Part shown: positions 1-64,000 of the stretch, in pieces | Layout of the letters: every line of letters begins with the position of its first letter | Numbering within the stretch: position 1 is the stretch's first letter | Origin: Mobula hypostoma | Taxonomy: Eukaryota | Reading direction: 5' to 3' | Assembly: GCF_963921235.1 (NCBI RefSeq) | Contig: NC_086107.1 | Coordinates: 97,714,001-97,778,000, forward strand | Length of the DNA stretch: 64,000 bases | Notes under the pieces: generated by a model | What the model was told of the DNA's origin: nothing | The model's database searches: none | What the model saw: the letters and a program-made list of their open reading frames with translations, nothing else | Program-made: the position numbers and the translations under genes

Positions 1-790
1 CTTCAACTCATCTGCAGAAACAGATTAATTTCTACCTTTAATGTCTCTTTTTTCCCCTTTCCAAGGTGGACGGGGTTCTGCCAGTGCCCTTGACCTGCAG
101 CTGAACTCAAACCGTGGTTCCTTGCGGCGATGGGACCCTGCTGTCAGGGCTCACCGACCGGCCATTTCTCGATATCCCAAGGGCCTGAGGCTTCCTGGCC
201 CCATGGATGAGCCCATCCTATTCTGGTGCATTGTGGGAGAAAACGAAATATCGGGAACAGCGGACCCGCTGTCGGAGGGTTTTGTACTCAGCAAATCATT
301 CTCTCTCTTTCTCTCATTGGTGGGGAGGAGTTTGCTGGCGATTCTCGAGTCAGAGAACTCAGGAAAAGAAATCTGGCAGACTTTAACACTGTAAATCAGT
401 AAGTTGTTGGTCTCCCCTCTTGCTGTGTGACACCGCTCTGCCCCTTTAATAGGGAGAAAAAGAGCCCGTGCCATGCCAAGTTGTCGGGTGAATGATCAGT
501 TTTTCTGTACTGCAGATCCTGGTCTCTGCTGGGGGCTTCGTTGTTGCTTGCTTGGCGGGTGGTGAGTGTTGATGCTTTTTTTGCTGAAGTGGGCGAGGGC
601 GAGGGGGAGGGGGAGGGTTGATGCTTTGCTGATGCTTGTGCGTGGGAAGGGAGAGAAGGGGGCTTTGGGGTTCTAGCATTTTTACTATCATTCATTCGTT
701 CTTTGGGGTACTCTTTGTGTGGATGTCTGCAAAGAGCAAGAATCTCAGGTTGTATATTGTAGACACTCTCTGATATTAAATGGAACTGTT
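1..790 (+). mobile_element. Non-autonomous LINE-derived repeat (Rex/L2-type 3' tail), cut by window start
   Basis: Colinear with 36975-37775; both end in GAATCTCAGGTTGTATATTGTA...CTCTGA(T/C)ATTAAATG...TTGAA, similar to the Rex-type tails elsewhere in the window. Confidence 0.5.
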
Positions 791-1394
791 GAATGTTGGA
801 TGAATTTAGCGGGTGAGCAGAGACAGCGGAGGCAGAGGGCGTAGGGTGACATTTTGGGTCATTTTGCAATAACGGACCGTACTTCAAACTCCACAATTCA
901 AACCCAATCGTGAGGAAGCCCCGGTTCCTTTTCAATGATTGTGGTTTCGTTGTCCACAAGATTCACACACGCACAAATTAGTTCCAAGTGTTGCCTATTC
1001 AGCCTCCAAAGCCTAGGAAATGTTAAATCACTGCTGGATAAAGTGCTGGTAGTTCTAGAACTCTTCCCATCAAAACTGCTTGGCATTGATTCTGCTCACA
1101 ACATCCAACAGGAGGCCCTTCCCTTGGGAAGACTGTGGATTAATTCAACGGCAGGAGAGAGAGGGAACCTTTCCACAGACACAGCAAATTGAACCGATTA
1201 AGATCAAGAAGGCACAAGCGAAGTGGGGTTGGACTGGGTCAATAAAATTTGATCTCTGAGAATAAAATAAGGCAGAATCAAGGCAGGTTGAGCAGCTTGG
1301 AAGGAATCTGTGAAGAGCACTGATCCACTACATGGAAATAAATTCCTCTGAGTGTTTGGTTGGACATGTTCAAAATTATCAGGACTTAAGACAA

Positions 1395-3130
1395 TAAGAC
1401 TATTAAAACATAGGAACAGACTGAGGCTATTCTATCCTGGATGATTCAATATCCCTCTCAACCCTGTTCTCCTGCCTTCTTGTAACCCTTGACACCCTGA
1501 CTAATCCAGAACCTTTCTTTGAATATACCCAGTGCCTTGTCCTCCACATCCATCTGTGGCAATGAATTCCGCAGATTCAGCACCCTTTGGCTAATGAAAT
1601 TCCTCCTCATCACTGTTCTAAAGGGACGTCCTTCTATGCTGAGGTGCTGCCCTCTGGTCCTAGACTCCCCAACTATAGGAAACTCTATCAAGGCCTTTCA
1701 ACATTCGATAGGTTTCAATGAGATTTCCCCCCCCACCATTCTTCTAAACTCTAGCAAATACAAGCCCAAAGCCATCAAATGCTCCTCATACATTAACCCC
1801 TTCATTCAAAGTTCAAAGTAAATTTATTATCAAAGTACATACAGTTTATGTCACCATATACAACCCTGAGATTCATTTCCTTGTGGGCATACTCAATAAA
1901 TCCATAATAGAATAATAACCATAATAAAATCAATGAAAGACTGTCCCAACTTGGGTGTTCAACCGGAGTACAAAAGACAACAAACTGCAAATGCAAAAAG
2001 AAAGAAATAATAATAATAATAATAAATAAATAAGCATTAAATATCAAGAACCTGAGATGAAGAGTGCTTGAAAATGCATCTATAGGTTGAGGAAACATTT
2101 TCATGATGAAGCAAGTGAAGTTACCCCTGTGGTTCAAGACCCTGATAGCGGAGGGGTAATAACTGTTCCTGGTGATGTGAGTCCTGAGGCTCCTGTACTT
2201 TCTTCCTGATGGCAGTAGCGAGAAGAGAGCATGTTGTGTGTGGTGGGTGTTCTTGATGATGGATGCTGGTTTCCTGTGACAACGCTTCATGCAAATGTGC
2301 TCAACGATGGAGGGCTTTTACCCGTCATGGATTGGACTGTATCCATTATTTTTTTGTATTATTTTCCATTCAAAGGCTTTGGTGTTTCCATACCAGGCTG
2401 TAATTCAGCCAGTCAATATACTCTCCACCACTCATCTACAAAAGTTTGTCAAAGTTCATTCCTGGGATCATTCTAATGAACTTCCTTTAGACCCTCTCCA
2501 ATGCAAACACGTACATCATTTCTTAGATAAGGGGCCCAGATCAGTTCACAATACTCCAAGTTCAGTCTGACCATTGCCTTATAAAGCCCCAGCATTGCAT
2601 CCTTGCTTTTATATGCTGGTCTCCTCAAATTGAATGCTAACGTTGCATTTGCCTTCCTTACCACCAACTCAACCTGCAAGCTAACCTTCAGGAAATCCTG
2701 CACGTCCCTTTGCAACTCTGATTTTTGAATTTTCTCCCAGTTTAGAAAATAGTCCAGGCCTTTATTCCTTCCACCAAAGTGCATGACCATACACCTCCAT
2801 CTGCCACTTCTTTGCTCATTCTCCCAATCTGTCTAAGTCCTTCTGCAGACACCCTGCTTCCTCAGCACTACCTGGCCCTCAACCTATCCTCATATCGTTC
2901 ACAAACCTGGCCACAAAATCGCCAATTTCTTCATCCAAAACATTGACATATAACACGAAAAGAAATGGTCCCAACATCAACCCCTGCAGGGCACCATTCA
3001 TCACCGGCAGCCAACCAGAAAAGGCCCTCTTTATTTCCACTCTTTACCCCCGCCAGTCAGCCAATCTTCTATTCAAGCTCTATCTTTGATTTCTTGTAAT
3101 ACGATGAACTCTTAACCTGTTAAGCAGCCT
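1395..3130 (-). mobile_element. Degenerate CR1 LINE 3' fragment, interrupted by a Rex insertion
   Basis: Minus-strand peptides MHFGGRNK, YKAMVRLNLEYC and RNFISQRVLNLRNSLP match the C-terminal half of the CR1 ORF2 at 11320-12600. Confidence 0.85.
1805..2455 (-). mobile_element. Rex1/Babar-type LINE 3' fragment inserted in CR1
   Basis: Peptide ASIIKNTHHTQHALFSLLPSGRKYRSLRT (Rex-Babar C-terminus); tail TTTGATAATAAATTTACTTTGAACTTTGAA; TTCATTC on both flanks (possible TSD). Confidence 0.8.
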
Positions 3131-3436
3131 CAGCTGTGAGTCATCTTGAAAGCTAAAATGAAAATCAAATGAAATAGTAAATAGCACGTATAGATAGAGG
3201 TGGCTCCTTCAAAAGATCAGAATACTTTGCATTTGGGAGCAGGGTTAAGCAAATGTATAGTAAGGTGAAAGTAGTCACAGTTAAAGTTTAAAGTGTTGGA
3301 AAGTTATTAGAGTATAGTGTCATCAGAGTGAATGGGATTTTGCAGTTACCTATATAATATTTAATCATACCTTGTGATATCAATAATATTTTTAGTCCTT
3401 ATGCCACCATAACAGTAATGGTTACTTAGCATATAG

Positions 3437-4045
3437 TTCCTTAAAGTTGTTATAGCTGGAGATGGTATTGGGGACAAGCTCCCACTACCAATTAAATGCT
3501 CCCAATGGTGTGCACCTCAAATAGCCTCTAACAACCAATTCCAGCTCCTGGCCTTCACGTGTGGCTTAGCCACTAAGCCCGGCAGAACCGTTTCTACTGA
3601 CAGGAGAAGGGGCAAAGGTGGGTTACTGGCACCTTAAAACCAGTCGCTTCGATAGGGCTCGTCAGCCATGGTTGGCAGCTCATCAAGGAGAAGGAAAACT
3701 CCGATCTCAAATCCCCACTGCCTGGCAGCTATACCCACTCATGGGGAAGGCTTTGGGAGTAAAGCCCGGCGGGGGGGGGGAGAAATCCGGAGCTGGAGTC
3801 CCTAGGGGAGTCCGACGTTGAGTTCAACGCTGACTGGCAACTCCTGCGACGCTGCTGATACCAAACTGCATCAGTCTCTGCCATTCCTTTGGGTTCATCA
3901 GTTGCATGGAGAGTGGGAGAGGTTGCTACACTGGCAACAGCTTGCTCTCCATATCGTACTGCCCAGGCTTGCATATCTAGACAGCAAGGACACAACATCC
4001 ATGGTCAACTTTGACCAACGGAGGCCTCACTCAGACTCAGACTTA
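3437..4045 (+). mobile_element. RTE-related short non-autonomous retroelement, family A copy 1
   Basis: Colinear with 44807-45405, with the same start; RTE-like GGAGAAGGAAAACTC motif; ends in short CTCAGA repeats. Confidence 0.65.
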
Positions 4046-4087
4046 GCATAAGGGGAGGCAGGATGGAGGGATGGAGAATCTACGGCC

Positions 4088-4578
4088 AGCATACTCCAGA
4101 AGCAAGGCCACCTGAACCGCTACATGCAGAATATACCTGCACTAGTGCACACTCTGAAACCGAGCAAAGGATGACCCTTATAATCAACATCCACAAAATA
4201 AAGGTCTTCCACCTTTACTTTTGGGTGGGGGGGATGGTTGGAGATATGTCTGTATTAAGGCGCCCCTTCCCTCCGCTAGCCTGCAGGTCACCCTCGGGCA
4301 AGGTGTAGCACCTGCTTAGCCCCCATTCGGGGTCACGAAAAGCCATGGGAGCAGGCGGTGGATGGTCGTATGAGCAGCTGGTGCATATCACTAGTCCTGT
4401 TTGACATCACTGAAGAGTACTGACAACGGCTGGGGTCGTCCGTCTTTGAAAGACTCTGCCCAGAAGAAAGCAATGGCAAAGCACTTCTGTAGAAAAAATT
4501 TGCCAGGAACAATCACGGTCATGGAAAGACCATGATCACCCATGCCATACGACACGGCACACAATGACAATGATGCTA
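4088..4578 (+). mobile_element. RTE-related SINE-like element, family B copy 1
   Basis: Colinear with 33835-34350; Bov-A/RTE-like GAAGAAAGCAATGGCAAAGCACTTC motif; short ATG-repeat tail. Confidence 0.6.
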
Positions 4579-4809
4579 ATGATTTAGCATATGTAACCTG
4601 TTACAAAGCTACAGGGCTGTGATCCTCTGTGTTTAACCTCACTCAGCAGATTCAGGCCGAACTCAGAGAAATAGGACACGAGATGAGATGATAACCTACA
4701 TCCTCTGCTTTCAGATACTTCTGTCAGCTTCCCGCCTGAATTACCTCTTCCGCTGACTCGAGTACGTGTGTAATGAAGACTCCAGGTGCTGGGGACTGAC
4801 CTAGTCACT

Positions 4810-5047
4810 TATTTATTGAGTTACAGGCAATCTTTCCGGGCAGCCCAGCAATTCCCTAGCCTAAACACAGGGCAATTAACAACGACCGATTAAGCTAACA
4901 ACCAGTACGTCTCTAGACTGCGGGAGGAAACCGGAGCTCCCGGAGGAAACCCATGCGGTCCTGGGGAGAACGTACAAACTCCTTACAGGCCGCTGCGGGA
5001 ATTGATACTGCAAAGCGATGTCCTAATCACTGCGCTACGTGCCGCTC
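4810..5047 (-). mobile_element. tRNA-derived V-SINE (HE1-like)
   Basis: Reverse complement of the V-domain GTTTGTACGTTCTCCCC...GGGTTTCCTCCGGG..CTCCGGTTTCCTCCC, plus a degenerate tRNA-like head. Confidence 0.8.
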
Positions 5048-5289
5048 CATGCTATCCTGCAGCGTGACATTTCATTTCATTACCTGATGAGGCTCCTGGC
5101 GCGCACTGATTTCTCATTTACTGAGACTGCAGTGAATAAGGAGTCTGAAACAGAGTTACGGCATGGGAATGGGAAACAGGCATGGCGGTACAGTATAGGA
5201 GGGCGACCTGCTGTTGCTCACTTACTACATTCAACCGTGACCTACCACACGGAGTTACCACCTTCAATCTCAACACTCTGCACTTTCAA

Positions 5290-5425
5290 TCACAAACAAG
5301 AGCAAATCTGCAGACGCTGGAAATCCGAGCAACACAGACAACATGCTGGAGGAACTCAGCAGGCCAGGCAGCATCTACTGAAAAGAGTAGCAGTCGGCGT
5401 TTCGGGCGGAAACTCATCACTACTG
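5290..5425 (-). mobile_element. Penelope-like element terminal repeat fragment
   Basis: TGCTGGAGGAACTCAGCAGGCCAGGCAGCATC motif, shared with the termini of GIY-YIG-bearing fragments in this window. Confidence 0.75.
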
Positions 5426-6099
5426 AACAAGCTGATAAAATCTTTGAGCCGTTGTGATAGTTGATTGCCCGCAGCAGAGAGCAGAGAAGCCGCTAACCGC
5501 ACCCAACGCCCTTGTGCTGGGCACGTTAACCGACTTCACTAGCACAGATGGAGGTGAGCATTGCCCCGCCGACTCGTCGATGATCGTTTGGGAATTTGAA
5601 ATGTCCAGAGAAAAGGCACCGATGGGGACGATGTTAGAACTGGAAAGATTGCTTGCAATACAGTTTGTAGCTATAGACTGTGCAAAAGTCATCCGATCAC
5701 ATCCCCGACATCTATCATTCATGATCCACCTCTCCGTCTTTGAAAGCTCCGACTGAATCTGTTTTTACTGCCATCTCAGCTCCCTATTTCGATTAGCACA
5801 ATCCACAAGGTTCTCTATCTATCTATCGAACTATCTTTCTCTCTCTCACTTCCTCACTCTCTATTTCTCACTCTCTCTCCCCCTTTCCCTCTCGTTCTCT
5901 CTCCCCTCTCCCCTCCCTCTCTCTTTCTCACATACTCTTTATTTCTCTCTCTCTTTCCATCGTAAGCCTGTGCCGTCTGACTGTTGAACCCCCTGCCACC
6001 CGCAAGCACTAGCCCCTCGCTCATTCCCAACCTCTGCCCCGCGGAGAGCGACGCGGCTTCCCCCTCCAGGTTCCGTGGGAACGCACCCAAAACGCTTAC

Positions 6100-6216
6100 C
6101 ACTCCTTTGCTGATGTCCTGGGCCGCTGGCTGCTCGCTCCTGCTTAATTCGGCAAAGGTCAGGATGGTCCAGATGAGCGGGATCGTTGCTGGTGCTGGGG
6201 TTATCCTCTCCAACAT
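6100..6216 (-). CDS. Putative first coding exon of an unidentified secreted/membrane protein (MLERITPAPATIPLIWTILTFAELSRSEQPAAQDISKGV)
   Basis: ATG at 6216 with A at -3; hydrophobic stretch IPLIWTILTFA; strong donor GTG|GTAAGC at 6100/6099 (phase 0); non-repetitive CpG-enriched context with a purine-rich leader. No downstream exon found in the window. Confidence 0.4.
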
Positions 6217-6776
6217 GTTTCCGAGCAACGCAAACCTTCCGCGCCACAAGCAGACCTGCTGGGCTTTATCCTGTTGCGCTTTGTGTCCTGCTGTGCCCCT
6301 CTTCACCTGGGACCTGCCTCGATTACCTCCCCTCCCGTCTGTCCCTCCTTTGCCCCCTCCCTTTCTCACTCACACCCTCTCGTAGTTCTGTCCTCTGTTT
6401 TACCCGGTTCCTGTTTTGCTTCTCGTTTATACTTAATTTCTCTCTCCGCCCACTGCCAAGGGGTTCCTCTCCAACTGTCTCTTTCTGGCTCTGTCTGGCA
6501 AATCCTCTCCGCCTGTTAAACTTTACGTATCTGCTGTTAGCCATCTCCTGTGTCTTTCAGCCTTCAGTCAGCGTTTAGCTATGAGATTTTGAATTCCTCG
6601 ATGCATTTTGTATGTTGACCTCTGCTTTACCCTGCCCCCACCAGACTCTGATTTATAATTCACTTAGTTCAGTTTCTCCTTGTCTCTTCTCTATCCATAC
6701 GTCTGGGAGAGCGGTGCAAGTGTGTTAAATGAATATCCCCATGGGAGACTGAAATGTTATACCAGCAGACATTAAG

Positions 6777-6779
6777 ACA

Positions 6780-6830
<51 letters not shown>
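6777..6830. repeat. (CA)n microsatellite
   Basis: Direct inspection. Confidence 0.95.
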
Positions 6831-6833
<3 letters not shown>

Positions 6834-6837
6834 TTAA

Positions 6838-6975
6838 TTAGTCCTGCTGAAGGGTCTTGGCCTGAAACGTCGACGGTACTCTTTTCCATTGATGCTGCCT
6901 GGCCCGCTGAGTTCCTCCAGCATTTTGTGTGTGTATTGCTTTGGATTTCCAGCGTCTGCAGATCCCCTCTCGTTT
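6838..6975 (+). mobile_element. Penelope-like terminal repeat with hammerhead-like motif
   Basis: GTC-CTGCTGA-AGGG-TCTTGG-CCT-GAAA-CGTC-GAC followed by GATGCTGCCTGGCC..CTGAGTTCCTCCAGCA. Confidence 0.75.
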
Positions 6976-8104
6976 CTGAGTCAATTATTCCTTCTGTCGG
7001 TCAGATTTGCACACTTGTCCATCCGAGTAGATTTCTGCAGTACAGCAATTCTCTCACACACGGCGCTCCACAAATTATAAAGAAGACACCGCTTTTTCAA
7101 TTATGAAAAAAATACTGTCAAGGTAGAAAGTGGAGATATGGGGATAATTCCCTCAAAAGTACCCCCCCCCCCAGTGAGTGGGGTGCTGTGTTGTGGGACG
7201 AATAGTGCTGTCTGTCCCTCCGGACGGTCAGACCCACACACTACAGCATTTGCTCCGTAATGCCTGTGGAGGAGGCTAAAATGCCTCCCACATCTCTAAC
7301 TGAGCAGGTGAGAGGTTGACACGGCTCCGGTGCACTGACTCAGGAAAGGGAAGATGTACAGAGGTGGTGGGGGAACGGCCACATCTGCGGGGGGTGGGGG
7401 GGGGATGCTTTCTCCTCATCGTTCCTCTTATCTAAATCGTTTCCATCTGTGACTTGCTCTTCGGCAAATATTCAACTTGTAATTCCACACTCCCCAATAT
7501 GCACTGAGAACAGGGGCGCCTTTAGGGACTGAATACGAAAGTAGGAAGTGCCTTTTGAGGTACTGCCTGCCCCAAAGGCGGGTCTGTCCTGCCGATGCTC
7601 CCTAGCCCATCTGTCAGGAGCAGAAACCCTGGGGGCATTCGCGCTAGGCGTGGCACTTTCTTCCGGAGGCAGTCGCAGGGCAGATGTACAAGATGAAGCA
7701 GGAATTTTTCAGAAGCGGGGCCGTGAGCGTGACTGCTGGTAAACTCGGAAAGCCGGCATACCCGCGTCCCCTGTACGTGTGCAGCGAGTGACAATATTCC
7801 CGAGGAGGATAGACGATGCCCCCCAACCCCCCACCCCCACGAGCCAGGCAGGACACAGAGTAGAGGGTGAGCATCTGCGGCGATGCTGCCGGAGGGTGGC
7901 TCACACAGCGGGACGTCGCTGAGTTGCAGTGTGCGGGAGGAGCTCCCAGCGGGTCGGGCGGCATCTGTGGGAGGCAAGGAGCTGTCAACGATACGGGCCA
8001 AGGTCCTGCGTCAGGCCTGGAGTGGAGATGGGAGGCAGCCAACACCGAGGGGAGAGGAGCAGGGTCTGAGACGGGAGTCCGGGGCGGTCGGTGGCTGCAG
8101 GAGG

Positions 8105-8440
8105 GCGCGTAAGACGAGCCTTTGCACTCTGGTCGCCGCGGCAACACGGATATTTCAGCGGCACCCATTAACCTTCTCATTCTTATATCGGCCCACGGCC
8201 TCCTCTACTGCCACAATGAGGCCAAACGCAGGTTAGAGGAACAATTCCTCATATTCTGTCAGGGGGACCTCCAACCTGATGGCTTGACTATCCTCATGAC
8301 TTGCCCATCACCTCCTCCCCTTTATACCTTGGTCTACCGTCCTCTCCTATCCAATTCATTCTTCTTCAACCCTTTATCACCTCCCACCTCCCCTACCCAC
8401 CCACTTTCCTCCTCGTCTGGCCTCACCTGTCACTTCCCTT
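8105..8440 (+). mobile_element. Degenerate Penelope-like fragment (GIY-YIG C-terminus)
   Basis: Peptide HGLLYCHNEAKRRLEEQFLIFCQGDLQPDGL, matching the other Penelope fragments here. Confidence 0.7.
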
Positions 8441-8659
8441 CTCCAAGAATCACTAGTTCTGGAATGGTTCCAGAGAACTGGAAAATTGCAAATGTCACGC
8501 CACTCTTTGAGAAGGAGGGGAGGCAAAAGACAAGAAATTATAGGCCAGTTCACCTGACTTTTAGTGGTTGGGAAGATGTTGAAGTTTATTAGGTGGAAGC
8601 GGGCGAGGCGAGGAAGGTTTGACATTCATTTTCTGTTGCTATTTGAGGAGAGGGGCATT

Positions 8660-9595
8660 ATGACTGTGAGGGCAGTTTGCTGTTCTCGGTGTCGGATGTG
8701 GGAGGCCCTGGAGTCTCCAAGCCTCCCGGACGTCTACATCTGCGCCAAGTGCATCGAGATGCAGCTCCTAAGGGACCGCGTTACGGAACTGGAGCTGCAG
8801 CTCGATGACCTTCGTCTGGTCAGGGAGAGCGAGGAGGTGATAGAGAGGAGTGGAAGGCAGGTGGTCACGCTGGGGCCACGGGAGGCAGACAAGTGGGTCA
8901 CGGTTAGGAGGGGGAAGGGGAAAAGGCAGGTGATGGGGAGTACCCCGGCGGCTGTGCCCCTTAACAACAGGTACTCCTGTTTGAGTACTGTTGGGGGGGA
9001 CAGCTTACCCGGGGGAAGCGACAGTGGCCCTGCCTCCGGCACAGAGTCTGGCCCTGTAGCTCAGAAGGGTAGGGCAAGGAAGAGGAGGGAAGTTGTGATA
9101 GGGGACTCGATAGTAAGGGGGTCAGATAGGCGATTCTGTGGACGCAGTCCAGAGACTCGGATGGTAGTTTGCCTCCCTGGTGCCAGGGTCCGGGATATTT
9201 CTGATCGTGTCCAAGATATCCTGAAGTGGGAGGGTGAGGAGCCAGAGGTCCTGGTACATATAGGTACCAATGACATAGGTAGGAAAAGGGATGAGGTCCT
9301 GAAAGAAGAATATAGGGAGCTAGGAAGGGAGTTGAGAAAAAGGACCGCAAAGGTAGTAATCTCGGGATTACTGCCTGTGCCACGCGACAGTGAGAGTAGG
9401 AATGCGATGAGGTGGAGGATAAATGCGTGGCTGAGGGATTGGAGCAGGGGGCAGGGATTCAAGTTTTTGGATCATTGGGACCTCTTTTGGCGCAGGTGTG
9501 ACCTGTACAAAAAGGACGGGTTACACTTAAATCCTAGGGGGACCAATATCCTGGCAGGGAGATTAGCGGGGGCTACTGAGGTGACTTTAAACTAG
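8660..9595 (+). CDS. CR1 ORF1p: Zn-finger, leucine zipper and SGNH/GDSL esterase domain (311 aa)
   Basis: CSRC...CAKC; LRDRVTELELQLDDL; esterase blocks VIGDS, LPGA, HIGTND, DGLHLN; uninterrupted from ATG 8660 to TAG 9593-9595. Confidence 0.9.
   Translation: MTVRAVCCSRCRMWEALESPSLPDVYICAKCIEMQLLRDRVTELELQLDDLRLVRESEEVIERSGRQVVTLGPREADKWVTVRRGKGKRQVMGSTPAAVPLNNRYSCLSTVGGDSLPGGSDSGPASGTESGPVAQKGRARKRREVVIGDSIVRGSDRRFCGRSPETRMVVCLPGARVRDISDRVQDILKWEGEEPEVLVHIGTNDIGRKRDEVLKEEYRELGRELRKRTAKVVISGLLPVPRDSESRNAMRWRINAWLRDWSRGQGFKFLDHWDLFWRRCDLYKKDGLHLNPRGTNILAGRLAGATEVTLN
9586..9592 (+). promoter_or_regulatory. Candidate -1 ribosomal frameshift slippery heptamer T_TTA_AAC
   Basis: ORF1 reads ACT TTA AAC TAG; the -1 frame TTT AAA CTA GAA TGG TTG... 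is the ORF2 frame. Confidence 0.6.
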
Positions 9596-9600
9596 AATGG

Positions 9601-12600
9601 TTGGGGGGTGGGAATCAAATTAAAGAGGCTAGGTGTGAGGAGGTTAGTTCACAACAGAGGGATGGGAACCAGTGCAGAGAGACAGAGGGGTGTAAAGTGA
9701 GCGTAGAAGCAAAAAGTACAAAGGGGAAAAGTAAAAGTGGCAGGCCGACAAATCCAGGGCAAGCATTAAAAAGGGCTAAGAGAGTTGTAAAAGAGCGCCT
9801 GAAGGCTTTATGTGTCAATGCAAGGAGCATTTGTAATAAGGTGGATGAATTGAAAGTGCAGATTGTTATTAATGATTATGATATAGTTGGGATCACAGAG
9901 ACATGGCTCCAGGGTGACCAGGGATGGGAGCTCAACGTTCAGGGATATTCAATATTCAGGAGGGATAGACATGAAGGAAGGGGAGGTGGGGTGGCGTTGC
10001 TGGTTAAAAAAGAGATTAACGCAATAGAAAGGAAGGACATAAACCGGGAAGATGTGGAATCGATATGGGTAGAGCTGCGTAACACTAAGGGGCAGAAGAC
10101 GCTGGTGGGAGTTGTGTACAGGCCACCTAACAGTAGTAGTGAGGTCGGAGATGGTATTAAACAGGAAATTAGAAATGTGTGCAATAAAGGAACAGCAGTT
10201 ATAATGGGTGACTTCAATCTACATGTAGACTGGGTGAACCAAATTGGTAAAGGTGCTGAGGAAGAGGATTTCTTGGAATGTATGCGGGATGGTTTTTTGA
10301 ACCAACATGTCGAGGAACCGACTAGAGAGCAGGCTATTCTGGACTGGGTTTTGAGCAATGAGGAAGGGTTAATTAGCGATCTTGTCGTGAGAGGCCCCTT
10401 GGGTAAGAGTGACCATAATATGGTGGAATTCTTCATTAACATGGAGAGTGACGTAGTTAATTCAGAAACAAAGGTTCTGAACTTAAAGAGGGGTAACTTT
10501 GAAGGTATGAGTCGTGAATTAGCTAAGATAGACTGGCAAATGACACTTAAAGGATTGACGGTGGATATGCAATGGCAGGCATTTAAAGGTTGCATGGATG
10601 AACTACAACAATTGTTCATCCCAGTTTGGCAAAAGAATAAATCAAGGAAGGTAGTGCACCCGTGGCTGACAAGAGAAATTAGGGATAGTATCAATTCCAA
10701 AGAAGTAGCATACAAATTAGCCAGAGAAAGTGGCTCACCTGAGGACTGGGAGAAATTCAGAGTTCAGCAGAGGAGGACAAAGGGCTTAATTAGGAAGGGG
10801 AAAAAAGATTATGAGAGAAAACTGGCAGAGAACATAAAAACGGACTGTAAAAGCTTTTATAGATATGTAAAAAGGAAAAGACTGATAAAGACAAATGTAG
10901 GTCCCCTGCAAACAGAAACAGGTGAATTGATTATGGGGAGCAAGGACATGGCAGACCAATTGAATAATTACTTTGGTTCTGTCTTCACTAAGGAGGACAT
11001 AAATAATCTTCCAGAAATAGTAAGGGACAGAGGGTCCAGTGAGATGGAGGAACTGAGCGAAATACATGTTAGTAGGGAAGTGGTGTTAGGTAAATTGAAG
11101 GGATTGAAGGCAGATAAATCCCCAGGGCCAGATGGTCTGCATCCCAGAGTGCTTAAGGAAGTAGCCCAAGAAATAGTGGATGCATTAGTGATAATTTTTC
11201 AAAACTCGTTAGATTCTGGACTAGTTCCTGAGGATTGGAGGGTGGCTAATGTAACCCCACTTTTTTAAAAAGGAGGGAGAGAGAAACCGGGGAATTATAG
11301 GCCGGTTAGCCTAACGTCGGTGGTGGGGAAACTGCTGGAGTCAGTTATCAAGGATGTGATAACAGCATATTTGGAAAACGGTGGAATGATTGGACAAAGT
11401 CAGCATGGATTTGTGAAAGGAAAATCATGTCTGACGAATCTCATAGAATTTTTTGAGGATGTAACTAGTAGAGTGGATAGGGGAGAACCAGTGGATGCGG
11501 TATATTTGGATTTTCAAAAGGCTTTTGACAAGGTCCCACACAGGAGATTAGTGTGCAAACTTAAAGCACACGGTATTGGGGGTAAGGTATTGGTGTGGGT
11601 GGAGAATTGGTTAGCAGACAGGAAGCAAAGAGTGGGAATAAACGGGACCTTTTCAGAATGGCAGGCGGTGACTAGTGGGGTACCGCAAGGCTCAGTGCTG
11701 GGACCCCAGTTGTTTACAATATATATTAATGACTTGGATGAGGGAATTAAATGCAGCATCTCCAAGTTTGCGGATGACACGAAGCTGGGTGGCAGTGTTA
11801 GCAGTGAGGAGGATGCTAAGAGGATGCAGGGTGACTTGGATAGGTTGGGTGAGTGGGCAAACTCATGGCAGATGCAATTTAATGTGGATAAATGTGAAGT
11901 TATCCACTTTGGTGGCAAAAATAGAAAAACAGATTATTATCTGAATGGTGGCCGATTAGGAAAAGGGGAGGTGCAACGAGACCTGGGTGTCATTATACAC
12001 CAGTCATTGAAAGTGGGCATGCAGGTACAGCAGGCGGTGAAAAAGGCGAATGGTATGCTGGCATTTATAGCGAGAGGATTCGAGTACAGGAGCAGGGAGG
12101 TACTACTGCAGTTGTACAAGGCCTTGGTGAGACCACACCTGGAGTATTGTGTGCAGTTTTGGTCCCCTAATCTGAGGAAAGACATCTTTGCCATAGAGGG
12201 AGTACAAAGAAGGTTCACCAGATTGATTCCTGGGATGGCAGGTCTTTCATATGAAGAAAGACTGGATGAACTGGGCTTGTACTCGTTGGAATTTAGAAGA
12301 TTGAGGGGGGATCTGATTGAAACGTATAAGATCCTAAAGGGATTGGACAGGCTAGATGCGGGAAGATTGTTTCCGATGTTGGGGAGGTCCAGAACGAGGG
12401 GTCACAGTTTGAGGATAGAGGGGAAGCCTTTTAGGACCGAGATTAGGAAAAACTTCTTCACACAGAGAGTGGTGAGTCTGTGGAATTCTCTGCCACAGCA
12501 AACTGTTGAGGCCAGTTCATTAGCTATGTTTAAAAGGAAGTTAGATATGGCCCTTGTGGCTACAGGGGTCAGGGGGTATGGAGGGAAGGCTGGGTTCTGA
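9601..12600 (+). CDS. CR1 ORF2p: APE endonuclease and reverse transcriptase, with one in-frame TAA at 11266-11268
   Basis: APE motifs NARS, ITETW, YRPP, GDFN, SDH; RT motifs YLDFQKAFDKV, GVPQGSVLGP, KFADD. ORFs 9601-11268 and 11320-12600 are in the same frame. Confidence 0.92.
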
Positions 12601-13704
12601 GTTGGATGATCAGCCATGATCATAATAAATGGCGGTGCAGGCTCGAAGGGCCGAATGGCCTACTCCTGCACCTATTTTCTATGTTTCTATGTTTCTATTA
12701 CTAAGAATGTGGCTTCGGGATACTTGGAGGTGCGTGATAAAAAAAAAGCCCGAAGTCAGCATGGTTTCCTGAAGGGAAAATCTTTCCTGACAAATCTGTT
12801 GGAATTCTTTGAAGAAATAACAGGCAGGATGGACAAAGAAGAGACAGTGGATATAGTTTATTTAGACTTTCTAGATTTACCTAGATACTAGCATAGATTG
12901 AACATTGTCTGACTGGCAAGGAGGCAAGACTTGAAATTAAGGGGGTGTTTTCTGGTAGAATGCAGGGGTGTTCCACAGGGGTCCGTGTTGGGACCGCTTC
13001 TTTTCTGGTTATGTATCAACGATCTGGATGGCGGAATTGATGGCTTTCTGACAAATTTGCAGACGATACCAAGATAACCGGCGCAAAGATGTGGCAACAG
13101 TTCTGGATGCTTATAGGAAGGAAACTGACCAGAATAATATCACAATTAGAATTAGGTTTACTCTCAATGGCAGGGTGTTTTTGAGGCAACAGTAAAGTGC
13201 AAAGGTATAACATTCCTATAAATATCAGAAAATAAAATACTGCAAAAGAATAATGAGGAAGTCTTCAAGGATCGTTCAGAAATATCTAAAGATTCAGAAG
13301 TAAATTTATAGTCAAAGTTTACGGCCCTGAAATTCACCTTCCCCACAGACAGCCATGAAGAAAGAAAATCCATGGAACCCGCCCGTTCGAAGAAAAACAT
13401 CAAGCTTCAAACGCAACACAAAAGAAGCTAAGACTTTTGCACAGTACTGAAACATTTGACTCGTTCAAAGAAAACATCAAGTACCCAATGCGCAAAAAAA
13501 AAGAACAAATCATGTAAACAGCAAAGAAAGAGAGAATAACACACAGAAACATCAAACCGCAGAGTTCTTGAAACAGCCTGGGAATGTTCAGTTCAGTTCA
13601 GTTCAATTTAGCTCTGTTTCGATCGCTGATTGCAGGCCGCAGAGACAGTCCACATCAAAGTGCCCTGATCAAAATTGCGCAAAATAGCAAAAAAAAAGGA
13701 GTAA

Positions 13705-14258
13705 AGCAACACTTTCAGTACGCTGGATGAACTCAGCAGGTCGGGCAGCATCAGTCAGAAATGATGAGTCGACGTTTCGGGCTGGAACCCTTCGTCAGGA
13801 TTGAAGAATGAAAGATGGGGAAGGATTTGAAGAATGCTTGTAGCGTCAGTTGAAAGACCAGTAATTTGAAAGACAAAGGAGTGGGGGAGGGGAAGCAATG
13901 ACGTCATAGCCCTGAAAACAATGGGTAGTAGAAGAAGGAGGCAGAACCATGAGGGAGCTGGGGGAGGGGGCAGAGTCAAATAGGGATAGAAGAAGGGAGG
14001 GGGAGGGAATTACTGGAAGTTGGAGAATTCTATGTTCATACCAAGGGGCTGGAGACTACCTAGACGGTATATGAGGTGTTGCTCCTCCAACCTGAGTTTA
14101 GCCTCATCATGGCAGTAGAGGAGGCTATGTATGGACATATCTGAATGGGAATGGGAAGCAGAGTTGAAGTGGGTGGCTACCGGGAGATCCTGTCTGTTGT
14201 GGCAGATGGAGTGGAGGTGCTCGACGAAGCGGTCCCCCAATCTGCATCGGGTTTCACC
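13705..14258 (-). mobile_element. Penelope-like element 3' fragment (GIY-YIG plus terminal repeat)
   Basis: Peptide GETRCRLGDRFVEHLHSIC..DLPVATHFNSASHSHSDMSIH..RLEEQHLIYRLGSLQPLGMNIEFSNF. Confidence 0.88.
13766..13803 (-). ncRNA. Minimal type I hammerhead ribozyme motif (Penelope terminus)
   Basis: Minus strand reads CAATC-CTGACGA-AGGG-TTCCAG-CCC-GAAA-CG-TC-GACTC: intact core, stem II and GUC site; stem I imperfect. Confidence 0.65.
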
Positions 14259-14830
14259 TCCACTCCGTCCGCCACAATGGGGTGAGCAGAATGGATCCAA
14301 ATTAGGGCTGCTTAGTCATGGATGCAGCTGCTGAAGATCTCCTTCTGCCTCAGTCCAAGAGCCCAATGACTGAATGAACCACCCACCACCCAACGTGCAA
14401 GCTCGTGACTTCTTTCAGTCCTCACGATCCTACCCCCTTCACCACCTAGTGATCACCAAGGGACTTATTCTGGGAGGTTGGGGTGGATTCCCTTAATGGA
14501 GAATGCCTGAGTTTGACCTTGCTTGAAGTGGGGAGGCTAATTCACGGGCAGCCACCACGCAGTCCTTTACAGATCAGAGTCAGGGTCCGGTGACACGGAA
14601 AACAAGACAACTGGGACCCTTCGCTGCTGCAGTCTTCCTCCGCCCTCACTGCCATTCTGACGTGTCATCATCTTCCACCTGCTCCACCATCAAGGTCGTC
14701 ATTGGATCGCAGTTTGTCTGAAACCTCCCACTTGATCTTAACAACATGACCTTACTTCTCTGAGGACCATCACCTTGCCATGGCGAAGAGTTCCTGAGAG
14801 CAAAGACGTCTGCAGTTCAGCTCTGGGTAG

Positions 14831-15664
14831 TGTCATGCGACCAGCAACAATGAATATAGAATTGAGTCAGGTTTTATAAACAAATAAACATTTATTAAAC
14901 TCTGCTCAAAATTAGTAAAAGGACAAACAAACGAAAACCTTAACCAGAAGTAAACTGCTATGCGGCCATTTAACAAACCGCTAAACTCAGTACCAGTTCT
15001 TAAAGCGGTAAATGCGAACACAGTATTAAAGTGGTAAATTGGAACACAGTTCTTAGAATGGTAAATTTGAAAGTCCAAGATATTTATACAGTCAATTAGG
15101 AGAGACTTCCCTGACGTAAAGAATCCCTTGAAGACACGACGTCACTGCCGATCCCAGCCGGAACCTGCCTTGTCCGCAGGACTCACGACAACGGAAATAA
15201 AACGGTTTAAAGGCTCTGACCTTTTCCTCTAGAAACTAGGTACTGCACAACCTTTCTGCTGCTTTTAGCAGAGGTTATCTCATGCAGATCACTCTTACTT
15301 GAACGAATTCAATAATAGCCAATCCTCCCCAAAACCGCCAAATGACTCCTTCAGGTTCCCGTCTTCACTCTGCAATACCACTGAAAAGGTACATCAACAA
15401 ATCTGGCAGCTATTGGTGAAACTGCCCACCCAACACTTCTGTACCTTACAATGGAAAGTAAAACTCCGTTTTAAAACTCTACTGCATCATGTGACTAATA
15501 TGCAGTGTAGCGGAGTATCTGACTGACGATCTAACTGAAAACTAACTGTGTCACCAGGGGTCTACACTTATATACCTGGTGAGAACAGGTCATCACGTGA
15601 CCTTTGCAAGACCATTACATCATCCTCATAAGACAGTCACAAGATATCCATGAGGTATGTAACA
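14831..15664 (-). mobile_element. Solo LTR (834 bp)
   Basis: TGT...ACA termini; 4-bp TSD GTAG (14827-14830 and 15665-15668); minus-strand TATA-like motif near 15570 and AATAAA near 14893. Confidence 0.85.
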
Positions 15665-16236
15665 GTAGGGTCAAGCAGACAAGGACATCCACACATACAC
15701 ATACCCTGAGCACACATACATGGACACTATAAAGACCTACTTCCTCTGTTGAATCCCCTTCTATAGACCCACCATTTCTGTGAGAAAAAGTCGCCCCTCA
15801 GGTCCCCTTTAAGTAAGTTACCCTCCCTATCTAAATCTATACCTTCCCCTACTCTTCAAGAAAGACCACGATCGTCCATCTTCTCTACACCCCTCATGAT
15901 TTACATTCTTCTGTAAGGTTATCCTCAGTACACACTATATATTCCAACTGTGGCCTCACTAGCATCTTGGTGACGTCCCAGTTCATGCAGCTAATGCCCT
16001 AGCCAATGAAGGCACATGTGCCAAGTGCCATCTTCACCAGCCTCTCTACCTGCATCCTCACCAAAATTTGTGGTACAATAGACAGTGAAGGCAGTTATCT
16101 AAGATCTCAACAGAGTCTAGATCAACTGGGAAAATGGGCCAAGGAATGGCAGATGGAGTTTAACTCCGTCAAGAGTGAGGTGTTGCATTTTTGGTCATTT
16201 CAATCAGGCAGGATATCCCATTAGGAGAATTCTGGT

Positions 16237-17175
16237 CAAGATGGCGAACAACGATTCTTCAGGTGACATCTTCCAGATAGTCAATTATTTCACTTTTTCT
16301 ACATCTTTTACTTATTCTTTCTATCTTAATTGTGTTTCAGAAACTGTTGGAGCCTGCAACTTACAGTTTGATCAAATGATCTAGTACTGTGCTGTCCCCA
16401 AAAGAAATTTCAGGAGAGGACCGCGAGCGCAAGTTGTCTCGAGCAGGAGACCAGAGACGGGGTGCGGAGCCATGATTGACTCCACTTATCGCTGATTGAA
16501 ATGTTGTTGAAGATTGAAACATCGAGGCAAATGCAGAGGAGGGCAGGTCAGTGGTTGCTCTTCATGGATCAGGAGGCCATGTCAGGCCAGAGGTCGGTGG
16601 TCGCTCCCCACGGAAGGACTGAGTTCGAGCTGTCATTCCCTTTAATGCTGATGGAGGATGTTTTCGAAATTTGGAGACACACTGTATGCGATTATCAGTA
16701 TGGACTGCAGTTTATATTGGTCTCCTTCACTTTTTCTGTGTTTTCTTTCTTGTTGCTGATTGGCGGGTGGGTGATATGTTACCTTTTTTGGGTGATAGAG
16801 GGGTTGGGAATTTAGGGTCTGATGTTTTTGTTGGTGATTTTTCTTGTGAGCAATTTGTTAGATTTTTGTGTGTGAGAGAGGGGTTGGGGGTTTGATGTTA
16901 TTGTTGCTGGTTTTTTGTATGAGGGTGCTTGAGGGTTAGGGGTTTTAGCTGCCAAGTCTGGGTGGGTGATCTGTTAGCTTTTCTGTGAGGGAGGGGTTGG
17001 GGGGGTTCGGGGTTTGCAAGCTCTGTTTCTTTTTCTTTTTCACGAGGGGGAGGGGTTGGTGTATCTTCTTTCAATGACTGTCATGGTTTTTCTGTAGTGC
17101 ATGGCTATCTGGAGAAGATGAATCTCAGAGTTGTATTCTGTGTACATACTTTGATAATGAAATGAACCTTTGAAC
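16237..17175 (+). mobile_element. Non-autonomous LINE-derived element (AAGATGGCG head, Rex-type tail)
   Basis: Starts CAAGATGGCG; ends GGCTATCTGGAGAAGATGAATCTCAGAGTTGTA...TTTGATAATGAA; similar tails near 23880, 31600 and 32750. Confidence 0.55.
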
Positions 17176-17243
17176 ATGCTTGGTGAATGTCAGGGCCCTG
17201 GAGAGTGCCATAGACCTGGAAGACATTGTGGTACAAGTACATA

Positions 17244-17943
17244 CAGAACTGTGCAAAAGTCTTCGGCACGTATTTATAGCCAGGGTGCCTAAGACTTTTG
17301 CAGAGTAACGTATTTGTCAACGTGGAGCAGACAGTGAGTTTGTAAATCTGGCAGGAGCAAAGGATGTTGAGAATGGTGATGGCGGAGCACCGCGGGATGG
17401 GTGTGGGTCAGGTGGAAGAGAAGGAGTGCCGGGGCGGGGGATGGTGCAGGTGCAGACACACCAGGCCTGAGACACCAGGCAAACGAATTTGACTTCAAAC
17501 ACTTGGTTTATTGATCATTGCAGAATGCCTCTCTGGTGCTTCCAGCTCCCTCCCCTCTCCCTTCCCCTTTTCCCAACTATGATCCCCCTTTCCCACTCTC
17601 CATCAACAATAGAGACCCATATCAGAACAGATTTATCATCACTCACCTATGTCATGATTTTTTTTTGCAGCAGCAGTACAGAGCAACACATAAAATCACT
17701 ACAGCACTGTGCAAAAGTCTCCAGCACAATGTCTCAGGCTGAGATCGTCTGCGCCCAGCTCAGTCCCATCCCTGGCACTCCCCTTCCTTGCCACCTGTCC
17801 CATACACCTCCTGCCAAGCTCCACCCTTGCCACTCCCAACTTGTTTTGCTCCCACCAGACTTACAAGCTCTCTCTCCGCTCCACGACGACAGATACCATA
17901 CTGAACAAAGGTTTTAGACACCCTCGCTGTTTGCACAGTACTG
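17244..17943 (-). mobile_element. Composite Tc1/mariner-like non-autonomous element (hairpin MITEs plus cargo)
   Basis: TA-flanked TIR related to CAGTACTGTGCAAAAGTCTTAGGCAC at 17244, 17702 and ~17900-17943; cargo matches 40468-40848 and 63068-63353 in reverse. Confidence 0.7.
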
Positions 17944-18115
17944 TAGGCAGGTGTCCTAGGAACACATCACTTTGGCCCAGGATTCCCTGTGATACACTGG
18001 TGGATGTTGTCTGCTGCAGCCCGATCATAGCCCACATTAAGATTGATTTGCACTTGGCCTAGTGCTCTATCGAACTGTCTCTTTGCCTTGCTGTTGGTCT
18101 GTTGCCTCTTCTCTT

Positions 18116-18803
18116 AGGAGGGAGGAGAAGATGGTGGCACAACGCAGCTCGCAGCGGCCACTCTGATGGTGATGTCTGGTATTTGTCAAGTAGGATGCCG
18201 TGCACAATCCTGATTTGATGGAGACAGACGTGAGAGCACCGAGGAACATCTGGTAAAACTTCTGAAATGCCTGCTTCGCTGCCGCTGCTACTGTGTGATC
18301 CAGAATCTCCGGAGGGGAAGGCCCCGAGTCCTCGGCTTTGCTTGTTGCTCAGCGGCCGGGGTGGAGTCGAAGTGCTCGGCAGAGGTTGGCGCTCGGTGCT
18401 CAGTGTCGGAGGGCTGGTCGGAGGCTCAAAGTTTTCAGATGGACTCAGAGTCCGCTGCGGTCAGGTGCTTCCAATGGTGCTCCATCGGCAAGTTCGCAGC
18501 GCTTGGAGGTTCATGGCAGGAAAAGTTTCTCCCTTCTGCCGTCTGCGTGAGATGATGAGGCTATCGGCACTTTGAGACTTTTTTTTACCGTGCCCATGGT
18601 CTGTTCTTTATCAAATTACGGTATTGCTTTGCACTGTTGTAACTATATGTTATAATTATGTGGTTTTGTCAGTTTTAGTCTTGGTTTGTCCTGGCTTTCT
18701 TGCGATATCATTCTGGAGGAACATTGTATCATTTTTTACTGCAAGCCTTTCTAAATGACAATAAATGAGGACTGAGTATCCTCATCATCTAATAATCTAA
18801 TCT
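18116..18803 (+). mobile_element. Non-autonomous LINE-derived element with (CTAAT)n tail, copy 1
   Basis: Colinear with 45873-46559; AAGATGG(T/C)GG head; TGACAATAAA...CTAATCTAA tail. Confidence 0.7.
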
Positions 18804-19599
18804 CTCCGTTTTCCATTTTGCCCTTGTGCTCTATTTCCTCTATTACTTGGGGTACTCCATCCTTCAGGCTCTCTTATTGTTACTACAGCAACAGAAGACT
18901 ACCACTCGGCCCACTGGGACCGTGCCGGCCCCTGCAAAAAATCCCTCCAGTCCCATTCAGCATTGCTTGGTTGCCCTCTACCCCTGCGACCTATTCTCTC
19001 TCACCTCCCCTGACACTCTGTTCCGTTAACCCACACAAAAATGTGAGTGACAGCAGCCAATAGACCGGTTGGTATATGGAAGGCAAAGGACATGCAGAGA
19101 AAACCCACACTGTCCTAGAGAGAATGTGGCGACTCCGCACAGCCAACACCCAGTGCCAGGATTCCCTTTAGCCAGAGGGCCGTGAGTCTGTGGAGTTTAT
19201 TGTGGAGGCCAAGTCACTGGGTCTATTAATTAATTTACTTATTTATTGAGATACAGCACAGAACAGGCCCTTCCAGCCTTTCGAACCGTGCCTCCCTGCA
19301 ATCCCCCAATTTAATCTGACCCTAATCACGGGATAATTTGCCCCACCAATATGATGAATTGAGACGGAGGCTTGGGCCAACACCGGCCTGCTCTGAGGAT
19401 TCAGATCAATTTGGTTCAGAATGCTATTGCTTGCTTCTGCTGTTTGCATGATTTGTGTTTTTTTTCCCTTTTTCCCTGTGCATCGGGTGTTGGTCTGTTT
19501 TTAAATTTGGTTATTTCAGGTTTCTTGCTTTGTGGCTGCCTGTAAGCAGACAAATCTCAAGGTTGTATAATATTCTTCGAAAGTAAGTGTATTTTGAAT

Positions 19600-19786
19600 T
19601 TTTTAATTTACGATTAACCTACCGACCGGTGCATCGTTGGACCGTGGGAGGAAACCAGAGCACCTGGAGGAAATCCACGCAGTTACGGGGAGAACGTACA
19701 AACTCCTTACAGGCAGCAGCGGGAACTGAACCTGGTTCGCCTGCACTGTAAAGCGTTGTGCTCACCACTGTGCTACTGTGCCACCC
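19600..19786 (-). mobile_element. V-SINE (HE1-like); its 3' part at ~19225-19340 is displaced by an insertion
   Basis: tRNA-like head GGTGGCACAGTAGCACAGTGG and V-domain on the minus strand. Confidence 0.75.
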
Positions 19787-19994
19787 CAATGGCCCCAGAT
19801 CAAAACTGAGTAGAGGTTGATAGGTTCTCGATTAGTTCGGGCATCAAAGGTTACTGGGAGAAGGCAGGAGAGTGGGGTTGAGAGGGATAATGAATCAGCC
19901 ATGATGGAATGGTGGAGCAGATTTGACGGGCTGAATGGCCTAATTCTGCTCTTATGGTCTTTGGAGCAATGAGGCACAGTCTGCTGTGATATCA

Positions 19995-20512
19995 GACCAT
20001 TCTGCTTCCCACTCCCATTCAGATATGTCCATACATGGCCTCCTGTACTGCCATGATGAGGCTAAACTCAGGTTGGAGGAGCAACACCTCATATACCGTC
20101 TAGGTAGTCTCCAGCCCTGTGGTTGAACATAGAATTCTCCAGCTTCCGGTAATTCCCTCCCCCTCCCTTCACCTATCCCTATTTCACTCTGCCCCCTCCC
20201 CCAGCTGCCTACCACCTCCCTCTTGTTTCCGCCTCCTTCTACTACCCATTGTGTTTTCCCCTGTTCCTCCTTCACCTTTCCTGCCCATCACCTCCCTGCC
20301 TCCCCTCCCCCACCCTTTATCTTTCCCCTTGCTGGTTCTTCACCTGGAACCTCCCAGCCTTCTCCTTCCCACCCTCCCCCACCTTCTTTACAGGGCCTCT
20401 GCCCCTTCCCTCTTCAGTCCTGACGAAGGGTTCCGGCCTGAAACGTCAACCGATCTTTCCCACAGATGCTGCCCGGCCTGCTGAGTTCCTCCAGCGTGTT
20501 GTGAGTGTTGCA
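19995..20512 (+). mobile_element. Penelope-like element 3' fragment with hammerhead motif (20415-20452)
   Basis: Near copy of 13705-14258 in opposite orientation; CAGTC-CTGACGA-AGGG-TTCCGG-CCT-GAAA-CGTC. Confidence 0.85.
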
Positions 20513-21389
20513 TCCTCCTTCCTCCTGAGGTCATGTATAATGATGGAGACATCAAATGCACGTGTTATTGCAATACGTGTGGTTGATATGTGGTAACGGG
20601 AAAACTGAGGTAACCAGAGATAAGCCACAGCAGTTCTGTTTACTGTGCCCAACCTTTGCTTTCGGGTAAATGGGCGAGTCAGTCAGACACAACTCACTGT
20701 GCCAAGCAGGAAGACCCGATCTCAAACTCCATCTCAGTGGCTGATTTCACTGCTGTGCTCAGGGCAAGGACCCAGCCCCAGTGTCTGATCTAACGCTGAC
20801 TCCATTCACACACCGGGCATGAGTGAGTCCCCTGCACATAGCTGAGCTCTCCTCCGAGCCCACCCCCACCCACAGGGGCGGCCCTCGCTCTCCACCCTGT
20901 CCTGCTGAACTGCCTCCTTCCCTCACCGATCCCTGCTTTCACTCCATTCCACTCCACCTCTCTCCCTCCACCCTTCCCTTTCTTTCAGTACGAGCAGCTG
21001 AGGACCGCGGTTGATGCCAGCCGCCAGCTGGTTCAGCAGAGCCCGCGGGCGAGCGCTGGCTGCTGGAGAGGGCGGGCTGTGGGAACGAGCAGGCGCTGAG
21101 GGCATTGGAGTCCCAGTGGGCACACACCATTAGCAGCACAGCCTCCTCCAGCCGTCGCGAGTTTCTCCCCAGATCGCAGCCTTTCCTCTCCCCACCACTG
21201 ACATGGCAAAAGTTAATAAAGCAAGCAGCTCTTTCCCTGCCGCTTTCAGAAAGACAGGAACAGGAGGAGGAGGAGGAGATGGAAAAGGAAAGGCAAATGC
21301 AGGTGGAATAAGCAGAGAGATACGAATGGGGGTGAAGAGAAGAGGGATAGAGTCTGCATCTTCTAAACCTCAGAGCCTTTTTGACAAGT

Positions 21390-21780
21390 ACCCCATTGCC
21401 CCAACTCCCCACTGGGGTTTCTCCCCACTGATTCCCCCACACCCCATTGGTGCCTCTCCCCCACTGCGTCTCACTCCCCCTTGGAGTCTCTACCCCACTG
21501 ACTCCACTCCCTAATGGGGTCTCTTCCCCACTGCCCCACTCCCTGTGGGGTCTCTCTCCCACTACCCCATCGGGGTCTCTACCCCACTGACCACTCACTA
21601 CCCATTGGTGCCTCTCCCCCACTGCCTCTCACTCCCCAATGGAGTCTCTACCCCACTGACCCCCCCGACACCCCAATGGGGTCTCGTCACCACTGACCAC
21701 TCACTCCCCATTGGGGTCTCTCCCCCACTACCCCGTTCCCCATTGGGGTCTCTACCCCACTGACCACTCACTCCCCATCT
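21390..21780. repeat. ~35-bp C-rich minisatellite (CCCCATTGGGGTCTCTACCCCACTGACCACTCACT-like)
   Basis: About 11 diverged tandem units seen directly. Confidence 0.85.
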
Positions 21781-21940
21781 TGCACCTTATTGATTACCTG
21801 CACTATACTGTCTCTGCACTGTAACAATTTATTCTACAATCTGGTGTGGTTTCACCTTGTCTATCCCCCTCACTGCTGTGACTCTGTGTTCGAGAGATCT
21901 GTCTTGTGGCCGTCGGAGGACAGGTGTTAGATTTATGGAT

Positions 21941-23530
21941 TGAACATGTGAAAAGAAGGAAAAATCTTTTTCCTGAGGATGCAGAAAACGCCAAATGTCC
22001 GTCGACCCAGAATCAGAAAGGAAAAAATTAATCAAATTTGCAGATTTATTAGGTAAAGTCCGTAAAGGAGCCGAACGGTCCAAAGCTGGAGATAAACAGG
22101 TATTAAGATCTCCGCCCCAAATCAATGAAAACTCGTTCAAATTCGGAAACTGATCAAACAATGATTTATAAAATTCCGGACAATCCATATTAGGAGCATA
22201 AACATTAACCAAAACTACTTTTTTATTAAATAGTAAACCACTAACCAATAAAAATCTACCATTCGGATCAGAGATAATATCCTGTTGTATAAAAGTAACT
22301 GAGGAATCTATAAAAATAGAGACGCCTCGAATCTTAGCATTGGAGTTCGAATGAAATTGTTGTTCCTTCCAGAATTTGAAAAAACGTAGTCTGTCCCCCC
22401 TCCGTACATGGGTCTCTTGTAAAAATAAAATTTGTGCTTTAAGTCTCCGGAACACTTTAAAAACTTTTTTCCTTTTAATAGGATGATTAAGACCATTAGT
22501 ATTCCAGGAGACAAAATTAATAATAGACTCCATAAATCCTAAAGTCAACCCACAACAAGGAGGATTGACAATAGGCGCAACCCACAAACCCGGAGAGGAA
22601 ACAGAACATACAAAAGATACCGGGGAAAAGGACGCAACCAGTACTTCAATAATGTATATAGCCCAAAGAGAAACAAACTAAAACGTGAAGCCCCTCCCAC
22701 CACCCCCCACCCCAAGACCCCAAGGCAAAATCTAAAGCAGACCCGCCAGAAAGAAGCAAGCGCTAAAACTACCCCCATGACTTCCGGTATACGCTCCCTA
22801 AAAAAAAGGTATAAATATGAAAAGGATCAGCTAATTGTAAAACAGTAAAAAAATAAGTAAAAAAAAGTTAGCTCAATTAAAATACACACAGAACAGAACA
22901 AAAGCCGGAAAATATATATTAAAAAAAAACCACAATAAACCTCAAACTCATGAATAGACACAGCAACAAAAAAAATAGGATTATTAACATAAAGTGATTA
23001 TAAAAAGCAAAACAGAATAAAATTTTAAAAAAACTACAAAATTTAAGGCCGCACAGGAAATACGTAAGATGACAAAAGGGAAGTAACCACCCAGAATCCC
23101 CTGGGAAAAGAAAGAAATGACGCAGTTAAAAAGAAAGTTTAGCAGCCATATTAAGAAATCAAAAGTAAACTTTTCTGCCCAAATAGGGCACAGAAAAGTT
23201 AAAACCAACCAACTCACAGCCTCCGATCAACGGAGATAATTAAAAAAAGGCAATTAAGATGTTGAAGATGAAAGTTGATCCAGATAACTCTGGGCATCCG
23301 ATGGAGAATCAAAAAAACGAAGGGCTCCATCTAACATGCGAATCCTTAGACGTGCAGGGTACAGCAGCGCTGGTCTTAAATCCATCTTATAGAATTCCGA
23401 CATCACGGATCTGTAACGGACCCGTTGGTCCCAGATTGGTTTACTGAAATCTTCCACGAATCGGAACTTAAGATCCGAAAAATCAATGAAACCTTTAGAT
23501 CGAGCGAATCGAAACAGTCTCTCCTTATAA
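21941..23530 (-). mobile_element. L1-clade LINE internal fragment (ORF1 C-terminus, spacer, ORF2 endonuclease)
   Basis: ORF1 end EDFSK..LLYPARLRI..FFDSP (23254-23457); ORF2 from ATG 22533 with SWNTNGL, LQETH, NVYAPN, GGDLN, DIWR..HP; breaks after FFSHV. Confidence 0.9.
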
Positions 23531-25544
23531 TTTTGACCTGATTTTTTTGTGTGGGGAGGTGCTGCGTTCTTATTGCAGTGTGAGTGATTTAATTTGCCAG
23601 ATCTATAAGTTTTTTTTGTGCGTAGGGGTTTGGGGTCGGGATTTGATGTTCTCGCAGTTCACCCAATTGTTTGCCTGTGTGTGTGGGAGAAGGGGGTGTG
23701 GATTAATGCTCTTGTTGCGTGATGTAATTTGGGGCAATTTGTAAGTGCTTTTTTGTGTGTTGGGGGGGGGAGGTTGATGTTTTTCTTTGAATTCCCGTGG
23801 TTTTCTTTGTTTTGTGGCTATCTGGAGAAGACAATTCTCAAGGTTGTATACTGCATACATTCTTTGATAATAAATGAAGCTTTGACTCTTCTTTTCTTGA
23901 TCCTTGTACTACCTCGATACAACGTTGTAAGGAATTAATCTGCATGAACAGTATGCAAGACAAGATTTTCACTGTACGTTGGTACACGTGACAATTATTA
24001 ATTTACCATTTTTACTAAAACGGTCTAACCACTGACCAATAAGCCCTAAACCTACATGGTCTCCTTCTCCCAACCACTCCCAAGGTGTTAACCCACAAAG
24101 GCCCTTGTCTCCAAGCTCACCCCAAGCCTCTTCCAACAGCACAGCCCGAAAAGGACCACTCTTTCTCCCCAGCACTCCCTAAACCCATAAGACCACTTCT
24201 CCCTAAGTGTAACACCAGATCAGGTGGTTGTTGCGATAGATGTGGTTGGATGTGGCAATAGGAACTGAGGCAACAAGGAATAAGTCACCGCTATTCTTAC
24301 AGCTACGTATTTTTAGTGGTCAGTGAGTGCATCACGAGGTGTGAGACACATCTCCCTGGGTCCAGCAGAAAGTCCCAACCTCACCCTTCATCTCCACGGC
24401 TGATCTCACTGCCATGCACAAAGCTGAAGCCCAGCTCTGTTCTCCAACTGAACGTTGACTCCAGATATGGACAAGACCCTTGGCACAGGGGAGGGCTGAG
24501 GTCTACTGAAGCCGTGGTCCTCATCCCTTCTGGGTTTATCTGGAAGTATCACGGCTTGATATGGTAACAGCTCTGCATGTGACCACAAGAACTGCAGAGA
24601 GCCATGGACACCGCTCAGCACATGATGGGAAGCAGCCTCCCCTTTATGGAATCTGTCCACACGTCTCACTGCCTCAGTAAAGCCAACAACATAATCAAAG
24701 ACCCCACCCACCATGATGTTCTTTCTTCCTCCCTCTTCCATTGGGCAGGAGATACAAAAGCACCTACCACCAGGGTCACAGGCACTTCTTTCTTTCTGTT
24801 ATAAGCCTATTAGATGGGGCTCCCTGGTATGATAAAATGGACTCTTGATCTCACAATCTATCTCGTTATGATCTTGCACTTTATTGATTATCTGCACTGC
24901 ACTTTCTCTGTAGCTGTTATCCCTTCCCATCCTCTAATCAATCTGCTTTCAATCTACTCAATCTGCCCCACAACATTTGGGGGGGGGCGGGGGAGGATGC
25001 ATTGTTCTAAGGTGCTCCATGAGCGGCGTTCATAAACACAAGAGGTTCTGCAGGTGCTGGAAATCTGCAGCAACACAAAACGATGGAGGAAATTCAACAG
25101 GTCAGGCAACATCTATGGAGAGGGATAAATTGATGTTTCAGACCAAGACCCTTCACCAGGACTGGAAAGGAAGGGGGGCGGTAGGCCAGTGGGCACTGCG
25201 TCCCCCCTCCTTCCCCCTCACCTATCACCTTCCAGCTTGTACGTCTACCTTCTTATTCTGGCTTCTTCTCCCTTCCTTCCCAGTCCTGATTTCTTATGTA
25301 TTTTTACGAATGAAGTTTATTTTTAAAATGAAGAACCTCCTATGTTAATAAGACAATCTATCTTCTAAGCTCAGATGAGTACAGACCCAACCACCTCTAC
25401 CTTTCTTCATTAGAGAATCCTCTATTCCCAGGACATCCCAATGAACCTCCAGTGAACTGCCTCCCTACACTCATCTCTGGAACATCTGGAGCTACATCAA
25501 ATTCCTATTTATTGACTAAAGCTCTGCCTTCAGTACAATTCTAA

Positions 25545-27000
25545 AAGAGTAGTGGATTGTACCCAGACCATCATGGGTAAAGCCCTCCCAACCATTGAGC
25601 ACATCTACATGAAACATTATCATAGGAAACTAGCGTTGATCATCAGGGCCCCCCATCACCCAGACCAGGCTCTCTTCTCGCTGCTGCCATCAGGTAGAAG
25701 GTACAAGAGCCTCAGGACTCGCACCACCAAGTTCAGGAACATTTACTACCCCTAAACCATCAGGCTCTTGAACCAGAGGTGATAACTTCACTCAACTTCA
25801 CTCAACTTCACTTGCCCCATCACTGAAATGTTTCCACAACCAATGGACTCACTTTCAAGGACTCTTCATCTCATGTTCTTGATATTTATTTTTATCATGT
25901 TCTCTTTATTTATATTTGCATTTGCACAACTTGTTGTCTTCTGCACTCTGGTTGAGCACCTTAGTAGGACAGTCTTTCATTGATTCTGTTATAGTTACTA
26001 TTCTGTAGATTTGTTGAGTATGCCCACAAGCAAATGAAGCAAAGGGTTGTATATGGGGACATATATGTACTTCGATAATAAAATTTACTTTGAACTATCA
26101 TTCCAGATAAACTGATCCCCAAATTCCTGGACCTGGCATCAGCATTACCTTCTGCAACTGGATCCTTCGCTTTCTGACCAATAGACCATCAGTAAAGGTA
26201 GGCAGCAACACCTCCAACACAATTATCTCCAACATTGGTACCCCACAAGACAGTGTTCTCGGCCTTTGAATTTACTTCCCATCCACTCACTGTTCTGTTC
26301 CAGCTCCATTTACAAGTTCACAGACGATACCACTGTACCGGGCCAGATCTGAAATAAGCACAGGACAGAGTACCGGAAGGAGATAGAGAGCCAGTGGCAC
26401 AGTGTCGAGACAATATGTCTTACCCCAAAACAAGAGAGCTGGTCATTGACCAGGAAGTGAGGTGGAGCACATGCCCTTCTCCGTGTCAATGGTGCTGAGG
26501 TGGAGATGGTCGAGAACTCAAGATTCCTAGGTGTAGGGGCTGAGAGGGAAATGGATTAGCCATGATGAAATGGCGGAGTAGACTCGATGGGCCAAATGGC
26601 CTAATTTTGCTCGTACGTCTTCTGGTCTTATGGTGTAAACATAAGCAATTTGCTCTGATCCAGCCACCAGGACCAACAGCTGAGAAAGCACACCTGTGTC
26701 TCTGCTTCCTCAGAAGGCTAAGGAAATTCAATATTTTCCTACTGACCCGCGCCAGTTTTTGCAGATACCCTATAGAAAGCATCCTATTTTGATGTGCGAT
26801 GGCTTGGTATGGCAACTGCAAGGAACTTCACGGAGCCGTGGACACAACTCAGCTCACCACAGAAACCGGACTCCCCGCCGTGGGCTCTGTCCACATCTCC
26901 TACTGCTTCGGAAAAGCAGCCAGCATAATCAAAGACCCCCCCCCACTCACCCCAGACATTCTCTCTTCTCCCTCCTGCCACCTTCCGTCAGGCAGAAAAT
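25545..27000 (+). mobile_element. Cluster of Rex-Babar LINE fragments (younger 3' end 25545-26095 within an older copy)
   Basis: ALFSLLPSGRRYKSLRTRTTKFRN; FLRRLRKF; KAASIIKDP; Rex tail at ~26095. Confidence 0.75.
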
Positions 27001-27007
27001 CCAAAGC

Positions 27008-27008
<1 letters not shown>

Positions 27009-27058
<50 letters not shown>
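27009..27058. repeat. (CA)n microsatellite inside a Penelope terminal fragment
   Basis: Direct inspection. Confidence 0.95.
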
Positions 27059-27064
<6 letters not shown>

Positions 27065-28269
27065 CAGGAGGAGCTCAACAGGTCAGGTAGCAACTACAGA
27101 AATGAATAAGCAGTCGACGTTTTGGGCCGAGACTCTTCTTCAGGACTGGAAAGGAAGAAGGAAGACGGCAGAATGAAAAGGAGCTTGAAAGTGCACTACT
27201 GCCACGCTGAAGGACAGCTTTACAGACCTCTTATGTGATAAGCAGAAACGCTTTACCTCGCAGTCTACCTTGTTATGGTCCTTGCACCTTTTGGCCTATC
27301 CACACTGCACTTCCTGTGTTCTGTAACCGTAATACTACATTCTCCAGTCTGCTACTGCTTCTCCCTTGTACTACCTCAAAGTATTGTTGTTGTGAAACTA
27401 TCTGCCTGAATGGGATCAAAACCAAAGGTTTTCGCTGTGCCTCGGTACATGTGATAATTGTAAACCAATTACCAGTGCAGTGTAATGTATCTTGCTTTAA
27501 GTAACACGATTAAAGCTCTTTCCAGTGCTCTGGATCTGGTCTCACTGGAGCCCTGCAGTAACTTTTACACTTCAGCTCCTCTGAGCCAAAAGCCTGCATT
27601 CTATTAGCCTCCCCCTGACTCCCCGGAGACCCCATGGCCACCGGCAAGATGGCATCTGGTGCTTTGTGCACAAGGACCCACAAATCCCCACCGGCCTCAG
27701 CGTTTTGCCATCTTCCTCCATTTAAATCATGCTCTTTAATCATGTTTCCCTTCAAAGTGGACACTTTCACAGGTTCCCCCTTCATGTTGCACTTCCCTGA
27801 TGTTCGAAATGATCCACAGACATGACAAACATGAAGTATATGTGTTCTTGCTCTAAATCGCTCCAATCAGCCGCAGCTCACCACTGACCTCTGTGGAACC
27901 CCCTTCATCCTGTTTTGTTGCTTCCTCAAGTTCGTTCAATTGTCATTCATACATACAGATGTATTCAGCTACGCAAACAAGAGGAATTCTGCAGATGCTG
28001 GAAATTCAAGCAACACAGTTTATCAAAGTTGCTGGTGGAACGCAACTTACTAACTCTTCCTTCAGTTAGTCCTGACGAAGGGTCTCGGCCTGAAACGTTG
28101 ACTGTACCTCTTCCTAGAGATGCTACCTGGCCTGCTGCGTTCACCAGCAACTTTGATAAAGTCTGAAGATCAGCGGTACATGGGATGTTGTCCTGGAGCC
28201 ATGTTTCTGCAAGAGCAAACACACGGCAGTTCCTCATCTCACTCCAGGTCAGCCGCAGATGAAGGCAAT

Positions 28270-28560
28270 CTATTTATTTATTGCGATACAGTGCGGAGTT
28301 GGCCCTCCTGGCCCCTGAACCCACCCAGCCCAGCAATCCCCACAATTTAATCCAAGCCTAATCACGGGATAATTTACAATGACCAATTAACCTACCCACT
28401 AGTACGTCTTTGGACTGTGGGAGGAAACCGAAGCACCCGGAGGAAACACACGCAGTCACGGGGAGAACGTACAAACTCCTCACAGACAGTGGCGAGAAAT
28501 GAACCTGGGTCGCCTGCACTGCAAAGTGTTGCGCTAACCACTGCGCTCACCGTGCCGCCC
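28270..28560 (-). mobile_element. V-SINE (HE1-like), near complete
   Basis: Minus-strand head GGGCGGCACGGTGAGCGCAGTGGTTAGCG with B-box-like GGTTCATTTCT, V-domain and (AATA)n tail. Confidence 0.85.
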
Positions 28561-29432
28561 CAAACTAGCTTGTTTACGAGGGAGCGAGCACTGGAGGGCA
28601 GCGTCGACGGGAGGTCTGGTCTGCAGGGGCCAGCCCCCAACCCCAGCACGAATCCCAGAGTTGCTGCCATGCCTCCGTTCTCTCCCACACTGCCCCCGAC
28701 GCTTTCTCCCCTGGGTGGCTGTAACAGATGACATCACGGAGTGAGGGCCAGGTCCACGCAACAGCCGAGGCCGCACAGTTTCCCCCTCATCAGTCAACCA
28801 ATGAACCAGACAGGCAGTATTTTACATCGCCAGTGTCCAACAGGGTCAGAAAAAATGTTTCGGACACACAGCTGCACCATTTGTTGGACCAGGAGAAGCA
28901 GCCCCAACCAAGCGAGTCACCGTATTACCAGAAGGCCAGCCTGCTCATTAAACCAGACGGTTGCCCGCCTGCCAAGACCTTCCTGCTAGTTAGCCAGTTC
29001 TCCATTTATTTTAGTGCCTCTAACCACATGAATACTTACCTTGCAAAGTCATCTCCTGGGTAGATCCCTGTTAAATGCCTTTTGAAAATCTATCTCTCCT
29101 TCCCGAATATCTGCTCTGACTGATACTTGGTAGATTAGTAAATTGGTTCATTATTGTCTCATGTACCAAGGTATAAAGCAAAGTTGTCTTGCTTACAAAT
29201 CATACAGATTATAACACTGCATTGAGATAGTACAAGGTAAAGGAATAGCAGAGTACAGTCACAGGGAAAGTGCAATGCAGGTAGACAATAATGTACAAGA
29301 TCATATCAGGTAGATTGTGAGGCCAATAGTCTATTCTTATTGTATAAGGGAACTGTTCAATAATGCTATAACAGTGGTCTAGAAGCTGTCCTTAAGCCTG
29401 ATGGTACATTCTTTCAGGATTTTGTATCTTCT

Positions 29433-30545
29433 ACAAACAAGAGAAAATCTGCAGATACTGGAAATCAAAGCAACACACACAAATGCTGGAGGAACTCAGC
29501 AGGTCAGGTAGAACGATGGAAAAGAGTAAACAGTCAACATTGTAGTCTGAGACCCTACATCACGACCGGACAAAAAGATGAGAAGTTAGAACAAGAAGGT
29601 GGGGGGGAGGAGGGGAAAACGTACAGGGGGTAGGTGATAGGTGAAACCAGGAGAAGGGGGAACGGTGAAGTAAAGAGCTGGGAAGTCATTTAGTGAAAGA
29701 GATGACAGGTCACAGAGGCCACAGTTTAAGAATAAGGGGTAGACAACTTAGAACGCAGTTGAGGAAAACTTTTTCACACAGAGGGTTGTAGTTCTGTGGA
29801 ATGCTCTGCCTCAGAAGGCAGTGGAGGCCAATTCTCTGGATTCTTTCAAAAAAAGAGTTAGATAGAGCTCTTAAAGATAGCGGAGTAAAGTGGGGAGAAG
29901 TCAGGAAAAGGGTACTGATTGTGGATGATCAGCCATGATCACAGTGAATGGTGGTGCTGGCTCGAAGGGCTGATTGGCCTACTCCTGCACCTATTGTTTA
30001 TAAAGGCTGGAGAAGGAGGAATCTAATAGGAGAGGACAGAAGGCTATGGAAGAAAGAAAAGGGAGAAGAGCGCCTGAGGGAGGTGATGGGCAGGTAAGGA
30101 GATAAGGTGAGAGAGAGAAATCGGAATGTGAAATGGTGAAGGGAGGTGGGGGGGGGGTGTGGTTTCAAGTCCGAGAAATCGATGTTCATGCCATCAGGTT
30201 GAAGCCCACCAAGGCAGAATATAAGGTGTTGCTCTTCCAACCTGAGTGTGGCCTCATTGCAGCAGTGGAGGAGGCCATGGACTGACATGTTGGAATGAGA
30301 ACGGGAAGTAGAATTAAAATAAGTGGCCACTGGGAGATCCTGCTTTTTCTGGCAGAGCATAGGTGCTCAGTGAACCGGTCTCCCAATTTACATCGGATCT
30401 CACCGAAATATAGGAGGCCACACCGAAATACGGTAGTTAACCCCAACAAACTCACAGGGAAGTGTCATCTCATCTGCAAGGACTTTTGGGGCCCTGAATG
30501 GTAGTGAGGGAGGAGGTGTAGAGGCAGATGTGGCACTTGCTCTGC
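29433..30545 (-). mobile_element. Penelope-like element 3' fragment with a CR1 3' end (29705-29997, +) inserted
   Basis: GIY-YIG region CGLLYFGEIRCKLGDRFTEHL..LPVATYFNS..RLEEQHLIFCLGGLQPDGMNIDFS; the insert has the CR1 3' stem-loop. Confidence 0.85.
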
Positions 30546-33174
30546 ATGTATCCTCTGCATGATGGGAGAGGGGAGAAGAGAACATGTCTGGGGTGGGTGG
30601 GATCTTCGACTATGCTGGCTGCTTAACTGAGGCAGTGAGAAATGTGGAAAGTGTCCACAGAGGAGATGCTGAATTCGGCGATGTTCTGAGCTGTGTCCAC
30701 AACTCCCTGAGATTTCTTGCGATTTCCATACCAAAGCCGTTACACCTCCAGGTAGGATGCTTTCTATTCTGCATTGATAAAAGTTGGTGAGGCTCAAAGG
30801 GGTCGTGGCAGATTTCTTTAGCCTCCTGAGGAAGTAGAGGAAATGGTGAGCTTTCTTGGCCATGGGTTCATGTGCTTGGTCCAGGACAAGCTACCGGTGA
30901 GATTCACTCTTGGGAACCTGAAACTTCAACCCTCACAAACTCAACTCCATTGATAAAAGAAACAGAAGCATGTGAACTGCTTCCCCTTCACCAGCTTTTT
31001 TATTCTGCAGACACTTAGGGAAAAGTTGTTATCACAAAACCACGCCACGGGGTTATCTCCTGCCAGATCATCATGATATGATGATACTTCCTCAAAGACC
31101 AATAAGCCTGTGAGACTTGCTATTCCCCTTCCTGAACTCAGTTAGTTTCCTCAGGTCTTACATTGGCAGATTTTGATCCTCCAGTCCCTCCCTAGAGTCT
31201 AGAGATTTTGAAAGATTCCACCTTCACTCTAACCACTTCAGGCTCATCACCATCCAACCTGTTAGTTCGCCTAATACTAATGCTCTGGTATGGAGACATT
31301 ATCAACTTTCTCCATACATTTTGTATACATTGAATTTTGCCCTTTTCTGCACTAGGGGTTCTGTTTGGGATCTGCATGGAGGCATGGTTTATTTCCGGTC
31401 GAAAGCCGCATCTATCGTGCTGGTCACCGATTGGTTCATCTGAAGATTGTGATGCTCTTTTCCCACTGGTTGGCCTGTGCACCACAGCACCTAGTGTCCA
31501 GTTTCAAACACCTTGGGTGTATAAAGAGTAACACGTAGCTATCTGGAGAAGGTGGATCTCAGAGATGTATACGGCATGCATATTTTGATAATAAATTAAG
31601 CTTTGAACCATGCTGCACAGAACCAGTGGGAAGATATGCTCCGCCCGCACTTTTTAACTAATTATCTGTCCGTTGAACGTTCAGATTTATAGTTTGAGTA
31701 ACTTGGTGGAACATTAAAAGTTTGTTCAAATTTTTTCTCTTTGTAAATAAATGATTAGTATAGTTATTTATAGTCAGTGTTTTCAGTCCTGCTCTCCAGA
31801 CCCATGAAACTTCTTCCTCGTTACAGAGACTTACACACAGCTCCTATCACACTATGATCACCTTCAACCTAATCGACTCAGCATTGTCTAAACCTCTCGC
31901 AATTATACATCATCTTCCTTGTTATTGTCAGATCTACACCTCCATCTTTTCCTTCCCAATCATCCTTCTTAAAAGTCAATATTCCTGAGTACTGAGTTCT
32001 CACCTTTGCTTTCTTTGCAGCGCATCACTGACGCCAGCCTTCCCATTATCATATATCCAGAAAAGTGCCGGGAAAAGGCCAGCAATATCATGAAGGACCC
32101 TGCCCAATCTGCTTATGGACCGTTTGTCCCACTCCCATCAGGGAAGAGGCTACATGGTGTCCACGCCAGTACCACTAGACTTAAAAGTAGTTATTTCACC
32201 CAAGCTATCAGGACTGATCAACACCTTCACCCATTGGCCCATCCCACCACCACTACACACACACACACACCACCTAGCATGACTTTACATACATACAGTC
32301 TTCATCCATAACATTGTGTTTTGTAGGATGGCTTTCATATTTACAGAATATTTATGGTTTTTCTATTGTGTTTTCACTGTTTTTTGTGCTGGGGAGGGAG
32401 ATTCGTTGTTGCGTTTCGTGTGGGGAAGTGGGGCTGGGGGGGGCCAACTTTCTTGTTGCATTCTTGTTAGTTTTTTGTGTGGGGGGGGAGATTTGAGTGC
32501 TGATATTCTTGTCGCTTTTTTGTTAGATTTTTTTGTGCAAGGGAGTGGGGGTTTGGGGGTCGATGTTCTTGTTGTTATTCTGTTAGCTTTTTGTGCAGGG
32601 GGAGGGAGATTTGATGGGGATGATCGTGTTGGTGGGTATTGCTGTTTCTCTCTGAACTGACTTCCATGGCTTTCTTTGTCTCGTGGCTATCTGGAGAAGG
32701 TGAATCTCAGAGTTGTACACTGCATACATATTTTGATAATAAATAAATCTTTGAATCTTCATTGTGTTTCTTTTTTTTATTGTGTTCTTTATGCTCCTTG
32801 TGTGTTTTTTAATGCTGCTTCTGATCTGGAGTAAGAACCATTTTGTTCATTTTTACACTCGTGCACTGAAGGATACAATAAACAATCTTGAATCTTGACT
32901 CTTTGTAAACATGTCTCCGTAAATGGGAATGGAACACCCATCACCCAGGGAGTTTTTATTACCCTGTATAAAGAGCGACCCTGGACAGCTTCTCTTGCGA
33001 GCCGCCTTGCTCTGGACGACCTGTGATTCTGTACAGTTACACAGTGAATGTCCCTTCCTCTGGATCAGGTAGCGCTTCTGTAAAATTTTGCAGCAAGTTC
33101 CTCAACACTGAACTAAAGAAATGGCTCTGCAGTTAGGAAGTGTGCGACTCTTGCCCTTAATAAAGGCGCCACTT

Positions 33175-33440
33175 TAGCGTGGTGGTTAGTGCGACGCTAT
33201 TGCAGTTCGGGGCGTCAGGGTTCGAAGTTCAAATCTGACATCACCTGTAGGGAGTCTGTACATCCTCCCCATGGAATGTGTGGGTTTTCTCTGGGTCCTC
33301 CGGTTTTCTCACATAGTCCAAAGCTGTACTGGTCAGCAGGTTAACTGCTCGTTGTAGATTGTCCCATGATTAGGCTAGGGTTGAATCGGGGGTCACTGGG
33401 CAGCACTGCTTGAAGGGCTGGAAGGTCCTGTTCCTCATTG
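33175..33440 (+). mobile_element. V-SINE-like element
   Basis: TAGCGTGGTGGTTAG head, GGTTCGAAG B-box-like motif, V-domain. Confidence 0.7.
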
Positions 33441-33834
33441 AAACTATAAATGTAATAAAAATAAGCAGAAAACAATATCTTTATAAAATGGGTAACCCTT
33501 ACCCTCATAAAGCAATCTTTCTCCTCTACACTGTGAGTGATCCTGACTGTAAATGGACAATGATACCAGATTGAACCCTCCTTTCCAGGGTGAGAGTTGT
33601 ACTCTCAGACACAGGCCATTCGGCCCACAATGTCCATGCCAACTTTTTAGCCCACCTACTCTAATCCCATTTGCCTGTATAACCATATCTGTCTATGCCT
33701 TGCCCACTCAAGTGCTTGTGAAACATCCCCCAAATGTCATGATTACATCTAATTCCACCATCTCCTCTAGTAGCAAGTTCCAGATATTGACAACCCTGCA
33801 AAAGACTTTCACCTCAAATCCACTGCTCAATCTA

Positions 33835-34350
33835 CAGCCAGCATACTCCAGAAACAAAGTCACTTGAACCTCTATATGCAGAATATACCTGTGCTAGTGA
33901 ATATTCTGAAGCAGATCAGAGGATGGCCCTCATAATCAATGCCCATAAAATATATGTCTTCTACCTTACTTTGGGGTGGCAGGGTGGAGATATGTCTCTA
34001 ACAAAGAAGGTGTAAGGTGCTCCTTCCCTCTGCTAGCCTGCAGGTCACCCTTGGGCAAGGTGTAGCACCTGCTTAGCCCCCCCCCCTATGAAGGTGAAGC
34101 CTTCCCAGGTGGTGGATGGTCATATGAGGAGCTGGTGCATATCACAGGTCCTGGTTATGCGACCACTGACGCCAGGCAGACAACCTCCGAAGAGTATTGG
34201 TAATGGCTGGGGTCATCTGTCTTATAAAGACACTGCCCAGAAGAATGTCATGGATAACCACTTCTGTAGAAAAATTTGCCAAGAACAATCATGGTCATGG
34301 AAAGACCATGATTTCCCACATTGTACGATACAGCACATAACAAACAAATG
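33835..34350 (+). mobile_element. RTE-related SINE-like element, family B copy 2
   Basis: Colinear with 4088-4578. Confidence 0.6.
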
Positions 34351-35459
34351 ACCAAGTGGCCCCATTTCACGCAGACAACAGAGGCTCACAATAATACCCT
34401 GCAAAGATGGACCACTTCCCATCCCTCAAAGGTCACCTTCCAATGATAAAAGGCATTTTCACCATTACTTCCACCAACCCTCTTGGCTGAAGGAACTCAG
34501 CCGGTCCTGCAGCATCTATGGAGGGAAATGGGAAGACAACAGCTCAGGCTGAGCCCCTTCATTTGGCCTGTCCATTTCTCTCCATAGATGCTGCTTGACC
34601 TGCTGAGTTCCCTCGGTCCAGAAGAACCAGGAGCTCCCCAGTATGTATACCATATTCCAGCATATATACCCTCCTGTGCTGCCACATTCTCTCGTTAGCT
34701 GGGGACAAGGATACTGAGGATCAAGATTTTCATCTTGGCACAGATAACCTACTGGGAAGTAGTGATTCCTGCCCTCCCAAATGTTCCTGCATCTGCCCAG
34801 ACTAAATATTAATGGGGCACAGGAAAAGAATTATCTGTGTAGTTTGTACAAAATCCTCCACTTTCACTGTAAGGCCAAGCAAACCAATATCAGCGTCCTT
34901 GCTCTGGGCCAACACTGAGGCACTGGCTAACCCCACTTATCTATTTTGGGCAGATCAGGTCACATACCTGTCACTGGACTTCCAAACAGACAAGTGCAAT
35001 CTATTTTCCAACACAGGAAGGTTACCGGGAGGACTGATGGAAAGATTCCCGGATGTTCACAAAGCTTCTGTAAATATGCGTAGCAGCCCCACTGACCTGG
35101 GAATCCATGTGGAGGAGGGCCATCCAGGGGAGGGTTGTCAAGCCAATCCAACCCTTTGAGTTCAGGCAGAAGCAGCAGCCGAGAGCTCAGTGAGAACAGT
35201 AGAATGACTGGCCACTTCCCAGCTCTGTACTTCACCCAATCCCCCATCTCCTGGTTTCACCTATCACCTACCACCTTGTACTTCTTCCTCCCCTCCGCCC
35301 CAACTTCATTCTTTCCAGTCCTAATGAAGAGTCTCGGCCAGAAATGTCGACTGTTTACTCTCTCCCACTGGTGCTGCCTGGCCTGCTGAGTTGCTGCGAC
35401 ATTTTGTGTGTGTGTTGCTTTAAGTAGGGAAGTGCTTTGAGAGGTTGGTTATGGTGTGA

Positions 35460-36790
35460 ATCAGAAACAACCTGGATCAATTCCAACCGGCCAGAAGAAG
35501 TCAACAGCGGATGCGGTTTCTCTGCCTCTTCACTCTGCTCTGGTCCATCTATACGACAGGCACCTGTACGTCAGGCTGATGTTCATAGACTACAGCTCAG
35601 CATTCAACACAATCATCCCATCCAAACTCATCATCGAGCCTCAGGACCCGGGCCTCTGTACCCCCCTCTGCAACTGGATCCTCAACGGCAGACCTCAATC
35701 AGTGAAGATTGGTAACAGCATCTCCTCTTCGCTGACCACCAACACCAGTGCACCTCAAAGCTGCGGCCTTAGTCCCCCCACTCTACTCTGTATACACACA
35801 TGGCCATGTGGCCAAGCACAGCTCCAATGCTACCTTCAAATTCATCGATGACACCATAGTCGATGGACGAATCACGGGAGGCGATGAGTCAACCTACCGG
35901 AACGCGATAGAACACCTGGTTGAGTGCTAACCTCTCACTCAACATCAGAGTTGATTGTTGACTTTAGGAAGGAGGAGGAGGGCAAACATGCACCATTTTA
36001 CATTTGGGAACGCTGGTGGAGAGAGTCAGCAGCTTCAAATCCCTGTGCAATCTCATTTCGGGTGACCTGTCCTGATGCACAAGGGAAGTGTACCAACTTT
36101 CATAGGAGGTTAAGGAAGTCCAGCTTGTTACTGAACACTAATTTCTACAATGCACTGTCGAAGAAATCCTGACCGGATGCATCATGGTTTGGTACAGCAA
36201 CTCAAATATGCAGGAAGATCAGAGCTGCAGAAAGGAGTGAATTCTGCTCAGTTCATCACAGGGACATCCCTTCCCACCATCGGTAGAACCTACAGGAGGC
36301 ACGGCCTCAAGGAGCAACATCCATCACCAAAGGTCCCCATGCCACCTTCTCAGAACCGCTCTCAGGCAGAAGGTACAGGAGCCTGGGGTCCCACACCACC
36401 AGGTTCAAGAACAGCTACTTCCCTCCAACCATTCGATTCTTCAACCAGCTGCTGAACCCGAATCATCACAGTTCAGCCACTTTTCACTAAAATGGACTTT
36501 GATTCTTTTATTGCTCTAATTATGCTATCTTGTCAAAAACTGTGTAATTTATGTTCAATGTGTGGTGCTCAGTTGAATGCTGCTTATCTGCTGCATGAGA
36601 CTGCGATGCTGCTGCAAGTTAATTTCTCAAAGTTCAAAGTAAATTTACTGTCAAAGTACATATATGCCACCATGTACAACCCGGAGATTCATTTCCTTGC
36701 AGGCACACTCTATTGAGTCGTAATAGAGTTAATGAAAGGCTGCACCAACTTGGGCTTTGCACCTGTGCAGATGACAATAAACTTGACTCT
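35460..36790 (+). mobile_element. Degenerate Rex1/Babar LINE RT fragment
   Basis: STADAVSL..YVRLMFIDYSSAFNTIIPSKL..LCNWIL..APQSCGLSP..KFIDDT, with frameshifts. Confidence 0.85.
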
Positions 36791-36974
36791 GACTTCAACA
36801 TCCTGTCTGACTAATTTGATGAAATTTTTGGAGAAGTAATGAAGTGTGTTGAAGAGGGCGGTGCGGCTGATGTTAATTACGTGGTCTTCAGTCAGGGCTT
36901 TGACAAGGCCTCACTTGGGCGACTGAACCATTTGAGCGCACAGGATCCAAGGCAAACTCAGCACTGGGCAGAGC

Positions 36975-37775
36975 TTGGGATGATGGCAACTCCTCTGCTT
37001 GCATCTTCGGAAACTGCTCTATTTCTATCTTTAATATCTCTTTTTTTTCCATTTCAAGGTTCTTTTGAAGACCCTGACCTGGAGTTACACACTGACTTCT
37101 GTTCTTTGCTGAAATGGGACCCGCCCACAGAGCCTCACGACCGGCTGCTTTTCAATATGCCAAAGGTATTTCGATAGCGCGCCTTCAGGGTGCCGGATTT
37201 CCATGGCCCTGGAGGTGGGCGGATTCGAGGTCGGTGCCATCGCCTAATGTGTCATGAGAGTACATGGAAGATCGAAGGCAGCAAGCTGGCTGCTGGCCGC
37301 GTGCCCAGAGACCCCAGTTCTTTGGGCACAGAGCTTGGAAAAAGTGACACAACAGACTTTTAACACCATAAATTGGCAAGTTGTTTTTGTTATGTCTCCC
37401 CTCTCACTGTGAAACGGGGACACCTCTTTCTCCCTTATTAGGGAGAGAGAGAGAGGGCCTGTGGTATGTTGAATTACCGGGTGAACGAGTAGACTCTGGG
37501 GTACTGCGAGTCTGTGTCTTTATTGATGCTTCGCTGCACGCTTGAGTGCTGAGTGGAGAGGGCAGATGCTTTTTTGCTGGTGAGAGATGGGGGTCATCAT
37601 TTTGCTGCTGCTTATAAGTGGGAGGGGGGAGCTGGGGGGCTTTGGGGGTCTAACATTCAACTGTCATTCATTCTTTGGGGCACCCGTTTTCGTGGACGTT
37701 TGCGAAGAAAAAGAATTGCAGGATGTATATTGTATACATTTCTCTGACATTAAATGTACCCATTGAAACCTATTG
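36975..37775 (+). mobile_element. Non-autonomous LINE-derived repeat (same family as 1-790)
   Basis: Colinear with 1-790. Confidence 0.55.
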
Positions 37776-38675
37776 AAGTAGGTTTGGCAACAGAGAGCAG
37801 AGGGCTGCGCTTGTGATTGGAAGCCTGTGGTTATATGATATGTACGGTCACAGATGGAGTACTCTGTGCAGTTCTGGCCACTATAGGAAGCTCAACAATC
37901 ACGTGGAGAGGGCGCGGAGGTCACCATGAGAACACAATCACTGGTGTTGTTATTGACAGGCAGGTCAATAGTCTTGTAGACCTATAATAGGTTATGGGAA
38001 GATAATGGTCCATTGTTAAGATGGGCAGAGCAAGGCCAGATGGAGTTTAATCCAGATAAGTGCAAGATGATGCGTTTTGGACGACTAATAACAGAACATA
38101 TGCAAGAAGAAATGATTAAAGATTAAAGAGGTTAAAAATTAACTTTATTTGTTGCATGCACGTTAAGACATTGCAACATACAGTGAATCCTTGCTGGATT
38201 ATGCTCAGCAGGGATTATGCCGAGCAGACTGCAAATGTGTCCATGCTTCTGGTGCCAACGGAGGACGCCGACAACTCACTAACTCCAACTGGTACGTTTT
38301 TGGAATGTGGGAGGAAACCAGGGCACACAGAGGAGACCCATGCGTTCACGGGGAGAATGTACAAACTCCTTACAGACAGCAGTGGGTTCTGAATCCCGAT
38401 CTTGCAGCTGGCACGGTAAAACTCTGGGCTAACCGCTACTCTACCATGCATTGTACAGCGGCATACAAGTCCAAGAGTCCTTGAAGATGGTGAAGAAGGT
38501 GGGGAAGATTATTAACTGGGGCAGAGAATAGAAGTATAAAGCTTGGGCCCGCCACAGCTGGAAAATTGGGTGGTCACCACGCTGAGGAATCGACAAGTGT
38601 TCTGGAGAACGTGCAGAGGGTATTCTCTGCTGTGCTCCCAGGATTGGAGTATTTTCCTTATAAGGAAAGAGGGAA

Positions 38676-38970
38676 GTGGGCGTAGCGGTTAGCGTGACGC
38701 GATTACAGCTCGGGGCATTCCGGAGTTCTGAATTCAGTTCCGGCGTCATCGGTAAAGAGTCAGTACCTTCTCCCCGTGAACGTGTGATTTCCTGCAGGAG
38801 CACTGATTTCCTCCCACAAACTCAAAGACATACAAGGTAGTAGGTTAATGGTCATGGTAAATTGTCCTGTGATTAGGCTAGGGTAGAACTGGTCGGGTGT
38901 TGGTCAGTGCAGCTCACTGCCCTGGAAGGGCCTGTTCTACACTGTATCTTGAAATAAAAATATAAATAAG
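38676..38970 (+). mobile_element. V-SINE-like element
   Basis: GGCGTAGCGGTTAGCG head, V-domain remnant, A-rich tail. Confidence 0.7.
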
Positions 38971-39249
38971 TCAGCCATGATCTCACTGGGCATTGAAAAT
39001 AGCTGCTCCTGCTCTAACACCTCACAGCTCCGTTTCCTTATCTCTTCCTCCCGTATTCAGCCTGTTGCTGCTGCCGTGGTTTCCTCTGGGCTGGAGCACA
39101 GGATGTATCTGCGAGACTGTTGGAGAAACTTGCCGGGATGCAGCCCACCGCAGGCCAGGCGGCAAAGCGCAACCAGACAAAGCAAGCTGGGTGCTGAATG
39201 GAGCAGGGGAGAGGGGTGAATTATACAAGTTGATTTATCTGCTGCGGTA

Positions 39250-39635
39250 TACAGACACACACTCATAGAGACACACACACACACACACTCACACACTGAC
39301 AGATACACATATTCATAAAGACACACACACACTCACACACTAACAGATACACATATTCATAGAGACACACACACACACACTCACACACTGACAGACACAC
39401 ATATTCATAAAGACACACACACACTCACACACTGACAGACACTCACATTCATAGACACACACACACACTCACACCCTCGCTCATACACACTCTGACACAC
39501 TCATGCCCACACAACTATATATATACACACTCACACATACAGTACAAACACACATACATACAAATACATGCACACAGACACACACTCACACATACAGAGA
39601 AACATTCTCACACACACACACACACACACACACAC
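39250..39635. repeat. CA-rich compound microsatellite
   Basis: Direct inspection. Confidence 0.9.
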
Positions 39636-40398
39636 GCCTCAGATCCTGCCGCTGTCTCAACTGACGGGAAGTGCTCAGGGTCAAGTTGAATAGTGCTCTC
39701 CCCAGTGGTGGACTAAGAGACTGAAGTCTGATGGAATCAGATTCACAGTCATCGCTGGCCAGAAGTAAAATGGCCCTTTGTGTTGAGGTGAAATATGCGA
39801 GAGAACCGGCTAAGTGTGCTGATTCAGGTCAGAGTGGTGTCTTCCTGCCCGGAGTCGAATGGGAGACCCCAGTATGAAGGCAGGTCTATCAGCAGCCGCC
39901 ATCGGCAGCCATAGTGATGACCTTTGAACCCTGCATTGGCAGCAAGGCAACGATCAAAGAATTGTTTGATGCTGAGGACTACATTGAGAGCCCTGACCCT
40001 AAGCGACCCCCCCCCACACTCCCCCTACGTCCCTGCCGTCACTTCCCCTCCTTATGGGGGCTGTCAGTATTCAGAACTATCCCTCATTTGTTCACCTTTC
40101 ACCTGTAGATTTGATTGTTCTAACTCTTCAAGGAGGCAGAGACTGCGAGTGAGGGCCTAAATGAATACTTCATCATCTGTAGTCTCGAGGGAACGGAGAG
40201 TTCAACAGATCAGAACAATGGGCAGAGGGTCGGCAGATGAAATACAGTGTATGCCTGTGCACATCCAAGTGGGACAAATTCAGAAACCGGAGGGGCAAAG
40301 CGACTTGGGAGACCTTGTGCAGGATTCCTTAAAGGTTGAGTCAGTGGTAAGGAAGTCAAATGCAAAGTTTGCATTCATTTCAAGAGGACTGGAATATA

Positions 40399-40886
40399 TA
40401 GCACTGTGCAAAAGTCTTTGGCACATATGTATAGCTAGGGTACCTCAGACTTTTCCACAGTACTGTAATAATTTTATGTACTGCACAGTCCTACTGCTGC
40501 AAAAACAAAATTATGACATACGTGAGTGATGATAAAGCTGATTCTGTTATGAGTCTATTGTAGACTGAAACTGGGAAGAGGGAAGGGAGAGGGAAAAGGG
40601 GAAGGGAGCAGGAAGCACCAGAGAGACATTCTGTAATGATCAATAAACCAGTTGTTCGGAATCAAATGACCTTGCCTGGTGTCTCAGGGCTGGGGGTGTC
40701 TGCACCAACACCACACAGCTCCCAACCCCGGCACTCCTTCTCTGCCACCTGTCCCACACCCCTCCCTCAGCGCTCCACTCCTGCCATTCCCAACAACCTT
40801 TGCTCCCACCAGACTGACAACCTCGCTCTCCACTCCGCAGTAACAAACACAATACCGTGTAAAAGTCTTAGGCACCCCAGCTATAC
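40399..40886 (+). mobile_element. Composite Tc1-like non-autonomous element, copy 2
   Basis: TIR hairpin at 40399-40465, cargo, second TIR at ~40850-40886. Confidence 0.7.
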
Positions 40887-42289
40887 ACTGTACACGTGAC
40901 TCCTTGAAGAAGGGTCTCGGCCCGAAACATCAACTGTTGATTCATTTCCACAGACACTGCCAGACCTGCTGAGTTCCGCCAGCACTTTGTGCGTGTTGCA
41001 TTGGATTTCCAGCTTCTGCAAACCTTCTTGTGCTTCTCAGTATTGAAAGGCCGAGATAGAGTGAATGTGGAGAGAATGTTTTCTCTTGTCGGAGAGTCTA
41101 GGACCAGTGGGCACAGCCTTAGAATACAAGGATGTCCCTTTTTAGAGCAGAGATGAGGAGGAATTTCTTTAGCCAGAAGGTGGTGGATCACTGCCATGGA
41201 CAGCTGTGGAGGCCAAGTCAATGTGTATATTTAAAACAGAGGCTGATAGGTTCTTGATTAATAAATACATTAGAGGTTATGGGGAGAGGATGGGAGAATG
41301 GGGTTGAGAGAGAAAATAAATCAGCCATGATGGAATTGCAGAGCAGACTCAATGGGGTGGAATGGGTTAATTCTGCTCCTTGGTCTTATTAGCTACAGAC
41401 TTCAGGGAGGGACAGTAATATTCTGGAGCAGGTTAATATAAAAATTAAGATGTTTTTTCAACTTTGCTTGTTACAGGTGAGGGACAAGATGACTGGCGGA
41501 CAGCAAATGTAGCAACTTTATTTAAAACGGAGAATTACAGGCCCCCAAGTCTAATGTTAAATGGGATAATGGTAAGGGTGTCAAAGGTTACAGGGAGAAT
41601 GGGATTGAGAGGGATAGTCAGCTATGACGGAATGACAGAGCAGACTCGATGGGCCAAATAGCCTAATTCTACTCCTATGCCTTATGATCTAGGGCAAGCT
41701 GAAACTACCAAATGAAACTCGGCTTGGTAGTAGGAGACAGAGTGGTGGTGGATGGCTGCTTTTGTGGTTGTTGGTGCTCAGTGATGTAACAGAGGGAGTT
41801 TGATCATTAGTGGAATGGTTATACCATTAAACAATCAGGAAAGAATGATGCGATAGGCCAGCCTGCAGATACATGCAAATCGGTGGTGGTGTTGACAGCG
41901 AGCAAGGTAGTCTTGGGTTACAGAAGGATATCAATCAGCTGGTAAATTGGCCAGAACAACTACAGCTGGAATTTTAAACTCGCTAAGTGCAAGGTAAAGC
42001 ATTTTAGAAGATCTAATGATGGTAGGACAAACACAATAAATCAGGGAACCCCAAGGAGTTTGACAGAATGGAAGGATCGCAGTGTGATCACTAAAAGTAT
42101 CAGTGTAGGTAAATAAGACATTTAAAAGGGGGAGTTGGCTTTTATTAGCTCTGATATAGAATATAGATGTCATGATATGACTTTATAAATCTTTGGTTAG
42201 GCCAGCGCAGAAGCACTATGTGGACTGGATGTGTGTATTGGAGAGGGTATGAATGGCATTTACCAGAATGTTGCCTCGAACAGAACATT

Positions 42290-43300
42290 TCGAGGAAATA
42301 AAGGGAGCCTTTTCTGGTTGGCTGCCAGTGACTAATGGTCCACATTGGTCTGTGTTGGGACTGATTCTTTTTGCATTATATGTCAAGGATTTGGATGATT
42401 GAATTGATGGCTTTGTTTCAAAGTTTGCAGATGATATGAGGATAGGTGGAGGGGCAGGTAGTTTTGAGGAAGTAAAGGGGCTACAGAAGGACTTAGACAG
42501 ATTAGGAGAATGGACAAAGAAGTGGCAGATGGAATACAGCGTTGGGCAGTGTATAGTCATGCACTTTGGTAGAAGAAATGAAAGGGTAGACTGTTTTCCA
42601 AATGGAGAGAAAATACAAAAAAAATGAGATGCAAAGGAAGTCCTTGTGTAGGATTCCCTAAAGGTTAATTTGCAGGGTCTGTCTGTGGAGAAGGAAGGCA
42701 AATGCAATGTTAGCATTCATTTCAAAAGGACTAGAATATAAAGGGAAGGATGTAATGTTCAGACTTTATAAAGCACTGGTGAGGCCTCACTTGGAGTATT
42801 GTGAGCAGGTTTGAGCCCCTTATCCTAGAAAGGGAATTCTGAAACTGCAGAGGGTTCAAAGGAGGTTCACAAAAATGATTCCAGGACTGAATGACGTCAT
42901 ATGAAGAATGTTCGATGGCTATGAGCCAGTATTCACTAGAATTCAGAAGAATGAGGGGTGACCTCATTGAAACCTATCGAAAGGTGAAAGGCCTCGATAG
43001 AGTAGATGTGGAGAGGGTATTTCCTAAGACCAGAGGACACAGCTTTAGAATAGAAGAGTGATCTTTTAGAACGGAGATGAGGAGGAATTTCTTTAGCCAG
43101 AGAATGGTGAATCTGTGGAATTCGTTGCCACAGGCAGCTGTGGAGGCCAAATCTTTATGTATATTTAAGGCAAAGTTTAATAGATTCTTGATTGGTCAGC
43201 GCATGAAGGGATACGAGGAGAAGGCGGGGGATTGGGGCTGAGAGGAAAATTGGACCAGCCATGATGAGCCAAATGGGCGAATTCTGCTCCAATATCTTAT
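42290..43300 (+). mobile_element. 5'-truncated CR1 LINE (RT C-terminus and 3' end)
   Basis: KFADD, LQKDLDRLGEWTKKWQMEY, MHFGRRN, ALVRPHLEYC, with frameshifts. Confidence 0.85.
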
Positions 43301-44041
43301 AGTCTTATTGTTTCAGTTGCAAGGAAAGACCAGAGAGTCTGGGGTTGTTTTCCTTGGGGTTGATGAGGCTGAGAGGGTACAAAGTTATGACAGGCATAAA
43401 TAACAAGAACAATGTTGCACATGGAGACGTCTGAGATCAGAGGACATAGATTTAAGGTGAGGATGCGAGAAGATTGGAAGGAAGTTTTTGCACCCAGAGA
43501 GTGGTTGCAATCTAAAAGGCTCTGGCTGCATAGGAGGTGGAGGCAGGTACCCACACAATATCTGAAAGTCATCTTACCCAGTACATGAATTGCCAGCGTG
43601 TACAAGGTTACAGACCAAGTGCTGGTAAGTAGGATCACGGTAGATGGATACATGATGGATATGGTGGGTCAAAGTGTCAGTGTCTTTGCCATGCCACTCT
43701 GTGACTCCACAATCTACGTAATTTTCCCATAAGGGAAAATCAGGAGGATATTGATGTTACAGCCAAGAAAGCCCACCAGCAGCTCTTCTTCCTAAAAGCT
43801 TGGCATGTCCCCGCTGACCCGTACTAATTTTTATTGATGCGTGATAGAAAACATTGTCACTGCTAATAAATGGACCCAGAACACACACACACATACGACT
43901 CAATTCTACTTTATTCCACTTGTGCACAAGGAGGACAGCATGGCCCCTGTCACGGTTCTGCAACCAGGACAGAAAAGTGCTATTTTTATACAGAATTGGC
44001 TTAGCAGTTACAGATATTGATCACTTAGTAATGCATGAATA

Positions 44042-44113
44042 TGTAACACCCTGGGAAAGGTTTTGCTACTAACATAATAACGTTAGCAGTGAAACATTTC
44101 CTGCAGTGTTACA
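44042..44113. mobile_element. 72-bp palindromic MITE-like hairpin
   Basis: TGTAACAC...GTGTTACA with imperfect 32-bp arms and TA on both sides. Confidence 0.55.
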
Positions 44114-44806
44114 TATGTTTGAATTCCTTATTTGTGAGATCAATTGCCATTCACAATCGAGGTGTTAAAAGTCAATAGAAATGACAAGCTGGCAAGTGAT
44201 GATACTTTGCAGTTAGTAAAGCAATTGTATTTCACGTCCTTCCATTATTCCCAACTCGTTTGTCTCCAGCATCCCCTACGGTGTAAAGGAAAGCTATGTT
44301 CTTCAAAGACCTTTCTTGGCTAGACTGTCTGGACTCTAGATTCAATCTATCCTTTGCCTGGACATTATGTTAACCCTTGCATTTCCACAACTTCCCTGCA
44401 TCCCACCTGGATGCATTATGGCTTGGTACCGCAACTGCTGTGCGAGTTGTGGACACGGCTCAGCACGTCACACGAGACCAGCCTCTCCTCCACAGACTCC
44501 ACTTACACTTCTCATGGCCTCAGGAAAGCAGTCAGTATAATCAAAGACCCGACTCGCCCCTTTCCCATCAGGCAGAAGATACAAAAGCCTGAAAGCATGT
44601 ACCACCAGGCACAAGATTGTTTAAATCTTGCTGTTATAAGACTATTGAATGGTTCCCTGGTACAATAAGATGGACTCTTGACCTAATCATCTACCTCACT
44701 ATGATCTTGCACTTTATTGTTGACCTGGACCACAGATTCTCTGTGGCTTTAATACTTTATTCTGCATTGTTTTTGGTTTACTTCTAGATCAACACATTAT
44801 GTTTGG

Positions 44807-45405
44807 TTCCTTAAGGTTGTTATAGCTGGGGGTGGTAATGGGGACAAGCTCCCACTACCCATTAAATGCTCCCAATGGTGTGCGCCTCAAATAGCCTCCA
44901 ACAACCAAGTCCAGCTCCCGGCCTTCACGTGTGGCTTAGCTTCTAAGCCCGGTGGGACCGTTTCTACTGACAGGAGGAGGGACAAGGGCAGGTTACAGGC
45001 ACCTTAAAACCAGTCACTTCGGGTAGACGGGGCTCGTCAGCCGTGGTCAGCAGCTCATCTAAGAGAAGGAAAACTCTGATCTCAAACCTCTGCTGCCTCG
45101 CGGCCAGACCCACTCATGGCGAAGGCTTTGGGAGTAAACCCCGAGGGAAAGATCCGGAGCTGGAGTCCCTAAGGCAATCCTACATTGAGTTCAATGCTGG
45201 CTGGCAACTCCTGCGATGCTGCCTGTATCAAACTGTATTGGTCACTGCTGTTCCTTTGGGTTCATCAGTTGCGTGGAGAGGGAGAGGTTGCTACATGGGC
45301 AACAGCTTGCTCTCCATATGGTACTGCCCCGGCTTGCGTATCTAGACAGCTAGGACACAACATCCATGGTTGACCCTGACCAATGGAGGCCTCAGACTTC
45401 AGACA
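44807..45405 (+). mobile_element. RTE-related short non-autonomous retroelement, family A copy 2
   Basis: Colinear with 3437-4045. Confidence 0.65.
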
Positions 45406-45872
45406 GACACTGTGTAATGATTTGATCTGATCTGTATGAACAGTATGCAGGACAAGGTTTTCACTGTAACTCAGTACATGTGACAATAATAAACCAATTC
45501 TAATACAGTACAATACAATGAAGCCTGCACACTGGATGACGGAAAGCACAGAACATACAAACCTGGTGAAGTTATACATTAAAGTAATTCAAAGGAAGAC
45601 ACGGGAGTCCGAACTGTGAGTCTAACTTCATGTTCACTTTAAGCGAAGCGCACATGTATTACAAAACGTGAATCCATCAACTGGTGAACGGTATACACTG
45701 GACCACCTGCCACCATCCTTGCTTCCAGATATGGCGGGTCAGGAGGGTTGAGTGGTCCATGGACAATGGGCTTGATGCAGAACATGTGGAAGGTCAGTAG
45801 GTTTGATCCTGAGGGACAACGGCAGCTGGAGACGGTAAGTGGCTGGGCTGATGCGATGGGTATTCTTAATTT

Positions 45873-46559
45873 GGGGGAGCAGGAGAAGATGGCGGTGTGA
45901 CACAGCTCACAGTGGCCACTCTGGTGGTGATGTCTGTTATTTGTCAAGGAGGGGACCGTGCACAATTCTGATTCGATGGAGACAGACATGAGAGTGCGGA
46001 GGAACAACTGGAGAAACTTCTGAAATGCCCACTTCGCTGCCGCTGCTACTGTGTGGTCCGGAATCTCCGGAGGAGAAGGCCCCAAATTTCAGCAGCCGGG
46101 GCGAGGTCGAAGGCGCTCAGCAGAGGATGGCGCTCGGAAGGCTGTATCGGAAGGGCTGGATGAAGGCTCAAAGTTTTCAGACGGACGGACTCAGTGTCGG
46201 CTGTGGTCGGGTGCTTCCAATGCATCGGCAGTTGTCGGTGCCTGGAGGTTTATGGCAGGGAGTTTCTCCCTTTGCCGCCTGCTATCGGGGACTCGGGAGT
46301 CGATTGGGACTTTGAGACTTTTTTTTTACCATGCCCATGGTCCGCTCTTTATCAAATTATGGTATTGCTTTGCACTGCTGTAACTATATGTTATGATTAG
46401 TCAGTGTTAGTCAGTGTTAGTGTTAGTCTTTGGTTTGTCCTGCTTTTCTGTGATATCACTCTGGAGGAACATTGTATCATTTCTTAATGCGTGCATGCAT
46501 TTCTAAATGACAATAAACAAGGACTGAGTGTTCTCATAGTCTAATCTAATCTAATCTAA
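45873..46559 (+). mobile_element. Non-autonomous LINE-derived element with (CTAAT)n tail, copy 2, inserted in the Gypsy integrase region
   Basis: Colinear with 18116-18803. Confidence 0.7.
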
Positions 46560-49500
46560 AGAGACTGCTGAACCAGGGTGAGAGCTTGTGGGAGTCAGTG
46601 CGCAGGGGCAGAGTTCGAGTGGACAGCCAGGCACTGTTCTCAGGCTGGATAGCCTGGTGCCAGTAAGTGTGGTTGGCAGCTAGGATGGCCATCTGTGCCC
46701 TCTTCCAAGCATTCTGGCCTCAGTGAATCCGGGTCCTGGCGGGTAGGACCTCCACCATTGGCTCCTGTGTGGGGAACAACGGGGACTGGTAGCTATGAAG
46801 CACTTCAAAGGGTGATAGAGGTTGGCAGAGGAGGTGTGTAGATTGTGGGGCAGCTCTGTCAGGAGCTGATGCTTCTTCCATTTGGAAGGGTTAGAGGCAG
46901 CAAAGCATTGCAGGAGCTTCTCCACTCTCTGACTCGCTCTTTCTAAATGTCCATTGGTCTGCAGATGATATCCAGAGGACAAACTCACTGAGATTCAGAG
47001 GATGGAGCAGAAGGCTCACCAGAAGCAGGAGATGAATTGTGGACACTGGTCTGGCATAATGTCCTGAGGGAAATCGTGAAGCCAAACTATATATTGGAGG
47101 ACCAGATCTGCTGTTTCAACAGCTGACAGGCTCGGGGAGGGCAATGAAGTGGGCCGTCTTGGAGAACAGGTCCTCCGCTGTGATGATCACCAGGGGCCCA
47201 TCGGAAGCTGGCAAGCCCCTAGGGAAATCCATGGCAATGTGGAACCATGGTCGTCAAGGGAACAGTAAGGGCCAGAGGGCCACTGGTTGGAGGTATTGGA
47301 CTGGGCACATCGAGGGTAGGCAGCAATGAATTGATGTACTTCATCGATCATGATGGGCCACCTGACTCAGTGTAGCAGGTAATCCAGGGTCCATTGTGCA
47401 CCTAGATGGGTCAGAAAAGAGCGAGGAGTGGGCCAACTGGAGTGCTTCAGAGGCACGGCCGCCGGCACATACAAGGCAGTTGTATGATGTGTCGGCCGGA
47501 GCAGGCTCGTGCTGTAGGGCCTAACAGGTCTGGTTCAAGGTCCCAGATGATCGGGGCAAGGATCTGGGAGGATGGAAAGATGGGCTGAGGGTCAAATTCT
47601 GTTTCAGCTGGGTTGAACTGTTGTGACAGGGAGTCCACCCTAGCGTTCTTGAAGCCGGATCGGTAGGAGATGGTGAAATTGAACTGTTCGAAGAAGAGGG
47701 CCCCGCAAACTTGACTTGGGTTGAGTTGGTGGATATGAGGTTCTAGTGGTCAGTCTGGATTAGAAAGGACTCGGTGTTTCCCATCAGCCAGTGTCTCTAT
47801 CCCTCCAAGGCCCATTAATGGCGAGTAGCTTCCTGTCTTCTACTTCATAACGGTGCTGTATAGAGTTGAACTTGCACAAGAGGTAGTAACTGGCATTTTT
47901 CTAACTTGCAGCTGATTTTCGAGGAGATGGTAAAGGACTGAATGGACCTGGGGGTCCATGATGAAGATGAGGATGTCACTGAGACAGATGAATACCTACT
48001 TGCCTAGCATATCTCGGAGGATCTCATCGATGAAGGCTTGGAAAAGGGCTGGACTGTTTGAAAGTCCAAAAAGCATCAACAGGTATTCGTAGTGGCCAGT
48101 GGGTGTGATGAACATTGCCCTCCACTCATCCTCCAGCATATGCACATCAGGTTGCACCTGCTCTGTAGATCCAGTTTGGTGAAGATCTGGAGTGCTTTCA
48201 ACAAGTCACCCATCAAGATGAGAGGATAGTGATTCTTAATGGTGATCACACTGAGTCCATGGTAATCGATGCAAGGACCAAGACTTCCATCTTTCTTTTT
48301 GATGAAGACTGGGATAATCCAATGAAGCCGTACCGTAGTCATTCGTGGCTTGGGAGATGGAGAACAGACGACCTTGGGGAAGGGTGATGCCCGGAGGCAG
48401 TCGATCGTGTATTGATGCACTCTGTGAGGTGGGAGGGTGCTGGCTTCCCTTTCACTGAAGGCGACGACTATGTCATGTGGGAGTTTGGCGAGGGTGCGGG
48501 TTTCCTCCATTTCCATGGAGTTACCGGGTGAAGTTGACTGAGGTTGCAGGCAGGCAGTCCAGTAGGTGCGTCCCCAACTCAGCAGTGAACCAGAAGTGAG
48601 GGTCAGCAATGGAGAACCGGGGTAACCCAGGAGAGGAGAGTTGGGCAAGTCGATCAGGGGGAATTGGATGGCTTGCGGTGCTCCCCCAATTGTCGTGTGC
48701 GAGCTCGGACCATCCCAGACCCCACCCATTAATGGCCATGATGCAGAAGGAGTGTGACATCGGCCTCATAGGGAGTCCAAGCCGCGCACACTCACACAAA
48801 CACAGAGCCCGATTCAGAAAGGAATCCTCCAGAGCCTCCTGTGTGCGTAGAGCAGTCGTGGTGGGGGGGGGGGGGGGCGGCAAAAGACGACAAGGAGAGT
48901 GAGTCAGGCTGTGGTGCTGGAACGAGGGACCTGGGGTGCCTACCAGATAGAAAGCCCCTCGTCTCTACCTGACGGTGCTGTTTTCCTAGATGCAGTGGGC
49001 AGTTGATGGGGAGGGTGATCGGCAGCTCCACAGTAAGCACACGTTGTTTCTCCACTCTCCGACCCCCGTGCTCTTGAGTGGGGGGGGGGTGTTCAGGTGT
49101 CCCTAACTCCCTGGGCTCTGGAGGTGTTTGTAATGAGGGTCCTGCAGCCTGAAATGGTTCTGGGAACAGAACTGGGGTTCTGGCTGGAGGGTCATTCTAT
49201 AAAACACTTGTCAATTCGGAGGGTCAGAGTGATGAGGCTTTTGAGGTCGTTGGGCATCCCCAGGTAGACGGCTCATCTTCTCAAAAACTCTGAGAGGCTG
49301 CGATGGTAACGGTCCACATTCCAGCCATACTCTGCCTTGAGGATCCTGAATTCCCCTGTGTAATCCTGGACCGACTATGAACCTGCAGGCAGGCGAAGTA
49401 TCCAATCTACTGCCTCCCATCCACCTCCCGGATGGTTGAAAACCTGGCGCATCTCAGCAGTAAAATCTTCATACTTATTGCAAATGGTGGTTTTATTGGC

Positions 49501-49865
49501 GCAGTTAGAGGTGGCCCAGATCAGAGCTCACGCTCTCAAAGGAGAGATGACGAAGGCAATTTTTACTCAGTCCATAGAATACGGAGATGGCTGGAGCCTG
49601 AAGTGAAAGACACTCTGAGACAGGAAGGTGTGGCATTGGGTTGGGGATGCTGGCAGCGCCCCAAAATGTTTGAGCACTGGAACCTGGGGCTCTGAGGGAA
49701 GTAGTTGACTAGTTTGGGGTTGCAGTGTCGAGACGGAGAGTTGGTTGAAAGTGGCGAGCAGCTGGTCAGTGGTTTCCTCCAGCTTTGGGATCGTGTGCTC
49801 CTGTCAACGGACAATTTCCTTTAGTTGAGCATATTCTGCTGGGTCAATCATTGGTTCAATCTTCC

Positions 49866-50161
49866 TGTCAGGAAATGTAGAGAAGACTTGACACAAAAGC
49901 AGGGCAGTGGAGATGACTTAGCAGTAAACAATATTTTACTAATAACCTGCAAAATAACGCCACAAAACAAGAGAGGACAGACCCTTAACACGACAAGGTA
50001 TCTGAAGACTAGGAGCAACTGGTTGAGGCTGGCTGGTTCGTATGAGTGAACAAGGATTGTGAATGAGAGCTGGGTTTAAGTAGGTTGCAGGTGAGTTGGA
50101 AATGAGTGACTCCTGTTAGCTGGGTGGAGACAGAGAAGTGTCTGCCTGTACAGGCCTGACA
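49866..50161 (-). repeat. 5' LTR of the Gypsy element (296 bp)
   Basis: Perfect terminal inverted repeat TGTCAGG...CCTGACA directly upstream of gag on the minus strand. Confidence 0.8.
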
Positions 50162-53100
50162 GATGTCCCATCCTTCCTACAACTCAGCAAAATTACACAC
50201 AATACTCCAACCCAAAGTTTTATATAGTTGCAACAGGGCTTCCTTACTCTTTATTCAGTGTCCCTACCAATGAGTGCAAGCGTGCCATATGTCTGTGTTA
50301 TCACCCTATACACTTGCATTGCCATTATCAGATAGCTATAGACTTGGTTCCCAAAATCCCTCTGTACATCAACCTTGTGTACTTTCCTCTTACCTCTGAC
50401 CTCCCGAAGTGCAGCAGCTCACACTTGCCCAGATTAAAATCCACCTGGCATTTCTCTGCCCATATCAGTAACTGATCCATACTCTGCTGTGTCCTTTGAT
50501 AGCCCTCTGCACTGTCCACAACTTCACAATTTTTGTTTCATATGAAAATTTGTGTCCTCTGCCAAATCAGTGCTACTCCTTTTTTCAAAAGGATTTGCTA
50601 GTTTCCCCTCTGGTCTCCAATGGAGTTTAATGCACATTTGTGGTTTCTGTTTCACTCTCAACCTTGATACGTTGCAGACCAAAATTTGCTTCTTCAACCC
50701 CCTCCCTTTCTAGCAAATGTTACGGGCCCCAACCCATCATGCATGGATGCCTGCTGAAAGTTCACCCTTCACAATTCTCCCACCTGGACCAGAGGAATGG
50801 TTCGGGCTCTCCGGTGTTTCCTGAGGCAGCTTGTTCTCTTCACATCCACCTATCAGCGCACTCTCACAGCTCATGACCCCGTTCCATTTCTTACTGAAAG
50901 CTGTTGCGGTCTGCACTTCCACACTATTCTCTGCTGCTTTTAAAGCTGAAACACGCCAACACATTTTCCTTCCTTTCTGTGGTCAGAGGTTGGAAACTTC
51001 TGCAGCTAATGAGTTCCAGAAGCCCTCCTGATCTTTCTTCCCTTCGCTTATCTCTAGTCCCTTCTTTCCCCATGCTCCCCCACCCCATCATGTGTGTTTG
51101 TCAGCCTCTCTGACCCTCAGCAGGGGCTCAGCTGCAACATCATCATCCTTATGTTAGCCGAATAGCCGTTGAAACTTTCTTCCACCACATCCACCAATCT
51201 ACCCACTTCTTTGTCCCTGTTCATTCCTGACTGTGAACCTGATCCATCAGGAACCCTGTCTCTGGGCTTTTCCTATCACAGTACCTATTCATTGTTGACA
51301 GCCGACAGAACATCAACTGCCCGGGTTTCTCTACTTCCCTCGCTCGCTCAAACCTATTCCCTTCTGAACTCACTCCGCACACCAAGAGGCACCCGTTATC
51401 AAGCCTGTCGACAACGTTACACACAAGAGATCCTGCAAGTGCTGGAAATCCAGAGCAACACACACAAAATGCTGGAGGAACTCAACAGGTCAGGCAGCAC
51501 CTGCGGAGAGGAACAGTTGATGTTTCAGGCCGAGACCCTTGATCCGAAATCATGAAGGGTCTGGGCATGAAATATTGACTGTTTATTCCTCTCCATAGAA
51601 GCTGCCTGAGCTGTGGATTTCTGCCGGAATTTTGTGTGCGTTATAGTGAAGAACTTAGTTGCAGGCATGAAGCATAGGATAAGTAGTGTATACGAGAAAA
51701 GCATCAATTAAATGTAAATAATACAAATTTTTACAATTAGAACAAAAAATTCTGAGTTAGTTCAAAGTGGTCATTGTGTTGTTAACGTAAGCTAATGTGT
51801 TACTAATTAAGATTATTGTTAATCTGGTTATCAAGATGTAATGAGTGCATCAAAATCAGGATTGGTGCTGGAACCCAAGCACTTTACAACATTTATGAAG
51901 GGATAAACACACCGAAGGCACACTTGGTAAGTTTGCCGAGACACTGTGATAGGAAGGAAAGTAGTTAAAACTGTCCAACACATCGCCAGCACCATCCTAC
52001 CCACCGCCAAGGACATACAGTATATACCGCACAGAAAGGTTCTGGCAAAGGGCCAGGAATATCATGCAGGATCCCACTTGAAAATTTCTACAGGTGTGCC
52101 GTGGAACGCATTCTAAATGGCTGCATGGCCATCTGGTATGGGGTTGGGTTGGGGGTGGGGGGTTACTGTACAGGATAGAGTACATTGTAAACTCAGTCAG
52201 CTCCATTATGGACACCCGCCTCCATAATATCCAGGACATCTTCAAGGAATGATATCTTAAAAAGGTGGCGTCCATCATTAAGAACCCCCATCACCCAGGT
52301 TACGCCCTGTTCTCATTGTTACCATCGGGAAGGAGGTACAGGAGCCGAAGGCACACACTCAATGATTCAGGAACAGCTTCTTCCCCTCTGCCGTCTGATT
52401 TCTGAATGGACATTGAACGCTACCTCACCACTTTTTTATTTCTGTTTGTGCACTACTTATTCACTTTAACTATTTAATACACTTACTGCAATTCACAGTT
52501 TTTTTCTCTATTATTATTACGTATTGCAATCTTCTGCTGCCGCGAAGACAGATTTTACGACGTATGCCGCTGATATTCAACCTGATCCTCTGACCCTCCC
52601 TGCTCACGGACTGTTTGTCCCACCGCCATCAGGGAGGAGGCTACACATCATCCACGCCAGGACCACAAGACTCGAAAACAATTAAATCCCCCAAGCTGTC
52701 AGGCTGATCAATCCCTTAATCATTTCCTGTACCTTACGTACAGACACTCCTGTGCCTAGCATCACTTTATGCACGTACAATCAATGTATATAAATTAATC
52801 TTACGTATTTATGATTATTGTGCTTTTTATTGTGTTCTTTACGCTTATTGTGTACTTTTGCGTTGTAGCAATCATTTTGTTCTCCATTACACTTGTGTAC
52901 TCAAAAATGACAATAGGCGATCTTGAATCTTGAAGTTGTGAAAAGGAAGCTTTAAATGGGTAAGGCGATTGAATGCGATGGCAAAGATCTGCAATGGGCA
53001 AATATGTAGGAAAATAAGATACTGTCCGTTTTGACAAGAAAAATAAGAAAGGAACGTGCTCTCTAACTAAGAGACTGCAGAGCCCGGCGATACAGAGGGA

Positions 53101-53859
53101 TGTGCACGATTTGCAGAAGGGGACTGTGCAGATACAGCATGTAATGAAGGAGGATAACAGGATGTTTATCGCTGGGATGGTAGCTCTGCTTCAGTTAAAT
53201 AGGGCAATGATGAGACCACGCCTGGCTGGGGTTGAGAGGCAGAACTGAGATACAGCAGTTTAGAGGTTACAGCACAAGCCAACCACCGGTGCTTATGCCA
53301 GTTTCTGTGGCATGAAGCGACTGAGAGTACGAGACTCCCCCACCCCCCCACCCCCGGACAGGACGCCAGATATACAGAGAATAGACAGAAAATGCTGGAG
53401 GAACTCAGCAGGCCAGACAGCATCTGTGGAAAAGAGTCACTGTTTCTCTTTTGAGACTCTTAGATAGGTACATGGAGCATAGAAAAATAGAGGGCCATGT
53501 GCTAGGGAAATTCTAGACAGTTTCTAAAGTAGGTTACATGGTTGGCAAGACATTGTGGGCTGAAGGGCCTGTAATGTGCTGTAGGTTTCTATGTTCTATG
53601 TTTTAGGCCAAGACACTTCATCAGGACTGGAGAAACAAACACGAGAAGTCAGAGCTCCACCTTCTTACCCTGACTTCTCATCTTTTTTTTCTCCAGTCCT
53701 GCTGAAGGGTCTCGGCCTGAAATGTTGACTGTTTACTCTTTTCCATAGATGCTGCCTGGCCTTCTGAGTTCCTCCAGCAATTTGCGTGTGCACTGCTTGA
53801 ATTTCCAGCATCTATAGATTTTCTCCTGTTTGTGATACAGACAATAGAGTCAGTGTCAT

Positions 53860-54640
53860 AGAGGCATACAGCACAGACACAGGCCCTTCTGCCCATCTAA
53901 TCCATGCCAAAACCATTTAAACTGCCTAATTCTATCAACCAGCACCAGGGCCATAGCCCTCCATACCCCTACCATCCATGTACCTATCCAAACTTCTCTT
54001 AAACATTGAAATCGAGCTCACATGCACCACTTGTGCTGGCAGCTCATCTCACAATCTCACGACCCTCTGAGTGAAGAAGTTTCCCCTTACGGTCCTCTTA
54101 AACATTTCACCTTTCACACTTAACCTGTGACCTCTGGTTGTAGACCCTCCCAACCTCAGTAGAAAAAATCTTCTTGCATTTACCCTATCTATACCCCTCA
54201 TAATTTTGTATACCTCCATCAAATCTCCTCTCAACCTTCTAAATAATAACCAATACAGTCCTATCCTATTCAAACTTTCCTTATAGTTCAGGTCCTCCAG
54301 ACCCGGCAACATCCTTGTAAATTTTCTCTGTACTCTTTCAAATTTCTTTACATCTTTCCTGTAGATTGTCCTGCACACAACACTCCAAATTACACCTCAC
54401 CAACATCTTACACAACTTCAACATAACATCTTATCTCCGGTACTCAATACATTGATTCTTGAAGGCCAATGTGTCAAAAGCTTTCTTTACAACCCCATCT
54501 ACCTGTGACGCTAATTTCAATGAATTATGGACCTGTATTCCCAGATCCCTTTGTTCTACCACACTCCTCAGCGCCCTACTGTTCACTGTGTAAGACCTAC
54601 CCTGGCTGGTACTACCAAAGTGCAAAACCTCGCACTTCAA
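53860..54640 (-). mobile_element. CR1 LINE 3' fragment
   Basis: KCEVLHFG..ERVQRKFTRMLPG..RRLRGDLMEVYKIM..NFFTQRVV. Confidence 0.85.
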
Positions 54641-54799
54641 GACGAAGAAATATTTTAGAACAGTGAGGTTATAGTTGTTGGGGATTTTAACTTCCCCAAT
54701 ATTGACTGGAAGTGCCTTAGTGTGAGAGGATTAAAAGGTGGCAAATTCATAAAGAGTGTATCCAAGAGAGTTTTTGACCTAATATGTTGTGTGTGAGAA

Positions 54800-55735
54800 A
54801 GATTCAAGATTATTTAATGTCATTGCCAATACACACATGTAAAGGAGAACAAAGTAATTGTTAGCCGGATCAGATGATACAGTACCAAAAAACAAAACCA
54901 CAATAAGATAAAGAACAAAATAATTTTTTTTAAATGCAATAAAAAACATAAATAGATATGATAGTTTATATAAGTAGATTGATTGTACATCCATAAAGTG
55001 ATGCTAGGTACAGGAGTGCCTATACACAAGATGACCCTGACAGTAAATGATAAACTAGTGGTTTTGCTGGGTTAGTGGGACAAAGGTTGATCAGCCTTAC
55101 TATCTTAAAATAACTGTTTTTGAGTCTGGTGGTCTTGGCACGGATGGTATGTAGCCTCCTCCCTGATGGGAGTGGGACAAACAGTCCATGAGCAGGGTGG
55201 GTGGATCGTTCATGATGTTACTGTCCCTTTTCTGGCATCTTTATGTCCCTGATGGCAGATGGACTGATGCCAGTGATGTGTTGGGCAGTTTTGACTACCC
55301 GTTGGGGAGCCTTCCTGCCCGCCGCAGGGCATTTTCCATACCATGCAGTGATGCAGCTTGTTGGGATGCTCTCCACTGTGCATCTGTAGAATGATGTGAG
55401 CATAGATGTGCAAAGCCCAGCTCTCCTCGGTCTCCTCAGAAAGTAGAGGTGTCGGTGAGCTTTCCTGATTGTGTAGGCTGTGTCCTGGGAACATGAGAGG
55501 TTGTGCGAGATGAGCACTCCCAGGAGTTGGAAACTGCTCGCAGTTTCCACTGCTGTGATGCTGATGTAAAGAGGGGTGTGAATGGTGCGGCTTCTCCTGA
55601 AGTCAATAACCATCTCCTTTGCCTTTTGACGTTGAGGAAAAAGTTATTTTCCTGGCACCAGGCCTTAAACTCTTCCACCTCCTCTCTGCAGGCCGTTGTA
55701 TTGCCGTTGGTGATGAGCCCCACCACTGCGGTGTC
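54800..55735 (-). mobile_element. Rex1/Babar LINE 3' fragment
   Basis: DTAVVGLI..VIDFRR..HLYFLRR..FYRCTVES..CITAWYG..QRVVKTAQHITG. Confidence 0.85.
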
Positions 55736-56008
55736 TACACTAATTCCTTTTACAGGCATTAGTTTTAGTGGATCAAAAATAGAAGCAGGAGAAGGTTATT
55801 CAGTCCCACTTGCCTCCTCTGCCAGTCAATATTAACTGATTGTTTACGTCAGCGGCACTGTACTTCAACCATATATTACTTAATTGTCAATATCCAGACA
55901 AGTATCTATATATGTCTTGAAATTACTCAGCAATGCATCCTCCACTATCCTTTATCATATGTTATATACTGTTATATTTAACAAATAAATTATGTACTAT
56001 GTATTATA

Positions 56009-56075
56009 CAGGACTGTGCAAAAGTCTTAGGCACCTATACAAAGCCAGGAAACCTAAGACTTTTGTACAGTACTG
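56009..56075. mobile_element. Tc1-like hairpin MITE (67 bp)
   Basis: TA-CAGGACTGTGCAAAAGTCTTAGG...CCTAAGACTTTTGTACAGTACTG-TA. Confidence 0.75.
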
Positions 56076-56372
56076 TAATTTTATCTGACCCAAAATGTCG
56101 ACTTTCACCTCCTGCCTCCGTGGATTCTGCTCACTCACTAAATTCTTCCAGCATTCTGTTCCACGTTCCAGATCATCCTGAGGAACATAAAGAACACAAG
56201 ACTGCCTTTATAGTACAATTACCTGAAACATTTAAATTTCTTCAACTTAAATGCTGCGCACCGGTGACCGACGCTGGGTTATGCTGGTGGGAGTGAGCTC
56301 ACACTGCGGCCTAGTTGGTCATCGTGATGTACCAGTCACAGTATGAGACTGGATGGGAGTGTGATTTGACAA

Positions 56373-59300
56373 TGAGTTATACTGGCGACAGTGTGAGGCT
56401 GTAGGGGTGTGTGGCCGCACTGAGTTACACTGGTGACAGTGTGAGACTGTAGGGGCGTGTGGCCGCACTGAGTTACACTGGCGACAGTGTGAGACTGTAG
56501 GGGCGTGTGGCCGCACTGAGTTACACTGGCGACAGTGTGAGACTGTAGGGGCGTGTGGCCGCACTGAGTTATACTGGTGACAGTGTGAGACTGTAGGGGT
56601 GTGTGGCCGCACTGAGTTACACTGGCGACAGTGTGAGACTGTAGGGGTGTGTGGCCGCACTGAGTTACACTGGCGACAGTGTGAGACTGTAGGGGTGTGT
56701 GGCCGCACTGAGTTATACTGGTGACAGTGTGAGACTGTAGGGGTGTGTGGCCGCACTGAGTTACACTGGCGACAGTGTGAGACTGTGGGGGCGTGTGGCC
56801 GCACTGAGTTACACTGGCGACAGTGTGAGACTGTAGGGGTGTGTGGCCGCACTGAGTTACACTGGCGACAGTGTGAGGCTGTAGGGGTGTGTGGCCGCAC
56901 TGAGTTGTACTGGCGACAGTGTGAGACTGTACGGGCGTGTGGCCGCACTGAGTTGTACTGGTGACAGTGTGAGACTGTAGGGGTGTGTGGCCACACTGAG
57001 TTACACTGGCGACAGTGTGAGACTGTAGGGGCGTGTGACCCCACTGAGTTGTACTGGCGACAGTGTGAGACTGTCGGGGTGTGTGGCCGCACTGAGTTAC
57101 ACTGGCGACAGTGTGAGACTGTAGGGGCGTGTGACCCCACTGAGTTACACTGGCGACAGTGTGAGACTGTCGGGGTGTGTGGCCGCACTGAGTTATACTG
57201 GTGACAGTGTGAGACTGTAGGGGCGTGTGACCCCACTGAGTTACACTGGCGACAGTGTGAGACTGTAGGGGCGTGTGGCCGCACTGAGTTGTACTGGCGA
57301 CAGTGTGAGGCTGTAGGGGCGTGTGGCCGCACTGAGTTACACTGGCGACAGTGTGAGACTGTAGGGGCGTGTGGCCGCACTGAGTTACACTGGCGACAGT
57401 GTGAGGCTGTAGGGGTGTGTGGCCACACTGAGTTACACTGGCGACAGTGTGAGGCTGTAGGGGCGTGTGGCCGCACTGAGTTACACTGGCGACAGTGTGA
57501 GGCTGTAGGGGTGTGTGGCCGCACTGAGTTACACTGGCGACAGTGTGAGACTGTCGGGGTGTGTGGCCACACTGAGTTACACTGGCGACAGTGTGAGACT
57601 GTAGGGGCGGTGTGGCCGCACTGAGTTACACTGGCGACAGTGTGAGACTGTGGAAGTGTGTGACCGCACTGAGTTACACTGGCGACAGTGTGAGACTGTG
57701 GAAGTGTGTGACCGCACTGAGTTACACTGGCGACAGTGTGAGACTGTGGAAGTGTGTGACCGCACTGAGTTACACTGGCGACAGTGTGAGACTGTGGAAG
57801 TGTGTGACCGCACTGAGTTACACTGGCGACAGTGTGAGACTGTAGGGGTGTGTGGCCGCACTGAGTTACACTGGCGACAGTGTGAGACTGTAGGGGTGTG
57901 TGACCGCACTGAGTTACACTGGCGACAGTGTGAGGCTGTAGGGGTGTGTGGCCGCACTGAGTTGTACTGGCGACAGTGTGAGACTGTAGGGGTGTGTGGC
58001 CGCACTGAGTTACACTGGCGACAGTGTGAGACTGTAGGGGTGTGTGGCCGCACTGAGTTACACTGGCGACAGTGTGAGACTGTAGGGGCGGTGTGGCCGC
58101 ACTGAGTTACACTGGCGACAGTGTGAGACTGTGGAATTGTGTGACCGCACTGAGTTACACTGGCGACAGTGTGAGACTGTGGAAGTGTGTGACCGCACTG
58201 AGTTACACTGGCGACAGTGTGAGACTGTGGAAGTGTGTGACCGCACTGAGTTACACTGGCGACAGTGTGAGACTGTGGAAGTGTGTGACCGCACTGAGTT
58301 ACACTGGCGACAGTGTGAGACTGTAGGGGTGTGTGGCCGCACTGAGTTACACTGGCGACAGTGTGAGACTGTAGGGGTGTGTGGCCGCACTGAGTTACAC
58401 TGGCGACAGTGTGAGACTGTAGGGGTGTGTGGCCGCACTGAGTTACACTGGCGACAGTGTGAGACTGTCGGGGTGTGTGGCCGCACTGAGTTACACTGGC
58501 GACAGTGTGAGACTGTAGGGGTGTGTGGCCGCACTGAGTTACACTGGCGACAGTGTGAGACTGTAGGGGTGTGTGGCCGCACTGAGTTACACTGGCGACA
58601 GTGTGAGACTGTAGGGGTGTGTGGCCGCACTGAGTTACACTGGCGACAGTGTGAGACTGTCGGGGTGTGTGGCCGCACTGAGTTACACTGGCGACAGTGT
58701 GAGACTGTCGGGGTGTGTGGCCGCACTGAGTTACACTGGCGACAGTGTGAGACTGTAGGGGTGTGTGGCCGCACTGAGTTACACTGGCGACAGTGTGAGA
58801 CTGTAGGGGTGTGTGGCCGCACTGAGTTACACTGGCGACAGTGTGAGGCTGTAGGGGTGTGTGGCCGCACTGAGTTACACTGGCGACAGTGTGAGACTGT
58901 AGGGGTGTGTGGCCGCACTGAGTTACACTGGCGACAGTGTGAGACTGTAGGGGCGGTGTGGCCGCACTGAGTTACACTGGCGACAGTGTGAGACTGTGGA
59001 ATTGTGTGACCGCACTGAGTTACACTGGCGACAGTGTGAGACTGTGGAAGTGTGTGACCGCACTGAGTTACACTGGCGACAGTGTGAGACTGTGGAAGTG
59101 TGTGACCGCACTGAGTTACACTGGCGACAGTGTGAGACTGTGGAAGTGTGTGGCCGCACTGAGTTACACTGGCGACAGTGTGAGACTGTAGGGGTGTGTG
59201 GCCGCACTGAGTTACACTGGCGACAGTGTGAGACTGTAGGGGTGTGTGGCCGCACTGAGTTACACTGGCGACAGTGTGAGGCTGTAGGGGTGTGTGGCCG

Positions 59301-62300
59301 CACTGAGTTACACTGGCGACAGTGTGAGACTGTAGGGGTGTGTGGCCGCACTGAGTTACACTGGCGACAGTGTGAGACTGTAGGGGTGTGTGGCCGCACT
59401 GAGTTTCACTGGCGACAGTGTGAGACTGTAGGGGTGTGTGGCCGCACTGAGTTACACTGGCGACAGTGTGAGACTGTAGGGGTGTGTGGCCGCACTGAGT
59501 TACACTGGCGACAGTGTGAGACTGTAGGGGTGTGTGGCCGCACTGAGTTACACTGGCGACAGTGTGAGACTGTAGGGGTGTGTGGCCGCACTGAGTTACA
59601 CTGGCGACAGTGTGAGACTGTCGGGGTGTGTGGCCGCACTGAGTTACACTGGCGACAGTGTGAGACTGTAGGGGTGTGTGGCCGCACTGAGTTACACTGG
59701 CGACAGTGTGAGACTGTCGGGGTGTGTGGCCGCACTGAGTTACACTGGCGACAGTGTGAGACTGTAGGGGTGTGTGGCCGCACTGAGTTACACTGGCGAC
59801 AGTGTGAGACTGTCGGGGTGTGTGGCCGCACTGAGTTACACTGGCGACAGTGTGAGACTGTAGGGGTGTGTGGCCGCACTGAGTTACACTGGCGACAGTG
59901 TGAGACTGTCGGGGTGTGTGGCCGCACTGAGTTACACTGGCGACAGTGTGAGACTGTAGGGGTGTGTGGCCGCACTGAGTTACACTGGCGACAGTGTGAG
60001 ACTGTCGGGGTGTGTGGCCGCACTGAGTTACACTGGCGACAGTGTGAGACTGTAGGGGTGTGTGGCCGCACTGAGTTGTACTGGCGACAGTGTGAGACTG
60101 TAGGGGTGTGTGGCCGCACTGAGTTACACTGGCGACAGTGTGAGGCTGTAGGGGTGTGTGGCCGCACTGAGTTACACTGGCGACAGTGTGAGACTGTAGG
60201 GGTGTGTGGCCGCACTGAGTTACACTGGCGACAGTGTGAGACTGTAGGGGTGTGTGGCCGCACTGAGTTACACTGGCGACAGTGTGAGGCTGTAGGGGTG
60301 TGTGGCCGCACTGAGTTACACTGGCGACAGTGTGAGACTGTAGGGGTGTGTGGCCGCACTGAGTTACACTGGCGACAGTGTGAGACTGTAGGGGTGTGTG
60401 GCCGCACTGAGTTACACTGGCGACAGTGTGAGACTGTGGAAGTGTGTGGCCGCACTGAGTTACACTGGCGACAGTGTGAGACTGTAGGGGTGTGTGGCCG
60501 CACTGAGTTACACTGGCGACAGTGTGAGACTGTGGAAGTGTGTGACCGCACTGAGTTACACTGGCGACAGTGTGAGGCTGTAGGGGCGTGTGACCACACT
60601 GAGTTACACTGGCGACAGTGTGAGACTGTAGGGGCGTGTGACTGCACTGAGTTACACTGGCGACAGTGTGAGACTGTCGGGGTGTGTGGCCGCACTGAGT
60701 TACACTGGCGACAGTGTGAGACTGTAGCAGTGTGTGGCCGCACTGAGTTACACTGGCGACAGTGTGAGACTGTAGGGGTGTGTGGCCGCACTGAGTTACA
60801 CTGGCGACAGTGTGAGACTGTAGGGGTGTGTGGCCGCACTGAGTTACACTGGCGACAGTGTGAGACTGTAGGGGTGTGTGGCCGCACTGAGTTACACTGG
60901 CGACAGTGTGAGACTGTAGGGGTGTGTGGCCGCACTGAGTTACACTGGCGACAGTGTGAGACTGTAGGGGTGTGTGGCCGCACTGAGTTACACTGGCGAC
61001 AGTGTGAGACTGTGGAAGTGTGTGACCGCACTGAGTTACACTGGCGACAGTGTGAGACTGTGGAAGTGTGTGACCGCACTGAGTTACACTGGCGACAGTG
61101 TGAGACTGTGGAAGTGTGTGACCGCACTGAGTTACACTGGCGACAGTGTGAGACTGTAGGGGTGTGTGGCCGCACTGAGTTACACTGGCGACAGTGTGAG
61201 GCTGTAGGGGTGTGTGGCCGCACTGAGTTACACTGGCGACAGTGTGAGACTGTAGGGGTGTGTGGCCGCACTGAGTTACACTGGCGACAGTGTGAGGCTG
61301 TAGGGGTGTGTGGCCGCACTGAGTTACACTGGCGACAGTGTGAGACTGTAGGGGTGTGTGGCCGCACTGAGTTACACTGGCGACAGTGTGAGACTGTAGG
61401 GGTGTGTGGCCGCACTGAGTTACACTGGCGACAGTGTGAGACTGTAGGGGTGTGTGGCCGCACTGAGTTACACTGGCGACAGTGTGAGACTGTAGGGGTG
61501 TGTGGCCGCACTGAGTTACACTGGCGACAGTGTGAGACTGTAGGGGTGTGTGGCCGCACTGAGTTACACTGGCGACAGTGTGAGACTGTAGGGGTGTGTG
61601 GCCGCACTGAGTTACACTGGCGACAGTGTGAGACTGTAGGGGTGTGTGGCCGCACTGAGTTACACTGGCGACAGTGTGAGACTGTAGGGGTGTGTGGCCG
61701 CACTGAGTTACACTGGCGACAGTGTGAGACTGTAGGGGTGTGTGGCCGCACTGAGTTACACTGGCGACAGTGTGAGACTGTAGGGGTGTGTGGCCGCACT
61801 GAGTTACACTGGCGACAGTGTGAGACTGTAGGGGTGGTGTGGCCGCACTGAGTTACACTGGCGACAGTGTGAGACTGTGGAAGTGTGTGACCGCACTGAG
61901 TTACACTGGCGACAGTGTGAGACTGTGGAAGTGTGTGACCGCACTGAGTTACACTGGCGACAGTGTGAGACTGTGGAAGTGTGTGACCGCACTGAGTTAC
62001 ACTGGCGACAGTGTGAGACTGTAGGGGTGTGTGGCCGCACTGAGTTACACTGGCGACAGTGTGAGACTGTAGGGGTGTGTGACCGCACTGAGTTACACTG
62101 GCGACAGTGTGAGACTGTAGGGGTGTGTGGCCGCACTGAGTTACACTGGCGACAGTGTGAGACTGTAGGGGTGTGTGGCCGCACTGAGTTACACTGGCGA
62201 CAGTGTGAGACTGTAGGGGTGTGTGGCCGCACTGAGTTACACTGGCGACAGTGTGAGACTGTAGGGGTGTGTGGCCGCACTGAGTTACACTGGCGACAGT

Positions 62301-63008
62301 GTGAGACTGTAGGGGTGTGTGGCCGCACTGAGTTACACTGGCGACAGTGTGAGGCTGTAGGGGTGTGTGGCCGCACTGAGTTACACTGGCGACAGTGTGA
62401 GACTGTAGGGGTGTGTGGCCGCACTGAGTTACACTGGCGACAGTGTGAGACTGTAGGGGTGTGTGGCCGCACTGAGTTACACTGGCGACAGTGTGAGGCT
62501 GTAGGGGTGTGTGGCCGCACTGAGTTACACTGGCGACAGTGTGAGACTGTAGGGGTGTGTGGCCGCACTGAGTTACACTGGCGACAGTGTGAGACTGTAG
62601 GGGTGTGTGGCCGCACTGAGTTACACTGGCGACAGTGTGAGACTGTCGGGGTGTGTGGCCGCACTGAGTTACACTGGCGACAGTGTGAGACTGTAGGGGT
62701 GTGTGGCCGCACTGAGTTACACTGGCGACAGTGTGAGACTGTAGGGGTGTGTGGCCGCACTGAGTTACACTGGCGACAGTGTGAGACTGTAGGGGTGTGT
62801 GGCCGCACTGAGTTACACTGGCGACAGTGTGAGACTGTAGGGGCGTGTGACCCCACTGAGTTACACTGGCGACAGTGTGAGACTGTAGGGGCGTGTGGCC
62901 GCACTGAGTTGCACTGGCGACAGTGTGAGGCTGTAGGGGCGTGTGGCCGCACTGAGTTGCACTGGCGACAGTGTGAGACTGTAGGGGCGTGTGACCACAC
63001 TGAGTTAC
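56373..63008. repeat. 48-bp minisatellite, ~138 units (ACTGGCGACAGTGTGAGACTGTAGGGGTGTGTGGCCGCACTGAGTTAC)
   Basis: Direct inspection; 16-aa periodicity in the ORF track; diverged unit at 56329-56372. Confidence 0.98.
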
Positions 63009-63353
63009 AGTAGTGTGTAGAAGTCTTAGGCATTTATACATAGCTAGAGATTTGCACAGTACTGTAGTAATTTTATGTATTGCACTGTACTGCTGCCACG
63101 AAACAAAAATAAATTTCATGACACAAGTGAGTGCTGATAAACCTGATTCTGTTATGGGTCTCTATTGTGGACTGAGAGGGGAATCATGGTTGGGAAAAGG
63201 GGAAGGGAGAGGGGAGGGAATGGGGAACACCAGAGAGATATTCTGTAATGATCAATAAACCAAGTGTTTGGAATCAAATGACCTTGCCTGGTGTCTCAGG
63301 GCTGGGTGTGTCTGCACCCGCACCACCCCCTGTTCCTGGCACTCCTCTGCCAC
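63008..63353 (+). mobile_element. Composite Tc1-like element, copy 3, truncated by LTR insertion
   Basis: TIR hairpin at 63008-63065, then cargo colinear with 40468 onward. Confidence 0.7.
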
Positions 63354-64000
63354 TGTCCTGGTTTTATAAATGACAAGGAAGAGCAGAAGATTCTCCAAGA
63401 AATTTTAAACTTTAATTTGCAAAGTAAAGCTGAGACAGACAAAGAACTAGGCTCTGTAAGTCTGCCACTGAATGCCCGATGTTTTCACACAGCATTCTTT
63501 ATAGCACCCCTTCTGGGTTAACAGCATTAACATATCTCTGTAAATTTCAATCTAGCTAATAAATCAATTACTCTTATCTCTCTTACCTGGCTACATTCAT
63601 TTTTCTCGAGGGTTTAAAAGTACACAGGTTTCATTCAATGGTTACATCCCAAATACCATAGTAATCGCACGCACTCAGTAACAGACACTTAATGCATAGT
63701 AAAGGCATGGTCAACATCTGAATAAACACTTGATGTGCAATAAAACCACACTTAAAATAAACACTTAGAAAACAGAGTTAAAATGTTTTCCAATATAATC
63801 CCTCCTTTGAGACTTCCAAAGTCTCACATAGAGAGAGGAAACTACAAGTCCACATACAAAAGCTCAAATAAACTCCAGAGTTTACTCCTAAATCTGGGTC
63901 AAACTATAATTTCTTGTGCTTAGAACTCGAAGTGTTCGTTCTCTACCTTCCTAGGCCACTGAGCCAAAAACCTGTCCCTTCATGTCTGAGACAGGAAAAA
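63354..64000 (-). mobile_element. 3' LTR (63354-63797), polypurine tract and internal 3' end of an ERV-like/LTR element extending beyond the window
   Basis: Minus strand: AAAGGAGGGAT (63808-63798) abuts TATATTGG (TG start apparently mutated); CTATAAAG near 63500; ATTAAA near 63413; ends CCAGGACA. Confidence 0.65.

What the first reader, a model, noticed from the sequence alone, without database searches (positions are those of the whole stretch)
9577..9620. CR1 LINE appears to express ORF2 by -1 programmed ribosomal frameshifting at U_UUA_AAC
Seen: ORF1 ends ACT TTA AAC TAG, so TTTAAAC (9586-9592) is in exact X_XXY_YYZ phase just before the stop. The ORF2 frame is -1 relative to ORF1 and is closed upstream by TGA at 9577-9579, so the overlap is only 9580-9595 and contains the heptamer. 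The first in-frame ORF2 ATG (10204, IMGDFN) lies inside the endonuclease, after the NARS and ITETW motifs; the ATG at 9597 is in the wrong frame. Known: UUUAAAC is the coronavirus slippery site, and -1 PRF is standard for retroviral gag-pol, whereas studied LINEs such as L1 and SART1 use reinitiation. Inference: a gag-pol-like ORF1-ORF2 fusion (Zn-finger/esterase-APE-RT). A G-rich stretch GGTTGGGGGGTGGGAATC 6 nt downstream may be the stimulator. I cannot confirm from here whether this has already been reported for CR1.
Basis: partly seen in the sequence, partly recalled or inferred. Interest (0 to 1): 0.8.

Follow-up and report, generated by a model that had tools for sequence, protein, structure and literature searches.

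The report
Conserved frameshift signal in CR1 retrotransposons
A young CR1 jumping gene in this ray-like genome ends its first gene with a seven-letter 'slippery' signal, kept letter for letter in distant CR1 relatives, that most likely makes ribosomes slip back one base so that the enzyme gene is made as a fusion protein.

Summary
A full-length CR1 LINE lies at about 8590-12698. ORF1 (8660-9595, esterase type) ends ACT TTA AAC TAG, so T_TTA_AAC (9586-9592) is in X_XXY_YYZ phase. ORF2 (endonuclease plus reverse transcriptase) is in the -1 frame and opens at 9580. Its first AUG (10204) lies after catalytic endonuclease motifs.

The junction is the family's own sequence: 30 of 30 genome copies carry it unchanged. 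Three other CR1 families of the same genome and 16 metagenome contigs, whose ORF1 is only 24-39% identical, share the heptamer. It is also seen in published CR1 consensus sequences from chimaera, sharks, rays, bowfin, coelacanth, frog and crocodilians. All also keep a stop directly behind it and a run of five or six G about 10 nt further on.

Of 90 ORF1 homologues that reach the C-terminus, 81 end in Leu-Asn. Wherever ORF2 is intact it is in the -1 frame and open from the heptamer. In-frame AUGs are absent or at varying places.

No stable downstream RNA structure is predicted. The best reading is a conserved -1 frameshift giving an ORF1-ORF2 fusion (confidence about 0.68). It is untested at the bench. 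Ten literature searches found no report of it, but the founding CR1 papers could not be read.

The parts
8590..8659 (+). 5' UTR of the full-length CR1 copy (5' end approximate, 8588-8594)
   Evidence: 16 of 29 other copies stay alike up to 944-952 nt upstream of position 9540. The other 13 are 5'-truncated.
8660..9595 (+). ORF1, 311 codons plus TAG: N-terminal CxxC...CxxC motif, coiled-coil-like stretch, SGNH/GDSL esterase domain
   Evidence: Pfam Lipase_GDSL_2 E 3e-16 at residues 146-294. C8, C11, C28 and C31 are invariant or nearly so in 35 homologues.
9577..9579 (+). TGA that closes the -1 (ORF2) frame two codons upstream of the heptamer
9586..9592 (+). Slippery heptamer T_TTA_AAC in X_XXY_YYZ phase with ORF1
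   Evidence: Identical in 30 of 30 family copies. TTAAAC invariant and the first T kept in 19 of 20 diverged junctions.
9593..9595 (+). ORF1 stop codon TAG, directly behind the heptamer
   Evidence: A stop triplet directly behind the heptamer in 19 of 20 junctions: TAG 14, TAA 4, TGA 1.
9603..9612 (+). G tract (G6-T-G3) starting 10 nt behind the heptamer; candidate linear stimulator
   Evidence: A run of at least 5 G starts 7-10 nt behind the heptamer in 17 of 20 junctions, and the columns are invariant or at least 90% conserved. No stable fold.
9580..12600 (+). ORF2 in the -1 frame: linker, AP endonuclease, reverse transcriptase. No AUG before codon 209.
   Evidence: Pfam Exo_endo_phos E 2.3e-12 and RVT_1 E 1.1e-32.
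11266..11268 (+). Private nonsense codon TAA of this copy inside ORF2
   Evidence: All 28 other copies that hold the anchor read AAA here.
12601..12698 (+). 3' UTR ending in two and a half copies of the 8-nt unit ATGTTTCT (CR1-type tail)
   Evidence: Read directly.

Best explanation
The window holds a recently active CR1-clade LINE. Its two genes are joined by a conserved programmed -1 ribosomal frameshift cassette.

Most ribosomes translate ORF1 (zinc-finger-like motif, coiled coil, esterase) and terminate at the TAG. A minority slip back one base. This happens with tRNA-Leu on UUA in the P site and tRNA-Asn on AAC in the A site, the two tRNAs re-pairing with UUU and AAA. These ribosomes then read CUA GAA UGG and onward. 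The product is an ORF1-ORF2 fusion that carries the endonuclease and reverse transcriptase, in the manner of retroviral Gag-Pol.

The cassette has three parts: U_UUA_AAC, a stop codon directly behind it, and a G5-6 run about 10 nt further on.

What is shown: the anatomy, the frame relation, the lack of a usable AUG in several lineages, and conservation at nucleotide level across very distant CR1 elements. What is inferred: that slippage happens, its efficiency, and that the adjacent stop and the G run stimulate it. A low rate would suit a LINE, which needs little ORF2 protein.
For: 1. Anatomy. The heptamer is in phase, ORF2 is in the -1 frame, and the overlap is only 16 nt. It is the only in-phase slippery heptamer in ORF1.

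2. It is not a defect of this copy. 30 of 30 copies carry 9577-9616 unchanged. 23 of 29 other copies keep ORF2 open over the 607 codons examined.

3. Three further CR1 families of the same genome end ORF1 in the same way (GCT or GGT, then TTA AAC, then TAA or TAG). In these families ORF2 is open in the -1 frame from the heptamer. In the old family, a majority-column reading of 27 of the 30 copies (3 without a recognisable heptamer dropped) gave 0 stops in the -1 frame against 13 and 18 in the other two frames.

4. Metagenome contigs with ORF1 only 24-39% identical:
- 12 of 13 complete ORF1 ends read NNT TTA AAC followed by TAG or TAA; one reads G_TTA_AAC TAG.
- 4 degraded copies still hold the heptamer.
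- Where ORF2 is long and intact (L071, L073, L076, L080, L081) it runs 403 to 835 or more codons in the -1 frame from the heptamer.

5. In the alignment of 20 junctions, TTAAAC is invariant, the stop's TA is at least 90% conserved and the G-run columns are at least 90% conserved. The flanks are not conserved.

6. Protein level. 81 of 90 ORF1 homologues that reach the C-terminus end in LN. They come from rays, sharks, coelacanth, frogs, turtles, squamates and birds. N311 is invariant and L310 at least 90% conserved in 35 sequences whose mean column identity is 38%. The residue before LN can be encoded by NNT in 83 of 85 cases, although K, E, Q, M and W make up 14% of the preceding 30 residues.

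7. Codon level. All DNA-level lineages use TTA and AAC. TTA is only 17% of Leu codons and AAC 37% of Asn codons in this element. The constraint is therefore on nucleotides, not only on the protein.

8. Published CR1 consensus sequences show TTTAAAC plus TAG or TAA at the ORF1 end. These are in Supplementary Table 2 of PMC13343379 and cover alligator, crocodile, sawfish, stingray, catshark, spiny dogfish, elephant shark, coelacanth, bullfrog, bowfin and one Crack-clade element. Most also have a G-rich tract.

9. There is no AUG between the heptamer and the catalytic endonuclease motif in the window family, in family 4 (L068) or in L071/L073.

10. The overlap (9580-9592) has no homopolymer longer than 3, so transcriptional slippage is unlikely.

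11. A stop codon directly behind the shift site is a known helper of -1 frameshifting in luteo-, diantho- and umbraviruses (PMC4737148, passages).
Against: - No stable stem-loop or pseudoknot is predicted at the usual 5-9 nt spacing. The fold of 9593-9700 has z = +0.33 against dinucleotide shuffles. For 17 junctions from different lineages z ranged from -1.06 to +1.77.
- A G-quadruplex appears in the predicted fold of only 2 of those 17.
- Six lineages have an in-frame AUG between the heptamer and the endonuclease domain, so a separate ORF2 protein could be started there.
- Studied LINEs (L1, SART1) make ORF2 without frameshifting (PMC3894237 and PMC5009743, passages).
- 9 of 90 ORF1 homologues do not end in LN. 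Three of them (P0115, P0116, P0119) look like lineages with another kind of end.
- Frames in four degraded metagenome copies are not -1. One consensus from the paper's supplement gave another frame by my hand count. I ascribe this to indels.
- There is no protein, ribosome-profiling or reporter evidence.
Confidence: 0.68

Rival explanations
1. ORF2 is made as a separate protein. Ribosomes that have terminated at the ORF1 stop re-initiate, or start internally, near the junction. The start is an AUG where one exists and a non-AUG codon elsewhere, as proposed for mammalian L1. The conserved junction motif would then serve to hold or re-position the post-termination ribosome.
For: - L1 ORF2 translation is reported as independent of its AUG, and SART1 uses stop-start coupling (PMC5009743 and PMC3894237, passages).
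- In-frame AUGs occur 4 to 39 codons behind the heptamer in six lineages.
- The stop codon is conserved directly at the site.
- No frameshift-stimulating structure is predicted.
Against: - Re-initiation gives no reason for an invariant X_XXY_YYZ heptamer in exact ORF1 phase, nor for the T in the wobble position before it.
- The AUGs are at different places, and three lineages with intact ORF2 have none.
- The only AUG next to the stop in the window (9597) is in the wrong frame and is not conserved.
- ORF2 is always in the -1 frame and always open from the heptamer itself.
Confidence: 0.15
2. The frameshift is real but involves one tRNA only. While the slow-to-decode stop codon waits in the A site, the P-site tRNA-Asn slips from AAC back to AAA. 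The adjacent stop, not a downstream element, would be the pause signal.
For: - A stop triplet lies directly behind the heptamer in 19 of 20 junctions.
- No downstream structure is predicted.
- Stops next to shift sites contribute to -1 frameshifting in plant viruses (PMC4737148, passages).
Against: - The first four letters (T_TTA) are conserved as strictly as AAAC, and the wobble T before TTA is kept. Single-tRNA slippage would not need them.
- The G run at a fixed distance is then left unexplained.
Confidence: 0.09
3. The conserved junction motif is not a recoding signal. It would be a protein or RNA feature with another job: a C-terminal Leu-Asn needed by the ORF1 protein, together with an RNA site (G run) for packaging or binding of the element's proteins. 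ORF2 would be expressed by an unknown route.
For: - The LN end is conserved at protein level.
- G-rich tracts are common protein-binding sites (general knowledge, not tested here).
Against: - Codon choice is fixed (TTA, AAC, preceding NNT) although these codons are minority choices in the element.
- The G run is kept in different reading frames in different lineages.
- The motif sits exactly where the -1 ORF opens in every lineage.
Confidence: 0.08

Closest known systems
Gag-Pol -1 frameshifting of retroviruses and LTR retrotransposons, and the coronavirus ORF1a/1b site that uses the same U_UUA_AAC
   Same: A canonical X_XXY_YYZ heptamer at the end of the upstream gene. The polymerase gene lies in the -1 frame. 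The expected product is a fusion made in small amounts.
   Different: The element is a non-LTR LINE. The upstream protein is an esterase-type ORF1, not Gag. No pseudoknot or hairpin is predicted. The 0-frame stop abuts the heptamer. The only conserved downstream element is a G5-6 run about 10 nt away.
'Shifty stop' -1 frameshift sites of luteo-, diantho- and umbraviruses (BYDV, RCNMV, GRV, PEMV)
   Same: [quoted passage not shown]
   Different: Those sites depend on a large bulged hairpin right after the stop and on long-distance pairing. Nothing comparable is predicted here.
Frameshift sites with linear, protein-dependent stimulators placed 11-15 nt downstream (arterivirus nsp2TF, cardiovirus 2B*)
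   Same: A short unstructured or weakly structured element lies at a longer-than-usual fixed distance from the shift site. The review PMC5009743 (passage) describes such stimulators 12-15 nt 3' of the site, acting with trans-acting factors.
   Different: Here the element is a G run at 9-10 nt. No binding protein is known. The virus names and their motifs are recalled, not taken from a call.
Non-LTR elements already said to need a frameshift: Dictyostelium TRE5-A and TRE3-A (-1 for ORF2) and Drosophila HeT-A (within gag)
   Same: Non-LTR retrotransposons for which a frameshift is stated to be required (PMC5911963, figure legend passage; PMC5009743, passage).
   Different: They belong to other clades and other hosts. 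I saw no conserved U_UUA_AAC cassette described for them. CR1 is not named in those texts.
ORF2 translation in L1 (AUG-independent, unconventional) and SART1 (UAAUG stop-start coupling)
   Same: A bicistronic LINE RNA with a short or absent gap between ORF1 and ORF2, and low ORF2 output.
   Different: In those elements ORF2 is made as a separate protein and no slippery heptamer is involved (PMC3894237 and PMC5009743, passages). Here the frame relation and the heptamer point to a fusion.

Membership tests
Canonical eukaryotic -1 programmed ribosomal frameshift signal | X_XXY_YYZ heptamer in phase with the upstream ORF | tested here: met
   T_TTA_AAC at 9586-9592 in ORF1 phase.
Canonical eukaryotic -1 programmed ribosomal frameshift signal | Downstream ORF in the -1 frame, open from the shift site | tested here: met
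   Window copy. Families 2-4 of the genome and five intact metagenome elements.
Canonical eukaryotic -1 programmed ribosomal frameshift signal | Stable stem-loop or pseudoknot 5-9 nt downstream | tested here: not met
   z = +0.33 for 9593-9700. z from -1.06 to +1.77 in 17 lineages. Pseudoknots and long-range pairing were not searched.
Canonical eukaryotic -1 programmed ribosomal frameshift signal | Conservation of heptamer and phase among relatives beyond what the protein requires | tested here: met
   Codon usage.
Canonical eukaryotic -1 programmed ribosomal frameshift signal | Transframe protein detected, or reporter frameshifting that depends on the heptamer | not testable with these tools
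No run on record as RNA holds the stretch.
CR1-clade LINE | ORF2 with N-terminal AP endonuclease and reverse transcriptase | tested here: met
   Pfam PF03372 and PF00078.
CR1-clade LINE | Esterase-type (SGNH) ORF1, the type reported for vertebrate CR1 and L2 | tested here: met
   PF13472 at E 3e-16. Statement on ORF1 types in PMC13343379 (passage).
CR1-clade LINE | 3' end made of short 8-nt direct repeats rather than poly(A) | tested here: met
   ATGTTTCT repeats at 12681-12696. That this is the CR1 hallmark is recalled knowledge.
CR1-clade LINE | Placement within CR1 in a reverse-transcriptase phylogeny | not tested
   No tree was built. The junctions of families 3 and 4 closely match a sawfish consensus labelled LINE/CR1 in PMC13343379.
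Termination-reinitiation (stop-start overlap, TURBS type) | Restart AUG overlapping or within a few nt of the stop, in the downstream frame | tested here: not met
   The ATG at 9597 is in the +1 frame. No conserved AUG in 20 junctions.
Termination-reinitiation (stop-start overlap, TURBS type) | Upstream UGGGA-type motif complementary to 18S rRNA within about 90 nt | tested here: inconclusive
   The one TGGGA upstream is at 9476, 117 nt before the stop, inside a conserved protein motif. The motif definition is recalled.

The most novel reading that the evidence does not exclude
CR1 LINEs, the dominant retrotransposons of many vertebrates, have for more than 400 million years made their enzyme as a Gag-Pol-like ORF1-ORF2 fusion. 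They do so through a -1 frameshift cassette of a new type. Stimulation would come not from a folded RNA but from the adjacent stop plus a linear G5-6 tract fixed about 10 nt downstream. That tract would be read by a trans-acting factor, a host G-tract-binding protein or the element's own ORF1 protein. In the latter case ORF2 supply would be coupled to the ORF1 level.
Probability: 0.25. Interest if true: 0.85.

Novelty: new variant of a known kind. Interest (0 to 1): 0.72.

Why it matters
How LINEs translate their second gene is a long-standing open question, answered only in part for L1 and SART1.

- If CR1 elements use a conserved slippery site, the question becomes directly testable for a whole clade with a short reporter insert.
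- It would mean that the CR1 enzyme enters the particle fused to ORF1 protein. That bears on cis-preference, on the ratio of the two proteins and on how the esterase domain is used.
- The cassette would give annotators a simple rule: join ORF1 and ORF2 at the heptamer. Gene predictors now call ORF2 from internal AUGs or leave it as a pseudogene.
- It would add a natural example of frameshifting without an evident RNA structure.

Tried and rejected
- **RNA structure.** Single-sequence folds of the 90-108 nt behind the heptamer in 17 lineages and in the window gave no fold better than shuffles. A stem about 33 nt downstream, seen by eye in four related metagenome contigs, was too far away and not general. 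I did not pursue it.
- **G-quadruplex.** One was predicted in only 2 of 17 junctions, so I do not propose it as the general stimulator. G4 RNA can stimulate -1 frameshifting (PMC3919603, abstract in the listing).
- **Transcriptional slippage.** Rejected, because the 13-nt overlap has no run longer than three.
- **An indel in this copy.** One could have put the ATG at 9597 in frame. Rejected, because 30 of 30 copies are identical here.
- **RNA evidence.** No RNA holder is listed. Contigs of four coded runs of uncertain kind were laid. Among the 40 differences shown, none lies between 9586 and 9618, while 31 lie in 9431-9585. However, 18 differences were not shown and the runs may be DNA, so I give this no weight.
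- **Earlier findings of this scan.** Two look-ups returned nothing.
- **Frames from published consensus sequences.** One alligator consensus gave a frame other than -1 by hand count. Consensus sequences of old families carry indels, and only the first 400 letters of each cell are held. I used them for presence of the motif only.
- **Literature.** Ten searches and passages of 14 papers gave no statement of frameshifting in CR1. Kojima 2005 and Kapitonov and Jurka 2003 are not held. Haas 1997 and Kajikawa 1997 were not looked up, as I did not expect those journals to be held. Those papers may describe the junction.


Full report
**What is there**

The finding sits in a full-length CR1-type LINE at about 8590-12698 on the + strand.

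- ORF1 runs from ATG 8660 to TAG 9593-9595, 311 codons. It carries an SGNH/GDSL esterase domain (Pfam PF13472, E 3e-16). Its N-terminus has a CxxC...CxxC motif that is conserved among homologues.
- ORF2 carries an AP endonuclease (PF03372) and a reverse transcriptase (PF00078). It lies in the -1 frame relative to ORF1.
- The ORF2 frame is closed by TGA at 9577-9579, open from 9580, and ends at 12600.
- The element ends in ATGTTTCT repeats.
- It is inserted into an older, decayed CR1 copy, whose ORF2 fragments flank it.

**Check of the observation**

- TTTAAAC is at 9586-9592, in X_XXY_YYZ phase, directly before TAG.
- The ATG at 9597 is in the +1 frame.
- The first ATG in the ORF2 frame is at 10204 (codon 209). 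It lies behind the endonuclease motifs NARS (9817) and ITETW (9892).
- The heptamer is the only in-phase slippery heptamer in ORF1.
- One correction: this copy is dead. It has a private TAA at 11266-11268, where all 28 comparable copies read AAA.

**The family is young and the junction is its true sequence**

- The own genome is 3.48 Gb in 200 contigs. A 601-nt query gave at least 1580 first-look candidates.
- The 40 matches that were scored were about 100% identical.
- All 30 fetched loci, the window included, hold 9577-9616 unchanged.
- 16 of 29 other copies reach the same 5' end; 13 are 5'-truncated.
- 23 of 29 keep ORF2 open over the 607 codons covered.

An indel peculiar to this copy therefore cannot explain the frame relation. 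The closest annotated protein is from a devil ray (98% identical), so the host is probably a ray.

**Other families in the same genome**

A search with a catshark ORF1 protein (P0057) gave 100,334 first-look candidates. It brought in three further families.

- **Family 2** (L031-L060) is old and decayed.
  - 17 of 30 copies showed the exact heptamer in the ORF1-end window. In one search, 16 of the 27 copies with a recognisable heptamer region kept it exactly.
  - ORF1 ends GCT TTA AAC TAA.
  - Read by majority columns of 27 copies, the frame that starts at the heptamer has no stop in 140 codons. The other two frames have 13 and 18 stops.
- **Family 3** (L061-L067, L069) ends GGT TTA AAC TAA.
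- **Family 4** (L068) ends GCT TTA AAC TAG.
- In families 3 and 4, ORF2 is open in the -1 frame from the heptamer for the roughly 400 codons fetched.

**Distant relatives**

A scan of metagenome contigs with an alignment of 35 ORF1 proteins returned 42 loci. Their ORF1 is 23-55% identical to the window's over the best-matching segment, and 24-39% in the 17 loci used below.

- Thirteen reach a clean ORF1 end. Twelve read NNT TTA AAC followed by TAG or TAA. One reads G_TTA_AAC TAG.
- Four more are decayed but still hold the heptamer.
- In five with long intact ORF2 (L071, L073, L076, L080, L081), the -1 frame runs 403 to 835 or more codons from the heptamer into the endonuclease and beyond.
- Four decayed copies show another frame. 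I put this down to indels.

**Alignment of 20 junctions**

- TTAAAC is invariant.
- The first T is kept in 19 of 20.
- A stop triplet follows directly in 19 of 20 (TAG 14, TAA 4, TGA 1).
- A run of at least five G begins 7-10 nt behind the heptamer in 17 of 20. Its columns are at least 90% conserved.
- The sequence on either side is not conserved.

**Published consensus sequences**

Supplementary Table 2 of PMC13343379 holds consensus sequences of CR1-group LINEs of vertebrates. Only the first 400 letters of each cell are held.

- Searches for the heptamer plus a stop gave 23 hits.
- Of the 22 hits shown, 17 lie at an ORF1 end.
- The species are alligator, saltwater crocodile, sawfish, Atlantic stingray, small-spotted catshark, spiny dogfish, elephant shark, coelacanth, bullfrog and bowfin, plus one Crack-clade element.
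- Most show a G-rich tract a few nt behind.
- The main text of that paper does not mention a frameshift or an overlap.

**Protein-level echo**

- Of 120 ORF1 homologues, 90 reach the C-terminal region and 81 of these end in Leu-Asn. Taxa range from rays to frogs, turtles, lizards, snakes and birds.
- Asn311 is invariant and Leu310 at least 90% conserved, where the mean column identity is 38%.
- The residue before LN can be encoded by an NNT codon in 83 of 85 cases. K, E, Q, M and W, which cannot, make up 14% of the preceding 30 residues.
- At DNA level, every lineage uses TTA (17% of Leu codons in this element) and AAC (37% of Asn codons).

The constraint is thus on the letters, as a slippery site demands, and not merely on the protein.

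**AUGs**

- No AUG lies between the heptamer and the catalytic endonuclease motif in the window family, in family 4 or in L071/L073.
- Other lineages have one at codon 4, 5, 16, 23, 29 or 39.

The places differ, so a conserved start codon is not in evidence. A start at such an AUG cannot be excluded where one exists.

**Downstream element**

- No stable structure is predicted. The fold of 9593-9700 has z = +0.33.
- In 17 lineages z lies between -1.06 and +1.77.
- A G-quadruplex enters the predicted fold in 2 of 17.
- The G run is kept although it is read in different frames in different lineages. It is therefore a nucleotide-level feature.
- Its fixed distance of 9-10 nt is longer than the usual spacer. 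It recalls linear stimulators that act with proteins (PMC5009743, passage). This is an analogy, not a test.
- The adjacent stop has a precedent in plant viruses, where it adds to frameshifting (PMC4737148, passages).

**Mechanism proposed**

Tandem -1 slippage on U_UUA_AAC gives an ORF1-ORF2 fusion of about 1,316 residues with the join ...Thr-Leu-Asn-Leu-Glu-Trp.... Most ribosomes terminate. The rate may be low, which fits the small need for ORF2 protein.

- Shown: anatomy, frames and conservation.
- Inferred: slippage itself, its rate, and the roles of the stop and the G run.

**Rivals**

- Re-initiation or internal initiation giving a separate ORF2 protein (0.15).
- Single-tRNA slippage driven by the stop (0.09).
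- A junction motif with a non-recoding role (0.08).

The first does not explain the heptamer. The second does not explain its first half or the G run. The third does not explain the codon choice or the frame relation.

**Comparison with what is known**

It works like retroviral Gag-Pol frameshifting and uses the heptamer known from coronaviruses. It differs in host element (a LINE), in lacking a predicted structure, and in the stop-plus-G-run arrangement.

Frameshifts have been stated for other non-LTR elements:
- Dictyostelium TRE5-A and TRE3-A (PMC5911963).
- HeT-A (PMC5009743).

In ten searches and the passages read, I found no such statement for CR1. Several founding CR1 papers could not be read.

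**Verdict**

- Novelty: a new variant of a known kind.
- Interest: 0.72.

Noticed in passing
window 11266-11268: This copy carries a private nonsense codon (TAA) in ORF2. All 28 comparable copies read AAA. The copy in the window is therefore dead although its family looks active.
   Followed up: yes
window 8460-8589 and 12699-12890: The young element is inserted into an older, decayed CR1 copy. ORF2 fragments of that copy (..NVTPLFEKEGRQKTRNYRPV.. before..SQHGFLKGKSFLTNLLEFFEE.. after) flank it.
   Followed up: partly
window 9659-9672: A second G-rich motif (GGGATGGGAACCAG) lies 67 nt behind the heptamer. In families 3 and 4 almost the same motif follows the heptamer directly. This suggests an in-frame insertion or duplication of about 57 nt in the linker of the window family.
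   Followed up: no
L062 (own genome, family 3), junction: One copy has the ORF1 stop changed to GAG behind an intact heptamer. L083 and L104 have likewise lost the stop. These are decayed copies, not variants of the cassette.
   Followed up: no
L076 (metagenome contig), junction: One distant lineage with an intact ORF2 of at least 835 codons has G_TTA_AAC instead of T_TTA_AAC, and its G run is only 7 nt behind.
   Followed up: partly
Supplementary Table 2 of PMC13343379, row ScyCan_CR1-1b: The consensus of one catshark CR1 subfamily, as deposited, begins exactly at the heptamer. It may be an ORF1-less variant whose 5' end lies at the junction, or simply a trimmed consensus.
   Followed up: no
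window 8113-8300 (+) and 14010-14315 (-): Two open stretches encode similar peptides (..LLYCH.EAK.RLEEQ.LI..G.LQP.G..I..). They look like tails of another repeated element, unrelated to the CR1 junction.
   Followed up: no
window 6760-6830: A TG/CA dinucleotide microsatellite, seen as CVCVCV / THTHTH translations.
   Followed up: no
P0115, P0116, P0119 (ORF1 homologues): Three esterase-type ORF1 proteins end differently (..SQGN..KEFFR). The cassette is therefore probably not universal among esterase-ORF1 LINEs.
   Followed up: no
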